Of a stretch of DNA of 64,000 nt, positions 1-64,000 are shown one piece after another; positions within the stretch are counted from its first letter, which is position 1, and each line of letters opens with the position of its first letter. Under the pieces are notes generated by a model. The model saw only the letters and a program-made list of their open reading frames with translations, was not told the DNA's origin and made no database searches. A program made the translations under genes and the position numbers. Source of the stretch: Candidatus Woesebacteria bacterium UBA1430 (GTDB lineage Bacteria > Patescibacteriota > Microgenomatia > UBA8517); NCBI GenBank assembly GCA_002329465.1, contig DCTW01000005.1, positions 4,131 to 68,130 of the forward strand, in the 5' to 3' direction.

Positions 1-1339
1 TAATTCTTTCTTGATATACCCGATCATTTAATAGCTCTAGGGCAAAGGTAATTAGGCCCGGTAGATATTGCATAATTTCCGGATCATCAGTATATTCCTC
101 CAGATGCCGGAGTTTATTGTCAATAGCTTCACAAAGCAACAAAAACGGTGAACGAGCACAGCCCTGAGGCCTGATTTGGCTTCGAATTTTTTCTAAATCT
201 AGCCCAGATTGTTTATTCACACGAATCCATAAGGGGTCAAAAATTTGGTAAAAATCAAACAAAGATAGCATAGCGGCCCCCCAAACCTCTTTTGCTTGAG
301 AAGTCTTTGCATATTTTATAAAGATCTTAATATGCTGATCTACAACCTCATCGATAATCTTTAGCGTCTGGTTTTCTATTTCTGCCACTTCTTTCGTGGG
401 TAATTCAAGTAACCTTATGTGTCCATTTGCGAATGAGTATTGAACTTGCTTCAAGTCTCTGGAGAAATCAGCAGCCGCTAAGGCTGTTGCATTAAGATGA
501 ATAGAATTTTCGCGTAAAGTATCTATATATCTGTTAAACGGATTGTATATTTCTACAATTTCCTTTTCATAAGACGATAAATGAGAAGTATCGATTGTTA
601 GAGGTTGTGCCTCAAATACCTCTCGAGTCACAGCGGAAGCAGTACTTTTTGCGGTCGTTCCCAGTATAAACCCCGTACCTACTACTCCAAGTTTGAGAAA
701 TGATCGGCGAGAAAATCCCCTTTTTTTGTTTAGCGTTTTATTGTAACCCAATTTTCTGTCTAGATACGAAGTAACGAATTCCGAAGCTATGCTCGAACTA
801 AAAAATGTAATCTGTCCAGATATTTGGGCTAGAACCTGTGTATCTCTCATATAATCCAAAAAATTTCTTGTGCTCATACGTGTATCACAAATTCCTATTA
901 TCGCGGATTTCTGATACTTTTTTCGTTCCTCTGATACGCTCTCTTTAGATACGAACTCGATGCCTGAAGGGCCATATTTTGTTTTTTCAGGAAATACATT
1001 TATTGGATCCTCCTCTGATATTTGAAACCAGGGAAATTCTCCAACAAGCAAAGTTTTATCCGCCTTATCTTTTGGCACCGAAACACTATGTCCGCCTTTT
1101 TCCCAGATATCAATTATTGGAGTAAGCCCGTATAAGTCTTTTAGATGCTGCTTCGTTTTGATTAGCTCTCTAAAATATCTTGCCTCTATTGATAAATCAG
1201 GCCCCAACAATATGCCGGACATTGGCGCAACCATACCCGCTATTGTTAAAACTGGTGCATTTTTAACGACATCCCTGCGTGTTAATCCTTTTCCTGTCGG
1301 TGAGTGTTCCATGGATATTTCATGGTTAGGCTCGCTCAT
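1..1339 (-). CDS. Hypothetical protein (>=446 aa, runs off the window start) with two twin-arginine-like motifs
   Basis: Not in the ORF track. Manual translation from ATG at 1339 (MSEPNHEISMEHSPTGKGLTRRDVVK...) has no stop down to base 1; internal GFSRRSFLKLGVVGTGFILG. Confidence 0.8.
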   Translation of the reverse strand, partial: MSEPNHEISMEHSPTGKGLTRRDVVKNAPVLTIAGMVAPMSGILLGPDLSIEARYFRELIKTKQHLKDLYGLTPIIDIWEKGGHSVSVPKDKADKTLLVGEFPWFQISEEDPINVFPEKTKYGPSGIEFVSKESVSEERKKYQKSAIIGICDTRMSTRNFLDYMRDTQVLAQISGQITFFSSSIASEFVTSYLDRKLGYNKTLNKKRGFSRRSFLKLGVVGTGFILGTTAKSTASAVTREVFEAQPLTIDTSHLSSYEKEIVEIYNPFNRYIDTLRENSIHLNATALAAADFSRDLKQVQYSFANGHIRLLELPTKEVAEIENQTLKIIDEVVDQHIKIFIKYAKTSQAKEVWGAAMLSLFDFYQIFDPLWIRVNKQSGLDLEKIRSQIRPQGCARSPFLLLCEAIDNKLRHLEEYTDDPEIMQYLPGLITFALELLNDRVYQERI

Positions 1340-1348
1340 TTGTTTCTG

Positions 1349-1420
1349 TGTCCCTAGGAAGAATCGAACTTCCATTTCAGGTTTAGGAAACCCGCGTTCT
1401 ATCCGTTGAACTATAGGGAC
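1349..1420 (-). tRNA. tRNA-Arg(CCT)
   Basis: GTCCCTA acceptor stem pairs with TAGGGAC; anticodon arm CGGGT-TTCCTAA-ACCTG; T-loop TTCGATT; TATAAT just upstream; no encoded CCA. Confidence 0.93.
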
Positions 1421-1435
1421 TTGTTATTATACAAT

Positions 1436-2605
1436 CTACTTCAAACTCAGCCAATAAAGATTTGGCACGCTTTCGCCCCCAAAATTGGTAAGAAGAAGTA
1501 TCCTATTGCTGCTTGTTGAAGGATAGGCGTGGGGGTATTCGTAATTTCCGGTAAAAACAACCTGCCTGTTCGTCCCGTCATAGTCAAGTATAGAAATCTT
1601 ATCCTCGCTCGGTAAAAGAATATTAAGGGAATTTGAAAGCCAGGAAAGGTTTTCATTAGGATCACCAACCAAGAAATTTTTATCTTCCTTTATGTCATAA
1701 ACATAGCTTGCACCCTCCTTCAAGTTTCTGGACTCAGCTTGAGTGGAGGAGCCGGGAAGCGGCTTGACAAGTCCGGTTGGGATGCTCGTCTGAGACTCTG
1801 CGGTATATAAGATACGGTTTTCATCGGGTGAAAATTTAATATTAGTTGCGTGCTGCTTAAATACTTTTTCTATCTCATCAGGAAGCTGGGAAAGCTTGGA
1901 TGTTTCGCGCTTGGCAAGTTCTGCATTCCATTCCGTTCTAATTTCCTCAACACGGCTTGCTACATTCACCATTTGTGTCTGGGGTGTAAAAACGGACGTA
2001 TCAAGCAGGAACACCCCATTTTTTGTGGTAAGGAGTATTTCGCGTCCATCAGGCGACCATTCCCAGCTTGATTCTAAAAGATTACCATCGGTAATCCTTC
2101 TTGCATCTCTGTTAAATCCCAAAGGCAAGTTTACGGTTTCAAGCACCCAAAGCCCGGCTTTTTCCTCATTGTCCGAATTTGTAGGTACACCGTATGAAAT
2201 TTTTGAAAAATCAGGGCTAAGTGTTGGATTAAAAGCGCCCGAAAAAGTAAGTGCGGTTAATGAAGGCGCAAGCTGTACCAAAAAAGCATCAATTTGGGTA
2301 ACCGTTTCCTTTTCTATAGTAATGCGCTTCTCCCAGGGAAGAAATCCCTCCTTTTTAACCTGGATATTATAAGTTCCGGGTATTAACGAAATAGTGTTGT
2401 TGGTAGCGGTCTTAAGCTCATTATCTACAAAAACTTGTGCACCTGTTGGATCCGAATTGGCAACCAAAAGCCCCCTTGTGCTTATTGAAATTTTTTCCTC
2501 TCTAAGCCCAAGCCGATACCCGCGGGCATAAAGTATTGCTATACTTCCAAAAATAATGAGTATCACTACGGTGAGCAAAAAAACGGCAATTCTTGCCTTT
2601 GTCAT
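1436..2605 (-). CDS. Membrane-anchored PEGA-domain protein with TolB/WD40-like propeller
   Basis: N-terminal TM helix; PEGA motif LVANSDPTGAQVFVD...PGTYNIQVKKEGF; WSPDG/FSPDE repeats. Confidence 0.8.
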   Translation of the reverse strand: MTKARIAVFLLTVVILIIFGSIAILYARGYRLGLREEKISISTRGLLVANSDPTGAQVFVDNELKTATNNTISLIPGTYNIQVKKEGFLPWEKRITIEKETVTQIDAFLVQLAPSLTALTFSGAFNPTLSPDFSKISYGVPTNSDNEEKAGLWVLETVNLPLGFNRDARRITDGNLLESSWEWSPDGREILLTTKNGVFLLDTSVFTPQTQMVNVASRVEEIRTEWNAELAKRETSKLSQLPDEIEKVFKQHATNIKFSPDENRILYTAESQTSIPTGLVKPLPGSSTQAESRNLKEGASYVYDIKEDKNFLVGDPNENLSWLSNSLNILLPSEDKISILDYDGTNRQVVFTGNYEYPHAYPSTSSNRILLLTNFGGESVPNLYWLSLK

Positions 2606-2732
2606 AGCTAATTATACCACTTGTTGAAGTGGGATTTCATTAATATACTTACAATAGTCAATTTTAATCAAATATATCTTAATACAATGATAATAGATCA
2701 AAATGTATACAATATTCATTAATCATTAATCT

Positions 2733-3740
2733 ATGTTGCGCAAACGTTTAGCCATAGATTTAGGTACAGCCAATACTCTTGTCTGGATAGCTGGTGAGGG
2801 AATAGTCGCAAACGAGCCAAGTGTAGTAGCGATTTCTGCTGAGGACAATAAAGTCGTGGCCGTTGGCGAAGACGCCAAAAGAATGCTGGGCCGCACTCCC
2901 GAAACATTAGTCGCAAGTAGGCCAATGAGAGAGGGAGTAATTGCCGATTATCAAGTAACAAAAGCAATGCTTCGCTATTTTATCAACAAGGTGGCTTCAA
3001 AATCTTTCGTCTTAAGGCCGGATGTGATGGTTTGCGTACCAGCGGGGTGCACACAAGTCGAGAGACGTGCGGCACTTGATGCCACTTTGGAAGCCGGAGC
3101 CGCCCATGCATATCTTATAGATGAGCCATTGGCTGCTGCAATCGGGGCAAATATACCGGTATCCGCTCCAAGCGGACACATGATAATCGATATTGGAGGA
3201 GGAGCGGCTGAAGCAGCGGTTCTAAGCCTTGGGGGAGTCGTTGTTCACAAAAGCGTACGGGTCGCAGGAAATAAAATAGACGAAGCAATTCAAAATTACC
3301 TCAAAAAAAAACACAACTTAATAATAGGAGATCAAACTGCAGAGGATATAAAAATTAAAATAGGCTCCGCAGTAAAACTGGAAAAAGAAGAAAAAATACA
3401 GATTTCAGGAAGGGATGTGGTATTCGGCCTGCCAAGAAGTGTGGTGGTAACGTCAACTGAAGTAACAGACGCAATTTATCCGCCCCTATCCCAAATTATA
3501 GGCGCAGTTAAAGCAGTTCTTGAAGAAACGCCCCCCGAGCTTGCTTCCGATATTATAGATAAGGGAATTGTTATGAGCGGAGGCACAAGCCTTCTTAGAA
3601 ATTTTGATAAATTATTAACAGAAGAAACGGGTGTTCCAAGCCATGTTGCAGAAGAGGCTTTGTACTGTGTCGTGCGCGGAACAGGAATAGTGCTTGAAAA
3701 CATAGAACTCTGGAAGAGAAGCGTTACAACGAAAAGATAA
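2733..3740 (+). CDS. mreB: Rod shape-determining protein MreB/Mbl (paralog 1)
   Basis: AIDLGTANT, EPSVVA, DIGGG, SGGTSLL actin-like ATPase motifs. Confidence 0.95.
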   Translation: MLRKRLAIDLGTANTLVWIAGEGIVANEPSVVAISAEDNKVVAVGEDAKRMLGRTPETLVASRPMREGVIADYQVTKAMLRYFINKVASKSFVLRPDVMVCVPAGCTQVERRAALDATLEAGAAHAYLIDEPLAAAIGANIPVSAPSGHMIIDIGGGAAEAAVLSLGGVVVHKSVRVAGNKIDEAIQNYLKKKHNLIIGDQTAEDIKIKIGSAVKLEKEEKIQISGRDVVFGLPRSVVVTSTEVTDAIYPPLSQIIGAVKAVLEETPPELASDIIDKGIVMSGGTSLLRNFDKLLTEETGVPSHVAEEALYCVVRGTGIVLENIELWKRSVTTKR

Positions 3741-4158
3741 AACTATAAGTTTTTAAGAGATAACAAATTTCTTAAAAAAACAAAAAAAATAAAAGTTTTA
3801 AAATTAAAAAAACAGTAAAATTAAAAAAATTCGAACAATAAAATAAAGTATATAGTATAAACTAATTAATATTTTAGAGATTGTTGACAAAATGAGGATA
3901 ACATTAAAAAATTTAAGTCAAAAAAATGAATAAAAAATTTCAACAGAATTGTTAATTTTTAAAACGGTATAATTTAATTATTATAACTTATAGTAAAAGT
4001 GACAAAAAAATAAAAAAATCGGTATTACAAAAAGTCATAAAAACCAAACCAAATTTAGCTATAGGTTATTAATAAGAAAGCATTTTTATAATCCAAACAA
4101 AAATTGGTTATAAAAAGGCTCTAAAAAATATCAAAAAACCAAGTAATAAAGACAAAAA
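3741..4158. other. 418-bp extremely A-rich intergenic region
   Basis: About 17% G+C by manual count, dense A-tracts, no ORF of 60 aa or more. Confidence 0.85.
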
Positions 4159-4932
4159 ATGACTCGCAAACACGGAAAAATAATGGGAATTAGCATTTCT
4201 AGCACTCAAGTGAGCAAAGTGCTAAAATTTATAGACTTTAGCCTCAAAAAAAAGCACAAATTTTTTATTGCTACACCAAATCCTGAAATTTTAGTTGAGG
4301 CTAGCAAAAACAATAGTCTTCAAAAAGCGCTTAGATCCGCAGACATCTTGCTTCCGGATGGCGCCGGTCTTATTTTAGCCTCAAAATTTTTAGGCTTTAA
4401 GCTTAATCGGATAACAGGAAGAAAAATGTTTGAAAAAATCCTAAAGTTTGCAGATCAAAAAAATTTAAAAATTTTTCTCTTGGGCTCCTCAGGAAAAGTT
4501 ATATCGCTTTGCCTCAAGCGCTTGAAAGGTGAATATAGCACCATAAAGGCATCAGGCTTTGAAGGGCCTTTTTTAGATAAAGAGGGTAGCCCTATTACCA
4601 ATAAAGACTTGGAAGCAGAAAAAAGGGCTTTGAGAATGATAAACACCTTTAAGCCTGATATTCTATTTGTAGCCTTCGGGGCGCCAAAGCAAGAAATCTG
4701 GCTTAACAACAACTTACATAAGCTCAAAATAGGTGGGGGTATGGTTGTTGGTGGTACATTTGATTATTTTTCAGGGGTAAAGCCGCTGCCGCCGCGCTTT
4801 CTCTCCAAAATAGGCCTCGAGTGGCTCTGGCGCCTAATTTACGACCCAAAAAGATTAAAAAGGATCTTTAATGCACTTGTCGTTTTCCCATTTTTGGTAC
4901 TGTTCAAAAAACAAAATGAAAGAAAAAATTAA
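4159..4932 (+). CDS. WecB/TagA/CpsF family glycosyltransferase
   Basis: TPNPEI, LPDG, RITG, FVAFGAPKQEIW, VGGTFD, GLEWLWRL motifs. Confidence 0.92.
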   Translation: MTRKHGKIMGISISSTQVSKVLKFIDFSLKKKHKFFIATPNPEILVEASKNNSLQKALRSADILLPDGAGLILASKFLGFKLNRITGRKMFEKILKFADQKNLKIFLLGSSGKVISLCLKRLKGEYSTIKASGFEGPFLDKEGSPITNKDLEAEKRALRMINTFKPDILFVAFGAPKQEIWLNNNLHKLKIGGGMVVGGTFDYFSGVKPLPPRFLSKIGLEWLWRLIYDPKRLKRIFNALVVFPFLVLFKKQNERKN

Positions 4933-5335
4933 CGTTTTCGGACTTAAAGGATGTATGCTTCCAAACGGTAATCTGTGCGAGGTTTGTTGCAAACTTTTTG
5001 AGCATCCCATACACGAATCATTTGGAGAAGTTACAGTTAAAAAAGCATTGTCTCCATGCCCTTATCTTAAAAGCTTAAGAGGAGAGGGTAGAGGTTGCTT
5101 ATTGCATAAAACTTCTGAACAAACAGATGTTTGTGCAAATTTCCACTGCAGTCAATATCCGGATCCTGAATACATCATTGCCGGGGCAATAGCTTTTGGT
5201 GAAATAACTTGCGAAGAAGCAGCCTCCATAGTAGATGAAGAAGCGCTTGAAAGAATAATCGAAAGGTCAGAACAAATAAGATTGAAATATAATAATAGAG
5301 CTCAAGTAGAATACTTTGAATTTGAACAGCCATGA
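4916..5335 (+). CDS. Cys-rich protein, YkgJ/CxxCxxCC-like (putative Zn or Fe-S binding)
   Basis: LCEVCC...PCPYL...GC...VCANFHC; start taken at ATG 4916; overlaps both neighbours. Confidence 0.6.
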   Translation: MKEKINVFGLKGCMLPNGNLCEVCCKLFEHPIHESFGEVTVKKALSPCPYLKSLRGEGRGCLLHKTSEQTDVCANFHCSQYPDPEYIIAGAIAFGEITCEEAASIVDEEALERIIERSEQIRLKYNNRAQVEYFEFEQP

Positions 5336-6297
5336 AAGCCGCAGCAAAAGCAACCTCAAATATAGCATTCATAAAATATTGGGGCAAAAAAGATGAAGCT
5401 TTAAGAATTCCTGCGAATTCATCAATCTCAATGAATCTTTCAAACGCTTACTCAATTACCTCTGTGGAATTAAGTAAAAACCTGAAAAAAGATCAAGTTT
5501 ACCTAAATTCTAAAAAAGCCGAGGAAGATGAATACACCCGTATAGTAAAGCATCTTGATTTAATTAGAGCTCTGGCAAAATCAAATCTTTTTGCCAAAGT
5601 TAAAAGCAGAAATAGTTTTCCAAAAGGCACTGGTATTGCTTCATCGGCTTCGGGATTCGCCGCACTTACTCTTGCTGCTACTAAAGCTTTTAAGCTAAAT
5701 CTGTCTCAAAAAAAGCTCTCAATCTTAGCGCGCCTTGGATCAGGCTCGGCATGCAGGTCAATTCCGCCCGGGTTCGTTGAGTGGGTTAAGGGGGCAGATT
5801 CGAAAACCTCATACGCAAAAACGCTTTATCCTCCAAGCTATTGGGATATACTCGATATCGTAGCAATAGTGGGGGAATCCAAAAAAGAAATTTCTTCTAC
5901 AAAAGGGCATTCCCTAACCGGCACAAGCCCATTTTTTAATAAAAGAATTGCCGATTTGCCTCAAAAAATAAAAGATATTAAAAAAGCTCTTAAATTCAAA
6001 GATTTCACTAAATTAGGGACCATCATCGAAGAAGAAGCTCTAAATATGCATGCGGTAATGCTCACCCAGCGCCCGCCGCTTATCTATTTCAACTCAAGCT
6101 CACTTTCGATAATTCGCGAAATTTACGAGATGAGAAAAAAGGGGATAGAAGCATACTTTACACTCGACGCAGGCCCCAACGTTCATATTATCTGTAAGGC
6201 GCCAGACGCGCCAAAAATCAAAAAAATTCTCAAAAACCAAAAGATTGTCAAAAAAATTTTGGTTAACAAACCTGGAAACGGCACTGAAATAATTTAG
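5332..6297 (+). CDS. mvaD: Diphosphomevalonate decarboxylase
   Basis: NIAFIKYWGK, GIASSASGFAAL, GSGSACRS, FTLDAGPNVH. Confidence 0.96.
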   Translation: MKAAAKATSNIAFIKYWGKKDEALRIPANSSISMNLSNAYSITSVELSKNLKKDQVYLNSKKAEEDEYTRIVKHLDLIRALAKSNLFAKVKSRNSFPKGTGIASSASGFAALTLAATKAFKLNLSQKKLSILARLGSGSACRSIPPGFVEWVKGADSKTSYAKTLYPPSYWDILDIVAIVGESKKEISSTKGHSLTGTSPFFNKRIADLPQKIKDIKKALKFKDFTKLGTIIEEEALNMHAVMLTQRPPLIYFNSSSLSIIREIYEMRKKGIEAYFTLDAGPNVHIICKAPDAPKIKKILKNQKIVKKILVNKPGNGTEII

Positions 6298-6327
6298 CGA
6301 AAAATACATATGCTATAATCCATCATT

Positions 6328-6834
6328 ATGGAGCGACGCTTTGAAATAGAAAAGATAGAAATAAGCAATTTATATAGCTTGATTACTAACCCCTTGAGAA
6401 GAGACACGTTGGCAAGAAAACAGCAAGGTGTTGGTGTGGTTATTATTTCAGATAGAAAAATTTTGATGGTTCAGGAAAATAGAAAAGATAAAAAGTATGG
6501 CACAGAAGTTGATATGTGGTCTTTTCCGGCAGGTACTATGGAAAAGGAAGAATCTCCAGCCGATACTGCAATGAGAGAAGTTTTAGAAGAGACAAATAGT
6601 CGGATAACCTCACTAGAGTACTTTGGGTCTTATTTTTATACCAACCAAGCAATAGGCCACATTTATCTGGGAAATATAGATCCTGAACCTGATGGTCTTA
6701 AATCAAACGATAGTGACATTAAAAACGTCAAGTGGATCCCAATAGAACGCATGTTAAATGGTGAAATGAATCTAAGACCTTTTGTAAAAGAGATAGTCAT
6801 GGATGTTACTCTTAATGGTCACGATTCAAAATAA
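6328..6834 (+). CDS. NUDIX hydrolase
   Basis: Nudix box GTMEKEESPADTAMREVLEET. Confidence 0.88.
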   Translation: MERRFEIEKIEISNLYSLITNPLRRDTLARKQQGVGVVIISDRKILMVQENRKDKKYGTEVDMWSFPAGTMEKEESPADTAMREVLEETNSRITSLEYFGSYFYTNQAIGHIYLGNIDPEPDGLKSNDSDIKNVKWIPIERMLNGEMNLRPFVKEIVMDVTLNGHDSK

Positions 6835-7903
6835 AATCAATTAAAAGCTTGATACTACTCCTTTGAGGCTCTTTTTTAAGAAATCCTAGCCGCGCTTCAA
6901 ACAACCGGTTAGATTTGTCCTTCAAATGTCTGGCCGCGCTCCGTGCATAATCAATACTTCCGTGCTTGTTCATCATATTTAAAATCCACTTTATTTCCTT
7001 TTTGGTTTTTTGCTCTCTTTTTTTGCCGAGGATCACCCCAAGCTTTTCAAAATCCGATTTGTTTAAATTTCTTGCAAGATGTCCGAGAATAAGCGTTCTT
7101 TTCCCCTCATATATATCATTGGCCATCTCTTTTTTCCCGCCGAAATCGCCGGTTAGATCCAAAATATCATCAACAAGCTGAAAGCATCGCCCAAGATAAA
7201 CCCCAAACTCAGTTATAGCCTGAAGCTCATCCTCACTCGCACCTGCGATAATTGCTCCGAGCCTCATTGGACCGGCGATTGTGTAGTAAGAAGTTTTTCC
7301 GTCAACTATAAAAAAATAGTCTTCATCACTGATCGTTTTCCGATTATTTTCTGTCCAGATGGCTTCAACAGATTGTCCCATATAAGTTCTAACAAGAATT
7401 TTGTACATTTCTTCGTATATCGCCTCGGATTTTTCTCGCCCCAGAAGTTTGTAATTTTTGGATAACAATTGCCATATTGCGCTTTGGAGATGGTCCCCTG
7501 CGTTGATAGAAACATTTACTCCGTATATCCTGTGAAGCGCTTTTTTGCCGCGTCTTTTGGTTGATCCATCCATAATATCATCATGTACAAGAAGAAAGTC
7601 CTCGGATAGCTGCATAGCAGTAGCGGTAGGCAAAATTTTCTTGCGGCTAGCTCCCATTGCTTCTGCCGTAAGCATTAGAAGTGCCGGCCTTAAATATTTA
7701 CCCTTGCGCCTTGGATATTCGCGAACGGCATGAGAGTGAATATTGGTATAATTTTGATACTTTTTAGGTATTCTAAATTTTTCTGGGAATAAGGGATCGT
7801 CAAGCGCTCTGTCAATAAGAGGCCAAATTATTTTTCTATAATCCTCTAAAATTTTATAGGCTTCGTGTTTTTTAGCTGTCATTCCAGGTAGATTATATTT
7901 CAA
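6812..7903 (-). CDS. trans-polyprenyl diphosphate synthase (FPP/GGPP synthase-like)
   Basis: GKYLRP, FARM FLLVHDDIMD..RRG, KT, SARM FQLVDDILD, DIYEGK. Confidence 0.92.
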   Translation of the reverse strand: MKYNLPGMTAKKHEAYKILEDYRKIIWPLIDRALDDPLFPEKFRIPKKYQNYTNIHSHAVREYPRRKGKYLRPALLMLTAEAMGASRKKILPTATAMQLSEDFLLVHDDIMDGSTKRRGKKALHRIYGVNVSINAGDHLQSAIWQLLSKNYKLLGREKSEAIYEEMYKILVRTYMGQSVEAIWTENNRKTISDEDYFFIVDGKTSYYTIAGPMRLGAIIAGASEDELQAITEFGVYLGRCFQLVDDILDLTGDFGGKKEMANDIYEGKRTLILGHLARNLNKSDFEKLGVILGKKREQKTKKEIKWILNMMNKHGSIDYARSAARHLKDKSNRLFEARLGFLKKEPQRSSIKLLIDFILNRDH

Positions 7904-7941
7904 ATGATATCACAAACCAAATATGTGATATAATCTTTACT

Positions 7942-9222
7942 ATGCCGGAAAAGTTGGCAACTCTTCCCAAAGGCACAAAAATTCCAAACCATATAGCAAT
8001 TATCCCGGACGGCAACAGGCGCTGGGCTAGGGCAAGAGGATTGGATCCTTCGGATGGGCATAAAATAGGAGCGGAAAGGGTACACGAGATTGTCTGTACC
8101 GCACGCGATTGGGGAGTACATACAGTTACCTTTTGGGGGCTTTCTACCGAAAACTGGCGTGAAAGAAGCCCCAAAGAAGTAAAAATTTTATACCAAACAA
8201 TAAATAAATTTATAGATAAGCATCTTGTTGAAGCAAAAAAAGACGGAGCGAGAATAATCCATCTTGGCAGAAAAGATCGCCTTCCTCGCTGGCTAATTAA
8301 AAAAATTAGCAAAGCGGAAAAAGAAACCATTAACAATACAAAATATGTTTTCAATATAGCCTTGGATTATGGCGGCCAGGACGAAATAATTCGTGCAGTT
8401 CAAAAAATAGTCAAAGACAAAGTCAAGCCTGAAGAAATAACGGTAAAATTAATAGATAGCTATATGGATACAAAAGACCAGCCATATCCGTATCCGGATC
8501 TTTTAATTAGAACATCAGGTGAGCAACGAACAAGCGGTCTTCTTCTCTGGCAATCCGATTACACAGAAATGTACTGGGAAACAGATCATCTTCCGGCATT
8601 TACCCCGGAAAAGCTAAAAGATGCAATCCTTGATTATTCAAGACGAAGAAGGCGTTTTGGCGGAAACGATAGCGAAAAGCACTTTGCCTTTAAACCTGCT
8701 GTCGCGGCCAAATTGGAGCTTGATTGGTGGAGATTGGCAAATATTCCCGAGGACAAGTCTTTCGGAGAATATACAAAGGAGCATCTTGTTGAGCAGTGGG
8801 GATTATCAAAAAGTTTGGCCGGAAAAGGCGCAAAGCTTATGGCAGAGGCCTTGGTTCATGGAAAAAGAGAAAAATGGGTTAAGTCCAAAAAATACCTAAA
8901 AGAATTTTATAAACTCATTAAAGACGAGGTTAAGCTGGCTTTCGAGCCTTCGCTTGCTGCATCATTCGAGATAAACATACTCCAGCAGATAAACGGCGGA
9001 TCAAAAGAGATAGAAACAGAAAAAATAGAATACGAATCAAGAAGGTTATTATCCGAAGTCTATAGAATAAGCGATCTGCAGGCCAGGAAAGCAGCCCACC
9101 TAAGAGCACTTGCAACCCTGGAAAGAAACAGGGCGGAGCGTGGAGAAGGGGATGACCATTGGGTTAAAGCTGGTACTTATCTTGAACTATATTACGAAGC
9201 CCTCAAGGACCGCATTGCCTAA
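7942..9222 (+). CDS. uppS: Undecaprenyl diphosphate synthase with ~185-aa C-terminal extra domain
   Basis: PNHIAIIPDGNRRWA, STENW.R, YGGQDEI, PDLLIRTSGEQRTSG, RRRRFGG. Confidence 0.93.
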   Translation: MPEKLATLPKGTKIPNHIAIIPDGNRRWARARGLDPSDGHKIGAERVHEIVCTARDWGVHTVTFWGLSTENWRERSPKEVKILYQTINKFIDKHLVEAKKDGARIIHLGRKDRLPRWLIKKISKAEKETINNTKYVFNIALDYGGQDEIIRAVQKIVKDKVKPEEITVKLIDSYMDTKDQPYPYPDLLIRTSGEQRTSGLLLWQSDYTEMYWETDHLPAFTPEKLKDAILDYSRRRRRFGGNDSEKHFAFKPAVAAKLELDWWRLANIPEDKSFGEYTKEHLVEQWGLSKSLAGKGAKLMAEALVHGKREKWVKSKKYLKEFYKLIKDEVKLAFEPSLAASFEINILQQINGGSKEIETEKIEYESRRLLSEVYRISDLQARKAAHLRALATLERNRAERGEGDDHWVKAGTYLELYYEALKDRIA

Positions 9223-10187
9223 ATATATTTCAATACGATTTTTTTTGCTTTCTTAATAAAAACAGAATCTTCCATAGCAACGCTTAGGCTATTTGTTCCT
9301 TTAGTTTTACATCCGCCAAAAATATAGACATTACCTCCGGTTCCAAGCTCAAAATAAGCATGCTGAACATTTGTAATAAAGTTTTCCTCAAAAAACTTTT
9401 CAGCTTCGGCCTTAAATTTAGGCCATGAATTTTTCTTTCCGGACTCATGCTCAATTAAAAGTCTCCCCAATCCTTGAAGAGCACGAGCCGTTCTCATAAA
9501 CTCTGAAATTCCTTGGGTATAAAAGACTCTAAATTCGGTAGCGACATTATCTATGCACTTTGAATTTTTTAGTTTGATAAAGTTTTGTTGATTCATAACT
9601 CCTCCCGCCCCTTTTTCATAAGGGCCGCCTTCTCTAAGCCTTCCCGAATCAGAGCTCCACCCGCACGCGGCAACAGCGCTCATAATAAGGTGCGCTTCGT
9701 CTGAAACATTAATTCCGCCTAAAGTAAAATGTGTTTCATATTTAAATCTCGGATCAAGAAACCCGCGAAGATATAAATAATAAACCTCACGCGACAAAGT
9801 CAGATAACTATTTGCAGGATTTAGAGAAAACTCATAAATTCCATCTTTACCTTGAGGAATCCCCATGCCTTCCGCTGCCAATTGATAGCATTCCGATACA
9901 CTAAGATGGGGATAATCCTCACGGCATATATATATTTCCCGACTAGTCCTTGGAATTTTATGCTCAAACACCTCAATTTCAGCGCCAATTGTCGGTGTAA
10001 AAGGTAATGGGTTTCTCTCCCTTTCTTCCCAGTGAAGTTTCCTGTGGAGTGGATTTAGCAAAAACCTATACAAAGAAAGCATTTCGTCATTTACAGTAAT
10101 AGGGGGCATGTCGTCATCTTGCTGATAATGTGACACAGCCATTCTGTCAACCGAGACAAGCCTCTTTTCTATTTCATTTAAAGCCAT
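9219..10187 (-). CDS. Hypothetical protein, possible GS/GCS2-fold COOH-NH2 ligase
   Basis: TIGAEIE, DGIYEF, HFTLGG and TEFR motifs occur in the order typical of that fold. Confidence 0.45.
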   Translation of the reverse strand: MALNEIEKRLVSVDRMAVSHYQQDDDMPPITVNDEMLSLYRFLLNPLHRKLHWEERERNPLPFTPTIGAEIEVFEHKIPRTSREIYICREDYPHLSVSECYQLAAEGMGIPQGKDGIYEFSLNPANSYLTLSREVYYLYLRGFLDPRFKYETHFTLGGINVSDEAHLIMSAVAACGWSSDSGRLREGGPYEKGAGGVMNQQNFIKLKNSKCIDNVATEFRVFYTQGISEFMRTARALQGLGRLLIEHESGKKNSWPKFKAEAEKFFEENFITNVQHAYFELGTGGNVYIFGGCKTKGTNSLSVAMEDSVFIKKAKKIVLKYI

Positions 10188-10214
10188 GGGAAGTGTATTT
10201 TACCAAATTGCTTA

Positions 10215-10244
10215 TTGACATAGGAAGTTTATTTTTGATACCTT
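10215..10244 (+). promoter_or_regulatory. Putative sigma70 promoter for the HTH gene
   Basis: TTGACA at 10215, then TGaTACCTT extended -10-like box (18-bp spacer). Confidence 0.45.
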
Positions 10245-10286
10245 GTGATTAAGAAAGATATTAGATAAGTTCAAAACTATATCAAA

Positions 10287-10511
10287 ATGACAAAAGATAC
10301 ATCAAAAACTAAAAACATTGACATAAATAATCTCCCTGATTTATTAACAGTTAGGGAAGTAGCCCAGCTTCTAAGAGTCTCTCCCTTGACTATAAAAAGA
10401 TGGGGTAAAAGAGGAAAGCTACCACCCATACGAATAAACTCCCGAGGCGACCGCCGCTACAAAAAAGAAGCGGTTCTCTACCTTCTCGGCATGCAGTCCC
10501 CGAACGAATAA
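10287..10511 (+). CDS. BldC/excisionase-like MerR-type HTH DNA-binding protein
   Basis: LLTVREVAQLLRVSPLTIKRWGKRGKL..IRINSRGDRRY matches the HTH_17/BldC pattern. Confidence 0.85.
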   Translation: MTKDTSKTKNIDINNLPDLLTVREVAQLLRVSPLTIKRWGKRGKLPPIRINSRGDRRYKKEAVLYLLGMQSPNE

Positions 10512-10588
10512 CTTACTTTTCATACTATATATACACGAAATACGTTTTTTGCTAAACTCATCTTAGATATAAAAAAATAAATCTGCCC

Positions 10589-13500
10589 ATGCTAAAGACT
10601 AAGTTCAAACTCGGTCAAAAAATTGTATTTAAAATAGCTAAAAAAATTTTCTTGCTTTTTTTAATATTTTTATTTGCTTTCCCCTTTAATATTATTGTGC
10701 CGAAAACAAATAGCGTTTTTGCCTCGACATCCCATGTAATTACTACGCGCGAAGATTGGGATAGCGGCGAATTCAATTTCGTTGAATCCGAGACTGAAAA
10801 CGGATCTATAAAACTCAGAGCAGATGGTGAATGGGAGCCAAGAAGCTTTGAAACACCAAATCTTACGTTGTCATACGGCGCGTCTTTTGTCTCTGACGGT
10901 ACTTATATTTATGTGTTAAGAGGATACGGGGACGATGCTTTTTGGAAATATAATCCGAATGATGATAAATGGGAAGACCTTGCAAGCCCTGATCTTGGGG
11001 CTTATCACGGAGCAGATCTTGTAATTATAGGCAACTACATATATGCAATTTTCGGCGGCAATCAGCCTAACTTCGCCAGGTACGACAAGGAATCCGACGC
11101 ATGGACCAATCTTGAATCACTTCCTGCTTTGGTAAATACGGGGGGATCACTGGCAACGGACGGTACGGATATCTATGCTATGAGAGGCGGATCAACCACA
11201 GTATATTTTTATGATGTAAGCGAAGACGATTGGTTGGAAAAACCCGAATTTCCCTCATCCGTATCTTATGGAGACTTGGTTTATCACAATGGCTATCTAT
11301 ATAATGTTGATAACAGCAATCCAAACAGATTTTTCAAATATTCTGTGGCGGACGGTTCTTATGAACAGCTTGAAAGCCCGCCCCAAAGAATAACAAACGA
11401 AACAGACGCGACCATTCACGATGGCTACATCTATTACATGCGCTCCTCAAATACTACGGATTTTTATAGATACAACCTGTCCGGTGGAACCTGGGAAACA
11501 TTAACATCAACGCCCCAAAATAGCCGAGGAGGCGTAGTCTATCACTCCGCTGATAACTATATTTACGTTTTTCGAGGCAATTCAAGCTACGATTTTTGGA
11601 AATACGATATTTCTAACGATTCATTCCTTGGCCCTACCGACTCTCCGGTAACACTCTATAGGGGAAGCGATATGCTCTACTACAATTCGAATTTTTATAT
11701 TCTAAGAGGATACAATACCCCGACATTTTATGAGTATGATATTTCGGAAGCAACTTGGACCCAAAAAGCTGACGCACCGGGTAACATTTATTACTACACT
11801 CGGGGAACAGCCGCCGGGCAGTATCTTTATTTTTTCCAAGGAAACAGCACAAGCTTTTATAGCTATGATCCTCTGGAAAATTTATGGACGACGCTAACGC
11901 CGGCTCCACTTTCAACTAGCGAAGGAGCACTTGCTTATCCGGGGAGCGGGGACTATATCTACGCAATCCGTGGAGGTGGAACATCAACATTCTGGCGCTA
12001 TAGCATTTCACAAAACGAGTGGCAAGATAACGAAGCAGAGGATCTGCCCTCGGGAATAGCAGCGGGAAGCGGATCGGCTTTAATCAGCGTTGAAGGAGAT
12101 CTGTTTTTGCTTTTAGGTTCAGGAACGCCTGGATTTTATAAGTACGATGTATCTGAAAATTCCTGGTCGGCATTGCTTGAGGCTCCTTTTGCGCCTTCAA
12201 ACAGCTCGGACATTGCTTACGATAACTCAAATAAAATACTGGCGATTGCATCCAACTACGATGACGATCTTTATGAATACAATATTTCCTCAAATACATG
12301 GAGGCGTCTTGCCAACATGTCTGAATACTATGGATACAAACTTGGCACTGCCAATGGAAGCTCAATTGAATACGACGGCTTAGGAAGCTTCTATATAGTA
12401 AGGGGACAGACAACAATTAATCTTCTTAAATATAACCCAAGCAATTACAATTATCCGGTTTCCGGTACTTGGATAAGCGATGCCTTAGATTTATCCTATG
12501 TATCAAGCTGGGTTTCGCTTTCGGCAAGCACAACCACACCTTCCGATTCCTCTATAAACCTTGAAACAAGAACCAGCAGCGATTTATCTAACTGGTCATC
12601 ATGGGAAAGCGTATCAGAAGGCACTATCTTCTCGCCGGCCAACCGCTATATCCAAATAAAAGCAACGCTCTACGCATCAACAGATAGAACTGAAACTCCA
12701 AAACTTAATGACATAACTGTTGCTTATACCGGAGACGAGGTAGATCCACTAAATCCAAGTAGCGTAACGGCTTTGTCGCAGCAGGTAGGAGGAAGCAGCT
12801 TAACAAGCGGGGAGACATATTCTCACGCTCATCCTTACTTCTATTGGTCTGGTTCGGATGAGCATACTTCGGTAGCAGGATATTATGTTTATTTCGGCGC
12901 TTCAAGTGACGCAAATCCTAAAACACAAGGGAATTGGCAAACATCAGGTATTTTTACCGTTACAACACCACTATCCCAAGGAAGCTATTACTTAAGGATA
13001 ATTACCAAAGATCAAGTAGGAAACGAGTCGGATCCGGTAACACTTTTTACATACGTTTACAGCGGTGTGGGGGCGGATCAGTCATTTACGGCGGACGAAA
13101 CATCCGAGTTTCTTGGTACAACATCAAATGTAGATGTTTCAAACGACCAGATTACCCTTGCTTCGGTAGACGGCTTTTGGCTCGAAGAAAGATTTAGCCT
13201 TGCTCCGGCGGGCCTTCAATATGCAGCGCACACTCCGGCTTACGTCAGCTCTACAAATAAACTTTATATCCTTCGTGGAGCAAACGACAATGTTTTTTTA
13301 GAGTACGATCTAACAACAGATACATGGACCACGCTTTCTCCGGCTCCCGATGCGGCAAGAATGGGTGGAGGAGTAATCGAAGGTCCGGCGGGATATCTAT
13401 TTGCGCTTCAGGGAAACAATACCAACAAGTTCTGGCGCTACAGCATAGCTACAGATGAATGGAGCGATGAAGAAGCATCCGATGCTCCAAGCAACGTTTA

Positions 13501-16500
13501 CTACGGAGGAAGCATGGTTTACGACCAATCCCGCTATATTTATGCAACCCGTGGGGACAATACCGATTCGTTCTGGCGCTACGACACTATTGATAACACA
13601 TGGAGCAGCTCGGCAGTAGCTTCTCTAAATTTCGGGGCACCCACAAACGTAGGCACAAACAATGCATATACCGGAGCAGACCTTGTATTTGATGGAGATG
13701 ATACAATCTATGCAATACAGGGCAATTATCAGGCCGGTTTTTCCGCTTACAGTATAAGCAGTAACGAGTGGACACCCCTTTTAAATCTGCCGATTCTTCC
13801 CAGTTCCGGTGCTTCAATCGAAATCTCAAGCGACAATTCTTCAATCTACTACGCCCCCGGAGATAACCAAACGGATTTATTTAAATACAGTATTGCAAGC
13901 AATACCTGGTCCCAAATGTCCGATGCTCCGGCAAGTATAAGTTATGGCGGATCAATAAGAAGAATTGGCGAAAAGCTTTACGTAATAAGAGGAGGAAACC
14001 AGACACAAATTTATACATACAACACGGAAACCGATATGTGGAAAGTTCCTGTGCGAGGTTTATTTGGCCCCGTTTTTCAAGGGACTTCCCTTGATTCCCT
14101 TAATTACAGCAGCGCTATAGCCAAAGGCGTTGGGTCAAATTTTTACATGATACGCGGCAATTACGCAAACGACTTTATAAGCTACAATTCTCAAACAGGC
14201 GAGGTAACAAGGTTAAAAGACTTGCCCTCCGGTTCTTATTTGGGTGCCAGTTTAGTTTACGACAGTGTAAACGCCAAAATATATTATCATCCGGGTGTAT
14301 ATTGGAACCATTTTTATGTATATGACACCTCAAGCGACACATGGAGCGAAGAAACAAGCGACCCCCCGCCAGCCGCTCCCAACGCAGGATCAAGCATGGT
14401 ATATGACGGATCAAGATATATCTATCTATCTCGAGGTGGATGGACAAATTCGTTTTATCGCTTTGATACAGAAAACCAATCGGCAGGAACTAAGTGGGAA
14501 ACTTTAAACAACACCCCCGCTTCTTTAAGCTATGGATCAGAACTGGTTTATAAAGATAGCTATATCTATACTCTGCGGGGTGCAAATGAAGCCAATAATC
14601 CCTTTTATCGGTACGATACGGTGGAAGGCACCTGGGACGATGCGGCGGTGGCGGATCTTGATATAGATGTTTATTACGAAGGCTTTTTGGTGGATGGCCA
14701 CGATGGCTATCTTTATGCGGCAAGAGGCGATAACGCAAATGAATTCTATCGTTACTCAATAAGTGAAAACAGTTGGGAAAGTTTGGCCAGTGTACCCGGT
14801 CAGGTTTACAGAGGAGGCGCGGCTATATCAGACGAAGCAGGCAAAATCTTGGTTTTCGCAGGAGCGGGGACAAATACATTTAACGACGCTCTTTATACCT
14901 ATGTCCAAAACACAAGCTCTTCAGGTTTTCAAGAGAGTGGTACATACACCTCACAAGCACACGACCTTACAAGCGTTTACAAATGGGGTAATATTACCCT
15001 TACTTATCAATCTGCTTCGGATACAACGCTTCAAGTAGAAACGCGCACTTCAAGCGACGGATCGGACTGGTCCGGATGGCAGGAATCAACTAAATTAAAA
15101 ACAATCGCCACAAGCTATGAATATTTGATCAATTCGCCGGCGAATCGCTATATTCAGGTGCGTTTTAGCCTAGATTCTACAAACGGAATTTATTCAGGTG
15201 TTATTTCAGACTATACAATCAATTATTATCAGGATTTAACAGCACCTTCTAACCCCGCTGCGATAACGACATATAGCAGTAGTAATAAAACTATCGAGTT
15301 GACAGAATCCGATGCTTGGTATTCATACACCTCTCCTTATTTTGATTGGCCGGATGAGGAAACAGCGGGAGGTGCTACAGACAGCTCAACCGGCTCCGGA
15401 GTAGTGGGTTATTATGTTTATTTTGGTACAAATGAAAGCGCAGACCCAGCAGTCTCAGGTGAATTAACCTCAGATACATATTATCAGGCACAAAATTTGG
15501 TAACAGGCCAGACATACTATCTGAGAATAAAAACGGCTGACGATGCAGGCAACACACAGGAAGAAATTTGGCAGCCTTTTATCTATAAATTTGACAGCAC
15601 CAACCCCTCAATACCAACAGGTCTGGAAGCGGACCCTTCCGGATATTCGGCTGTTGACAGCTTTAGCTTTGGCTGGAATGCCTCAAGCGATCCCGAGTCG
15701 TTAATAACATCTTACTGCTACAAAACAGGTGCCGAAAGTGGTGCCTGGTCCTCCGATCAATGCGCCGACGCATTGACGGTGTCAAGCGTACCGTCGTATA
15801 AGACGGGAGCAAATGTTTTTTATGTAAGAAGCAAAGATTCGGCCGGAAATTATTCGGATTATGCAACTGTTACTTATTATTTTAATACAGGCGCTCCTTC
15901 TGCGCCTCAGAACCTAAGCGTAACACCCTCTGTTAATACGCTAAATTCGTTTTCGTTCTCATGGTCTGCCCCCGCAGTCTATCTCGGCAGCGAATCAAAC
16001 ATCAAGTATTACTACAGCATCAACGCCCTCCCCACAGCTCAAAGCGTAACCGAAACGCTAACGTCAATGCTTTCGGCAGGTGCGTATGCAACTCTGCCTG
16101 GAGAGAATACATTCTATGTAGTAGCAAAAGACGAAGCAGGAAACATGGATTACAATAATTATGCTTCAATCACATTTACCGCAAATACCACAGCACCGGG
16201 TATCCCGACAAGCGTTGATATAGCGGATGTTTCCGTAAAAGCGACAAGCAGTTGGAAACTTGCAGTTTCTTGGGAAGAGCCTAGCCTTACCGGAGCGGGT
16301 ATAGCAACATATAAAATTTATAGATCAATAGACGGCATTGCCTACACTTACAGAGCATCCACAAGCGGAATTTCCTATGTTGACACAGGATTAACACAGC
16401 AAACCTATTACTACAAAATCAATGCATGCGATAGCGCCAATAATTGTGGTGAATTTTCAAGCACGGTATCAATGTATCCGGACGGCAAATTTACAGAAGC

Positions 16501-17725
16501 GGCGCCTTTGATAAGCGATCCTTCTGTAAGTAATATAACGACCCGTAAGGCTGTTGTTTCTTGGACGACTTCAAGAACAAGCGATTCCAAGGTGGCTTAC
16601 GGCACCTCATCCGGAAGCTATTTTACAGAAGAAGTAAGTAACTCGGATCACGTAACAAGCCACACAATTACACTGACAAATCTTGAGCCTGGAACTACAT
16701 ATTATTACATAGCAAAATGGACCGATGAGGACGGGAACACAGGCACAAGCTCGGAAAATACTTTTGAGACAAGCCCCGCTCCCTCGGTAAAAGACGTATC
16801 CGTTTCTGAAATAGGTATAGAATCGGCGCTGATAACATTTACCGTAACAGGAGCTTCCAAAATAAAAATATACTATGGCGAATCTACATCCTTCGGAGGT
16901 ATAAAAGAAATAAGTACCTCCGCCTCTGAATCAACATATACGGCGCAATTGACAGGTCTGCTTGACGGAACAAAATATTACTATAAAATTAACGCCTTTG
17001 ATAGCGAAGAATATGAATACGCAGGTACAACACTTGATTTTGAAACACTTCCGAGGCCGCAAATAAGCGAAGTCACCGTCCAACAAGTCAAAGGAACCGC
17101 TCAACCAACCCTACTTGTCACCTGGGAAACAAACACCGAAGTGTCAAGCATTGTTTCTTACTATCCTTTGGAAAATCCTCTTCAGGCAAGAGACGAAATA
17201 AACGCAGATCTTACAAAAGGGGAGCACAAAATGATCGTCCGCGGCCTGATGCCCGAAACGGTTTATGCGCTTGTTATAAAAGGAAGAGATAAAGTAGGAA
17301 ACGAAGCCGTCTCTGATGTAATTAACTTAACAACTTCTTCCGATACACGCCCTCCACAGATAACAAATCTAAAAGTTGAAGGTAGCCTTATGCCGAATAT
17401 ATCGGATCAGGGCGAATCGGTAACCCAGCTGGTAGTTTCCTGGGATACGGACGAGCCCTCATCGGCACAAGTTGAATTCGGAGAGGGCACGGCAGATACT
17501 TACGCTCAAAAAACCCAAGAAGACTCAAATCTTACATATAATCATCTTGTAGTTATATCCGGACTTTCTCCAAGCAAAGTTTATCATCTTAGAGCGGTTT
17601 CAAAAGACAAAGCCGGAAACGAGGGTAAATCAGTTGATACCGTAACTATCACCCCCAAGGCCACAAAAAGCGCTCTTGATCTTGTAATTACAAATCTTTC
17701 CGAAGCATTCGGGTTTCTTAAATAA
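10589..17725 (+). CDS. Giant exported Kelch beta-propeller / fibronectin-III surface protein (2378 aa)
   Basis: N-terminal signal/TM; two long blocks of Kelch repeats (YIY.lRG...F.rY.i..n.W); multiple FN3/Ig repeats (L.PGTTYYY). Confidence 0.88.
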   Translation: MLKTKFKLGQKIVFKIAKKIFLLFLIFLFAFPFNIIVPKTNSVFASTSHVITTREDWDSGEFNFVESETENGSIKLRADGEWEPRSFETPNLTLSYGASFVSDGTYIYVLRGYGDDAFWKYNPNDDKWEDLASPDLGAYHGADLVIIGNYIYAIFGGNQPNFARYDKESDAWTNLESLPALVNTGGSLATDGTDIYAMRGGSTTVYFYDVSEDDWLEKPEFPSSVSYGDLVYHNGYLYNVDNSNPNRFFKYSVADGSYEQLESPPQRITNETDATIHDGYIYYMRSSNTTDFYRYNLSGGTWETLTSTPQNSRGGVVYHSADNYIYVFRGNSSYDFWKYDISNDSFLGPTDSPVTLYRGSDMLYYNSNFYILRGYNTPTFYEYDISEATWTQKADAPGNIYYYTRGTAAGQYLYFFQGNSTSFYSYDPLENLWTTLTPAPLSTSEGALAYPGSGDYIYAIRGGGTSTFWRYSISQNEWQDNEAEDLPSGIAAGSGSALISVEGDLFLLLGSGTPGFYKYDVSENSWSALLEAPFAPSNSSDIAYDNSNKILAIASNYDDDLYEYNISSNTWRRLANMSEYYGYKLGTANGSSIEYDGLGSFYIVRGQTTINLLKYNPSNYNYPVSGTWISDALDLSYVSSWVSLSASTTTPSDSSINLETRTSSDLSNWSSWESVSEGTIFSPANRYIQIKATLYASTDRTETPKLNDITVAYTGDEVDPLNPSSVTALSQQVGGSSLTSGETYSHAHPYFYWSGSDEHTSVAGYYVYFGASSDANPKTQGNWQTSGIFTVTTPLSQGSYYLRIITKDQVGNESDPVTLFTYVYSGVGADQSFTADETSEFLGTTSNVDVSNDQITLASVDGFWLEERFSLAPAGLQYAAHTPAYVSSTNKLYILRGANDNVFLEYDLTTDTWTTLSPAPDAARMGGGVIEGPAGYLFALQGNNTNKFWRYSIATDEWSDEEASDAPSNVYYGGSMVYDQSRYIYATRGDNTDSFWRYDTIDNTWSSSAVASLNFGAPTNVGTNNAYTGADLVFDGDDTIYAIQGNYQAGFSAYSISSNEWTPLLNLPILPSSGASIEISSDNSSIYYAPGDNQTDLFKYSIASNTWSQMSDAPASISYGGSIRRIGEKLYVIRGGNQTQIYTYNTETDMWKVPVRGLFGPVFQGTSLDSLNYSSAIAKGVGSNFYMIRGNYANDFISYNSQTGEVTRLKDLPSGSYLGASLVYDSVNAKIYYHPGVYWNHFYVYDTSSDTWSEETSDPPPAAPNAGSSMVYDGSRYIYLSRGGWTNSFYRFDTENQSAGTKWETLNNTPASLSYGSELVYKDSYIYTLRGANEANNPFYRYDTVEGTWDDAAVADLDIDVYYEGFLVDGHDGYLYAARGDNANEFYRYSISENSWESLASVPGQVYRGGAAISDEAGKILVFAGAGTNTFNDALYTYVQNTSSSGFQESGTYTSQAHDLTSVYKWGNITLTYQSASDTTLQVETRTSSDGSDWSGWQESTKLKTIATSYEYLINSPANRYIQVRFSLDSTNGIYSGVISDYTINYYQDLTAPSNPAAITTYSSSNKTIELTESDAWYSYTSPYFDWPDEETAGGATDSSTGSGVVGYYVYFGTNESADPAVSGELTSDTYYQAQNLVTGQTYYLRIKTADDAGNTQEEIWQPFIYKFDSTNPSIPTGLEADPSGYSAVDSFSFGWNASSDPESLITSYCYKTGAESGAWSSDQCADALTVSSVPSYKTGANVFYVRSKDSAGNYSDYATVTYYFNTGAPSAPQNLSVTPSVNTLNSFSFSWSAPAVYLGSESNIKYYYSINALPTAQSVTETLTSMLSAGAYATLPGENTFYVVAKDEAGNMDYNNYASITFTANTTAPGIPTSVDIADVSVKATSSWKLAVSWEEPSLTGAGIATYKIYRSIDGIAYTYRASTSGISYVDTGLTQQTYYYKINACDSANNCGEFSSTVSMYPDGKFTEAAPLISDPSVSNITTRKAVVSWTTSRTSDSKVAYGTSSGSYFTEEVSNSDHVTSHTITLTNLEPGTTYYYIAKWTDEDGNTGTSSENTFETSPAPSVKDVSVSEIGIESALITFTVTGASKIKIYYGESTSFGGIKEISTSASESTYTAQLTGLLDGTKYYYKINAFDSEEYEYAGTTLDFETLPRPQISEVTVQQVKGTAQPTLLVTWETNTEVSSIVSYYPLENPLQARDEINADLTKGEHKMIVRGLMPETVYALVIKGRDKVGNEAVSDVINLTTSSDTRPPQITNLKVEGSLMPNISDQGESVTQLVVSWDTDEPSSAQVEFGEGTADTYAQKTQEDSNLTYNHLVVISGLSPSKVYHLRAVSKDKAGNEGKSVDTVTITPKATKSALDLVITNLSEAFGFLK

Positions 17726-17745
17726 ATTTGATAAACTAAAATAAG

Positions 17746-18258
17746 ATGCAGGACGATTTAATCAGATTTTTTTCAACAACAGAAATATCGGTTTTCAAGG
17801 GATTGTTTTTTATTACAACAGCCTTTTTTTTAATCTCAATATTTATAGTAATTCTTCTTTCGGCGCTTTCTACAACCACTTTTATTAAAAAAAGAGATAA
17901 AAAAAATAGAAATAAGCTGATAATGGTACTAATTATCCTTCTGGCACTTCCGGTCGGCGTTTCAACAATGGCTCTACAAAAAAGTCTTGGAAAAAGTTCC
18001 AAGGCATATTCTATTGGTATTGTTTTTAAAGAATCTGTACCCCTTGATGATTCAAGCTATCTTGTTAATATAGAAACAAAATCTCCACACATTCTCTATC
18101 TTAAAGCAAAGCTTCCTACTGGCGATTTTGAAACAATAATGCCCACTTATTCGCTTGAGAAAAGGAAACTCCACTCGTTTATTATCCCGCGGGAACATCT
18201 CGACGATCTTTATATAGTGGCAGAGGATTTGGAAATGCCTTTTGATATTTCCGATTAA
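17746..18258 (+). CDS. Hypothetical membrane protein (2 TM plus small beta domain)
   Basis: Two hydrophobic segments; tightly spaced within the co-oriented run. Confidence 0.65.
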   Translation: MQDDLIRFFSTTEISVFKGLFFITTAFFLISIFIVILLSALSTTTFIKKRDKKNRNKLIMVLIILLALPVGVSTMALQKSLGKSSKAYSIGIVFKESVPLDDSSYLVNIETKSPHILYLKAKLPTGDFETIMPTYSLEKRKLHSFIIPREHLDDLYIVAEDLEMPFDISD

Positions 18259-18263
18259 CCAAA

Positions 18264-19043
18264 ATGGAATATACAAAGATCGTCCAAATAAATAATCTAA
18301 CTAAATCTTTTAGAGTAGGCAGTCAAGATATCAACGTACTCAAAAATATTTCATTTTCGATTTCGAATGGAGATTTTGTAATAATAGTTGGCCCTTCCGG
18401 GTGTGGTAAATCAACACTTCTTCATACAATCCTAGGTCTTGAGCCTCCGACAAGCGGGGATGTAATTTTCCTTGGCAGAAACGTCTATCGTGAATTGGCA
18501 ACCGAGGACGAGCGGTCTGATTTTCGGAAAAAACATATAGGCATGGTTTACCAGCAATCAAATTGGGTAAAAGCGCTTACTTCTATAGAGAATGTTTTTT
18601 TTCCGCTGATGCTTATGGGCTACGACGAGGAGCTCTGCAGACAAAAAGCCGAGGACATGCTCAAAAAAGTAAACATGCTTGAGTGGAAGGATTTCATTCC
18701 CACAGAACTCTCCGGTGGACAGCAGCAAAAAGTCGCTCTCGCAAGAGCACTGATTAATAATCCCGATGTAATTATCGGAGACGAGCCTACGGGAAATCTG
18801 GATTATGCGTCCGGCGAAGAGATTATGAATCTTTTTATAGAGCTTAACAGCAAAGAAAAAAAGACCGTAATAATGGTTACTCACAACCTTGATTATTTAA
18901 ACTACGCAAAAACGACAATAAGGTTGTTTGATGGACAGCTTGTCGGTATATATAAAGAAAAAGATAGGAAGCAACTTGCAAAAGATATAGAAAAATTTAA
19001 GCTTGGAAACAAATCTCAAAACAAAAATGAAAAAAGCATTTGA
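18264..19043 (+). CDS. ABC transporter ATP-binding protein, MacB/LolD type
   Basis: GPSGCGKST, LSGGQQQKVALARAL, DEPTGNLD, VTHN. Confidence 0.95.
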   Translation: MEYTKIVQINNLTKSFRVGSQDINVLKNISFSISNGDFVIIVGPSGCGKSTLLHTILGLEPPTSGDVIFLGRNVYRELATEDERSDFRKKHIGMVYQQSNWVKALTSIENVFFPLMLMGYDEELCRQKAEDMLKKVNMLEWKDFIPTELSGGQQQKVALARALINNPDVIIGDEPTGNLDYASGEEIMNLFIELNSKEKKTVIMVTHNLDYLNYAKTTIRLFDGQLVGIYKEKDRKQLAKDIEKFKLGNKSQNKNEKSI

Positions 19044-20997
19044 CAAGGTAAAAAATTTCCCAAAAATTAGTTTTGGAAAAATTGTTCTTTCATCTTTAAA
19101 AGAATTTGTATCAATATTTTTTTTTAACATCGTTTTGATCGTTTATCTTTTGGAAATTTTTTTCGTATGGATATCTAAAAGAAAATTTTTTCCCAAAATA
19201 ATTTCGAGAAAAATTAGTCCACCGGTTCGCAAAGTTACTAATAAAATATACTCTCTATCTAAAAGATCCGAAGGCAGTATAAATACAATTAGTTTGATCA
19301 ATCTTGCCTTAAGAAGCATGAGAACCAAAAGATCCAGGACTTTTGTTACAATCGGTGGAATGTCCGTAGGTATCGGTGCGATAGTTTTTCTTGTATCGAT
19401 AGGTTATGGCCTTCAAAGGGTAGTGGTTAGCCGCGTTGCGAGACTCGAAGAGCTTAAACAGTATGAGGTAAGCACCCAAATCGGTTCGCAGGTTAAAATT
19501 ACAGATTCGTCAATGGCTGATATCTCAAACATAGACGGTGTAGTAGAAACTCTGCCGCTTATTGCAGTAGTAGGAAGGGTAAACTACCAAAACTCTGTTA
19601 CGGACCTTGCAGTATATGGAGTAACTTCAAAATTTCTAGTTCACTCTGCTATAAAACCCATTAAAGGCGACACCTTCCGGACAGAAGAAGTTGTCGTTAC
19701 TAAAAATATTCAAGAAGAAGTTTCAGGTGTTTCAGACACGAGGATTGATCAAAATATTGGAGATGAAATCGGAAAAGTGCATTTTTTAATACCCGAGGGT
19801 GAGCAGATAAAAGTAAGAAGCGAACCGTCAAAATCATCGTCACTAGTTGGCTATGCCAAAGGCACGGGTAATGCTCTTTTGGGCACTGAAGTATGGGGAA
19901 GTTATTATGATTCTGCTAACCCCGAAGACCAAGCAGAAAACACAAACGGGCAAAAAATGAGCAAATGGATAAAAGCAAGCCTGCAGGTCTGGGAAAAAGA
20001 AGGAAACGGCTTTACTGTAAAGGGGTTTATTTCAAAAGAGCAAATTAGGGTGTCAGGTGTTTTAGGCACTACAGATGAAATCGATGTTTCGGAGTTGGCA
20101 GAACTTATCGAATCAACAGGCTCGGCAGAAATCGAACTTCTCGAACTTGCTTCCGAATCGGCAGGGCTAAAGAATAATGAAATAAAAAAAGTTGATCTTG
20201 CTGAAAATACGCTTAAAGAAGCGGTTGTCAACAGATCCTTCTTAACTCTTTTAGGTATTGAAGAATCTCAAGCAGTAGGAAAAACTTTTGATATATCTTT
20301 TGTGATAGTCGGAGACCTTTTGTCAAATACGGAGGAAAAAATAGAGTCCATACCGGCTTCTTACAAAATAATCGGAGTTATCCCGGATGAAGATTCTGCC
20401 TATATCTACGTTCCTTTTTCAGATCTTAAAAGCCTTGGTATTAAAAATTATACACAACTTAAATTAGTAGTCGAAGACGATAAAAAACTTGAGCATGCCC
20501 GTAGGCAAGTAGAAGCTATGGGTTTTACAACATCCTCTGTAATAGATACGGTAAATCAAATAGATCAGCTGTTTGCCACCCTAAGATTTGCCCTTGCTTC
20601 GGTTGGAATGATAGCGCTGGCAGTTGCCGCCCTTGGTATGTTCAATACAATGACGGTATCTCTACTTGAAAGAACAAGGGAAGTAGGATTAATGAAAGCA
20701 ATGGGAATGAGATCCGGCGAGGTAAAAGATCTTTTTTTGACCGAGTCAATGACAATGGGCTTTCTGGGAGGTCTTTTTGGATTGGGCATAGGCTTTATTG
20801 CTGGAAAATTAGTAAGCGTACTTATATCCATATTGGCATTAAGTAAAGGCTTAGGCTTTATAGATATAAGCTATATTCCACCTATGTTTATACTAGTAAT
20901 AATTATTATGTCCACTCTCGTCGGTCTTTTTACAGGTATTTATCCTGCCCGCCGTGCCAAAAACATCTCTGCACTCAACGCATTGCGCTACGAATAA
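19027..20997 (+). CDS. ABC transporter permease, MacB/FtsX type, with inserted extracellular domain
   Basis: RSRTFVTIGGMSVGIG; C-terminal NTMTVSLLERTREVGLMKAMG...YPARRA...ALRYE. Confidence 0.92.
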   Translation: MKKAFDKVKNFPKISFGKIVLSSLKEFVSIFFFNIVLIVYLLEIFFVWISKRKFFPKIISRKISPPVRKVTNKIYSLSKRSEGSINTISLINLALRSMRTKRSRTFVTIGGMSVGIGAIVFLVSIGYGLQRVVVSRVARLEELKQYEVSTQIGSQVKITDSSMADISNIDGVVETLPLIAVVGRVNYQNSVTDLAVYGVTSKFLVHSAIKPIKGDTFRTEEVVVTKNIQEEVSGVSDTRIDQNIGDEIGKVHFLIPEGEQIKVRSEPSKSSSLVGYAKGTGNALLGTEVWGSYYDSANPEDQAENTNGQKMSKWIKASLQVWEKEGNGFTVKGFISKEQIRVSGVLGTTDEIDVSELAELIESTGSAEIELLELASESAGLKNNEIKKVDLAENTLKEAVVNRSFLTLLGIEESQAVGKTFDISFVIVGDLLSNTEEKIESIPASYKIIGVIPDEDSAYIYVPFSDLKSLGIKNYTQLKLVVEDDKKLEHARRQVEAMGFTTSSVIDTVNQIDQLFATLRFALASVGMIALAVAALGMFNTMTVSLLERTREVGLMKAMGMRSGEVKDLFLTESMTMGFLGGLFGLGIGFIAGKLVSVLISILALSKGLGFIDISYIPPMFILVIIIMSTLVGLFTGIYPARRAKNISALNALRYE

Positions 20998-21039
20998 TAT
21001 TGCTCCTTAAAGCAAGTAGAATGATATAATACGAATTAT

Positions 21040-21939
21040 ATGAAAAAGATTTTACCCTTACTATTAATAGTATATTTTTTTGTCTTTTCCGAGAAATCTG
21101 TTTGTGCTCAAATAAAGACGGAAGTCCCAAGCCCTACCGCGACTTTCGAGTCTGAACCAACAGCCTCGCCGGATCCGACTCCGGAGCCAACCCCAAGGGT
21201 TGACATTACCCAAAAAAGCGAAGAATCAATAGGCCCTCTCGAAAAGCTTTTAAACGATCAGGTGTTAGGGCCTGTTTTTCCCGCAAACCCACTTAAATAT
21301 GCAATTCGTGCTTCAGTCAAAGCGGGAGTGCCGCCTAACACTATAGTACTTCTAATTCTCTTGCCGTTAATAGCCGCAGTTATAGCAGCGGCACGCCACA
21401 TAATAGGCTTAAGAGGATTTGGTATTTTTCTGCCGGCTGCTTTATCAATAGTATTTGTTGCGATAGGCCCTGTAGTCGGGCTTTTGTTGTTTTTAGTTAT
21501 AGTATCCGCCTCGACATTTTTTAGAATGCTTTTAAGAAAAATAAAAATCAAGCTTCAATATTTACCAAGGATGTCTTTGATTCTCTGGTTTGTTGTCTGC
21601 GGAGTTCTTTTGGTGTTGTTTCTCGCACCGCTTATCAAAATACCCGGGCTTACCAATGTTTCGATTTTCCCGGTTTTGCTTTTGGTTCTTCTTGCGGAAG
21701 ATTTTACCAAACTCCAGCTTGGAAAAAGCGCACGTACAGCGGTAAGCTTTATAACGGAAACAATTATTTTGTCTTTGATATCATATATGTTTCTTACCAT
21801 GCAGTCGCTTCAGCGTTATGCTTTGCTCAATCCGGAGATTACGCTTCTATCGGTTGCGGTTTTTGATCTCATATTAGGAAAATATACAGGCCTTCGCGTA
21901 TTGGAATACTGGAGATTCAGAAAACTAATTAAAGGCTAA
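21040..21939 (+). CDS. 7TM-domain membrane protein (7TM_transglut-like) with Pro/Thr-rich N-terminus
   Basis: LILLPLIA..IAAARHIIGLRGFGIFLP; LPRMS; FPVLLL; GKYTGLRVLEYWRF. Confidence 0.82.
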   Translation: MKKILPLLLIVYFFVFSEKSVCAQIKTEVPSPTATFESEPTASPDPTPEPTPRVDITQKSEESIGPLEKLLNDQVLGPVFPANPLKYAIRASVKAGVPPNTIVLLILLPLIAAVIAAARHIIGLRGFGIFLPAALSIVFVAIGPVVGLLLFLVIVSASTFFRMLLRKIKIKLQYLPRMSLILWFVVCGVLLVLFLAPLIKIPGLTNVSIFPVLLLVLLAEDFTKLQLGKSARTAVSFITETIILSLISYMFLTMQSLQRYALLNPEITLLSVAVFDLILGKYTGLRVLEYWRFRKLIKG

Positions 21940-21943
21940 ATCT

Positions 21944-23269
21944 ATGAAAGCTCAAAACATCTTGGGTCTTAACGCAAGAACTCAACTTTTTTCATATCAA
22001 TACAATAAACCAAAGTCAAAACGCATTGCCTCATCAAAACTGTTAACTGAAAAGGTGCTTAAAAAGGCCGGTATTCCAACTCCGCTAATATATAAAAAAT
22101 TTATAAAGCCGAAAGATATTCTTAATTTTGACTGGAACGGCCTGCCTGAAGCTTTCGTAGTTAAACCAAGCAGGGGACTGGGAGGAAATGGGATCATAGT
22201 CATTAAAAAAAGATCTAAAGACAAAACAGGTTGGATCACAACAAGTAGGAAAAAATTACTCGAAGAAGATTTAAAACTCCATGTTTTAGATATTTTAGAA
22301 GGCGCTTTTAGCATGCACAACTCACCGGACGCAGCCTTTATTCAGGAATACGTACCTCGCCATAAAGCTTTTAGAAAGTACGCATATCGCGGCACGCCTG
22401 ATATAAGAATTATTGTTTTTAACAAAGTGCCGGTAATGGCGATGATGCGTCTTCCCACAAAAGATTCCGGCGGCCGAGCAAATCTCCATCAGGGCGCAAT
22501 AGGTGTGGGAGTTGATATAGCAACAGGTATAACAACAAAGTCTATTTGGTATGGCAATCAGATCCGCTATAAACCGGGCACAAAAAGAAAGCTTCATGGT
22601 ATTAAAATCCCTCACTGGACGGATATATTAAAAATTGCGGTCTTGAGCCAAGAAGCATCAGGGCTTGGACTTTTAGGGGTTGATATTGTTCTTCATCCTA
22701 CCAAAGGGCCAATGGTTCTCGAGTTAAACTATCAGCCGGGTACGCAGATACAGCTTGCAAACATGGCAGGTCTTAGAAAAAGGCTTGAGAGAGTTGAAGA
22801 TCTTAAAGTAAGAGATGCAGAGCATGGTGTTAAAATTGCAAAAGCACTTTTTATGTCTGACTTCTCAGATAGAGTAAAAGCAGATGAAGGGGTAAAAACA
22901 ATTTCGTCATTAGAAGAGATAAAAATAAAAGGCGCTCAAAAAGGGCTCAGAAAAAAGGTTTACGCAAAAGTCGATACGGGTGCCTGGAGAACGTCAATTA
23001 GTAAAAAATTAGCCGAAGAATTAGGACTTCTTAATCAGAATAACATCCTTTGGACTAAAGAATTCAAAAGTTCTCTTGGTAAAGAAGAAAGGCCCGTTAT
23101 AAGCCTTACATTTTGGCTTGCGGGTAGAAAAATCACAACTCCAGCTTCAGTCGCGAAAAGAATGACACTTAAATATCCAATAATAATAGGAAGAAAAAAT
23201 CTTAAAGGTTTCTTGGTAGATCCGCACATTCCCATAGATAAAGTAAAGGAGGCAAGAGAAAAAAAATGA
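21944..23269 (+). CDS. Alpha-L-glutamate ligase-like ATP-grasp protein fused to a RimB-like retropepsin domain
   Basis: ILGLNAR, FVVKP..G.GG.GI, PDIRIIVF, AMMRLPT..SGGRANLHQGAIG, LELN; C-terminal AKVDTGA...IIGR. Confidence 0.88.
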   Translation: MKAQNILGLNARTQLFSYQYNKPKSKRIASSKLLTEKVLKKAGIPTPLIYKKFIKPKDILNFDWNGLPEAFVVKPSRGLGGNGIIVIKKRSKDKTGWITTSRKKLLEEDLKLHVLDILEGAFSMHNSPDAAFIQEYVPRHKAFRKYAYRGTPDIRIIVFNKVPVMAMMRLPTKDSGGRANLHQGAIGVGVDIATGITTKSIWYGNQIRYKPGTKRKLHGIKIPHWTDILKIAVLSQEASGLGLLGVDIVLHPTKGPMVLELNYQPGTQIQLANMAGLRKRLERVEDLKVRDAEHGVKIAKALFMSDFSDRVKADEGVKTISSLEEIKIKGAQKGLRKKVYAKVDTGAWRTSISKKLAEELGLLNQNNILWTKEFKSSLGKEERPVISLTFWLAGRKITTPASVAKRMTLKYPIIIGRKNLKGFLVDPHIPIDKVKEAREKK

Positions 23270-24138
23270 AAGTAGCTTTAGTTACCACACTTCCTTCACT
23301 TATTGAAAATAGCCGCATTAAAGAAGAAATAAAAGCCCTAAACTACAGCTTCACACTAATAGATTTAAGCAATTTTTCCTTCAGCGTAGTTGGAGGAAAT
23401 TTAAGCGTAAAAGGCCTTACGGATCAAGAATTCGATATAATAATTTCAAGAGGAATATTTAGCTCAATAAAACCAATTATAGCCGTTCTTCAGGGATTAA
23501 GAAAAAAGGGAATTAAAATATTTGACAACAATTTTCTTCACGATCAATACCTTATAAACAAAACTTCCGATTTGGCAAAGCTGGCTTTAAATAATATCCC
23601 GGTTCCAAACACCGCTCAATCAAGAAATTTTTCCGACTACAAAAATTTATCAAGTAATTTAGGCTTCCCGTTGGTAATCAAATCTACACGCATGGGAAAA
23701 GGAGCAAATGTGTTCAAAATTTCTAATTTAAATGGTCTTTATAGATTTATCGAAGATGAAGAAAATCGAGGTCGTGAAGCTAAAAACTTTATTCTCCAAG
23801 AATTTATTCCTTATAAATACGACCTTCGTGTCTTAATTATCGGAGACAGGGTTTTTACGATGAGAAGAATACCGGCAAAAGGTGAGTTCAGAGCAAATTT
23901 TTCTTTAGGTGGGCATGTCGAAAAATTTGATTTGGATGAAGATGGCCTAAATTTGGCAAAATCTGCCCTTAAGGCAGTTGGTCTCGAAATTGGCGGAGTA
24001 GATTTGCTCATAACTAAAGACAACAAAAAATATGTTCTAGAAGTAAACCATACGGCTGGGTTTGTAGGCATGGAAAAAGCATATAATGAAAATATCGGAA
24101 AAGTATTTGTTGAATACGCCATAGCAAACGCAAGATGA
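23266..24138 (+). CDS. RimK-family ATP-grasp ligase
   Basis: GFPLVIK, QEFIP, DLRVLIIG, FRANFSLGG, GVDLL, LEVN. Confidence 0.9.
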   Translation: MKVALVTTLPSLIENSRIKEEIKALNYSFTLIDLSNFSFSVVGGNLSVKGLTDQEFDIIISRGIFSSIKPIIAVLQGLRKKGIKIFDNNFLHDQYLINKTSDLAKLALNNIPVPNTAQSRNFSDYKNLSSNLGFPLVIKSTRMGKGANVFKISNLNGLYRFIEDEENRGREAKNFILQEFIPYKYDLRVLIIGDRVFTMRRIPAKGEFRANFSLGGHVEKFDLDEDGLNLAKSALKAVGLEIGGVDLLITKDNKKYVLEVNHTAGFVGMEKAYNENIGKVFVEYAIANAR

Positions 24139-25037
24139 AAATTTTAATAGTTGGTTTAGTCAAAAATAGCCAGATCGTTCGCCTTCAAGAAGAAGGAGAA
24201 AAACGAGGCCACAAAGTAGAAGGCTGCTACACAAACGAGCTTGTAATAGAAACTGGGTCAGATTTTTTTAACCCGACGCTTAGAGGAAAATCCCTGAAGA
24301 ATTATGATCTAATTTACCTCTGGTCAGCAGGAAAACGCAGATGGGAATGGTACACAGCCTGTCTTTATCTTTGGGAAAAATTTGGAAGCATAATAATTAA
24401 CAAAAAGTGCATCTCCCCCGAGTACAATTTTTACTTAACTCCTGCAATTGATTACTATCTTCAGGTAAAAAATAAACTTCCATTTCCACGCTCCGCAATA
24501 ATATTTTCAACCAAATCAATTGACTCGGTTATCAAGGACTTTAACTTCCCGCTTATTCTTAAAACCTCAGGAGGAAGGCAGGGCAAGGGAGTATTCAAAA
24601 TAGAAGATAAAGATGCCCTAAAAAATAAAAGCGATGAGCTTTTCAAAGTTTCACCGAGCCTGGTTATAAGAGAGTTTATTCCAAACGACGGAGATATTAG
24701 AATTTTTACCGTCGGCTACAAGACAATTGCGGCAATGAAACGAATCCCCACACAAAAAGGCGAATTTAGAAGCAACATAAGTCAAGGAGGTAGGGGTGAA
24801 AATTTTAACCTCGATGATTATCCTAAAATTCGCGATATTGCCGAAAAAGCAAGTAAAATTATGGAAACAGAAATAGCGGGTGTGGACATTATAATTGATA
24901 AAAAGACACGCATGCCGTATATTTTGGAAATTAATCCCGGCCCGCAATTTACAGGGCTTGAAAAGTACACCAAGGTAAACGCCGCTAAAAAAATAATAGA
25001 ATATTTCGAAGAAGTTAAACATGCTATAATTCCATAA
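24135..25037 (+). CDS. RimK-family ATP-grasp ligase (second copy)
   Basis: FPLILK..G.QGKGV, EFIP, DIRIF, FRSNISQGG, AGVDII, LEIN.GP.F.GLE. Confidence 0.9.
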   Translation: MKILIVGLVKNSQIVRLQEEGEKRGHKVEGCYTNELVIETGSDFFNPTLRGKSLKNYDLIYLWSAGKRRWEWYTACLYLWEKFGSIIINKKCISPEYNFYLTPAIDYYLQVKNKLPFPRSAIIFSTKSIDSVIKDFNFPLILKTSGGRQGKGVFKIEDKDALKNKSDELFKVSPSLVIREFIPNDGDIRIFTVGYKTIAAMKRIPTQKGEFRSNISQGGRGENFNLDDYPKIRDIAEKASKIMETEIAGVDIIIDKKTRMPYILEINPGPQFTGLEKYTKVNAAKKIIEYFEEVKHAIIP

Positions 25038-25038
25038 A

Positions 25039-25518
25039 ATGTGCATAGAAGCAGGGGAAAACTGCCTGCTCAAAAGCTTTTGTGATTTTTTGGATTTTAA
25101 CCAACTATCAGAACTTCTTGTTGAGAGGATTATTCTGATACACGAAAACACAATACCTTCCTCGGATATATTTCCTCAGTGCCAAGGTGATTTATACCTT
25201 CGTCTTAAAGAGTTGATAAATGAAACTTTTAAAAACACTGATATTATAAAAAAATGTCACGATTTGATAAATGAAAGTGGGATAACCGGAAATGCTGATA
25301 GGGAACTTTTATGTATGGATATCTTTGGAAAAGACAATAATCTTAATAACCCCTCACAAATATATCTTGCCACCCTTTTTATTTCTTCACCCTTTCTTAA
25401 TCCTACCGAATTTGGGCAACATCTAATTGAAGGGCCAAAACAAATTTTGGGATACACCTATCAATTGTCCGCAAAAGACATTAAAACAGTATTTTCGGAA
25501 TTAAATGAATTACTTTAA
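25039..25518 (+). CDS. Hypothetical protein
   Basis: 159-aa ORF with TGcTATAAT 8 nt before the ATG. Confidence 0.6.
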   Translation: MCIEAGENCLLKSFCDFLDFNQLSELLVERIILIHENTIPSSDIFPQCQGDLYLRLKELINETFKNTDIIKKCHDLINESGITGNADRELLCMDIFGKDNNLNNPSQIYLATLFISSPFLNPTEFGQHLIEGPKQILGYTYQLSAKDIKTVFSELNELL

Positions 25519-25539
25519 AAGCCTTTAGCTAAAAAAATT

Positions 25540-25965
25540 TTACTTAAGCTCTACGCTTGCGCCTGCCGCTTTAAGCTTTTCGGCCGCCTCTTTTGCCTCC
25601 TCGGCCTTGGCGTCTTTTAGAATCTCGGCGGGGACAGCCTCTGTCATATCTTTAGCTTCCTTAAGACCAAGATTTTGATTGATCTCACGGATTGCTTTTA
25701 TGACAGCTATTTTATTTGCACCGGAATCGGTAAGAACAACTGTTTTATTTCCGCCTTCATCAGCCGCAGAATCAGCCGAAGCATCACCGGCGGAAGCCGC
25801 AGGAGCTGCAGCCGGAGCAGCCATAGCAATAGGTGAAACACCGAGTTTGTCCTGCAATTCATTAACAAGATCAGATAGCTCAAGCACGGAAAGCTTGCTA
25901 ATTTCATCGACAATTTTTCCAACCTTCACGCTTACTTTTTTGTTGTCTTTATCTTCTGCTGCCAT
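25540..25965 (-). CDS. rplL: 50S ribosomal protein L7/L12
   Basis: LSVLELSDLV, Ala-rich hinge, KIAVIKAIREI...LGLKEAKD. Confidence 0.96.
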   Translation of the reverse strand: MAAEDKDNKKVSVKVGKIVDEISKLSVLELSDLVNELQDKLGVSPIAMAAPAAAPAASAGDASADSAADEGGNKTVVLTDSGANKIAVIKAIREINQNLGLKEAKDMTEAVPAEILKDAKAEEAKEAAEKLKAAGASVELK

Positions 25966-25970
25966 AATTT

Positions 25971-26501
25971 TCACCCCCTTGCCTCAGTTAAAATCAAAAC
26001 AAGTTTTTGCATGTTTGCATTTAAAATTCCTGTTATTCCATACAAAGGTGAAGACACTGCTCCGACAACTCTTGCCAAAAGCTCGTCTTTTCCGGGAAGC
26101 TTTGAAATTCTTATCAATCCCTCTTTATCTTGAAAAACACCTTCAATAACCCCGGCTTTAAAATCCGTAATTTCTGCTTCAAGCTGGAACTTACCAAGTA
26201 TCTGAATGGGGGAAACAGGGTCATCATTCGAAAAAACCAAAGCGGTTTGGTTGGTTAAAGCATTTTCATTATCTGAGATTTCCTTGAATCCGGCATTAAT
26301 AGCAGCAATCTTAAGAAGCGTATTTTTTGCAACAAGCATATTTGCTCCTTGTTCCTTTAGCCTTTTTTTAAGCTCCTGCTGAGACTTTACGTCAAGGCGG
26401 CTATAATCTATTAAAGCAAAGCCCTTAGCAGACTTCATAATAGCCGAAAGCTCTTCTACCTTTTCCTTCTTTTCTGGTTTAATTTTGGTATCTGATTTCA
26501 T
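25971..26501 (-). CDS. rplJ: 50S ribosomal protein L10
   Basis: VAKNTLLKIA, ISKLPGKDELLA; adjacent to rplL. Confidence 0.95.
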   Translation of the reverse strand: MKSDTKIKPEKKEKVEELSAIMKSAKGFALIDYSRLDVKSQQELKKRLKEQGANMLVAKNTLLKIAAINAGFKEISDNENALTNQTALVFSNDDPVSPIQILGKFQLEAEITDFKAGVIEGVFQDKEGLIRISKLPGKDELLARVVGAVSSPLYGITGILNANMQKLVLILTEARG

Positions 26502-26575
26502 ATCAATAAAAAACGCGCCCGAAGCGCGAATTTACTCCTCGGGGTGGCTTACTTATCTGCACCCTGTCTTCGGAT
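26502..26575 (-). promoter_or_regulatory. L10 leader (rplJL autoregulatory RNA)
   Basis: CCGAAGACAGGGTG...CACCCCGAGG resembles the L10-leader consensus and lies directly upstream of rplJ. Confidence 0.7.
26505..26530 (-). terminator. Attenuator-type hairpin in the rplJ leader
   Basis: Minus strand CGCGC-TTCGG-GCGCG followed by a T-run. Confidence 0.7.
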
Positions 26576-26666
26576 AAAGTTATTATATAGCTTACTGCTT
26601 CCAAAAGTCAAAATATGATAAATATTTTATTGACTCAACTTATAATATTAAGTACTATAGGGAAAA

Positions 26667-27242
26667 ATGACCCAGATTGAAATTTCGATAGGTAAGCGCG
26701 ATTCTGTCCCCGCAACTCTTACAGACATAATAAACAGAAGATATCCCTTACTAACATTGGGAAATAGCGCTTCGTTATTAGAGGATTACCGCAACTGGAA
26801 AATTGATGGCTGTTGCATAAGAGTAGAGGATGTCTATTCTCCTTTCGGAAGAAATTTCCTTGACTATGCAATTTCCAGATGCCGCAAAGCAAAGAAAGGA
26901 GAACCTGCTTACTGTGAACATGGAATCAGGGAACACAATAATTTTTTTGAGGTTCTTAAGATTCTCCAAGCCAGAATTCGTAGCGGAGAATTCTTACTTC
27001 AAAGCCAGGACACGGGGAACAAAAAAGGACTTCCAGAACAAAGATTTATACTAACACCCAACAATTATTTTTCCGATAGAAATATCCCTTATGTTGTTTT
27101 TGAAGGGCTTTCAACAATTGCAAATATTGAAATGCAACAACTTGTATTACCAACACCTTCCGATAAAAGACGCTTTTTTGGCTTAATAACAACTAAAATA
27201 ATAACAGCTAAGCGATCAAATAGAGCTATACTCTTCTCTTAG
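26667..27242 (+). CDS. Hypothetical protein
   Basis: 191-aa ORF; TTGACT and TACTAT boxes upstream; no recognisable family. Confidence 0.6.
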   Translation: MTQIEISIGKRDSVPATLTDIINRRYPLLTLGNSASLLEDYRNWKIDGCCIRVEDVYSPFGRNFLDYAISRCRKAKKGEPAYCEHGIREHNNFFEVLKILQARIRSGEFLLQSQDTGNKKGLPEQRFILTPNNYFSDRNIPYVVFEGLSTIANIEMQQLVLPTPSDKRRFFGLITTKIITAKRSNRAILFS

Positions 27243-27477
27243 GTTTTTCTGGCAAAGGGAAATCTGGAATATGATTTGAATAGTTCTGAAGCGCCAGCGC
27301 GAATCCGGAATTTTTATTTGCCTCCTCGACCAATTTATTTATGATGGGATCAAAAAAATCAGATAAGTAGCGAGCCTCATCCGAATCATCTATGGGAACT
27401 AAATAGCAAAAAATTGACCCACCATCATTATAATCAACCTGCCCGATGTGAGAATTTCTATTATCGTCAAATGTCAT
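27226..27477 (-). CDS. Hypothetical protein (small, acidic)
   Basis: 83 aa; ATGA overlap with the upstream ORF. Confidence 0.5.
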   Translation of the reverse strand: MTFDDNRNSHIGQVDYNDGGSIFCYLVPIDDSDEARYLSDFFDPIINKLVEEANKNSGFALALQNYSNHIPDFPLPEKPKRRV

Positions 27478-28016
27478 TCTAAGAGTCCTTTTTTTAAGCC
27501 CTTTCCTAGAACTATCGACGCTTGATCTTCTTTTAGACGGATCGCCCCACAGGGCTTAGATAATTTGTGAGAATCAAAAAGCGAAGCCTTAAATCTCAAT
27601 AAGTCTCGCAACCGTCCCGTTTCCACTTTAGGTATTTTCTTTTTTTCAGGCCATGCGTCAAGATATTCAGAAACTGGTTCTTTATCCATAAAGCTTTCTC
27701 TATGACTTAGATCCGGGATGCCAATTTGTAATAAACAAAATCTATTGGGATGCATTATCAAATATCGATGGTCAACATTATATCGATCTCGCTCAAGATT
27801 AACCCTTATGGGTTTAAGAATTACAACTCCTCCATCATTAATTTGGGCAGCAATAGGAAGATCGGTCAAATTTTGAATATCGGAAATTCTTTGTATGATA
27901 CTGACACGTCTCTCATAAGCACTAATTGCTGCAAGTTCATTTTGAGCGACGGCTTCCTCAAGGTCACTCAGTATATCAGCAGAGGGGACAGGTATATTAT
28001 CATATCTCTCAATCAT
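27474..28016 (-). CDS. Hypothetical protein
   Basis: 180 aa; start overlaps the rplA stop by 8 nt. Confidence 0.6.
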   Translation of the reverse strand: MIERYDNIPVPSADILSDLEEAVAQNELAAISAYERRVSIIQRISDIQNLTDLPIAAQINDGGVVILKPIRVNLERDRYNVDHRYLIMHPNRFCLLQIGIPDLSHRESFMDKEPVSEYLDAWPEKKKIPKVETGRLRDLLRFKASLFDSHKLSKPCGAIRLKEDQASIVLGKGLKKGLLE

Positions 28017-28719
28017 TTAAATCAATCTTCACAGAAGGGGACATACTGGCGCAAACATGCGCGCGATCTACGTTTTTGAGGCCAATAGCGTCAAATATTG
28101 CCTTTATATTTTCAGCAATTTTAGAAGGATCCATTGAAAGCTTGCCGACTGTGGTGTGGATAACAGGCTGCTTTTTCTCCGTCTTTATCGTCACGCTTTT
28201 TGCGGAAAAAAACTCAGCTTCCTTTTCGGATTTTATTAGGGTTTTGTTTTTTGGATTAGGCATAAGTCCGCGTGGACCCAAAATTTTTGCAAAAGGTACC
28301 AATTTGGGCATAAATTCGGCAGTTGCTAGAAGTACATCAAAATCTATTTTTCCCGATTCAAGTTTTTTTATTGTTGCTTCACTTGCTAATTCAATGCGTT
28401 TTTCTTTTCCTGTGGAATGCGGTAATTCAAGATTAATTTGAATATCGTCTTTTTTTGTTTTTATATGAAGCTCTACTGTACCGTCAAACTTTGCAAGATG
28501 TGTTTCCTTAATAAGCTTTAGAGCATCTTTAATTGAATAAAGCTTGTTTTTATCTATTTTGGATTTCATTTCTTTATATCTTTTTCCTCGCTCCTTTTTG
28601 GCTCTTTTGGATGATTTTTTGGTTTCTTCTGCCTCTGGTTTTTCAAAAACCGGTTCAGCATTTTTAAGATCTGAAGCTTTTCCTGTTTCTCCGACTATTG
28701 CCGTTTTAGTTTTTCCCAT
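28009..28719 (-). CDS. rplA: 50S ribosomal protein L1 (N-terminal extension, shortened core)
   Basis: KFDGTVELH, LPHSTGK, KILGPRGLMPNPK. Confidence 0.95.
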   Translation of the reverse strand: MGKTKTAIVGETGKASDLKNAEPVFEKPEAEETKKSSKRAKKERGKRYKEMKSKIDKNKLYSIKDALKLIKETHLAKFDGTVELHIKTKKDDIQINLELPHSTGKEKRIELASEATIKKLESGKIDFDVLLATAEFMPKLVPFAKILGPRGLMPNPKNKTLIKSEKEAEFFSAKSVTIKTEKKQPVIHTTVGKLSMDPSKIAENIKAIFDAIGLKNVDRAHVCASMSPSVKIDLND

Positions 28720-29140
28720 TGATTTTTACCCCCATGCTCCGTGCAGTTCCGGCGACAATTCGCTTCGCCGCTTCAACATCATCGGTATTCAAATCCGCCA
28801 TTTTTTCCCTTGCTATTTCATTAACTTGCGAATCATTTAAAGTACCTACAATATCCCTGGGCGTTGCCCCGGACCCCTTTTCAATTTTTAATGCCTTTTT
28901 AATCATCTCGGAAACAGGAGCAAGCCTAAGCTCGAAATCAAAGCTTCTATCCTCATAAATAGTAATAACAGCCGGGACAACCTGGCCCTTTTTTTCCGCT
29001 GTTTTGTCATTATAAGCCTTGACAAAGTCCATAATAGCTACACCGTGTTGTCCCAAAATAGGCCCGAGCGGAGCAGCGGGCGTTGCTTCCCCGGCTTTCA
29101 GATTTACCTTAACTGTAGTTAAAACTTTCTTTGCAGCCAT
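28706..29140 (-). CDS. rplK: 50S ribosomal protein L11
   Basis: AGEATPAAPLGPILGQHG, GTARSMG. Confidence 0.97.
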   Translation of the reverse strand: MAAKKVLTTVKVNLKAGEATPAAPLGPILGQHGVAIMDFVKAYNDKTAEKKGQVVPAVITIYEDRSFDFELRLAPVSEMIKKALKIEKGSGATPRDIVGTLNDSQVNEIAREKMADLNTDDVEAAKRIVAGTARSMGVKINGKN

Positions 29141-29141
29141 A

Positions 29142-29176
29142 TTTAACCATTAACAATCAATCATTATCCATCAAAT
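29142..29176. repeat. Degenerate heptamer tandem repeat upstream of rplK
   Basis: tttaacc attaaca atcaatc attatcc atcaaat. Confidence 0.6.
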
Positions 29177-29244
29177 AGAGGTATTCATATTCTACTATTT
29201 ATTTGCCAAAAGTAAAGATTAGTATTATAAGATAAATATTAGAT

Positions 29245-29487
29245 ATGCCCGAACGAAGATGCATTCATGCTTGCGTTGCAAAAGGCGAGTGTAATCTAGC
29301 AGACGGTTGTGGATGTAATCTAAGGAGGTTGGTACAGGAGTATCCCGAAAACCAACTTGCCTACATACTGTCTGTTTTGGATAAGTACGCGCAAGGCTGC
29401 GAAGAAATTGACGAGCTTCGTCTGGACATTGAAAGGAGGCTTGACTATTTAAACGGCTCCGCCCCACCGGAAATATTTATTGGATAG
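29245..29487 (+). CDS. Small Cys-rich hypothetical protein
   Basis: CIHAC...EC...GCGC N-terminus followed by a helical segment. Confidence 0.5.
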   Translation: MPERRCIHACVAKGECNLADGCGCNLRRLVQEYPENQLAYILSVLDKYAQGCEEIDELRLDIERRLDYLNGSAPPEIFIG

Positions 29488-29496
29488 GCGTGTTTT

Positions 29497-30126
29497 TTAG
29501 TTACTTTCTTCAAAAGATTTCAAAATAGCAACAAGGTCTTGGGTCAGCGACTCTACCACATTTCTTCTTTCTGTTTTACTTAATTTTTTCCACCTCGAAT
29601 GAGAAGATGTCTTGTTTCCGGCATATCTGTCAATTCCAAAAAAATTTTCCTTGATTATATTTAAAGCATTATCTAGATGCGTAAAAACATCACTTTGTAC
29701 ATCGAAAGTAGGAGCAATCTCATGAAATAGTTTCAGAGCTGGATAAACTACAGCAATGCTGTTTCCTGTTAATTTATTTCTATTTAAGAAATTATTAACC
29801 CTCTCACTTGCGCCAGAACCATAAGTATTTTTCACCTCATCCAAAAGGTTTTGTTTTCTTATAGCCCTTTTGGCATGGCTTTTATATGAATCTTCAATTA
29901 TTGGTAAATTAACATATTCTTCCATGGCCGAGAGTATGTTGCCAACAAATTCTCGATCTTTCTCGTTGGTCACGGCAGATAAGTCATACTCCTCCGTTAA
30001 GCCATAATCTTTTGGCGGAATTATTTTTATCGAATATCCGGACTTTTCGATTATTCCCAAAATATCAGAATCGCTTAACTCTAGGCCTTCTCTTGGGTTA
30101 AATCCCTCAATATCTTCATAATTCAT
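29497..30126 (-). CDS. Hypothetical protein
   Basis: 209-aa ORF divergent from 30160; TATAAT boxes in the short gap. Confidence 0.65.
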   Translation of the reverse strand: MNYEDIEGFNPREGLELSDSDILGIIEKSGYSIKIIPPKDYGLTEEYDLSAVTNEKDREFVGNILSAMEEYVNLPIIEDSYKSHAKRAIRKQNLLDEVKNTYGSGASERVNNFLNRNKLTGNSIAVVYPALKLFHEIAPTFDVQSDVFTHLDNALNIIKENFFGIDRYAGNKTSSHSRWKKLSKTERRNVVESLTQDLVAILKSFEESN

Positions 30127-30159
30127 AAATGGATAAATTTATTATATAATAAATTTTCT

Positions 30160-30933
30160 ATGACCGAAGAGAGCGGTGAGCATCAAGATCCATATGATAT
30201 TAATCGTTTTCTTGATACATTTCTCACAGTTTATGAAGGACATCAAAACGAGCAGGGAACTTTATCTAGAGAAGATAGACCCAGGGAAGTAGCAGCAAAA
30301 GTTAGTTCGGTTGGTACAAAAGCCTACTCTTTAATAAATAGAGATCATGCGCCGGAAGAAATAATTCGCGACTTTGCAGACAAAGCACTGGGTAGAATAA
30401 TTGCAAAATATCCACAGGAAGCAGACCGGATTGCAAAAGCAGTAGGCGAAAATAAATATATTAGTCCTTATTCAAATGAAATTAATAAATATGCAGTAGA
30501 TGTAATAAATAGCCTGACCAGAAAGCAACTTGAAGATTTTACAGACGTTGAACTTGTAAATCTGGTCAGAATTGGTGGCGACAGAAATTCTGTTGTTGAA
30601 AAAATGAGAAAACTTCCTTACAAGGAAGGCTTCAGGCTTCGACTGGCTCAATCTTTGGTTTTTGGCGCGGGAGAAGTAGAGGATTTTCAAAAAATGTCTC
30701 ATGTTATAGGCACAACCTGGGCTGGCATTATTCAACGTCTTGATTATCCGTCTAAACAGGAAGAAAAAATAAAATTAGATGAAGCAAGGTCTCTTATGGA
30801 TCAATCTGTCGTTTTCATAAAAGAAAATTTGCCCGGAATAAGCGAAGAAGACTTAAGAGAATATTTTTATTCTGATCGCACACCCGATGCTATCCAAAAG
30901 CTTATTGAACACACCGGCTTCTCACTGGAATAA
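30160..30933 (+). CDS. Hypothetical protein (helical)
   Basis: 257-aa ORF; TATAAT about 10 nt upstream. Confidence 0.65.
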   Translation: MTEESGEHQDPYDINRFLDTFLTVYEGHQNEQGTLSREDRPREVAAKVSSVGTKAYSLINRDHAPEEIIRDFADKALGRIIAKYPQEADRIAKAVGENKYISPYSNEINKYAVDVINSLTRKQLEDFTDVELVNLVRIGGDRNSVVEKMRKLPYKEGFRLRLAQSLVFGAGEVEDFQKMSHVIGTTWAGIIQRLDYPSKQEEKIKLDEARSLMDQSVVFIKENLPGISEEDLREYFYSDRTPDAIQKLIEHTGFSLE

Positions 30934-30962
30934 TTTGCCTTTCCAAGTAGATTTGTAAGTTT

Positions 30963-31586
30963 TTAAACCTTCGTCACCTGAAGAAAATCAAGTTCAACCG
31001 GGGTCTCTCTTCCAAAAATAGAAACAAGCACTTTTACCTTTCCTTTTTCCTCATCAACCTCGTTTATTGTTCCAAGAAAATCGCTAAAAGGCCCATCCGT
31101 AATTTTAACGGCTTCTCCGACGGATAGCTTTGTCTTAAACCTGGGAGCAGGAGATGAAATAAACTTTTGGATATTTGAAACCTCGCTTTCCGAAAGGGGA
31201 GTCGGCTGGTTTCCGATTCCCACAAATCCCGTTATTCCGGGAGTTGTCCTCACGGCAAGCCAGCTATTATCATCCAATATCATTTTTACAAGCAAATACC
31301 CCGGGAAAATTTTTTCCTTAATATTTGCCTTTTTGCCTCCCCTTACTATCACCCTGTCTTGAGTAGGCACAAGAAGTTCAAAAATCCGCTCTTTTAAATT
31401 CATAGACTCAACTCTCTGCCTCAAAGTTTCGGCAACTCTTACTTCATGTCCGCTTGCGGTGTGAACAACATACCACTTGGCATTTTCGTCCGAAGTTTTG
31501 CTAACTACAATATGCCCGGGAATTTTTTTCTTTCCCGTGCCTTTTTCGTAAACGCTTTCTTCTTTTTTATTCTGATCTGTATCCAT
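30963..31586 (-). CDS. nusG: Transcription termination/antitermination factor NusG
   Basis: [21 protein letters not shown] motif [17 protein letters not shown]. Confidence 0.97.
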
Positions 31587-31591
31587 GTATC

Positions 31592-31777
31592 TTATTTTGC
31601 AATTATTAGCTCAACCAATTTTGTAAAGGCTATATCAAGCCCGCCAAGATATGCGCCCACAATAGCTGAAATCAAAAAAACTACAGCAGTAAGCCTAACC
31701 ACCTCATCCTTTTTTGGCCAATCAACTCTGTCAAGCTCACCCTTAACTTCCTTTAAATAGCCAATTACTGCTTTCAC
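31592..31777 (-). CDS. secE: Preprotein translocase subunit SecE
   Basis: EL.RVDWP.K.E, one TM helix, upstream of nusG. Confidence 0.93.
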
Positions 31778-31855
31778 AGTTAGCTATTTTATAACATTTA
31801 AGTAAAAATCACAACAAAAAGGGCGTAGAACAAATAAGGTATAATATATCAAAAT

Positions 31856-32275
31856 ATGTCTAGTAAAGCAGAGAGGCTGCGTCGAGCAAAGTCTGCTGTT
31901 AGCCAGGCAGAAAGAAAAAGGAAAGCAAATTCAATCGACACAAATAGCGATGAGTATAAAAAAATATATACTCATTTTATTCCTATTGTCTTTAATTTAG
32001 ACGTAAGCTCTGCGGATCAGGCAGATTATTGGACAAATCTTGAGCCCGATAACCCCATGACGCTTCAGACCGCTTGTTTGCGAATGAAGATTAATGGAGT
32101 AACACACGAAGATTTAGCAAGACACATTGTTTTGACAAACCCAAAAATAATGGCAGCTTTAGCTTTAGGCGGTTTAACAGATCCTCAAGTAAGAAGCGTA
32201 ATAGAAACACTTGCTAACGCAATTTTTGAGCATTATCCTCAAAACTACAAGGATGGATGGGAAAAGAAAGGGTAA
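31856..32275 (+). CDS. Hypothetical protein
   Basis: 139-aa ORF; TATAAT upstream; overlaps the rnhB start. Confidence 0.6.
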   Translation: MSSKAERLRRAKSAVSQAERKRKANSIDTNSDEYKKIYTHFIPIVFNLDVSSADQADYWTNLEPDNPMTLQTACLRMKINGVTHEDLARHIVLTNPKIMAALALGGLTDPQVRSVIETLANAIFEHYPQNYKDGWEKKG

Positions 32276-32915
32276 AGGCCTGCCCGACTTTAGCTACGAA
32301 TCAAAATTTTGGGAAAAAGGGCTTTTAGTTGGGGGAGCGGATGAGGTAGGTAGAGGCGCTCTCGCAGGCCCTGTAATGGCAGGATTTGTAGTATTTAAGC
32401 CAAAAACAAAGCTCGAAGTGGAAATTAACGACTCAAAGCTTCTTTCTCCGCGAAAAAGGGAAGAAGCAAGTCTCTGGATAAAACAAAACGCTCTTTTGTG
32501 GGCGATAGGAGAGTCCGATGTTAATACAATAAACCAAAAAGGCATTGTAAAAGCCACCCAAAAAGCTTTTCGCCGCGCCATTAGCCATCAATCATCAATC
32601 ATTAACCATTTACTTCTTGATGCCTTTTATGTTCCTTATATCAATGGAATAGGCAAAAAAAATCAAACCCCAATCGTTAAAGGGGATCAAAAGGCTATTT
32701 CAATCGCCGCCGCATCAATAATTGCAAAAGTTGAAAGGGATGCAATAATGACATTTCTTTCAAAACAAAAAACGCTAAAAATCTATGCATGGGACAAAAA
32801 TAAAGGCTACGGCACCAAAGCCCACAAAGAAGCAATCATTCGCTTTGGTCCATCAAAAGAGCATAGAAAACTCTTTATCAGTTCTTTCTTTTCTCAAGCT
32901 CAATCTGAAATCTGA
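32253..32915 (+). CDS. rnhB: Ribonuclease HII
   Basis: GADEVGRGALAGPV, INDSKLL, KGD...SIAAASIIAKV.RD, KGYGT..H. Confidence 0.96.
   Translation: MDGKRKGKGLPDFSYESKFWEKGLLVGGADEVGRGALAGPVMAGFVVFKPKTKLEVEINDSKLLSPRKREEASLWIKQNALLWAIGESDVNTINQKGIVKATQKAFRRAISHQSSIINHLLLDAFYVPYINGIGKKNQTPIVKGDQKAISIAAASIIAKVERDAIMTFLSKQKTLKIYAWDKNKGYGTKAHKEAIIRFGPSKEHRKLFISSFFSQAQSEI
32580..32610. repeat. Heptamer tandem repeat inside rnhB
   Basis: attagcc atcaatc atcaatc attaacc att, read in frame as ISHQSSIINH. Confidence 0.7.
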
Positions 32916-33069
32916 CTCTCTTTTTTCTTTCGGCACGCTCCTCGGATTTTTTCTTGTATCTTTCCCGGTCTCTAAACTCTGGGATAATCCCGGAAGATAT
33001 TACCTTTTTTCGAAACCTCGCAATTAATTTTTCGTCTGATTCCCCCTTTTTCTTTTTGACGACGACCAT
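32878..33069 (-). CDS. rpsU: 30S ribosomal protein S21
   Basis: VKKKKGESDEKLIARFRKKV...RERYKKKSE; AAGGAGG upstream. Confidence 0.88.
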   Translation of the reverse strand: MVVVKKKKGESDEKLIARFRKKVISSGIIPEFRDRERYKKKSEERAERKKRVRFQIELEKRKN

Positions 33070-33229
33070 TTATAATTTCGCCTCCTTTCATCAAAGCAAT
33101 AAAATTATCTTTCATAAAGCCATCACCTAAAGCCAATTTTAGCAAATTATACTTCAAAAATCATTCCCTAAATTAATTTTCTTGCTTTCCAAAATTATTT
33201 TGGTATATGATTAATCTAGTCCTATATGT

Positions 33230-33943
33230 ATGGCAAATTTTAAAAAGATTAAGCCGCATTATCTTCTGGGTGTATTTTTAATTTTCTTTTTTGTCATTTC
33301 TTTAGCTATAGCCTTAGTTTTAGTACAAAAATCAAAAGAAACATCTGAATCAAAAGCGGCTGCAACAGCAACTCTAAGTATTGCTCCACAAACATCTGTG
33401 CTTTCTCAAAATCAAAACCAGGAATATAAAATAATGCTTAATTCCTCGGTCCAAAACGAAAAAATATTTTTTGTGCGTGTTGACATCGAATTTGATAAAA
33501 ACGCACTCAATTTAGTTAGTATAACTCCTTCGGAAAATTTTGTAATTCCTCAAAAAACCAGCGGAGAAAGCCTGGTTAGTACTCCGGCAGAAGCCAACTC
33601 AAGTGGCAAGTTTTATGCCGTTTTTGTTGTGCCTTCTGATAAATTCTCAAGCGCTCCATTGGGGAATTTCGAAGTGGCAAGCTTTACACTTAAAGGCGTT
33701 GCTTCTACTAATTCAAGCAGCATTTCATTCATCACAAATTCTATGCAGGTAGTAAGCCTTAATAGCGACCCAAATCAAAGAAATCTTATTATCTCACCTC
33801 AAAACGCTTCGGTTACCGTAGGCTCGGGAGCCTCGAGTAGTCCGTCGCCCGATGATGCCAGAGCGGATATTAACAGCGACGGTATAGTAAATTTACTTGA
33901 TTATATAATCCTTTTGGAAAATTTTGGGAAACGTTTTAACTAA
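33230..33943 (+). CDS. Membrane-anchored cohesin plus dockerin-like protein
   Basis: N-terminal TM; cohesin-like beta sandwich; C-terminal ADINSDGIVNLLDY. Confidence 0.8.
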   Translation: MANFKKIKPHYLLGVFLIFFFVISLAIALVLVQKSKETSESKAAATATLSIAPQTSVLSQNQNQEYKIMLNSSVQNEKIFFVRVDIEFDKNALNLVSITPSENFVIPQKTSGESLVSTPAEANSSGKFYAVFVVPSDKFSSAPLGNFEVASFTLKGVASTNSSSISFITNSMQVVSLNSDPNQRNLIISPQNASVTVGSGASSSPSPDDARADINSDGIVNLLDYIILLENFGKRFN

Positions 33944-33944
33944 T

Positions 33945-35123
33945 ATGAAAATTGGAAATAAAGCTCTTTTCATAATTTTTACTCTATTTATTCTTTTAGG
34001 AATTGCCTCAGCGGTTTTCTTAAGTCAAAAAACCCAAATAACCACCAAAAAAACCGCCCCTGCAACACAGCTTTCTTTGGTAGGTGACAAAGCAGCCAGG
34101 CTAAGCGAAGAATATAATCTCTCCGTAAATATGGAAACAGGCGAAAACAATGTAGTGGGAGCCGAGCTATATATTGATTATGACCCGGAATTTCTTGAGC
34201 CTACTGCGGTTTCAAAAGGAGCTTTTATGCAGTCCGCCGATGTAATAGGCCCAAGAATCGAATCGGGGGAGATCTTTTATACACTTATAGTAAAGCCAAA
34301 CGACACACCTGTTACTGGAAGTGGAACTATAGCCCAAATTACTTTTAAGACCCTAAAAACCGGAAACACAAATATTAGTCTAAACGAAGGGAAAACACTG
34401 GCAGTAGCAGTAGGGGAAGGAAGTGTTAATGTAATCACAAAATATTCACCTTTAAGCCTAAATATTTATAACACGTTTGTATCTTTGCGCTTAAGCCCCG
34501 ATAAATCCGGATACAATGTAGGTGACGAAGTTATAATTTATGCCTGGGTAAATAGTGGAGGAGTAGATTTGGTGGGGATCGAAATGTTTATAAAGTACGA
34601 TTCCAATATGCTTCGCTTTGAAAAAGCAGACGCGCTTGATTATTTCCAAAATCCGGATATTGTAGGTCCCAATGTTAACACTGAAGCGGGCACAATCCAC
34701 TATACACAAATTCTTCCTCCCGAAAATCACAACACAAAAGAGCAGGGGAACATTGCTGCCTTCACCTTCACGGCTCTAAAAAGCGGCCAGTCAAGCTTGT
34801 CGTTTATAAATCAGCAGACAATCGCAGTAGCCTATGGCCAAGGCCAGCAAAACGTGCTGAAAGAAGCCTTTCCGGCTGAAGTTTTCGTATCGGGCGCTAC
34901 GGCCTCGCCCGGTCCTTCATTGAGCCCGAGCCCGACTCCGGGCGGAGTTATTCCGGGCGATATAAATAGGGACGGCAAAGTAGATATCCTGGACTACACA
35001 CTTCTTCTTGAGTATTTTAGTAAAGAATCGTCAGCCTATCCCAATGCGGATCTGAATGCAGATGGCAAGATCAACCTTTTGGATTATATAGTACTTTTCG
35101 AAAATTTCGGCGCTTCTTCATAA
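33945..35123 (+). CDS. Membrane-anchored double-cohesin plus dockerin protein
   Basis: Two G.E..I.YD...L cohesin repeats; Pro/Ser linker; GDINRDGKVDILDY...ADLNADGKINLLDY. Confidence 0.85.
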   Translation: MKIGNKALFIIFTLFILLGIASAVFLSQKTQITTKKTAPATQLSLVGDKAARLSEEYNLSVNMETGENNVVGAELYIDYDPEFLEPTAVSKGAFMQSADVIGPRIESGEIFYTLIVKPNDTPVTGSGTIAQITFKTLKTGNTNISLNEGKTLAVAVGEGSVNVITKYSPLSLNIYNTFVSLRLSPDKSGYNVGDEVIIYAWVNSGGVDLVGIEMFIKYDSNMLRFEKADALDYFQNPDIVGPNVNTEAGTIHYTQILPPENHNTKEQGNIAAFTFTALKSGQSSLSFINQQTIAVAYGQGQQNVLKEAFPAEVFVSGATASPGPSLSPSPTPGGVIPGDINRDGKVDILDYTLLLEYFSKESSAYPNADLNADGKINLLDYIVLFENFGASS

Positions 35124-35654
35124 ATGCCAAAAATTCGGATAAAAATTTTTTTGATTGGAATAGCGATTATCGCATTGTCGATTTTTGTTTATTTTACTTT
35201 TTCTTCAAAAAACAATGATTCAGAAGATGGCTTTGATGCAGTTTTTAGCGGGCACGAAAAAGCTTGGCAAAAAGGGGAGATCAATTCGCTTACAATATCG
35301 CTCAAAGAGGGAGTCGGAAAAGACTCCTTTCTTCACGCAGTAGCATTTACCATAAGTTTTGATCCAGAAACGCTCGAGCCGATATCTGTCCATGAAGGCA
35401 CAATCTGGAGCAAAACAAACAAACTCGAAGAAAAGATAGATCATTCCCTCGGATTAATCAAAGTAAGCTACGGAATGGCTTTTGATGGAGAGATTGTTGA
35501 AGGTGCAAAAACGCTCGCTTCGTTCGAATTTAAAGTAATTGGTGATAAGAATGAAGTCGAGATAATTCCACTTGCAAAAAGTGCAGCGCGCATGGGCGAG
35601 CGCGATTACCTTTGGATAAATCTAAAACCGGCTATCCTAAAGATAAAACAATAA
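35124..35654 (+). CDS. Membrane-anchored cohesin-domain protein
   Basis: TM helix followed by FTISFDPETLE...LASFEFKV. Confidence 0.7.
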   Translation: MPKIRIKIFLIGIAIIALSIFVYFTFSSKNNDSEDGFDAVFSGHEKAWQKGEINSLTISLKEGVGKDSFLHAVAFTISFDPETLEPISVHEGTIWSKTNKLEEKIDHSLGLIKVSYGMAFDGEIVEGAKTLASFEFKVIGDKNEVEIIPLAKSAARMGERDYLWINLKPAILKIKQ

Positions 35655-35794
35655 CACCAAAAAGCATCACTAATGCACCTACAATCCTTTCTTTTAATTC
35701 TCGCTCTCCCAAAAATACGCTACCCATAATTATCGTAAATATCATACTTAGCTTAAAAACAGCTGTTGCATTGAAGTGTTATAATATTTCCATT

Positions 35795-36838
35795 ATGGGC
35801 GAAGATCCAGGAAGTCCCCGTGATCCGGAACGCCGATATGCGCGCGTCGATGCTACTCTAAATTACAGAAAAGAACTGGAAGAGAATCTAAACGTGGCTT
35901 ATCCGGAAATAACATGGGAAAATATTGACGATTTTAGAAACGGCAAGATCCCCTTCGGTTCAATTAATCTGAAAGAAAAAGATATAAAATTAATAGGCAA
36001 TGTTTTAACATCTGCACTAGAAAGAGCTTCAGATCCACAAGATGTCGCACACAGCACCCACGGTGCAGAGCACGATGTCTATCAAGAAACTTTATCTGTT
36101 TTAGCAGAACATATTGAAGAAGGACAATATTCGATTAGAAGGTCTCGCTCCTACATTAAAATAACCACAGATGCCGGAATCGAAAGAATTCCGATTGAAA
36201 GATTTGTTCTCGAGGGACAACAATTTTTAAGAACCACTTATCGTCCCGAAGCTATTGAAGAGGCGGAATCCTTAAAAAAAGAAAACGACCTTAAAAAAGT
36301 AAATAAAGAGCTAAGAAGAATATGTTTGAGCCGTGGCGTGCCTTACGGCATTCTCGTAGCTACTTATTTTGGATTTAGCCATGACAATATTTTCTCGTTT
36401 TTTGCTGAACCAAACTTTCAAAAAAGCTTAAAAGATGAACTTGGAGATAAAATCAAAATTCCTACACGCAATCGAAAACAAGATGCAAATATGCTTCGTC
36501 AGCTGTCAAACAATATAGTTGTTAGGACAGCAAGTGGCGAAATTTATCCCCAAAGATCAGCCGATGCGCACCAAAAAGGCCTAGAAACTCTTCTCCATTT
36601 CGGGTGGATAGAAAAAGATCAAGTTAGGAAACCGCCGTTATTAATGAAAGAAGTTGAAGACCTGGCTACCCCCAAGGCAATTCTCGTTGGGATGACAGAG
36701 GCGGCACAAAGAAGAGCCTCGAAATCGTATAAAGATCCAGACAAATCCGAATACATATTAGACGAATATTCTAATGTTTCGACAACGATGGTTGTCACGG
36801 CTTATCTGGAAATCCAACCGGTGGACAGTAACGCCTAG
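35795..36838 (+). CDS. Hypothetical protein
   Basis: ATG 35795 follows TGtTATAAT; 347 aa; no recognisable family. Confidence 0.7.
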   Translation: MGEDPGSPRDPERRYARVDATLNYRKELEENLNVAYPEITWENIDDFRNGKIPFGSINLKEKDIKLIGNVLTSALERASDPQDVAHSTHGAEHDVYQETLSVLAEHIEEGQYSIRRSRSYIKITTDAGIERIPIERFVLEGQQFLRTTYRPEAIEEAESLKKENDLKKVNKELRRICLSRGVPYGILVATYFGFSHDNIFSFFAEPNFQKSLKDELGDKIKIPTRNRKQDANMLRQLSNNIVVRTASGEIYPQRSADAHQKGLETLLHFGWIEKDQVRKPPLLMKEVEDLATPKAILVGMTEAAQRRASKSYKDPDKSEYILDEYSNVSTTMVVTAYLEIQPVDSNA

Positions 36839-37233
36839 TTAATTCCCTTAAACGCCTGTCGGGCAAGCCAGTTTGAAAAAGATATTGCAAAACCGCAAGC
36901 CAAAGCCCAAGTAAAACGAGAAACTCCAAATCCGCTTACATCAGCCGCTCTTGCGGTAAGCCAAACCCCGGCACCGGCCGCCAGCCAATAATAAAGAAAC
37001 ATCGCGTATCTGCCTTTTTTATTTAAATTAAAAGTCTTTGCCAACCCCTTTGCCATAAATAGAAGCACAGTTAAAAAAAATCCCGAAAATATTGCAGCGG
37101 ATGGGGTAGTAATATATTCATTCCCAAGCTCAAACATATCAGGAAACAGCGAGTCAGCAAGCGACAAAACAAGGGCATTAAGAGTCCAGTATCCGATAAA
37201 CTTTATACAAAATTTTTTATCCACTTTCCTCAC
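36835..37233 (-). CDS. Small 4-TM membrane protein
   Basis: Four hydrophobic segments; GTG start after AAGGGG. Confidence 0.7.
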   Translation of the reverse strand: MRKVDKKFCIKFIGYWTLNALVLSLADSLFPDMFELGNEYITTPSAAIFSGFFLTVLLFMAKGLAKTFNLNKKGRYAMFLYYWLAAGAGVWLTARAADVSGFGVSRFTWALACGFAISFSNWLARQAFKGIN

Positions 37234-37291
37234 CCCCTTGCTTAAAAAAACATTCCTACATTCAGAATAGAATTATCACAAGATTCCTGTC

Positions 37292-37360
37292 AAATTAGAA
37301 ACAATCTGGCACGAAACCAGCTCATTTGATGTTGAAAGATTGGGGTAATTTCTCAATCCA
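37292..37360 (+). repeat. Repeat B0 (degenerate copy of repeat B)
   Basis: Ungapped 22-codon match to B1: LETIWHETSSFDVERLG*FLNP vs LRTIWCELNTFEIGKIGQFVNP. Confidence 0.65.
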
Positions 37361-37919
37361 CTTTCTTCAATAAATTTAGCGTATTGATGAAAATTTCATC
37401 ACCATAAGCTATATCCTGAAATATCTCTGGATGAAATTGAAACCCGTATATTGATTTTGTTTTATGTTTTATCACTTCATAACCTGTTTCAGATTTAGCT
37501 AAACCATGAAGTTCTTCAGATAAAGTCTCTATTGCTATTTTATGGTTTTCATACGCGGTGAAAATTTTTGTTTCTCCAAAAATACCATCAGCATTAACAA
37601 CTTCTACATTGACAAGGCCTTTTTGTTTATCTGGTAAAGTTGAGAGTTTTGCCCCGAAGGCGTAGGAGACAATCTCAGCACCGAGGCAAACTCCTAAAAC
37701 TGGTTTGTTTGTTTTTTTAACCAGTTCTATTTCTTTCTGATAATCTTCTGGGTGTTCAGTAATGTAAGTATGATGACCCCCTGACAGGACTACTAAGTTG
37801 TAGTCGTCTTCGTTGAAATCGTATTTTGAACTTATCACTTTTACTTGCCCGAACTTAGTTAATAAAGATTCTAGATGGGGGAGATACGAAGTCTTATTGT
37901 CTATAAGAAGTATGTTCAT
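37353..37919 (-). CDS. Class I glutamine amidotransferase (stand-alone)
   Basis: LLIDN, VLSGG, PVLGVCLG, YGFQFHPE. Confidence 0.9.
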   Translation of the reverse strand: MNILLIDNKTSYLPHLESLLTKFGQVKVISSKYDFNEDDYNLVVLSGGHHTYITEHPEDYQKEIELVKKTNKPVLGVCLGAEIVSYAFGAKLSTLPDKQKGLVNVEVVNADGIFGETKIFTAYENHKIAIETLSEELHGLAKSETGYEVIKHKTKSIYGFQFHPEIFQDIAYGDEIFINTLNLLKKVD

Positions 37920-37974
37920 AAAATTAACTATATCAATTTAAGACTTAAAGCGAAATGCGATTTAGGGAAAGTGA

Positions 37975-38045
37975 CTTCAAAATTCAATCCTCCTCAGGGC
38001 TGAGGACAGTTTGATATAGTTTTGTGAGGCTACAAAAAATGCAGG
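37975..38045 (+). repeat. Repeat A1 (71 bp, ends AAATGCAGG)
   Basis: 56/71 identical, ungapped, to 40613-40683. Confidence 0.85.
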
Positions 38046-38093
38046 GGTTAGTAAACTTAGTCAGGAACTTCTATGTTAGTATAAATTATCTAA

Positions 38094-38414
38094 ATGTTAC
38101 TAAAGATAATTATTATCATAAATTTAGTTTGGCAGTCAGTTTTTCTAATAGGAGCAGTTGAGTCAATTAGTAAACTAAGCAAACTAGTGACTGGACACAC
38201 ATTCACTTTTGGTTATCTTTGGCTCACCTTGCTTTGGGGTTTTGGAGTGTCTGCAAACTTGCTTCTCTTAATTTATTTGCTGAAAACTAAGAAAAATATT
38301 GAGATAAAAAAACAAGTTATTATTGGTTTACTATTGGTAATGATACCAATCACTATTTCTTACATTATTGGGGGCTACTATCAACTAAACCTCATCAATA
38401 TTGTTTCGCAATAG
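38094..38414 (+). CDS. Hypothetical 3-TM membrane protein
   Basis: 106 aa, three hydrophobic segments. Confidence 0.6.
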   Translation: MLLKIIIIINLVWQSVFLIGAVESISKLSKLVTGHTFTFGYLWLTLLWGFGVSANLLLLIYLLKTKKNIEIKKQVIIGLLLVMIPITISYIIGGYYQLNLINIVSQ

Positions 38415-38437
38415 CCTAGGCTCTAATCGAGGTTAAA

Positions 38438-38548
38438 GTGCAGGCTTTGGTTGCCAGACTTCGAACAATTTGGTGTGAATTAAACACTTTTGAGATTGGG
38501 AAAATAGGCCAGTTTGTCAATCCAGAACCAGCTTTTAGTTTTAGTTGA
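38438..38548 (+). repeat. Repeat B1 (111 bp, begins GTGCAGGC)
   Basis: 93/111 identical to 39795-39905; open frame VQALVARLRTIWCELNTFEIGKIGQFVNPEPAFSFS*. Confidence 0.9.
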
Positions 38549-38569
38549 TTTCAAGTAAAATATCAGCAG

Positions 38570-39184
38570 ATGGATATGACAAAACTGATTTTGGTTAGAC
38601 ATGGTGAAACAGAAGTTAATGTTAAGGGTAAAATTCACAAATACGGGGACTCTGAACAGTTAACAAAAAAAGGGATTTCGCAGATTGGTAAAACCTCGCA
38701 GGCACTAAAGAAATATCAACCATCCGTTGTATATTGTTCTAAAGAAGAGCGTGCCAAACAGTCAGCAAAAATAATTTCGGATAAGTTGGGCATCCCCTTA
38801 GTTGAAGTAGAAGGACTTGAAGAAAGGAACTGGGGAGACTTTGCTGGTTTATCTTTTCAGGAAATAAAAGAAAAGGCTGGTATGGATAAAATGAGCTTTG
38901 AGGAAAGATACACTTTTCATCCTCCTAATGGAGAGTCGTGGCAGGAAACAGAAGATAGATTGTTAAAAACACTAAATGAAATCCTTTCTAAAAATCAAGG
39001 TAAAAATATAGTGTTAGTTACTCATGGCGGGTCTATTAGAATTTACATGCCCACTCTTTTAGGGGTTAATAAGGAAGAAAGTTACAAATACGACCCTGAC
39101 AATGCCTCAATTTCTGTATTTAGTTATCAAGATGACAAATTTTTCAAAATTATTTACAACGACACATCTCACTTAAATGATTAA
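38570..39184 (+). CDS. Histidine phosphatase (phosphoglycerate mutase superfamily)
   Basis: LVRHGET, RAKQS, LEER.WG, NGES, LVTHGG, NASIS. Confidence 0.93.
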   Translation: MDMTKLILVRHGETEVNVKGKIHKYGDSEQLTKKGISQIGKTSQALKKYQPSVVYCSKEERAKQSAKIISDKLGIPLVEVEGLEERNWGDFAGLSFQEIKEKAGMDKMSFEERYTFHPPNGESWQETEDRLLKTLNEILSKNQGKNIVLVTHGGSIRIYMPTLLGVNKEESYKYDPDNASISVFSYQDDKFFKIIYNDTSHLND

Positions 39185-39641
39185 GGCTCTATTATTTGAC
39201 TTTTCAAGAACAATTTTATTTCCCAAAGATAGGAGTTATCAGGGTGGATTAAACTCCTTACATAAAGAGATGTCATTGCGAGAAGGATATAACTTTCTTG
39301 ACCATTTTGAATTGGACGAACACTTGCTAGGTTATCTCAAAAGTGTAAAAAGTAAATACAAACTGTATATTTTTACTTCTGGTTCAGTTCAAAATGCTCC
39401 TGAAATTAAACCGCGACTTGATGAAATTTTTGACAAGATTTTTTCAGCTGAAGAAATTGGTTTAGCCAAGAACGACCCAAAAGCCTACGAGTATATTGCA
39501 GAAGCCATAGGATTAACTCCTGATGAAGTTCTCTTTACTGATGACACTGAAGAAAACATTAAGGCCGCTAAGTCTATTGGAATGAACACTACGCTTTACA
39601 AAGAGCTTGAGGAATTAAGACGGAAGATTAGTGAGGTATAG
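39177..39641 (+). CDS. HAD-IA-like hydrolase (short; motif I reads DFS)
   Basis: ALLFDFSRT, FTSG, K.DP..Y, LFTDD...NI.AA..IGM. Confidence 0.8.
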   Translation: MIKALLFDFSRTILFPKDRSYQGGLNSLHKEMSLREGYNFLDHFELDEHLLGYLKSVKSKYKLYIFTSGSVQNAPEIKPRLDEIFDKIFSAEEIGLAKNDPKAYEYIAEAIGLTPDEVLFTDDTEENIKAAKSIGMNTTLYKELEELRRKISEV

Positions 39642-39656
39642 AATAGAGAATAACAC

Positions 39657-39776
39657 TGACATGGTGAAACTAAGACTAATTTCGCTGGTAAATTACACAA
39701 AGGTGATGATCCAAAAGAATTGACTGAATTAGGCAAAAAGCAAACAAGAATAATGGCAATGACTATTAAAAATTAA
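39657..39776 (+). pseudogene. 5' remnant of a second histidine phosphatase gene
   Basis: *HGETKTNFAGKLHKGDDPKELTELGKKQ aligns with RHGETEVNVKGKIHKYGDSEQLTKKGISQ of 38570; ends just before repeat B2. Confidence 0.75.
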
Positions 39777-39794
39777 CAAACCCGATCTAGCCCA

Positions 39795-39905
39795 GAGTAG
39801 GCTTTGGTTGCCAGACTTCGAACAATTTAGTGTGAATTGAATAGCTTTGAGATTGAGAAAATAGGCCAATTCGTTAATCCAGAACCTGCTTTTAAGTTTG
39901 TTTAG
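39795..39905 (+). repeat. Repeat B2 (111 bp)
   Basis: Copy of B1 with six synonymous third-position changes and two nonsense changes. Confidence 0.9.
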
Positions 39906-39926
39906 TTTTTGATATAGTTGTGGCTG

Positions 39927-40607
39927 ATGAAGAAGTTGGCATTGTTTGATTTCGATAATGTTATATACAGGGGTCATTCTGTTTTTGATATTATTCAACT
40001 CATGGAAAAAGATGGTTTCATTCAACCAGTTATGTGGAAAGTGGTTGAAGAACAGTTGCATAAGTATAAAAGTAATGAGATTTCATATAAAGATGCTGCT
40101 GATAAAATGCTATTTTCTTGGGCAAAAGCCTTGGAATTTAGAAGTTATCAGTCAGCTTTAGATTATGTTCAAAATTACTTTACAAATAATCCGGACAAGT
40201 TTTTTGGCTGGTTTGAAACTATTAACCAGGTACTTAGCAAGAGTTATAATATTTTTATTATTAGTACTAACTATCAGTTTATTGCAGAAGCAGTCGTTAG
40301 CAGATTTGGATTGCGTGGTTATGTTTCATCTGTGGCGGGAGTAGAAAACGGTTTATTCACTGGTCAATTACAAAAATCGTTAGCTGGAAATAAAGGAGAG
40401 GTTGCATCAATTCTTAAATCCTATCCCAGAGATGATTCTGTTGCAGTTGGAGATTCAGAAAATGATATTGATGTGTTAGAGCGTGTTGATTATCCGATAT
40501 GTTTCCAACCTGATGAAAAACTCAAAATGGTTGCACAGCAAGAAGGCTGGAAATTGGCTGACGAAAATAGTATCCTACAGGTTTTTGATGAGATTTTAAA
40601 AGACTGA
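39927..40607 (+). CDS. HAD-IB hydrolase (SerB-like phosphatase family)
   Basis: LALFDFDNV, IIST, AVGDSENDIDVL...P...PD.KL. Confidence 0.88.
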   Translation: MKKLALFDFDNVIYRGHSVFDIIQLMEKDGFIQPVMWKVVEEQLHKYKSNEISYKDAADKMLFSWAKALEFRSYQSALDYVQNYFTNNPDKFFGWFETINQVLSKSYNIFIISTNYQFIAEAVVSRFGLRGYVSSVAGVENGLFTGQLQKSLAGNKGEVASILKSYPRDDSVAVGDSENDIDVLERVDYPICFQPDEKLKMVAQQEGWKLADENSILQVFDEILKD

Positions 40608-40612
40608 CTTAG

Positions 40613-40683
40613 CTTTAAAGTTCAATTCTCTTCAGGGTTAGGAATAGTTTGATGTAGTTATGTGAAGCAAAAGAAAATGCAGG
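40613..40683 (+). repeat. Repeat A2, running into the tRNA-Trp 3' end
   Basis: Diverged copy of A1; its terminal CAGG is the last 4 nt of tRNA-Trp. Confidence 0.85.
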
Positions 40684-40750
40684 CCTGGAGGGAATCGAAC
40701 CCCCGTCACGGGTTTTGGAGACCCGGGTCCTACCACTGAACGACAGGCCT
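40680..40750 (-). tRNA. tRNA-Trp(CCA)
   Basis: AGGCCTG/CAGGCCT acceptor stem; CGGGT-CTCCAAA-ACCCG anticodon arm; TTCGATT. Confidence 0.96.
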
Positions 40751-40869
40751 AAGCACACATATTTTATCCCGAATCTCTCAGTCAGTCTAGTTTTCACCGC
40801 ATCCCCTCATCAAGTAGGCTTTTAAGATTATTAATACCGGAAGAACCATAAAGACATTGAAAAAAAGTA

Positions 40870-41004
40870 GGGGTAACTGCAAGTACTGGAGTGGTGCCTT
40901 CTTCCTTGAAATATAGTGCGAAGCCGGTTAAAGGTGAGCTACTTTGTCTTGCGAACGAGCCATTCGTGCGTAAAGGCTTGTCTTGGCAGGAGGGTGCTTA
41001 CCCC
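40870..41004 (-). ncRNA. Unassigned ~135-nt small RNA candidate
   Basis: TGcTATAAT 7 nt upstream; 5' GGGGTAA pairs with 3' TTACCCC; TAC-T7 immediately after. Confidence 0.5.
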
Positions 41005-41085
41005 AAAAATTATTATAGCAATTAAATGCAGCTTGCAAGAAGTAAAAAATTTTTTCTAATTTTAATTAAAAGGAGGTGTGTGATA

Positions 41086-41325
41086 TTGAGCATAGAAAAT
41101 TTAGGAGAAAGAATAAATAGTCAAGCGCAATTAACCGTCAACGGAATAGAGCTTGACCCCGGCCAAAGATTTAATGCCGTAATTTTGGGAGTCGAGATAG
41201 CAGATTTAAATGTGCCACCGGCTGAAGTGGACAAAGAAGAACTTAGCGAAAGATTAACAACGATCGCAAGGCAAACGGGCGATCCCTTAACGGCGATTCT
41301 TGCCGCACAAATAGTAGAGGACTAA
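41086..41325 (+). CDS. Small hypothetical protein
   Basis: AGGAGGT 8 nt before an in-frame TTG at 41086. Confidence 0.55.
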   Translation: MSIENLGERINSQAQLTVNGIELDPGQRFNAVILGVEIADLNVPPAEVDKEELSERLTTIARQTGDPLTAILAAQIVED

Positions 41326-41816
41326 TAGGAGCCTTTGTTAAGAAGCCAATTGATAATATCGTCCTCCGGCGCATCAGAAAGGTCATCCTGGACTTCCGGA
41401 TTAGGACTATTTTCCCCGAACCGATTAAGGATTGAGTTATATTGCTCAACTGTTATCTCGCCATTATGAAGTGCAGCTGTTGCAGACATGGCAATTCTTT
41501 GAAATGCGGCGTTTCTTATTTTGGGATCGGGGCTCGTGGCTAGTTTATAGATATCCGAAGAGCAGTGATACGCTCCGCAAATAAAAGGCCTCCCACTCGC
41601 GTTTTCCAATACAAACCTACATCCCTGTCCATACAATTGATACTCACACGGCTCTCCTGCATTCTTTTTAAAATCAGAGTTTGCATCTCTTACCTCTAGA
41701 GCATAGCAGCAGCCGGTGCATAAACTACCATTTCCGGTTTCACAGATTGGCTCACCGCCCACTCCCACCATTCCGTGGATATTGGCATTCGGGTGATTGG
41801 GGTTGTATTCCACCAT
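41322..41816 (-). CDS. Cys-rich protein, YkgJ/CxxCxxCC-like
   Basis: LCTGCC...PCEY...GC...RPFICGAYHCS; starts 2 nt after the rpmG stop. Confidence 0.65.
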   Translation of the reverse strand: MVEYNPNHPNANIHGMVGVGGEPICETGNGSLCTGCCYALEVRDANSDFKKNAGEPCEYQLYGQGCRFVLENASGRPFICGAYHCSSDIYKLATSPDPKIRNAAFQRIAMSATAALHNGEITVEQYNSILNRFGENSPNPEVQDDLSDAPEDDIINWLLNKGSY

Positions 41817-41818
41817 TT

Positions 41819-41992
41819 TTATTTAAGCTTCGAAGATTCCTTGTGCTCAGTTATCTTTTTACAGAATTTGCAGTACTTTTTAAGCACAAGCTTCCCCTCC
41901 ATATTCACCTTATTTCGGGTGGTGATATAGTTTTGTCTCTTGCACTCGCTACAAACAAGCGCAACTATTTTATCTGTCCTCTTCTGAGCCAT
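41819..41992 (-). CDS. rpmG: 50S ribosomal protein L33 (zinc-binding type)
   Basis: Below the ORF-track cutoff; manual translation MAQKRTDKIVALVCSECKRQNYITTRNK...LKKYCKFCKKITEHKE. Confidence 0.95.
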   Translation of the reverse strand: MAQKRTDKIVALVCSECKRQNYITTRNKVNMEGKLVLKKYCKFCKKITEHKESSKLK

Positions 41993-41993
41993 G

Positions 41994-42021
41994 AATTAAC
42001 TGATAACTGATAACTTAATAC
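41994..42021. repeat. Heptamer tandem repeat (TGATAAC type)
   Basis: aattaac tgataac tgataac ttaatac. Confidence 0.7.
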
Positions 42022-42285
42022 TATTTGTTGATTTTTCTTCTAAAACCATATAACTTTTTAAGTAACATCTCGCACTTGAGCGTGTACGCTTTATGCTTCG
42101 TCGATGAAATATACCTTAAATCATAACAAATATCCAGTACCGCTACAATTTCACCCAGTGATCCAATAGATATCATGAGATATCTAGAAAACTCCTTATC
42201 GGATTTCTTTATCAATCCCTCGGCAAGATTTAAAATCACCGAAGTGCTCGCCCTTATATATAGGAAACTCCTGAAACCTCAACAT
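42021..42285 (-). pseudogene. Four-helix-bundle (IVS-encoded / Avd-like) protein gene with internal deletion and frameshift
   Basis: ATG 42285 gives MLRFQEFPIYK, then jumps out of frame to RASTSVILNLAEG...FSRYL.IS.GSL.E; 265 nt total. Confidence 0.8.
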
Positions 42286-42290
42286 CAGCA

Positions 42291-42342
42291 ATCAGTTATT
42301 AGTAATAAGTAATAAGTCATCAGTCATTAGTCATCAGTCATT
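42291..42342. repeat. Heptamer tandem repeat (ATCAGTC type, 7 units)
   Basis: atcagtt attagta ataagta ataagtc atcagtc attagtc atcagtc. Confidence 0.85.
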
Positions 42343-42344
42343 TG

Positions 42345-42416
42345 AGCCTGAGGCGGGATTTGAACCCGCGACCCCTTTCTTACCAAGAAAGTGCTCTACC
42401 CCTGAGCTACCCAGGC
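42345..42416 (-). tRNA. tRNA-Thr(GGT)
   Basis: Cloverleaf; anticodon arm CTTTC-TTGGTAA-GAAAG. Confidence 0.96.
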
Positions 42417-42468
42417 GATATAACACAAATTATACCTGCTCTTTCAAAATATAGTTTATACTAAGAAA

Positions 42469-43401
42469 ATGAAAATAGCAGCTTCAATTTTAGCATTTTT
42501 TATTTTTGTATTGGCAATTTCATCCTTGTTTCTTAATAAAAATATACCTAAGAGAACCCCTTCGCCCGAGTCCAAATCTCAGCAGGAATCAAAAGCTACA
42601 ATTCTTCTCGGAGGTGACGTAATGCTCGCTAGATCCGTAATGACAAAAAGTATTAAGGCAGGAGACTATGCTTATCCGTTTAGTAAAATCGCGGATTTTA
42701 CAAAAGACGCTGACATTTTTTTTGTTAATCTTGAAAACCCCATTGTATCCGGCTGTCCAAAAACAGATAGTGGATTTAAATTCTGCGCGGATCCAAAAAT
42801 GATCGAAGGTCTGTTATTCGCTGGAGTTGACGTTGTAACTCTTGCCAACAATCACGCGGGTAATTACGGGCAAGAAGGGATAGAAGAAACAAAAAAATTT
42901 TTGGACCAATCAGGCATAAAATTTGTCGGCTTTGATAATCTTGAAACAATAAAAGTAGGGGATATAAAAATAGGCCTTCTCGGATTAGATTTTTTAACAA
43001 ACACTCCTAAAGATTCGGATTTCAAGCTGATTTCAGAATCAAAAAAAGAAGTTGACTTTCTTGTTGTCGGTATCCACTGGGGAGTGGAGTATAGGTATGA
43101 GCCTGAAAGTTATCAAAAAGAGTTGGCTAAAAAAATAATCGAGAGCGGGGCGGACGCAATTGCTGGCCATCACCCGCACTGGGTACAAAAGATAGAGTAT
43201 ATAGAGGGAAAACCAATTTACTACTCGCTTGGTAATTTGGTTTTTGATCAAATGTGGAGCGAAGAAACAAAAAAAGGATTGTTAGTAAAACTTACAGTAA
43301 ACAAAAACGGTAAAATTGTAAACGAAGAATTCATAAAAACCTACATGAGCGCCTTCGCTCAACCGGAACTTGTGCCAAGGCCAGGATTCGAACCTGGGTA
43401 G
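42469..43401 (+). CDS. CapA/PgsA-family metallophosphoesterase
   Basis: GDVML, NLE, LANNH, HWG.EY, GHHPHW.Q, YSLGNLVFDQ. Confidence 0.92.
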   Translation: MKIAASILAFFIFVLAISSLFLNKNIPKRTPSPESKSQQESKATILLGGDVMLARSVMTKSIKAGDYAYPFSKIADFTKDADIFFVNLENPIVSGCPKTDSGFKFCADPKMIEGLLFAGVDVVTLANNHAGNYGQEGIEETKKFLDQSGIKFVGFDNLETIKVGDIKIGLLGLDFLTNTPKDSDFKLISESKKEVDFLVVGIHWGVEYRYEPESYQKELAKKIIESGADAIAGHHPHWVQKIEYIEGKPIYYSLGNLVFDQMWSEETKKGLLVKLTVNKNGKIVNEEFIKTYMSAFAQPELVPRPGFEPG

Positions 43402-43457
43402 GCCTTTCGGCCGGCAGTTTTACAGACTGCTACGTTTGTCCACTCCGTCACCTTGGC
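43373..43457 (-). tRNA. tRNA-Tyr(GTA)
   Basis: GCAGT-CTGTAAA-ACTGC anticodon arm; long variable arm GGCC-GAAA-GGCC. Confidence 0.96.
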
Positions 43458-43477
43458 AAATCTTTATTTTTAACTTG

Positions 43478-43550
43478 AGCCTAGGGTGGGATTCGAACCC
43501 ACGACCCCATGTTTACAAAACATGTGCTCTAACCACTGAGCTACCCAGGC
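43478..43550 (-). tRNA. tRNA-Thr(TGT)
   Basis: Cloverleaf; anticodon arm CATGT-TTTGTAA-ACATG. Confidence 0.96.
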
Positions 43551-43625
43551 ACCTCAAAGCAATTTATGTGAATATTATATCAGCAAAGAAGATAATTTTT
43601 AATTTTGATTTTTAAACTTAACGGT

Positions 43626-43814
43626 ATGACCCCGCCGCGGGAACTAGGCGATTTCCTGGTACTAGACCAGGTGGGCTAGACTGGTCCGTCTCCCTCGGGA
43701 AATCGGACACCCGTCTGCTTCGAATTTCTTCGAAGCGCTCCGCCCTGAGCGGGGCTCCCGGAGTAATTTTTAGTCAGGAAATGTGCCTAGCTATCCTCCC
43801 TTTAGCAGGGTCAT
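43626..43814 (-). ncRNA. ssrS: Probable 6S RNA
   Basis: 189 nt; long closing stem (ATGACCCTGC/GCGGGGTCAT, CTAGGC/GCCTAG, ATTTCCTG/CAGGAAAT); A-rich bubble followed by CGGGAGC; CCCACCTG; TATAAT upstream. Confidence 0.7.
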
Positions 43815-43834
43815 TATTATTATAACACGAAAAA

Positions 43835-44473
43835 TCAAAATGCCATTACACCGGGCAAGTATATAGAAAGAAGAAAATTAATTATTGGAGATAGTATCGT
43901 AAAAACAGGAGACACTCCGCTCCAAATGGGAAAAATGAGCAAAATTAGTATAAAAATTCCATACTGTTTTAAAAAAATATCTACCGTATGCGCGTCCTTT
44001 TCTGGCAAAAATCCGACAAGTATTTTCCCGCCGTCAAGGGGGTGAATGGGCAGTAGATTAAAAACGGCAAGGATAATATTCAAAAAAATAAAAGGTGTAA
44101 GTATTGTAGCAACTAGCGAAAAAGGCGTAACAACAAAATGAATTATTATAGATAAAATTGCGGCAAAAAAAAGATTGCTAAATGGCCCTGCCAGAGAAAT
44201 AATAGCCGCATCGCGCCTGGGGTTGGCCAAATTATACGGATCAAATTGCACAGGCTTTCCCCATCCGAAACGCACAATAAGAAGCATTAATGTCCCTAGC
44301 GGATCAAGGTGCGCCAGCGGATTTAATGTAAGCCTGCCCTGGATCTTCGGAGTAGGGTCTCCAAGCTTAACGGCAGTCCAAGCATGGGCAAACTCATGAA
44401 CCGTAATAGCCGAAACAAGGGCGGCTATCCATATTAAAAACGAGGCTGGATTGGATAAAAGTGTATCAAACAT
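43835..44473 (-). CDS. Site-2 protease family (M50) peptidase
   Basis: HEFAH, LAGP.SN, FNLLPI.PLDG. Confidence 0.93.
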   Translation of the reverse strand: MFDTLLSNPASFLIWIAALVSAITVHEFAHAWTAVKLGDPTPKIQGRLTLNPLAHLDPLGTLMLLIVRFGWGKPVQFDPYNLANPRRDAAIISLAGPFSNLFFAAILSIIIHFVVTPFSLVATILTPFIFLNIILAVFNLLPIHPLDGGKILVGFLPEKDAHTVDIFLKQYGIFILILLIFPIWSGVSPVFTILSPIINFLLSIYLPGVMAF

Positions 44474-44533
44474 TTGTGAATCTTTAACTTTACTATTATA
44501 ATATGAACTTGTCTATTATCTAAAGGAGTTTAT

Positions 44534-44773
44534 ATGGCAAGCATTTGCTTTATTTGTCACAAAAGTTCGGTCGTAGGAAAAAGCCAAAAGCACCGAAGAG
44601 GTGTGGCGGGTAAGCGTTGGAAAAATAAAGTTACGCCCACAAAACGTGTTTTCAAACCAAATCTTCAACCCATTACGCTCAAAGTAAACGGAATAAACAA
44701 AAAAGTTTACCTATGCACAAGGTGCATCAAGAGACTTAAAAAAGACAAAAAAGAAGCTATTTTTCAAATCTAG
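44534..44773 (+). CDS. rpmB: 50S ribosomal protein L28
   Basis: CxxC, TKRVFKPNLQ, LCTRCIK. Confidence 0.92.
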   Translation: MASICFICHKSSVVGKSQKHRRGVAGKRWKNKVTPTKRVFKPNLQPITLKVNGINKKVYLCTRCIKRLKKDKKEAIFQI

Positions 44774-45680
44774 CTTCAGGATACCCCTCAATAAACTGTT
44801 TGTAGCTAACTGTGTTTTTACCCTCCAGCTGAACACGCTCCAAAATTAACTTTTTGTTCTCAAGTCTGGCTGAAAATATTTTTAGTCTCTTTTTTATTTT
44901 TCCTGGTAAGCTAATCTCGCTATAAGTTGTCGGCCAGGGATTTGTTGCCCTGATAAATCTTTCGATAGTTATTGGATTTGCTTTTTGAGTATAATTTTTC
45001 AAAAAAGCTATCTCCCAATCTCTGGACGACTCTTTTCCCTCCAAAGCATTCTTAATAAATTCCGGTAAAATAAAGCCATGTTCCCTTTTTATCGGAGTAG
45101 TAAAGCTTGCAGAGGATTCGTCCTGAACTTTAAGGTTAATTTTTCCGCTGATATAGCTCGGGATAAGCCGCAAAATAAACTCTCCGGATCTTTCAAACAA
45201 TCTTTCCGTTAAAGACCCCTGTGTATCATCCGGCTTTATCTCCTCTTTAAAGCTGGAAACAATCGGCCCATGGTCAAGCTTCTCATCCATCTTAATTACG
45301 CTAACTCCACTAAAGCGCTCCCCGGCGGCGATTGCTGCTTGGACAGGAGAGGCACCTCTATATTTTGGCAAAAGCGAGGGATGGATATTTAATATCCCGT
45401 ACTTAAATTTCCCCAAAACCTTCTTGGGTACAATGTTTCCATAAGCAGCTAAAATACCCAAATCTGCTTTTGGTATATCGGTAAGATTTCTAAATATTGG
45501 TATTTTTCTTTTATGGGCAAAGTTGTCAACAGGGCTGTATTCAAGAAACTGTTTTCTGCCTACCGGTTTGGGCGGCTGTGTAACAACTCCGATAATTCCA
45601 CCGTTCCTATTATATCTTTTATAAAGAAGCTTCAAAATATTTGCCGAATAGTAAGGTGTGCCGAAAAATACGATTTTCAT
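44757..45680 (-). CDS. fmt: Methionyl-tRNA formyltransferase
   Basis: MKIVFFGTP, VVTQP, NIHPSLLPKYRGASP, MDEKLDHG. Confidence 0.95.
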   Translation of the reverse strand: MKIVFFGTPYYSANILKLLYKRYNRNGGIIGVVTQPPKPVGRKQFLEYSPVDNFAHKRKIPIFRNLTDIPKADLGILAAYGNIVPKKVLGKFKYGILNIHPSLLPKYRGASPVQAAIAAGERFSGVSVIKMDEKLDHGPIVSSFKEEIKPDDTQGSLTERLFERSGEFILRLIPSYISGKINLKVQDESSASFTTPIKREHGFILPEFIKNALEGKESSRDWEIAFLKNYTQKANPITIERFIRATNPWPTTYSEISLPGKIKKRLKIFSARLENKKLILERVQLEGKNTVSYKQFIEGYPEARFEK

Positions 45681-46216
45681 GTCAGCTCTACTTCTTCCCA
45701 CTCATCGCCTTTAATATGATAAAGCGGAGATTTGTTTTTAAGTATGTGGTCAACAAACATCACGCCTATAAGATGATCCATTTCATGCTGTACAATTTGT
45801 GCAGGAAAACCGCTAAACTGCTCTTTAATCCTTTTTCCTTTAATGTTTTGATATTCAATAGCAATTTTAGATGCGCGCTCGATAGGTCCATAAAAATGGG
45901 GGATTGATAAACAGCCCTCAAGTATGTTTTCGTTCTTTTTGTTTTTAGGTTTTATTCTTTTTTTAGATATGCTAATAACTTTTGGGTTTATAACCTCTTT
46001 TGTAGTAATTCCCGCTTCTGGATAGTGCATAATAAATATTTTCAAATTTTTCCCTACTTGGGGAGCTGCAAGCCCAACGCCCTCAGGGTCTTTCTGAGAA
46101 AGCAGAGTCTCTTTCATATCCGAAACAAGAGATTTTATCTTTTTATCGATTTTTACCACCTCTTTGGATTTTTTTCGAAGAGCAGGATGTTTTATATCAA
46201 CAATTTTAAGTATCAT
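45677..46216 (-). CDS. def: Peptide deformylase
   Basis: GVGLAAPQVG, EGCLSIP, QHEMDHL.G. Confidence 0.96.
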   Translation of the reverse strand: MILKIVDIKHPALRKKSKEVVKIDKKIKSLVSDMKETLLSQKDPEGVGLAAPQVGKNLKIFIMHYPEAGITTKEVINPKVISISKKRIKPKNKKNENILEGCLSIPHFYGPIERASKIAIEYQNIKGKRIKEQFSGFPAQIVQHEMDHLIGVMFVDHILKNKSPLYHIKGDEWEEVELT

Positions 46217-46239
46217 ATAAGTATAAATTATATCACTCT

Positions 46240-48102
46240 TCAATGACCATCCCGCTGGGCGTACAAAACCGACAGAAGGACAAATGCCTTTTCATAATCG
46301 GGCTTAAGAAGGCAGGCTTTTTTAAGGTGCTCTATTGCTTTTTCAAAGTTTCCGGTTCTTGCGTAGCTAAGCGCTAAAACATAGTAATTTCTTGGGTCGG
46401 TGGGGGACAAATCTATCATTCTTTCGAGTATTTCAATGGATTTTAATAAATATTCGCCGTCAATCTGGGACATATCTGCATAAGAATTTGATATTATCTG
46501 AAGAATTTTTATATTTCTGGGTGACTGCGAAAACGCTTTTTCGGAAGCGTATTCGGCATTAGCTGCACTTTCTTGATAATCAATACCGCTCAAAAATTCA
46601 TCCAGAGCTTTTGCTGACGAGGCCGATGAAAAGTGTGCCCAGTAAAGAGGCTCGTTGTTTAAACCTAAAGCCTTATTAAAAAAATATTCCGATTCAGCGT
46701 AATTTTTACGCGATAAGCTCTTTGTAGCCTTTGCATAATAGATATCCGCAGCAAAATATCTAGCAATTAAAACCAATCCAAATATATAAGCAATTGTCAA
46801 AAAACTCATACCGAAGGCTATTGATCCTTTTTTAATTTTTAGCACTTTATCTTTTGAGTTATCGTTTTTTTTACATAAAGCGGGATATAGAAAAAAGGTT
46901 ACCGAAGTGGAAACCACGCTGAATCCGAAAAAGTTCGTTATTAAAAGCCCCAGATATCCGGCCAAAAGTGCATTTTTATAATCGGACTTGGAAACAACAA
47001 TCATTTTGATCGAAGCGGCAACGATTAACATATACGCCAAAAAGCCGAAAATACCGGTTGTGGCAAGATAATTTAGATATTCATTGTGCGCTTTGTTATA
47101 AATGTAATTCCACTCGCTGGTTAAGTTGTGCTCAACAGGCCTGTATTTGTAATATGAAAACGCAAAAGTCTCAACCCCCGAGCCGAATAGGGGGTAGTCT
47201 CTAAAAATATCAAAAGCCCCCCTCCAAATTATTTTTCTTATGTCGCTACTTTCTGTTATTAAAACATCTGCACTCGGCTTTTTATAGGCACGGTCCTTAG
47301 TTATTACGGAATTTGTCCAAGGTGTTCCAAAAACCGCTGAAATTATTGCAATTATAAATATTCCAAGAAAAGCTACCCGCTTTCTTGTAAGAAAAAGATA
47401 AACTAGATAGGCGATCAAAAATCCCAAAACTCCGGATCTTGATTTAGTGAACAAAACCGCACTGTAAATTAACCCAAAAATTAAGATACTAAGCTTTCCC
47501 TTAAACATCAAAAAGCTTAGAGCAGTAATTGTTACAAGCCAAGCAGCAAGCCAATTGGGCTGCCCAAAACTTGCAAAAGCTCTGTGAGTAACGTCTTGTA
47601 CCCAGCAGTCGGCGCCAAATTCTCCCTTTAAAATAAAACAGCTGGGGCTTTTGCCGAAATGTTCAAATCCAGCCCAAAGCGATAGAATTAAACCCGAAAA
47701 TATAGCATTTCTTAACATAACACGGCTTTCTTTGTTTGCGACATTAGAAACATACCCCCAGTATAAAACTGAGTAGGCGGTACTGGACAAAAGACCGCCG
47801 TTGAACCGTGAATAATACCCAAAAATAGAAGTTCTTGTGTCTATTGAAAAATAAGTGGAAACGGCCTGGGATAAAATAAAAAAAAGTAAAGGTAAGTCTA
47901 ATATTGTGCGACTAAAAATAATTTTTCTTTCAGTTAAAGACCTTAAAATCCACAAAAATAAAATTGTCAAAGCTGAAAAATAGATAAAAACTAATTTATT
48001 AAACTCAAAAACCTCGCTTGTAAAAGGCAAAAAAATTAAAGGCGTTAAGAAAAAAAGTAATTTGTAAAAAAAAGATATTATTTTTTTATAAATTTTAGAC
48101 AT
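46240..48102 (-). CDS. O-antigen ligase-like (Wzy_C) membrane protein with C-terminal TPRs
   Basis: FGQPNWLAA, TKSRSG, GSGVETF, AHNEYL; TPR tail. Confidence 0.88.
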   Translation of the reverse strand: MSKIYKKIISFFYKLLFFLTPLIFLPFTSEVFEFNKLVFIYFSALTILFLWILRSLTERKIIFSRTILDLPLLFFILSQAVSTYFSIDTRTSIFGYYSRFNGGLLSSTAYSVLYWGYVSNVANKESRVMLRNAIFSGLILSLWAGFEHFGKSPSCFILKGEFGADCWVQDVTHRAFASFGQPNWLAAWLVTITALSFLMFKGKLSILIFGLIYSAVLFTKSRSGVLGFLIAYLVYLFLTRKRVAFLGIFIIAIISAVFGTPWTNSVITKDRAYKKPSADVLITESSDIRKIIWRGAFDIFRDYPLFGSGVETFAFSYYKYRPVEHNLTSEWNYIYNKAHNEYLNYLATTGIFGFLAYMLIVAASIKMIVVSKSDYKNALLAGYLGLLITNFFGFSVVSTSVTFFLYPALCKKNDNSKDKVLKIKKGSIAFGMSFLTIAYIFGLVLIARYFAADIYYAKATKSLSRKNYAESEYFFNKALGLNNEPLYWAHFSSASSAKALDEFLSGIDYQESAANAEYASEKAFSQSPRNIKILQIISNSYADMSQIDGEYLLKSIEILERMIDLSPTDPRNYYVLALSYARTGNFEKAIEHLKKACLLKPDYEKAFVLLSVLYAQRDGH

Positions 48103-48155
48103 TTTACTAGTGTTATAATGCGTAAAACATTATACATAGTATAATTCAATCTGTT

Positions 48156-49190
48156 ATGATCAATAGACTCTTTGGATTGTTCAGTCACGATATAGGAATA
48201 GATCTTGGTACAGCAAATACTCTTGTGTTCGTTGCAGAAAAAGGCATCGTAATACGAGAGCCCTCGGTAGTAGCTCGACATAAAAAAACAAAAGAAATCC
48301 TTAGCATTGGCTCCTCTGCAAAAAAGATGGTGGGCAGAACTCCCGCCTCAATAGAAGCAATAAGGCCGCTAAAAGACGGAGTAATAGCGGATTTTGATGC
48401 GACTTCGGCAATGCTCTCTTACTATATCAAAAAAGTCCACGAATCTGGTTCAACCATACCCAAAATACCCCGACCGAGAGTGGTAGTCGGAATCCCCTCG
48501 GGTGTAACTGAAGTAGAGCGAAGAGCTGTGGTCGATGCAGCGCTTTCAGCAGGAGCAAGGCGCGCCTATCTGGTAGAAGAGCCTGTTGCCGCGGCAATTG
48601 GGGCGGATATTCCCATAGAAGATCCAAGCGGTGTTTTTATCGTAGATATCGGGGGTGGTACCACTGAAATTGCGCTAATTTCGCTCGGTGGAATAGTACT
48701 AGGCAGATCAATAAGAGTAGCGGGAGATGAAATGGACGAGGCAATTATAAACTATTTTAGGCTAAAATATTCTTTGCTTTTGGGTCAGCCGACAGCTGAA
48801 GAGATCAAAATAGGTATCGGCTCGGCAGCGGCTGCAAAAGAAAAATTTTTAGTAGTAAGAGGAAGGGATTTGGAAACAGGTCTCCCAAGATCGCAAAAAC
48901 TTTCAAGCGATGAAGTTCGCGAAGCCCTTGCGCCTATAATCCAAGAAATAGTAGGACACGTAAAAGATTCGCTTGAGGAAGCCCCTCCCGAGCTTTTATC
49001 GGATGTCTTAAAGTCAGGAATAGTTCTTGCCGGAGGTGGATCGCTGATTGAGGGTATCGACAAAGTTATTTCAGAAGCCACAAAAACAAAAGTAGAAGTT
49101 GCAAATGATCCAATCTCCTGTGTTGCTCGGGGATGTGGAAAACTGCTTCGCGACAATTCGCTGCTCAAAAAAATTAAAATTACAAGTTAG
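48156..49190 (+). CDS. mreB: Rod shape-determining protein MreB (paralog 2)
   Basis: GIDLGTANT, PSGVTEVERRAV, DIGGGTTE, LAGGG. Confidence 0.96.
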   Translation: MINRLFGLFSHDIGIDLGTANTLVFVAEKGIVIREPSVVARHKKTKEILSIGSSAKKMVGRTPASIEAIRPLKDGVIADFDATSAMLSYYIKKVHESGSTIPKIPRPRVVVGIPSGVTEVERRAVVDAALSAGARRAYLVEEPVAAAIGADIPIEDPSGVFIVDIGGGTTEIALISLGGIVLGRSIRVAGDEMDEAIINYFRLKYSLLLGQPTAEEIKIGIGSAAAAKEKFLVVRGRDLETGLPRSQKLSSDEVREALAPIIQEIVGHVKDSLEEAPPELLSDVLKSGIVLAGGGSLIEGIDKVISEATKTKVEVANDPISCVARGCGKLLRDNSLLKKIKITS

Positions 49191-49191
49191 T

Positions 49192-50814
49192 ATGGAGACT
49201 TTTTCAAGTGCCCAAAAAGAAAGCTGGCTTTCCTGGTTTTTAAAAGGAATATTGCTTCTTGGTTTTTTTATTCTTTTGGCAAGGGCAATAGAGCTTCAAA
49301 TAATAAAAGGCTCTTATTATAGAGACTTGGCCGAAGGAAATCGCCTTCGTACAATAGTTATACCTGCACCCAGAGGGAAAATACTCGATAGAAATGGCAA
49401 GGTCCTCGTAGATAACAAAATGGATTATTTTAACTTTACTCTTACGCCGGAGCTTAGCCTGGAGGCCAAAAAGGCAGACTCGCCGAATGAAGAGTCAATA
49501 GCTATCTGGACAAGGCATTACCCTCTGGGTGAAAAATTTGCCCATGTTAGCGGATATTTAGGAGAAGTAAACAGCAAGGAAGTCGGTAAAGTAAATCCCC
49601 TGTGTAAAGAAAAAGGGATTAGAAAATTAGGCTCAATGGTAGGAAGGGGTGGACTTGAAGAACACTACGACTGCCTTTTAAGAGGAATAGACGGTGAAGA
49701 ACTCTTGGAAGTTGATACTTTCGGTAAAAAAATAAGAACCTTCGCGCGAAAAAACCCCCAAAACGGCCAAGACCTAACAACAACTATAGATATAGGTCTT
49801 CAAAACGCAGTTTCCCTAAGGCTTACCGGAAAACGCGGAGCAATAGTGGCATCCGATCCGAACGGCGAAATTTTGGCAATCTATTCTTCTCCAAGCTACG
49901 ATCCAAACTTATTTGCAAGTAGCGAAAATCAAAATAAAAACAAGCTCCAATCAATACTGGATGATAAATCAATGCCGCTTTTTAATAGGGCAATATCCGG
50001 TCTTTATCATCCTGGCTCAATTTTTAAAATGGTGACGGCAACTGCGGCTTTGGAATCAAATGTAATAGACAAGGATTTTACATACGAGGACAAGGGGATA
50101 ATTATCGTAAATGACTTTAGCTACACAAACTGGTATTTTACCCAATATGGGCGTACAGAAGGAATAATCAATCTTCCCCGGGCAATTGCCCGCTCCACAG
50201 ATACCTTTTTTTATAATTTGGGAGAGCTAACAGGTATCGACGCCATAGTAGAATGGGCTAAAAATTTCGGTCTTAATGGGAAAACAGGAATAGATTTAGT
50301 TTCGGAATCAAAAAGCCTGGTTCCCTCGCCCGAATGGAAAAAGGCGGTAATTGGAGAGCGCTGGTTTCTGGGAAACACTTTTCATATAGCCATAGGTCAG
50401 GGCGATCTCTTAGTTACCCCACTTGCCGCGAACATGGCTGTCGCAGCACTTATTAAAGGCGAGCTTTGCGTACCCCATATAAATGCCGATATGGAAAAGT
50501 CGTGTAAAAGCCTAGCTATTTCAAAAGAAAATCTTGAAATCATAAAAGAAGGCATGAAGGGAGCTTGCTCCCAAGGAGGTACCGCGTATCCATTTTTTGA
50601 TTTTACTCCAGAAGTCGCATGCAAAACAGGTACTGCGGAAACTTCAAAAGAGGACACAACTCATGCTTGGTTTACGGTTTATGCTCCTATTGATAATCCA
50701 GAAATTGTATTGACAATCCTCGTCGAAGAAGGGGGAGAAGGCTCAAGCGAAGCAGCGCCTATAGCACGCGACATTCTTGAGTATTGGTTTCGAAGAAAGA
50801 GTAATGAAAATTAA
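49192..50814 (+). CDS. mrdA: Penicillin-binding protein 2
   Basis: PAPRGKILDRNG, PGSIFK (SxxK), SxD, KTGTAE, HAWF. Confidence 0.92.
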   Translation: METFSSAQKESWLSWFLKGILLLGFFILLARAIELQIIKGSYYRDLAEGNRLRTIVIPAPRGKILDRNGKVLVDNKMDYFNFTLTPELSLEAKKADSPNEESIAIWTRHYPLGEKFAHVSGYLGEVNSKEVGKVNPLCKEKGIRKLGSMVGRGGLEEHYDCLLRGIDGEELLEVDTFGKKIRTFARKNPQNGQDLTTTIDIGLQNAVSLRLTGKRGAIVASDPNGEILAIYSSPSYDPNLFASSENQNKNKLQSILDDKSMPLFNRAISGLYHPGSIFKMVTATAALESNVIDKDFTYEDKGIIIVNDFSYTNWYFTQYGRTEGIINLPRAIARSTDTFFYNLGELTGIDAIVEWAKNFGLNGKTGIDLVSESKSLVPSPEWKKAVIGERWFLGNTFHIAIGQGDLLVTPLAANMAVAALIKGELCVPHINADMEKSCKSLAISKENLEIIKEGMKGACSQGGTAYPFFDFTPEVACKTGTAETSKEDTTHAWFTVYAPIDNPEIVLTILVEEGGEGSSEAAPIARDILEYWFRRKSNEN

Positions 50815-51436
50815 GCTTCTTAATCTAGTCAACACGGATTTACCCCCAAAAATATTCTTTGCGGGGGAAATAAAACCAGAAGATCGTCGCGCCGTAGCTA
50901 TCGTCGGATCAAGATTGATGAGCTCTTATGGTAAAAAAATAGCGTCGGACTTCTCATTCTATTTATCTTCAAACGGAATAACAATTATTTCAGGACTAGC
51001 AAGGGGTATAGATACGGTGGTGCATGAAAGCGCTCTCAAAGCCAAAGGAAGAACAATAGCAGTTTTAGGTTCCGGGCTTGATATTGTCTATCCGCCGGAA
51101 AACGCGAAATTATTTGAAAGAATTGTTAAAAGAGGGGCGGTAATAAGCCAGTTTCCTCTCGGCACAAAGCCATATGGCAAGAACTTTTTGGCAAGAAATC
51201 GTACAATCGCGGCACTTTCGCTTGCGGTTGTAGTCGTTGAGGGAAAGAAAAAAAGCGGAACCCTCTCAACCGCTTCCCATGCTGCAGACTTGGGTAAAGA
51301 GGTTTTTGCAGTCCCGGGGCCAATTACGTCTCCGCTTGCAGAAGCGCCCAATTTCTTACTTGAAAACGGCGCAAGGATTGCCAAATCTCCGAAAGAAGTA
51401 TTAGAGTACGTTAAGAGCATAAATTTGACAAAATGA
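50804..51436 (+). CDS. dprA: DNA-processing protein DprA (Rossmann core only)
   Basis: AIVGSR, IISGLARGID, TIAVLGSG, RNR.IA; upstream of topA. Confidence 0.9.
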   Translation: MKIKLLNLVNTDLPPKIFFAGEIKPEDRRAVAIVGSRLMSSYGKKIASDFSFYLSSNGITIISGLARGIDTVVHESALKAKGRTIAVLGSGLDIVYPPENAKLFERIVKRGAVISQFPLGTKPYGKNFLARNRTIAALSLAVVVVEGKKKSGTLSTASHAADLGKEVFAVPGPITSPLAEAPNFLLENGARIAKSPKEVLEYVKSINLTK

Positions 51437-51462
51437 AAATTTTTAAATATTTTTAATTTCTT

Positions 51463-53409
51463 ATGAATCTTATTATTGTCGAATCGCCGACCAAAGCACG
51501 CACACTAAGCCGGTTTCTTGACAAAGACTATTCTGTTGAGGCAACTATGGGCCATATCAAGGATCTGCCGAAATCCAAGCTTGGTGTGGACATAGAAAAA
51601 GATTTCGAGCCGGACTACCTGTTGATCGAAAAGAGAAAAAAAGAAATTCAAAAAATTAAGTCGGCTTCCAAAAAAGCAAACCTAATTTTCCTAGCCTCCG
51701 ACCCGGATCGTGAAGGAGAAGCAATAGCAGCACATGTAAAAGAAGAAATTGGAAACGGAAAAACAAGAAGAATAGTATTTCACGAAATTTCAAAGGAAGC
51801 AGTCTTCGAAGCGATTAAAAACCCAAGGGATATAAATTCCGATCTCGTCAACGCCCAGATAGCAAGAAGAGTACTCGACAGGCTTGTAGGATATAAGCTT
51901 TCTCCGCTTCTTTGGAAAAAAGTTCGTCGTGGACTTTCAGCCGGAAGAGTCCAGTCCGTAGCAGTAAGGCTTATTGTCGAAAGGGAAAGGGAAATAGAAA
52001 ATTTTACCCCAGAGGAATATTGGGAAATAGCCGCAGAGCTGGCAAAATCCGGCGACAAAAAAACATTTATCGCCTCTTTGACAAAAATTAAAGACAAAAA
52101 AGCCGAGGTTAAAAATAAAAATGAGGCGGATGATATAGTCAAAGATCTTTCCGGTGCCGATTATAAAGTAGAAGACGTTTCTACGCGTGAAATCAGAAAT
52201 AATCCCTATCCTCCGTTTACCACTTCTACAATGACACAAAGCGCATCAAGGCTTTTCGGCTGGTCTTCAAAAAAAACAATGAGCGTCGCTCAGAAACTAT
52301 ATGAAGAAGGTTTAATAACATATCATAGAACAGATTCTACAAATCTATCTCGATCTGCAGTCCAAAAGGCACGCTCACTTATTCAAAAAGAGTTTGGAGC
52401 TAAATATTTGCCTCAAAAAGAAAGAGTCTATAAAACCAAAAGCAAAAGCGCCCAAGAAGCACACGAGGCAATAAGGGTGGTCGATCCTTTTCTTAAAGAG
52501 CCAGAAACAAAAGGGCGCTTTGCAAACGATTCCCTAAAGCTTTATAAACTTATCTGGAAAAGATTTTTAGCATGCCAAATGTCCGAAGCGCTCTATGATA
52601 GAAAAACGATTATTGTTTCGGCCTTTTCTAAATATACTCTTAAAGCCTCCGGTCAGACGATGAAATTCGACGGCTGGACTACGCTTTATGCAAGCATAAA
52701 GGATAGCTCCGAAAGTGTAATCTATCTCCCAGAGGTTAAAAAGGGAGAAATCCTGGATTTTATTAAAATTCACAAGGAGCAGCGTTTTACACAGCCGCCG
52801 CCAAGGTTTAACGAGGCTTCTTTAATAAAAACGCTTGAACAATTAGGAATAGGCCGACCTTCGACTTATGCCCCAACTATTTCAACAATTCTGTTTAGAA
52901 ATTATGTGGAAAAGGATGAGGGAAAGTTTGTCCCTACTGCAATTGGGACGGCGGTCAATGATTTTTTGGTCAAAAATTTTCCTGAAGTTTTTGATTACGG
53001 ATTTACCGCAGAAATGGAAGAAAATCTGGACAAAATAGCCGAAGGAAATTCACAGTGGAAAATAACAATTAAAAAATTTTGGGATCCTTTCGCAAACAAG
53101 CTGGAAGTAATTGAGCAAAAAGCAGAAAGGGTTAAAATAGAAACCGAAAAGCTTGGGAAGAAATGCCCCGAATGTAAAACGGGTGAGCTGGTAATACGAA
53201 CGGGAAGGTTTGGAAAATTTATTTCCTGCTCGCGTTTTCCCGATTGTAAATACACTGAAAAATATGAGCAAAAGCTAAAAATGAAATGTCCCGAATGCAA
53301 AAAAGGCGAAGTTGTGATTAAAAAGACCAAAAAGGGTAGAAAATTTTTTGGCTGCTCACGCTATCCCGATTGCACCTGGGCAAGTTGGACTGATCCGAGA
53401 AAAAAATAA
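51463..53409 (+). CDS. topA: DNA topoisomerase I
   Basis: LIIVESPTKA, DPDREGE, SAGRVQS, ITYHRTDS, GIGRPSTY; two C-terminal Zn ribbons. Confidence 0.97.
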   Translation: MNLIIVESPTKARTLSRFLDKDYSVEATMGHIKDLPKSKLGVDIEKDFEPDYLLIEKRKKEIQKIKSASKKANLIFLASDPDREGEAIAAHVKEEIGNGKTRRIVFHEISKEAVFEAIKNPRDINSDLVNAQIARRVLDRLVGYKLSPLLWKKVRRGLSAGRVQSVAVRLIVEREREIENFTPEEYWEIAAELAKSGDKKTFIASLTKIKDKKAEVKNKNEADDIVKDLSGADYKVEDVSTREIRNNPYPPFTTSTMTQSASRLFGWSSKKTMSVAQKLYEEGLITYHRTDSTNLSRSAVQKARSLIQKEFGAKYLPQKERVYKTKSKSAQEAHEAIRVVDPFLKEPETKGRFANDSLKLYKLIWKRFLACQMSEALYDRKTIIVSAFSKYTLKASGQTMKFDGWTTLYASIKDSSESVIYLPEVKKGEILDFIKIHKEQRFTQPPPRFNEASLIKTLEQLGIGRPSTYAPTISTILFRNYVEKDEGKFVPTAIGTAVNDFLVKNFPEVFDYGFTAEMEENLDKIAEGNSQWKITIKKFWDPFANKLEVIEQKAERVKIETEKLGKKCPECKTGELVIRTGRFGKFISCSRFPDCKYTEKYEQKLKMKCPECKKGEVVIKKTKKGRKFFGCSRYPDCTWASWTDPRKK

Positions 53410-53426
53410 AGCAAAAAATAAATTAG

Positions 53427-54026
53427 ATGGCAAAAATATTGGCTGTAAAAACAAATACTCTTTTCCCAAAAGAAATTCCAAATGGATTTCAAATGGCCAA
53501 ATGGGAAGATGTTGTTTCAATTATTAATAAGCACGCTGAATTTATTGAAAGAGATTTGCTCGAAGATGACTCTTCATATCAGCAGATTGTTGTTCAAATA
53601 GCATTGTCTTTTAAAAATAAGTTTTTCATCCATAAAATACCAAGTTCAGGTTCCGAATCCCGTCTGCACGACATGTGGCCAATACTTCTTGGCGGGCACG
53701 TAGAAGAATACGACGATTCTCTGGAAAAAGCAGCTGAGCGTGAATTCAACGAAGAAATAGACTATCAAGGCAAAATAGTTTCAAAAAATTTTCTGGGTTT
53801 AATAAAAATAAACAACGAAAAGCCAGTAAATCAAGTCCACACCGGCTTAGTCTGGATTTTCAAAGGAGACTCCGAAGACTTCAAATACACAGGAGACAAG
53901 GGAATAACCAAGGCAAAATTTCTTACCATTAGCGAGTTAAAGCCATTTAGAAAAAAGATGACTTGGTGGTCACAAGCGGTATTCGATCACCTTGCCCATG
54001 TTCGACATGCCGTCAGACTGTACTAA
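53427..54026 (+). CDS. Predicted NUDIX-family phosphoesterase
   Basis: E.D.SYQQ, E.RLH, GGHVE...AAEREFNEE, V..VH.G. Confidence 0.75.
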   Translation: MAKILAVKTNTLFPKEIPNGFQMAKWEDVVSIINKHAEFIERDLLEDDSSYQQIVVQIALSFKNKFFIHKIPSSGSESRLHDMWPILLGGHVEEYDDSLEKAAEREFNEEIDYQGKIVSKNFLGLIKINNEKPVNQVHTGLVWIFKGDSEDFKYTGDKGITKAKFLTISELKPFRKKMTWWSQAVFDHLAHVRHAVRLY

Positions 54027-54531
54027 TTTGAAGTCCCATGCTCGGGCGTCGCTTTCTCTCCAAAACTACAAATTCAAAAGGCGGCATTTTTTCTTTGTGT
54101 GTTTCTTTTTCAGTCTCACTCCATTTATTAAAATCAATCTTGGGAAAATGCCGATCCCCACTGTATTCTTTAAGTATCCTCGTCAGATAAATTCTGTCAG
54201 ATTTTTCCAAAAAATATTTGTAAATCGACTCACCGCCGATAATCATAAGTTCGCGCTCCTTGCGCTTTTTAGCAAAAACAACCGCCTTTTCCGGATCGTC
54301 AAATACAAAAATCCCGTGTGCTTTAAATTTTTTGTCCGAAGTAATTACGATGTTTTGTCTTTTTGGCAGAGCTTTTCCTATGGATTCAAAAGTAGCTCTA
54401 CCCATTAGTACATGGTGTCCCGTGGTAATTTTTTTAAATCTTTCTAGATCTTCTTTTATATTCCAAGGAAGCTTTCCATTTTTTCCTATTGTGTTATTTA
54501 AACTTACTGCGGCAACAATTGATATTTTCAT
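54013..54531 (-). CDS. folA: Dihydrofolate reductase
   Basis: IG.NG.LPW, MGRATFESIG..LP.R.N, IIGG. Confidence 0.95.
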   Translation of the reverse strand: MKISIVAAVSLNNTIGKNGKLPWNIKEDLERFKKITTGHHVLMGRATFESIGKALPKRQNIVITSDKKFKAHGIFVFDDPEKAVVFAKKRKERELMIIGGESIYKYFLEKSDRIYLTRILKEYSGDRHFPKIDFNKWSETEKETHKEKMPPFEFVVLERKRRPSMGLQISTV

Positions 54532-55460
54532 ACTGAAATAGGTGCTGCTATGGGCGGATGTGGATTATATCCTTCAATATCAATCCAATCAGTCTTAATA
54601 TTATCAATATCGCAAAGCTTTGGATTTAAAATAAGTTTTGGCAAAGCTTTGGGAGTACGGGATAATTGCTCTTTAGCTTGTTTTATATGATTTAAGTAAA
54701 GGTGGGTATCTACCAAAGCCATCGTTAATTCTCCGGGAACTTTGCCCGCAACCTTTGCAATTATATGGGTTAAAAGAGCATACGAAGCAATATTAAACGG
54801 AAGCCCGAGAAAAGTATCAACAGATCTCTGAAGCATAAAACAATTTAATTTATTGCCAATCACCTGAAATTGGTAATAAAGATGACAAGGTGGAAGTGCC
54901 ACTTGTTCCAAAGTGGAAGGATCCCAAGCGGTGACAATTATCCTCCTTGAGTGGGGATTATTTTTAATCAAGTCAATGGTTTTTTTTAACTGATCAACCT
55001 GTCCGCCCCTTCCTTTCCAGTGACGCCAGACGTATCCATAAACAGGCCCCAGATCTCCATATTTTTCTGCAAAGTTAGCATCTGACTTAATTTTGTCAAC
55101 AAACTCATCCATCTTCTTTTTCCATGAGGGAGAATATTTTGGATAGCGCTTGGCCAGACCTTTTGATTCAAGATATTTCTGAAAAGGCCATTCGTTCCAG
55201 ATATTTACACCACTAATTACAAGATTTCTAATATTTCGCTCTCCCTTTATAAACCAAAGAAGCTCCTCTTTCACTCCCTTAAACCACACCTTTTTTGTGG
55301 TTAGAAGGGGGAAGCCAAGTGACAAATCAAATTTAAGCATTCTCCCAAAAACTTTTTTAGTCCCGGTTCCCGTTCTATCATCGCCTTCGACGCCGTTTTG
55401 TAAAATATCATCAAGAAGTGCCAAATATTGCTCATCAACCCTGTTTTTAAAAGTTGACAT
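54528..55460 (-). CDS. thyA: Thymidylate synthase
   Basis: DRTGTGT, FPLLTTKK, ALPPCH, QRSVD.FLGLPFN. Confidence 0.97.
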   Translation of the reverse strand: MSTFKNRVDEQYLALLDDILQNGVEGDDRTGTGTKKVFGRMLKFDLSLGFPLLTTKKVWFKGVKEELLWFIKGERNIRNLVISGVNIWNEWPFQKYLESKGLAKRYPKYSPSWKKKMDEFVDKIKSDANFAEKYGDLGPVYGYVWRHWKGRGGQVDQLKKTIDLIKNNPHSRRIIVTAWDPSTLEQVALPPCHLYYQFQVIGNKLNCFMLQRSVDTFLGLPFNIASYALLTHIIAKVAGKVPGELTMALVDTHLYLNHIKQAKEQLSRTPKALPKLILNPKLCDIDNIKTDWIDIEGYNPHPPIAAPISV

Positions 55461-55552
55461 CAGCCCAATTTTAGATTAATAGTGGGAGGATGGAAAGAGG
55501 AAAGTATCAGACATTATTTTTAATCGGTAAAAACAGTATTTTTGTTTTATAG

Positions 55553-56164
55553 ATGACTGAAAGATTAACAGCAATATCCGGATCAATGTTTTCTGGCAAA
55601 ACCGAAGAATTAATAAGACTTATTGGGCGTAGCGAATACGCAGGAAAAAATACTCAAATTTTTAAACCAGTAATCGATGATCGTTGGGGAAAAACGAAAA
55701 GTATTAAATCTCATTCAGGCACAGAGCACGAAGCAATTCCAATTTCAGCATCAAAAGACATACTAGATAATTTAGATCCTGATACCAATCTAGTAGCAAT
55801 CGATGAAATACAATTCTTTGATGAAGATATAGTACCAGTTATTCGGGAATTGTTAGATAGAAATATTGAGGTAATCTTTGCGGGATTACCGACTGATTTT
55901 CGCGGGGAACCTTTTGGCCAGATGCCCATTCTACTATGCCTTGCTGACGAGACAGTTAGCCTTACAGCTATCTGCACTTATAGTGAGAACGGAGAAATAT
56001 GTGGAAAACCTGCTACTAAAACACAGCGTCTAATAAACGGCGAACCCGCAAATTATGACGATCCAATAATTTTAATCGGAGCAGAGGAAAGCTACGCGGC
56101 ACGATGTCCGAATCATTTTGTGGTTCCTGGCAAACCCGAAAACATTTTCAGCCGAAAGAGTTAA
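55553..56164 (+). CDS. tdk: Thymidine kinase
   Basis: GSMFSGKTEEL, IDEIQFF, DFRGEPF, IGAEESYAARC. Confidence 0.96.
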   Translation: MTERLTAISGSMFSGKTEELIRLIGRSEYAGKNTQIFKPVIDDRWGKTKSIKSHSGTEHEAIPISASKDILDNLDPDTNLVAIDEIQFFDEDIVPVIRELLDRNIEVIFAGLPTDFRGEPFGQMPILLCLADETVSLTAICTYSENGEICGKPATKTQRLINGEPANYDDPIILIGAEESYAARCPNHFVVPGKPENIFSRKS

Positions 56165-56173
56165 ATCTATTTT

Positions 56174-57391
56174 ATGGTTATAAATTTACTTATAAAAAAA
56201 GAAGAAATGCGGCAGAAAGAAACCTTAATGCTTATTCCCTCTGAAAACTACGCACCAAAGGAAGTAAGGCAGGCTCTTTGCAGCATGCTTAACAACAAGT
56301 ACTCCGAAGGCTACCCGGGAAAGCGCTATTATCAAGGAAATAAATACATTGACGAAATTGAGCTTATAGCAATCGAATCCGCAAAAAAGCTTTTTGGTGT
56401 GCCTCACGTAAACGTACAAAGCTACTCAGGTTCACCTGCAAACTCGGCAGTTTACATGGCGCTTCTTAATCCGGGGGATAAAATCCTGGGTCTTGCATTA
56501 TCCTCAGGGGGGCATCTGACTCATGGCCACCCGAAAATTACCTTTTCGGGAAAATTTTTCCAAAGCTTTCAGTACGAAGTTGGCAAAGACGGTTTTATTG
56601 ATTACGACGCGCTCGAAAAATACGCCAAAAAAGTTAAACCCAAAATAGTTATCGCAGGCACCACATCATATCCGAGAAAACTCGAATGGCCCCGCTTTTC
56701 ACAAATTGCCGACAATATAGGAGCTATTCTACTTGCCGATATTTCCCATATTGCAGGTCTTGTGGTAGCCGGCGTGCATCCGTCGCCGGCAAGATATGCC
56801 CATGTTATTACAACTACGACCCACAAAACTCTAAGAGGTCCTCGTGGAGCACTAATAATGGTTACCAAAAAAGGTTTAAGAAAATACCCCGATCTTGGCA
56901 AAAAAATAGACCGCGCTGTATTCCCGGGACTTCAAGGAGGCCCCCATAATAGCCAAACCGCAGCAATAGCAATAAGCCTTCAAAAGGCTCTTACCCTAGA
57001 TTTCAAAAAATATGCCAAACAAATTGTTTTGAACTCAAAAGCCTTGGCAAAGGCACTCAAAAATTACGGATTCGATCTGGTTTCGGATGGCACTGATAAT
57101 CATTTAATTCTTATAGATCTCAGGTCAAAAGAAATTCTTGGTAAGGATTTTGCAATAAAGCTGGAAAAAGCAGGAATAATAGTAAATTACAACGCAATTC
57201 CAAAAGACCCAAACCCACCCGCAAACCCGTCCGGTATTAGAATTGGCACGCCTGCAATTACTACACGAGGAATGAAAGAGCCGGAAGCAAAAATCATCGC
57301 CGATTTTATTAATAGAGTACAAAAAGGCGATTCGTCAAATAATGTTAGAAGAGAAGTAAAAGCTCTTTGCAAAAAATTCCCCATCTCATAA
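56174..57391 (+). CDS. glyA: Serine hydroxymethyltransferase
   Basis: SENY, YSEGYPGKRYY, GGHLTHG, TTTHKTLRGPRG, SGIRIGTPA. Confidence 0.97.
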   Translation: MVINLLIKKEEMRQKETLMLIPSENYAPKEVRQALCSMLNNKYSEGYPGKRYYQGNKYIDEIELIAIESAKKLFGVPHVNVQSYSGSPANSAVYMALLNPGDKILGLALSSGGHLTHGHPKITFSGKFFQSFQYEVGKDGFIDYDALEKYAKKVKPKIVIAGTTSYPRKLEWPRFSQIADNIGAILLADISHIAGLVVAGVHPSPARYAHVITTTTHKTLRGPRGALIMVTKKGLRKYPDLGKKIDRAVFPGLQGGPHNSQTAAIAISLQKALTLDFKKYAKQIVLNSKALAKALKNYGFDLVSDGTDNHLILIDLRSKEILGKDFAIKLEKAGIIVNYNAIPKDPNPPANPSGIRIGTPAITTRGMKEPEAKIIADFINRVQKGDSSNNVRREVKALCKKFPIS

Positions 57392-57397
57392 CAGGTC

Positions 57398-58324
57398 TTA
57401 TTTCAAAGAAATGTCTTTTTCTATCAACTCGATATCTTTGAGCAATTTTGTCATAAATGGTTTGGACATTGCAGCAGCAGACTTAGCGGCAACCTGGCTA
57501 ACAAGAAACTCAGTGCGCCGATCTGTCGTGCCATCGTAGAAATGCTTTGGTTTTAATTGATGTACATGGTGCCAAAGAATGCTGATGGTATCCATAATAA
57601 ATTGCCATTTTGAGGGATCTCGCTGCTTTATTTCTGCTAATACTCGTATAATCAAATTTCTGTGTTTTTGGTTAACTTCTGGGGGTATTGAAGGGGTCAA
57701 ATAAACTATCAAGTTACTTGCTAATTCATCAATGTCTTTACACTTAAAAAATCTTCGTGCATCATCTATATCGGCAAGCTCATCGATACAATATTCAGCA
57801 TTATAGTATTCACATGCATAAGTACTTATTCCATATTGCTCTGCTATATTTGGAATATCGCTTTCCATAGCCATTCTTGCTCGGGTTAAACTCTCTCTAA
57901 TTTCATCTGGGTCAATACTTTTCCTGGTAATAGTTATAATATCCACGTCAGGGGTGCCCGATCTCGCGGCCTCGCGCAGATTAGCACCTCCGTGAAGTCC
58001 GCTGCCTACAACTACTAAACCTGCTATTGTATCCATTTCAAGCATCAGAACTCTATTAGCCATATCCTCAGCCACGGCAAGAATCTTTGAGTTTGGGTTA
58101 AATTCATTTTGTGTAAACGCGACTAGCATCTGATCAATATTGACTCTTTCCTCTTGCGCTCTAACGGCAGACTTTACAGGCTCTGCGTCCGTATGATTAC
58201 CATACAAGAACTCTTGGTCAATTAGCACTCGTCGCACAGCTCTTTTTGTTTCTTTTATCCATTGCTCTTGTTCTACCATGGGGCAATATTTAATCATATT
58301 TTCTGTATTTTTGCTACTGGTCAC
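57398..58324 (-). CDS. Hypothetical protein with Pol-beta-type nucleotidyltransferase-like motif
   Basis: LVVVGSG...PDVDIITI (hGS...DxD). Confidence 0.5.
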   Translation of the reverse strand: MTSSKNTENMIKYCPMVEQEQWIKETKRAVRRVLIDQEFLYGNHTDAEPVKSAVRAQEERVNIDQMLVAFTQNEFNPNSKILAVAEDMANRVLMLEMDTIAGLVVVGSGLHGGANLREAARSGTPDVDIITITRKSIDPDEIRESLTRARMAMESDIPNIAEQYGISTYACEYYNAEYCIDELADIDDARRFFKCKDIDELASNLIVYLTPSIPPEVNQKHRNLIIRVLAEIKQRDPSKWQFIMDTISILWHHVHQLKPKHFYDGTTDRRTEFLVSQVAAKSAAAMSKPFMTKLLKDIELIEKDISLK

Positions 58325-58348
58325 TAATCATTTGCTAAAATAACGACT

Positions 58349-59167
58349 ATGACAGTGATTTTTAACGGCCGTCGATGGGCTGAACTAGAAGAATCAATAA
58401 TAAAAAATAAAGTCGAGGAATTAAAAAGAAACTACGGAATTTTTCCTCATCTTGTTGTGATTATGGTCGGAAACGATCCCGCAAGCGCTCTTTATGTCTC
58501 TCTTAAAATGAAAGCGGCGGCAAGAGTTGGTATTAAATTTACGGCCAAATTTTTCGAAGAGGAAACAAAAGCTTCAGAAATAATTAAGTACATTAAAAAG
58601 GTAAGAAAAGACAAAAATGTCCATGGTATTTTAGTCCAGCTTCCACTGCCGGCAAGGCTTAAAAAATACAAATCCAGAATAATCAAAACAATTCCAATAA
58701 AAAAAGATGTGGACGGTTTAAGGGGCGATTCATATATTCATCCCACTGCAAAGGCCGTCTTTGATATTCTTACTCAAGCTTCAAACATTGGTAAAAATTC
58801 ATCTATAGCGATCGTTGGAGCGAGAGGGATGGTAGGGAGCGCTTTGGTTAAATTGCTTGAAAAAGAAAAATTTACAATTGTTTTTAAATGCAACTCAAAA
58901 ACAAAAAATCTTGCCGAAATTACAAAATCGGCAGATGTAGTTATAAGCGCAACAGGAACTCCGAATCTAATCAACAAAGATATGATTAAAGAAGGTAGCG
59001 TCCTAATAGACGTAGGCTCCCCAAAGGGTGATATTGATTTTGAATCTGTTAAAAAAAAGGCATCGTTTGTCACCCCCGTACCGGGAGGAGTTGGACCTGT
59101 TACTATTTATAATCTGCTTTCAAATCTGTTATTGATAGCAGAGGGAACGATAACTAATCCGGTTTGA
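58349..59167 (+). CDS. folD: Methylene-THF dehydrogenase/cyclohydrolase
   Basis: VG.DPAS..YV..K, GILVQLPLP, KDVDG, TPVPGGVGPVT. Confidence 0.95.
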   Translation: MTVIFNGRRWAELEESIIKNKVEELKRNYGIFPHLVVIMVGNDPASALYVSLKMKAAARVGIKFTAKFFEEETKASEIIKYIKKVRKDKNVHGILVQLPLPARLKKYKSRIIKTIPIKKDVDGLRGDSYIHPTAKAVFDILTQASNIGKNSSIAIVGARGMVGSALVKLLEKEKFTIVFKCNSKTKNLAEITKSADVVISATGTPNLINKDMIKEGSVLIDVGSPKGDIDFESVKKKASFVTPVPGGVGPVTIYNLLSNLLLIAEGTITNPV

Positions 59168-59199
59168 TTTTATATATAAAACTGCTATAATCATAAAAG

Positions 59200-59269
59200 T
59201 CAAAAACACACACTTGCCGGAAACCTCCTGAATTACTTCTGGCGAGTGGAGGACTAAGGAGGTAAATAT
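59200..59269 (+). promoter_or_regulatory. rpsB (S2) leader
   Basis: TGcTATAAT upstream; ACACAC...GTGGAGG flanking the stem CACTTGCCGGA/TCTGGCGAGTG; SD AAGGAGGT. Confidence 0.6.
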
Positions 59270-59986
59270 ATGGCAACCGAATTATCACTGGACAAACTGC
59301 TTGAAGTAGGTGCTCATTTTGGCCATCAATATAAGCGCTGGAATCCCAAAATGAAGCCCTTTATGTACACTGTCAAAGACGGAGTTTACGTGTTTGATTT
59401 AGTTAAAACACACGAGCTTCTTAAAGAGGCTTTAGAGGCAATTAAAGATTTTTCCTCACGCGGCAAAACAATTCTTTTTATTGGAACCAAAAAGCAAGCT
59501 AAAGACAAAATAAAAGAAATAGCCGAGAAAACTTCTTGTCCTTACATAAATGAAAGATGGCTTGGGGGCACGCTTACGAATTTTGATCAAATCGGCAAAT
59601 CAATCAAAAATTTAAACGAGCTTAAGGAAAAAGTAAAAGTTGCTAAAAAAGAAGGTTACACCAAAAAAGAAAGGCTTTTAATGGCTCGCCAAATTGAAAA
59701 GCTTAAAAAAAATTTTGGGGGAATAATCGGTCTCGAAGCCCTGCCTGATCTTATGGTAATTTTTGATACACACAAAGAAGCTATGGCAGTCAAAGAGGCT
59801 AACAAGCTTGGCATACCGATCGTCGGAGTTGTGGATTCAAACGCGGATCCGGAAGGCGTTAACTGGCCTGTTCCAATGAATGACGACGCGACAAAAGCGG
59901 TTGAATATGTACTTGATCTTTTCTGTCAAGCGGTTTTAGATGGAAAAGGAAAAGACAAGAAACTCAAAAAAAATGGCGATAAATAG
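59270..59986 (+). CDS. rpsB: 30S ribosomal protein S2
   Basis: GAHFGH...WNPKM, RWLGGTLTNF, P.NDDA. Confidence 0.97.
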   Translation: MATELSLDKLLEVGAHFGHQYKRWNPKMKPFMYTVKDGVYVFDLVKTHELLKEALEAIKDFSSRGKTILFIGTKKQAKDKIKEIAEKTSCPYINERWLGGTLTNFDQIGKSIKNLNELKEKVKVAKKEGYTKKERLLMARQIEKLKKNFGGIIGLEALPDLMVIFDTHKEAMAVKEANKLGIPIVGVVDSNADPEGVNWPVPMNDDATKAVEYVLDLFCQAVLDGKGKDKKLKKNGDK

Positions 59987-60431
59987 CGATCAGATACGAA
60001 AATTAAGAGACGAAACCGGTGCTCCCGTAATGCGGGTAAAACAGGTTTTGGAAAAAGTTGGCGGAAACGAGAAAAAAGCCTCAGAAATTCTCAAAAAAGA
60101 AGGATTTGAAAAGGTTTCAAAAAGAGCAGGTAGAGATACTACCCAGGGTTCTATCTTTGTTTACAGGCACCACACGGGCAAAGTGGCAAGCATGCTTGAG
60201 CTTCTTGTTGAAACGGATTTCGTCGCTAAAAACGAGCTTTTCCAAAACTTGGGGGGAGACCTCGCAATGCAGGTCGCATCCATGGACCCAAAAAATGAAA
60301 AAGAGCTCCTAAGCCAGGATTTTATTAAAGATCCCACAAAAAAGATCGAAGATCTAATAAAAGAAACAATCACAAAAACCGGCGAGAACATCCGCCTCGG
60401 CCGCTTTGAAAGAATTGAGATAGGTAAATAA
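59973..60431 (+). CDS. tsf: Elongation factor Ts (short form)
   Basis: IRKLRDETGA, ETDFVAKN, GENI. Confidence 0.94.
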   Translation: MAINSDQIRKLRDETGAPVMRVKQVLEKVGGNEKKASEILKKEGFEKVSKRAGRDTTQGSIFVYRHHTGKVASMLELLVETDFVAKNELFQNLGGDLAMQVASMDPKNEKELLSQDFIKDPTKKIEDLIKETITKTGENIRLGRFERIEIGK

Positions 60432-60466
60432 TTTTTTGAAATTGTTTCGTGCTATAATAACCAAAG

Positions 60467-61018
60467 ATGGATGAAGCCAAAATTAAGCGTAAGATGGATG
60501 AGGTCGTTAATCTTATTAAAACCGATATTGCGGGTATAAGAACAGGCCGCGCAACCCCTTCACTTGTAGAAAATATCACAATAGACGCTTATGGCGGCAC
60601 TCAGAAACTAAAAGTAATCGAGCTTTCTTCAATCACATCACCCGATCCGCAGACAATAGTTATCGACCCATGGGATAAATCAATAATCGGCGATATCAGA
60701 AAAGGAATTGTTGCTGCAAATATAGGCCTTAACCCCTCAATAGACGGCGATATTATCAGAATTTCAATCCCGCCTCTTACAACCGAGGATAGACAAAAAT
60801 TTGTTAAACTGCTAAATTCAAAGCTTGAACAGGGCAAAATAATGATAAGAAGAATAAGAGTTGAGGCAATAAACGCAGTTCGGGATAGCTTTGAAGAAAA
60901 ACGAATCTCAGAAGACGAAAGATTCCAGCACGAAAAAAGTGTCCAAAATTTGGTTGATGAATACAATAAATTACTAGACGAGCTGGGGGAGGCAAAAGAA
61001 AAAGAACTTCTAGGTTAA
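60467..61018 (+). CDS. frr: Ribosome recycling factor
   Basis: IRTGRATP, YG, PWD, IPPLTTEDR. Confidence 0.96.
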   Translation: MDEAKIKRKMDEVVNLIKTDIAGIRTGRATPSLVENITIDAYGGTQKLKVIELSSITSPDPQTIVIDPWDKSIIGDIRKGIVAANIGLNPSIDGDIIRISIPPLTTEDRQKFVKLLNSKLEQGKIMIRRIRVEAINAVRDSFEEKRISEDERFQHEKSVQNLVDEYNKLLDELGEAKEKELLG

Positions 61019-61019
61019 T

Positions 61020-62123
61020 ATGATCTCTTTAATAATAATCGCAGTCATTTCTCTTTCCGTACTCATACTCATCCATGAGCTTGGCCATTATTTGGCCGCA
61101 AGGCTCTCTGGAGTGTGGGTTGAAGAATTTGGCATAGGTCTTCCTCCAAGGATTTGGGGAGTCAAGATAGGAAGCACGATTTATTCTCTAAACGCGCTTC
61201 CCATAGGAGGTTTTGTGAGGCTTCACGGCGAGTCCGGCGAAGACAGAGTAACTAAACCGAAAAAAGCCTTTGTCAATAAATCAAAGCTTGCAAGAATTTT
61301 TATCTCAATTGCAGGAATTTTAATGAATTTTCTTTTCGCAATAATTTGTTTTTCGATAATATACTGCTACACAGGCATTCCGCGCGGAGTACAAATTACC
61401 GATGTTTCAGTTACTTCACCCGCCGAAGTCGCAGGGCTTAAAAAAGGCGACACGATAGTAGAATTTAACGGCAAAAAAAATTTGGATTATGAATATTTTC
61501 CGGATCTGATAGCAAAAAACAAAGGAAAAGCAGTAATGCTAAAAGTAGAATCCCAAACGGATGGTATTACAAAGACCAAAGATGTGGAATTGGTTATAAG
61601 ATCAGAATCCCCAGAAGGTGAAGGGCTTCTTGGTGTTCAATTCATACCGGAGGAAATTTACTACCCCCCAATTATTAAAAGGCCTTTCGTTTACACAAAA
61701 TATGGAGTACAAAAGGCAGTATACGTTTCCGAAAAAACAATAGCCGGATTTGAGTTTATTTTTTCCGAACTTTTCAAAGGACAAAAGCCAAAGGGAGTAG
61801 CAGGCCCTCTTGGCGTAACGGTATTTATAGCAGAAGTAGCAAGCATAGGATTACTACCCCTTATCGAATTTGTCGGGATAATATCAATAAATTTAGCGCT
61901 TGTTAATCTAATTCCATTTCCCCCGCTGGACGGCGGGCGGGTGCTTTTGATATCAATCGAAGCAGCTCTCGGCAAAAAAATACTACCCAAAATTGAATCA
62001 TCAATTCATATAGCCGGCATGGTGGTTCTTCTTTTCTTAATGCTTTTGGTTACAGCGGGCGAAATTCCAAAACTTTTATCCGCGAATTCGCTTTCGGAAT
62101 TTGTGGACAGCCTGATAGAGTAA
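61020..62123 (+). CDS. rseP: RIP metalloprotease RseP-like (M50 with PDZ)
   Basis: HELGH, PIGGFV, PDZ SPAEVAGLKKGD, NLIPFPPLDGG. Confidence 0.9.
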   Translation: MISLIIIAVISLSVLILIHELGHYLAARLSGVWVEEFGIGLPPRIWGVKIGSTIYSLNALPIGGFVRLHGESGEDRVTKPKKAFVNKSKLARIFISIAGILMNFLFAIICFSIIYCYTGIPRGVQITDVSVTSPAEVAGLKKGDTIVEFNGKKNLDYEYFPDLIAKNKGKAVMLKVESQTDGITKTKDVELVIRSESPEGEGLLGVQFIPEEIYYPPIIKRPFVYTKYGVQKAVYVSEKTIAGFEFIFSELFKGQKPKGVAGPLGVTVFIAEVASIGLLPLIEFVGIISINLALVNLIPFPPLDGGRVLLISIEAALGKKILPKIESSIHIAGMVVLLFLMLLVTAGEIPKLLSANSLSEFVDSLIE

Positions 62124-62139
62124 ATATATACTATCTTAA

Positions 62140-63357
62140 ATGAGGCAAAGCGAGCTGTTTCCTAGAACCAAAAAAGAGTTTCCCAAAAAAGCAGAAAGTA
62201 TAAACCACCGCCTTCTTGTTCAAGCGGGCTTTATCGACCAGCTTATGACAGGCTCTTGGACGCTTCTTCCCTTGGGAAAAAGAGTTGTCTATAAAATTGA
62301 AAACATAATCCGGGAAGAATTAAATAAAATAGGCTGTCAAGAAATTCTTATGCCCCTTTTGCATCCAAAAGCGATCTGGAATGAAACAGGAAGATGGGAC
62401 AAGGCCGATGAAGTCATGTACAAGCTTAAAGATACTAGAAAAAAAGATTTTGCCCTTTCATTTACACACGAAGAAATTTTCCTGGATCTTGTCAGAAAGC
62501 ATATTTCAAGCTATCAAGACTTACCTCTAGCGCTTTATCATTTTTCAACGAAATTTAGAAACGAATTGCGCGCCCGTTCCGGGATATTGCGCGGCAGGGA
62601 ATTTTTGATGAAGGATCTTTACAGTATCCACGAAAGCGAAAAAGATTTAAACGGATTCTATGAAGAAGTCAAAAACGCTTATTTAAATATTTTTTCAAGA
62701 ATAGGTTTTAAAACATTAGTTACCGAAGCAGGTGGAGGAGTCTTTACAGATAATATAACTCACGAATTCCAAATTATTGCAGATTCCGGCGAGGACACAA
62801 TCTATTATTGTAAATCCTGCGGCTGGGCGCAAAATAAAGAGATTTTTAAAGGAGGAAATAAATGCCCCTCATGCAAAAAGGAAAGTATTTTAAAAGCAAA
62901 ATCAATAGAAGTTGGAAATATATTTCCCTTCGGCACTTACTATTCTGAAAGAATGAACGTTCACTTTACCGATAAAAACGGAAAAAGAAAACCCGTTTAT
63001 TTCGGAAGCTATGGCATAGGCACATCACGCGCCATAGGAGCCTGGGTCGAGGTGTCCCACGACGATTCCGGAATAATCTGGTCACCCCAGATAGCTCCTT
63101 TTGATGTTCATTTGGTCGAGCTCCCTGGGGCAAAGGAAACGGAAAAGCTTTACAAATCATTAATAGATCAAGGCATTGAAGTCCTTTGGGACGATAGAGA
63201 AGTAGGAGCCGGAGAAAAATTAAAAGACGCAGATTTGATAGGGATACCAATACGCCTTGTTGTGTCCGAAAAAAGAGGAAATAAAATTGAATTTAAAAAA
63301 CGCTCGCAGAATAAAATAGAAACTCTCTCGCTGGATGAGTTATTGAAAAAAATTTAA
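62140..63357 (+). CDS. proS: Prolyl-tRNA synthetase (short, no editing insertion)
   Basis: MRQS.LF, THEE, FRNE.R...G.LRGREFLMKD, IEVGNIF, YGIG, DADLIGIP. Confidence 0.93.
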   Translation: MRQSELFPRTKKEFPKKAESINHRLLVQAGFIDQLMTGSWTLLPLGKRVVYKIENIIREELNKIGCQEILMPLLHPKAIWNETGRWDKADEVMYKLKDTRKKDFALSFTHEEIFLDLVRKHISSYQDLPLALYHFSTKFRNELRARSGILRGREFLMKDLYSIHESEKDLNGFYEEVKNAYLNIFSRIGFKTLVTEAGGGVFTDNITHEFQIIADSGEDTIYYCKSCGWAQNKEIFKGGNKCPSCKKESILKAKSIEVGNIFPFGTYYSERMNVHFTDKNGKRKPVYFGSYGIGTSRAIGAWVEVSHDDSGIIWSPQIAPFDVHLVELPGAKETEKLYKSLIDQGIEVLWDDREVGAGEKLKDADLIGIPIRLVVSEKRGNKIEFKKRSQNKIETLSLDELLKKI

Positions 63358-63358
63358 A

Positions 63359-63682
63359 ATGATCAAAGACTGCATTTTTTGTAAAATCATAAACAAACAA
63401 ATTCCTGCTGATTTCGAATACGAAGATAACGATTTTGTGGTTTTTAAGGACATTCATCCAAGCGCTCCGATTCATTTTTTAATAGTCCCAAAAAAACATA
63501 TTAAAGACATTTCCGAATCAGATAGCGCTCTTTGGGACGAAATTAGAAAAATTGCACTTAGACTTAGTAAAAAGCTAAACACCTCAGGATTCAGATTGGC
63601 AACAAACGTAGGTGATGCCGCTTTAGTAGAACATCTACACGTCCATTTCCTTGCCGGAATAACAAAAGAAAGAAAACTATGA
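63359..63682 (+). CDS. HIT family nucleotide-binding protein
   Basis: DCIFCKI, DIHPSAP.H.L..PKKH, HLHVH. Confidence 0.93.
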   Translation: MIKDCIFCKIINKQIPADFEYEDNDFVVFKDIHPSAPIHFLIVPKKHIKDISESDSALWDEIRKIALRLSKKLNTSGFRLATNVGDAALVEHLHVHFLAGITKERKL

Positions 63683-64000
63683 TAATAGACAACATTCACC
63701 AAAGTATCGCAGAGGCTCTAAAATCCAAAGACAAAACTCGTCTTTCTACACTAAGGATGCTTTTATCCGCCATCAACTACCAAAAGATAGAAAAAGGAAA
63801 AGAATTATCACAAGAAGAGGAGTATGATGTGGTCCGAAAAGAAGTCAAAAAACGCCGCGATGCTATGGAGGCATATCAAAAAGGTTCGCGTAAAGATTTA
63901 TATGAAAACGAAAAAAACGAGCTTTCCATACTCTATGAATTTCTTCCTCCCGAGATTTCGGACGAAGAGCTCGATAGCCAGATTCAAAAAGAACTTGTTA
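63679..64000 (+). CDS. GatB/YqeY domain protein (partial)
   Basis: Manual translation MIIDNIHQSIAEALKSKDKTRLSTLRML...KEVKKRRDAMEAY...FLP; runs off the window end. Confidence 0.9.
   Translation, partial: MIIDNIHQSIAEALKSKDKTRLSTLRMLLSAINYQKIEKGKELSQEEEYDVVRKEVKKRRDAMEAYQKGSRKDLYENEKNELSILYEFLPPEISDEELDSQIQKELV

Follow-up and report, generated by a model that had tools for sequence, protein, structure and literature searches.

What are the small genes and repeated sequences stacked against the tRNA-Trp gene at its 3' end, and how did they come to lie there? The window, which is the whole stretch of 64,000 nucleotides analysed, carries tRNA-Trp(CCA) on the minus strand (40679..40750), and the 3' end of this gene is the integration target for a stack of 3.4 kb. 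A preliminary description had read the locus as att-like half-sites, A and B, scattered between cargo genes by several successive small insertions, and had left open whether the inserts were decayed elements or minimal cassettes. We resolved the stack into four units, described here from right arm to left arm and lying on the plus strand unless stated otherwise.

Unit 1 starts with B0 (37295..37378; profile E = 1.2e-8), an eroded right arm that has lost the core and inner arm, is 5'-truncated and contains one internal stop. Its cargo gene, on the minus strand, encodes a class I glutamine amidotransferase of 188 aa (37353..37919; PF00117, E = 1e-24), and the unit closes with A1 (37973..38045), a long non-coding left arm that ends in the core (CAG at 38042-38044), is delimited by sequence comparison and by a strain breakpoint at 38045, and contains a promoter-like extended -10 motif at 38012-38020. 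Unit 2 opens right behind A1, sharing its core, with a short right arm, b* (38042..38074; reading QGLVNLVRNF; profile E = 1.8e-10), followed by a hydrophobic 106-aa ORF without Pfam or NCBIfam match (38094..38414) and a short left arm (38427..38440) that by eye resembles the short arm before many b* cores. Unit 3 opens with B1 (38441..38548), an intact core with a 35-codon tail, and carries genes for a histidine phosphatase of 204 aa (38570..39184; PF00300, E = 1e-49) and, by domain search, a HAD-IA hydrolase of 154 aa (39177..39641). A broken second histidine phosphatase (39660..39797), 50% identical to the intact one over 28 aa (E = 4.5e-7), then runs into the core of B2, and no left arm is recognizable. 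Unit 4 comprises B2 (39798..39905), a decayed right arm with a changed core and two nonsense codons, a promoter-like extended -10 motif directly after it (39910-39918), a gene for a HAD-IB phosphatase of up to 229 aa (39918..40607; PF12710, E = 3e-12; TIGR01488 above cut-off) and A2 (40611..40683), a second long non-coding left arm ending in the core (CAG at 40680-40682). Three of the four units hold one ORF; the four right arms belong to two classes, and left arm A closes only two of the units. Of the cores, those at 38042, 38441 and 40680 are intact, the one at 39798 is altered and that of B0 is lost. This genome's stack is partly fossil: B0 is eroded, the B2 core is mutated and unit 3 is cut inside a gene, so that two arms and one junction are decayed.

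Most of what had been described initially was borne out. A1 and A2 are identical at 56 of 71 positions (37975-38045 and 40613-40683; blastn E = 3.5e-11 against the own genome), both finish with the core, and the core is identical to the 3' boundary of tRNA-Trp. B1 (38437-38551) and B2 (39794-39908) are 84% identical without gaps (blastn E = 1e-31); B1 begins with the core, as first described, while that of B2 carries a C-to-T change. A Pfam search upheld the gene order and labels, and there were no Resolvase or Phage_integrase matches on the window's whole contig, in keeping with the reported lack of a recombinase gene. The proposed succession of small units stands, with the fourth right arm, b*, having been overlooked. 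A genome-wide search found no further copies of A, B or b* in the 594-kb assembly, which is 85% complete; look-alikes of A and B on contigs C3, C6 and C7 are chance matches in coding or unrelated sequence.

Comparison with close relatives showed that the stack is variable. A genome of the same genus (G001; 91% identical flank) carries unrelated cargo here: similarity stops at 37295, and the variable region spans 37296-40677. Near-identical strains in sequencing runs of two other studies (X14 and X6) depart from the window right after 38045; rather than a clean core-to-core deletion, the variant is a replacement of ~550 nt, whose far joint falls within the tRNA at 40712. Joints at 90% likeness with sides shorter than 30 letters were dropped (in the X6 joint one side measures 30 letters), and low cover of X14 over 38051-40624 was taken into account only in combination with the loose end at 38045. 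One locus (L090) is identical to the window, and the two runs that are possibly its source (X1 and X2) were excluded from the counts. Neither circles nor back-joints were found in the assembled contigs of seven runs, which is not evidence of their absence.

The identity of B emerged from recombinase genes in relatives. Large serine recombinase (LSR) genes with PF00239, PF07508 and PF13408 domains run into tRNA-Trp in the reading frame of B, and in 25 of 28 LSR homologues the frame continues past the core codon into tRNA-derived sequence or stops within two residues. In three database proteins (P0044, P0042 and P0053) the C-terminal end of an LSR continues in frame into B, and a third class of tail occurs on the full-length proteins P0028, P0073 and P0074 as well as behind A in locus L096. 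Conservation by codon position across 41 B arms (0.78/0.84/0.67) is a coding signature. To judge from these reading frames, B is the severed C-terminal tail of a tRNA-Trp-targeting LSR. Nine islands of 4.1-12.8 kb with a full-length LSR carry B or b* at the end away from the tRNA. Because the LSR gene of such autonomous islands spans the core, it is split on integration: its body stays beside the tRNA, and its last codons come to lie at the opposite end. A protein with Resolvase and Recombinase domains (with or without zinc ribbon) is absent from the window's units, which are bounded by the same core and the same right arms as these islands. The suggested attP-like A-core-B site does exist in joined form, on one contig (L092), but B is more than an att half-site. 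The preliminary description had also suggested looking for a recombinase gene next to the arms elsewhere, and the islands supply it.

The motif GAAC lies 17 nt from the C of the core in 80 of 82 tRNA-Trp arms (some of these loci are redundant), at 22-23 nt in 45 of 65 B arms and at 23 nt in b*. The difference matches the 5-bp shift of the distal motif between attB and attP given for serine integrases in the accessible text of PMC3783163. Among the left arms, one class has an inverted motif near the place expected from symmetry, A has tRNA-arm-like motifs farther out, and the short arm has none that is clear.

No Trp-type LSR was found in the organism's own assembly, 594 kb long and 85% complete. 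The LSRs that it does encode were rejected as drivers of the stack: their reading frames enter tRNA-Asn and tRNA-Glu, they do not group with the Trp clades, and their identity to members of those clades is 21-29%. A weak Trp-LSR match at 40623-40736 was discounted since it overlaps the tRNA-derived tail. In relatives, the largest stacks have no adjoining LSR, and no tie was established between the long-branch LSRs of genomes G008 and G043 and the stacks in those genomes.

Among 401 genomes of the class Microgenomatia, 39 contain B and 15 contain b*, with stacks that reach 17 units. The length does not exceed 1200 bp in 110 out of 162 units (median 809), and 102 of those 110 contain a single ORF, with 51 on each strand; the gene takes up an average of 76% of the unit, and G043 packs 17 units into 12.3 kb. 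Such units, devoid of a recombinase, retain the right arm, mostly carry one gene, which may point either way, and finish with a left arm that does not code (A, short or other). Pfam matches were obtained for 29 of 52 cargo proteins, six of them NUDIX, others methyltransferases and GNATs. A RibD-C cassette recurs in loci L082, L133 and L032 at different array positions, about 88-91% identical from core to core, next to tRNA-Trp genes that are 76-80% identical where blastn aligned them; further pairs that share units are L051/L207, L038/L137, L129/L133 and L028/L135. The window's five cargo genes have no close unit in the other fetched loci (one distant match, 22%), and viral contigs gave no match to the A and b* patterns. 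The interpretation first offered is supported, because A and B do occur joined, an LSR does lie near such arms and cargo does vary, both between relatives and between strains.

Taken together, these data make it probable that the units move as discrete cassettes without a recombinase of their own, inserted by the LSR of a visiting island at junctions made of the tRNA core and the LSR tail. On the question left open at the outset, the comparative data favour discrete cassettes, with part of this array decayed. Each unit would circularize at its two cores, giving left arm-core-right arm, and the circle would integrate at the tRNA 3' end and shift older units outwards, with the visiting island supplying the recombinase in trans and promoter-like hexamers in or beside the arms expressing the cargo. 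The junction on the tRNA side would need to remain a usable target. Canonical serine integrases, as described in the accessible text of PMC3783163, do not act on sites in other pairings, so repeated insertion at a regenerated junction would need relaxed directionality. That the units may be independently mobile we infer, with indirect support from shared units and strain breakpoints.

It is also possible, though rather unlikely, that the units are not self-moving and are the remains of larger LSR islands after deletion or imprecise excision. Decay intermediates do exist: L084 and L144 contain LSR stubs, the core interrupts a cargo gene in L025, as in unit 3, and B0 and B2 are themselves eroded or mutated. 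The coding signature of B is what would be expected had the tails left intact LSR islands recently. A, too, may be a decayed LSR 3' end, a weak signal in which peptide scores reach 19.2 against 15.5 for controls with no excess at the DNA level. Against such an origin, the same left arm, whether A or the short arm, recurs beside unrelated genes (about a dozen in the case of A), shared units keep their core-to-core limits in distant hosts, and neither the predominance of tightly filled one-gene units nor the 17 in a row in G043 is readily accounted for. Counting against the cassette reading, left arms as a whole are heterogeneous: 120 of 155 are singletons, in a set that includes tRNA flanks without units, and the strict short-arm pattern is present at only 22 of 100 b* sites. 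On the same side stand the negative search for circles, the strain variant that is a replacement, the missing close matches for the window's cargo units and the largest stacks with no LSR next to them. Other identities for A were rejected, as a coding sequence (stops in all frames across copies, plus a 1-nt indel) and as a structured RNA or attC site (weak folds, with consensus energies of -3.4 and -1.3 kcal/mol; only tRNA above the Rfam gathering score).

A very improbable alternative is that B is a small protein in its own right, no part of the recombinase, with a promoter in A driving its expression when the circle closes. The frame of B stays open for at least 30 aa in 50 of the 75 arms listed; in this genome the promoter-like motif of A is over-represented in front of genes (24 of 78 sites, compared with 4/56, 4/32 and 0/21 in controls), and A often carries a possible start codon at the core. 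Moreover, no full-length LSR with a long B tail was among 32 matches in 50%-identity representatives, but clustering at that level would mask full-length forms that have the tail, since tRNA-tailed ones would represent them. The in-frame LSR-B fusions speak against a separate protein, and b* conserves only about 12 codons.

The locus had also been likened to an integron-like platform without attC sites. In integrons, compact one-gene cassettes for small accessory enzymes form arrays, with a recombination site repeated between them and genes mostly in one orientation; the attC sites of these arrays (RYYYAAC...GTTRRRY) fold into hairpins. One-gene units of small accessory enzymes between repeated sites are indeed what we found. 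However, a pattern search of 37251-40760 returned no attC-like pairs, A folds only weakly, cargo orientation is evenly divided, the target is a tRNA 3' end and the enzyme is a serine recombinase. Within the assembly, 85% complete, the best IntI candidates are two Xer-like proteins encoded on other contigs, which score 114.5 and 58.9 bits with TIGR02249 against a cut-off of 265. With neither IntI nor attC this is not an integron, and a true integron or attC cluster served by a tyrosine integrase is extremely improbable. Local duplication within one fixed gene cluster, which two HADs and two histidine phosphatases close together might suggest, can be dismissed with near certainty, as dozens of genomes contain the arms next to unrelated cargo and G001 and the two strain variants differ here.

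The closest known systems are tandem pseudo-SCC elements and CIMEs, together with the ssrA islands of Dehalococcoides. The accessible text of PMC3146451 describes the latter as tandem islands with a serine recombinase of ~540 aa, DsiB, whose gene overlaps the att site without a stop of its own and, as proposed there, would be whole only in the circular form or next to the 3' fragment of a neighbour; 15 islands lacking an integration module were suggested to be cis-mobilizable. As there, elements sit here in tandem behind a stable RNA gene, at its 3' end, and a recombinase gene that spans the att site is completed by a 3' fragment. Unlike in that account, the target is the tRNA 3' end rather than the tmRNA T-loop, the units are mostly 0.4-1.2 kb with one gene, and the missing fragment is identified, fused to LSR ends. 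In SCCmec and pseudo-SCC, a large serine recombinase (CcrAB or CcrC) excises and circularizes adjacent tandem cassettes at one chromosomal site, singly or together (accessible part of PMC11470126). Those cassettes are 17-26 kb long, at rlmH and with ccr in the array, whereas the present units are far smaller, up to 17 deep and without a recombinase in the stack; the target is tRNA-Trp, not rlmH, and the genome's own two LSRs score 135 and 75 bits against a CcrB cut-off of 900. CIMEs, treated together with tandem ICE and IME accretion in the portion of PMC5704250 available, are elements that have kept both att sites without integration and transfer genes and that accrete at tRNA 3' ends. The window's units likewise contain no integration or transfer gene, but CIMEs are depicted there mainly as decay products of tyrosine-integrase ICEs and IMEs, not as one-gene cassettes with a shared non-coding arm. 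Tycheposons of Prochlorococcus share the seeding of foreign DNA accretion by tRNAs, but the accessible text has 910 of 937 elements using tyrosine recombinases; they encode their own integrase, many with replication genes (10.1101/2020.12.28.424599).

No report of LSR cassette stacks in CPR bacteria was found in a literature search whose coverage stopped short of subscription journals and supplements. More tentatively, such stacks may constitute a serine-recombinase counterpart of the integron in Microgenomatia, in which one-gene cassettes with interchangeable arms would be exchanged between families and, driven in trans by visiting LSR islands, pile up 17 or more deep at tRNA 3' ends, and in which the 35-residue LSR tail, joined only in the circle or in tandem, would switch the activity or direction of the enzyme. 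The parts are named (core, right-arm tail, left arms and LSR clades), so the system could be rebuilt in E. coli, and the suggestion from Dehalococcoides of a recombinase split by its own att site and complete only on the circle becomes testable. As integration tools, LSRs capable of repeated insertion at a regenerated tRNA site would also be of interest. CPR bacteria have very small genomes, and few ways in which they gain genes have been described; for them, a locus of this type would be a precise and repeatable means of collecting small accessory enzymes, resembling an integron but with a different chemistry.

Four tandem units, each with a right arm and cargo, three of them with a left arm too, and joined at copies of a common core, occupy 37296-40677 and abut the tRNA-Trp gene (40679-40750, minus strand). 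The left arms A1 and A2 and right arms B0, B1 and B2 of the preliminary description were confirmed (A1 and A2, 56/71 identical; B1 and B2, 84%; B0, detected with a B profile at E 1.2e-8), and its cargo labels agreed with checks of the window proteins. A right arm of another class, b*, immediately 3' of the A1 core, had been overlooked, and with this extra arm the stack is therefore read as four units: B0-GATase-A1, the outermost; b*-106-aa ORF-short arm; B1-phosphatase-HAD-broken phosphatase; and B2-HAD-A2, followed by tRNA-Trp. The core is preserved at 38042, 38441 and 40680, altered at 39798 and lost from B0. As had been claimed, no recombinase gene is present at the locus: the two large serine recombinases (LSRs), one small resolvase and two Xer-like proteins of this genome (594 kb, 85% complete) are all encoded off the window's contig. 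The two LSR genes (L020, C1 ~56450-57950; L021, C5 ~6090-7660) read into tRNA-Asn and tRNA-Glu, a split-gene arrangement as at tRNA-Trp.

B1 consists of 35 open codons reading from the core onward, and differs from B2 at one first, four second and eight third codon positions; a third-position excess was also seen in a set of 41 B arms. The B peptide is present in 12/100 relatives and 39/401 class genomes (own genome counted), where the open frames holding it are all at most 125 aa. In L037, an LSR of 516 aa (Resolvase, Recombinase, zinc ribbon) enters the tRNA-Trp complement exactly in the frame of B, and B lies at the far end of the island, 9 kb away. For a second tRNA-Trp-reading LSR, all 28 homologues share a terminal motif at the core; in 25, the protein either continues with tRNA-derived sequence or ends no more than two residues later. 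The B profile gave 32 matches among 1.84 billion representative proteins; none was a full-length LSR with B, and P0044, P0042 and P0053 are C-terminal LSR ends fused in frame to B. A third tail class occurs on the full-length LSRs P0028, P0073 and P0074. The tRNA-reading frames and natural LSR-B fusions thus show that the LSR gene is split at the core by integration, and the junctions of the stack almost certainly derive from LSR. The distance between a GAAC motif and the core C is 17 nt in 80/82 tRNA-Trp arms (some loci redundant) and 22 or 23 nt in 45/65 B arms, the other 20 having an earlier match (13), no GAAC (6) or an offset of 11 (1). This difference fits the 5-bp shift between attB and attP of serine integrases described in PMC3783163.

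The b* pattern was found in 15/401 class genomes, with no matches to a reversed control pattern. Islands with a full LSR end distally in b* (five) or B (four). In an LSR tree of 17 proteins, four b* enzymes cluster (support 100/99) and the fifth, L072, falls in a sister pair; the four B enzymes also cluster (88/89), and neither group includes the LSRs of the own genome. P0044 combines a b*-type enzyme end with a long B, and tails are therefore also exchanged at tandem junctions. Some b* arms carry ~27-nt inserts at one shared position (oriented: L174 5608 and 10895, L160 12184, L075 8669), identical between both G043 sites.

The left arm A is conserved and non-coding: its 12 distinct copies (mean column identity 83%) contain stops in every frame and an indel. 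By DNA search it was found in 3/100 relatives, and in 11 metagenome stretches; a single contig with the same sequence as the window accounts for two of these, and several others repeat genomes encountered before. A usually starts at the stop codon of the cargo gene, and lies ~640-860 nt behind a B in 11 cases. What follows its core varies (tRNA-Trp, b*, partial tRNA arms, other tails or, in L092, a long B, the joined A-core-B that the preliminary description called for), and a variant lies at tRNA-Asn in L172 (G044), where the 5' part of the A-like arm (225-284) resembles, by eye, the tRNA-Asn T-arm. An inverted tRNA T-arm segment matches at 13/16 positions in 8/12 copies (0/500 shuffles each) and at 10/16 in A1 itself. 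A also carries an extended -10-like motif, which is enriched ahead of genes in the own genome (24/78 sites versus 4/56, 4/32 and 0/21 in controls) and would serve as a promoter. A stable hairpin was rejected, folding of A being weak, and comparison with LSR ends did not demonstrate descent of A from an LSR 3' end.

The loci fetched by search matches, a non-random set with one unit counted twice, contain 162 units (median 809 bp), 11 of them with an LSR or LSR stub inside. The units are compact: 110 are at most 1200 bp, and 102 of these hold a single ORF (51 per strand, mean fill 76%). In G043, at least 17 units of 414-1136 bp (14 with a single ORF) lead up to tRNA-Trp, the contig ending within the stack; stacks in G299, G008 and G055 have 6-9. 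Pfam matched 29/52 cargo proteins (six NUDIX, methyltransferases, GNATs, MazG, SDR, cupin), with no integrase or transposase among the 52. Units are shared between hosts. A RibD-C unit in L082 is 90.9% identical over 825 nt to that in L133 and 88-91% to that in L032; the similarity is bounded by the arms, stack positions differ, and the carriers span at least two families, their tRNA-Trp genes being 76-80% identical where aligned. L051 and L207 also have a unit in common: one locus carries it in the outermost position, next to an LSR island, and the other carries it alone at the tRNA. A unit of two genes (86-92 aa each; oriented, L135 1157-1831 and L028 3367-4039), 85% alike between two families, is presumably toxin-antitoxin-like, judging from size and appearance.

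L130-L132 (G206) are B-type stacks with an altered core and A-like left arms, one terminating at tRNA-Pro. L141 (G299) terminates at a partial tRNA-Trp arm, beside a 13-tRNA cluster and an LSR at tRNA-His; G299 has additional b* sites at its own tRNA-Trp. In L189 (G008 C4), a tRNA-His LSR lies in two frames (389 and 132 aa), with three b* sites 14 kb off; in G008 as a whole, four loci carry b* sites.

Cargo beside tRNA-Trp differs among relatives and strains. The same-genus genome G001 has flanks 85-94% identical to the window; similarity breaks at 37295 and resumes at 40678, and in between G001 carries 1.18 kb of unrelated cargo, with neither B nor A. In contig data from two studies (runs X14 and X6), a 20-kb X14 contig shows three differences from the window up to 38045 and then a different tRNA-arm-like sequence, a second contig of similar depth joining the window at 40712, and a 635-nt X6 contig bridges 38045 to 40712 (30 letters on one side) alongside the full stack. 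X7, X8 and X2 have the window's layout. The left break is exactly the A1 core and the right lies inside the tRNA; the variant is therefore a replacement, not a clean excision. The ~550 nt in place of 38046-40711 (three units and the tRNA 3' half) begin with another tRNA-like 3' arm, and may represent a tRNA-Trp that is foreign or contains an intron. At 37933, contigs in X6 and X7 branch off into unrelated sequence and re-enter a few bases earlier, a pattern suggestive of an insertion element carried by some of the strains. A 408-aa ORF (35612-36838; no Pfam or NCBIfam match) is missing at the corresponding place in G001 and is therefore a separate insertion; 33230-35654 encodes three neighbouring proteins of secreted type, which have repeated domains and ends resembling dockerins.

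We consider it probable that the units are discrete mobile cassettes. They would pass through circular intermediates, with LSR supplied by visiting islands, either in trans or in cis, and the tRNA-side junction would be used again and again. Several points count against this mechanism: no circles were seen in contigs of seven runs, left arms are heterogeneous, clear decay intermediates exist, and canonical LSRs, according to PMC3783163, reject other site pairings. CcrAB/CcrC, by contrast, excise tandem cassettes in every combination (PMC11470126). That the units are instead scars left from larger islands seems unlikely to us. In L025 (~6130-6182, oriented), a short-chain dehydrogenase gene is truncated at the core and joined to the tRNA arm, which points to recombination through a secondary core.

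The stack is like an integron in architecture, but departs from one in IntI, attC and cassette orientation alike. It shares the sequence-level features of CIME and pseudo-SCC elements given in PMC5704250. Its closest known parallel is the ssrA array of Dehalococcoides, in which dsiB overlaps attL and 15 islands lack an integration module (PMC3146451). A literature search on CPR bacteria found no account of such a system among the papers listed. What the window newly contributes is natural LSR-tail fusions for B, one non-coding left arm common to unrelated cargo, and a strain break at a core.
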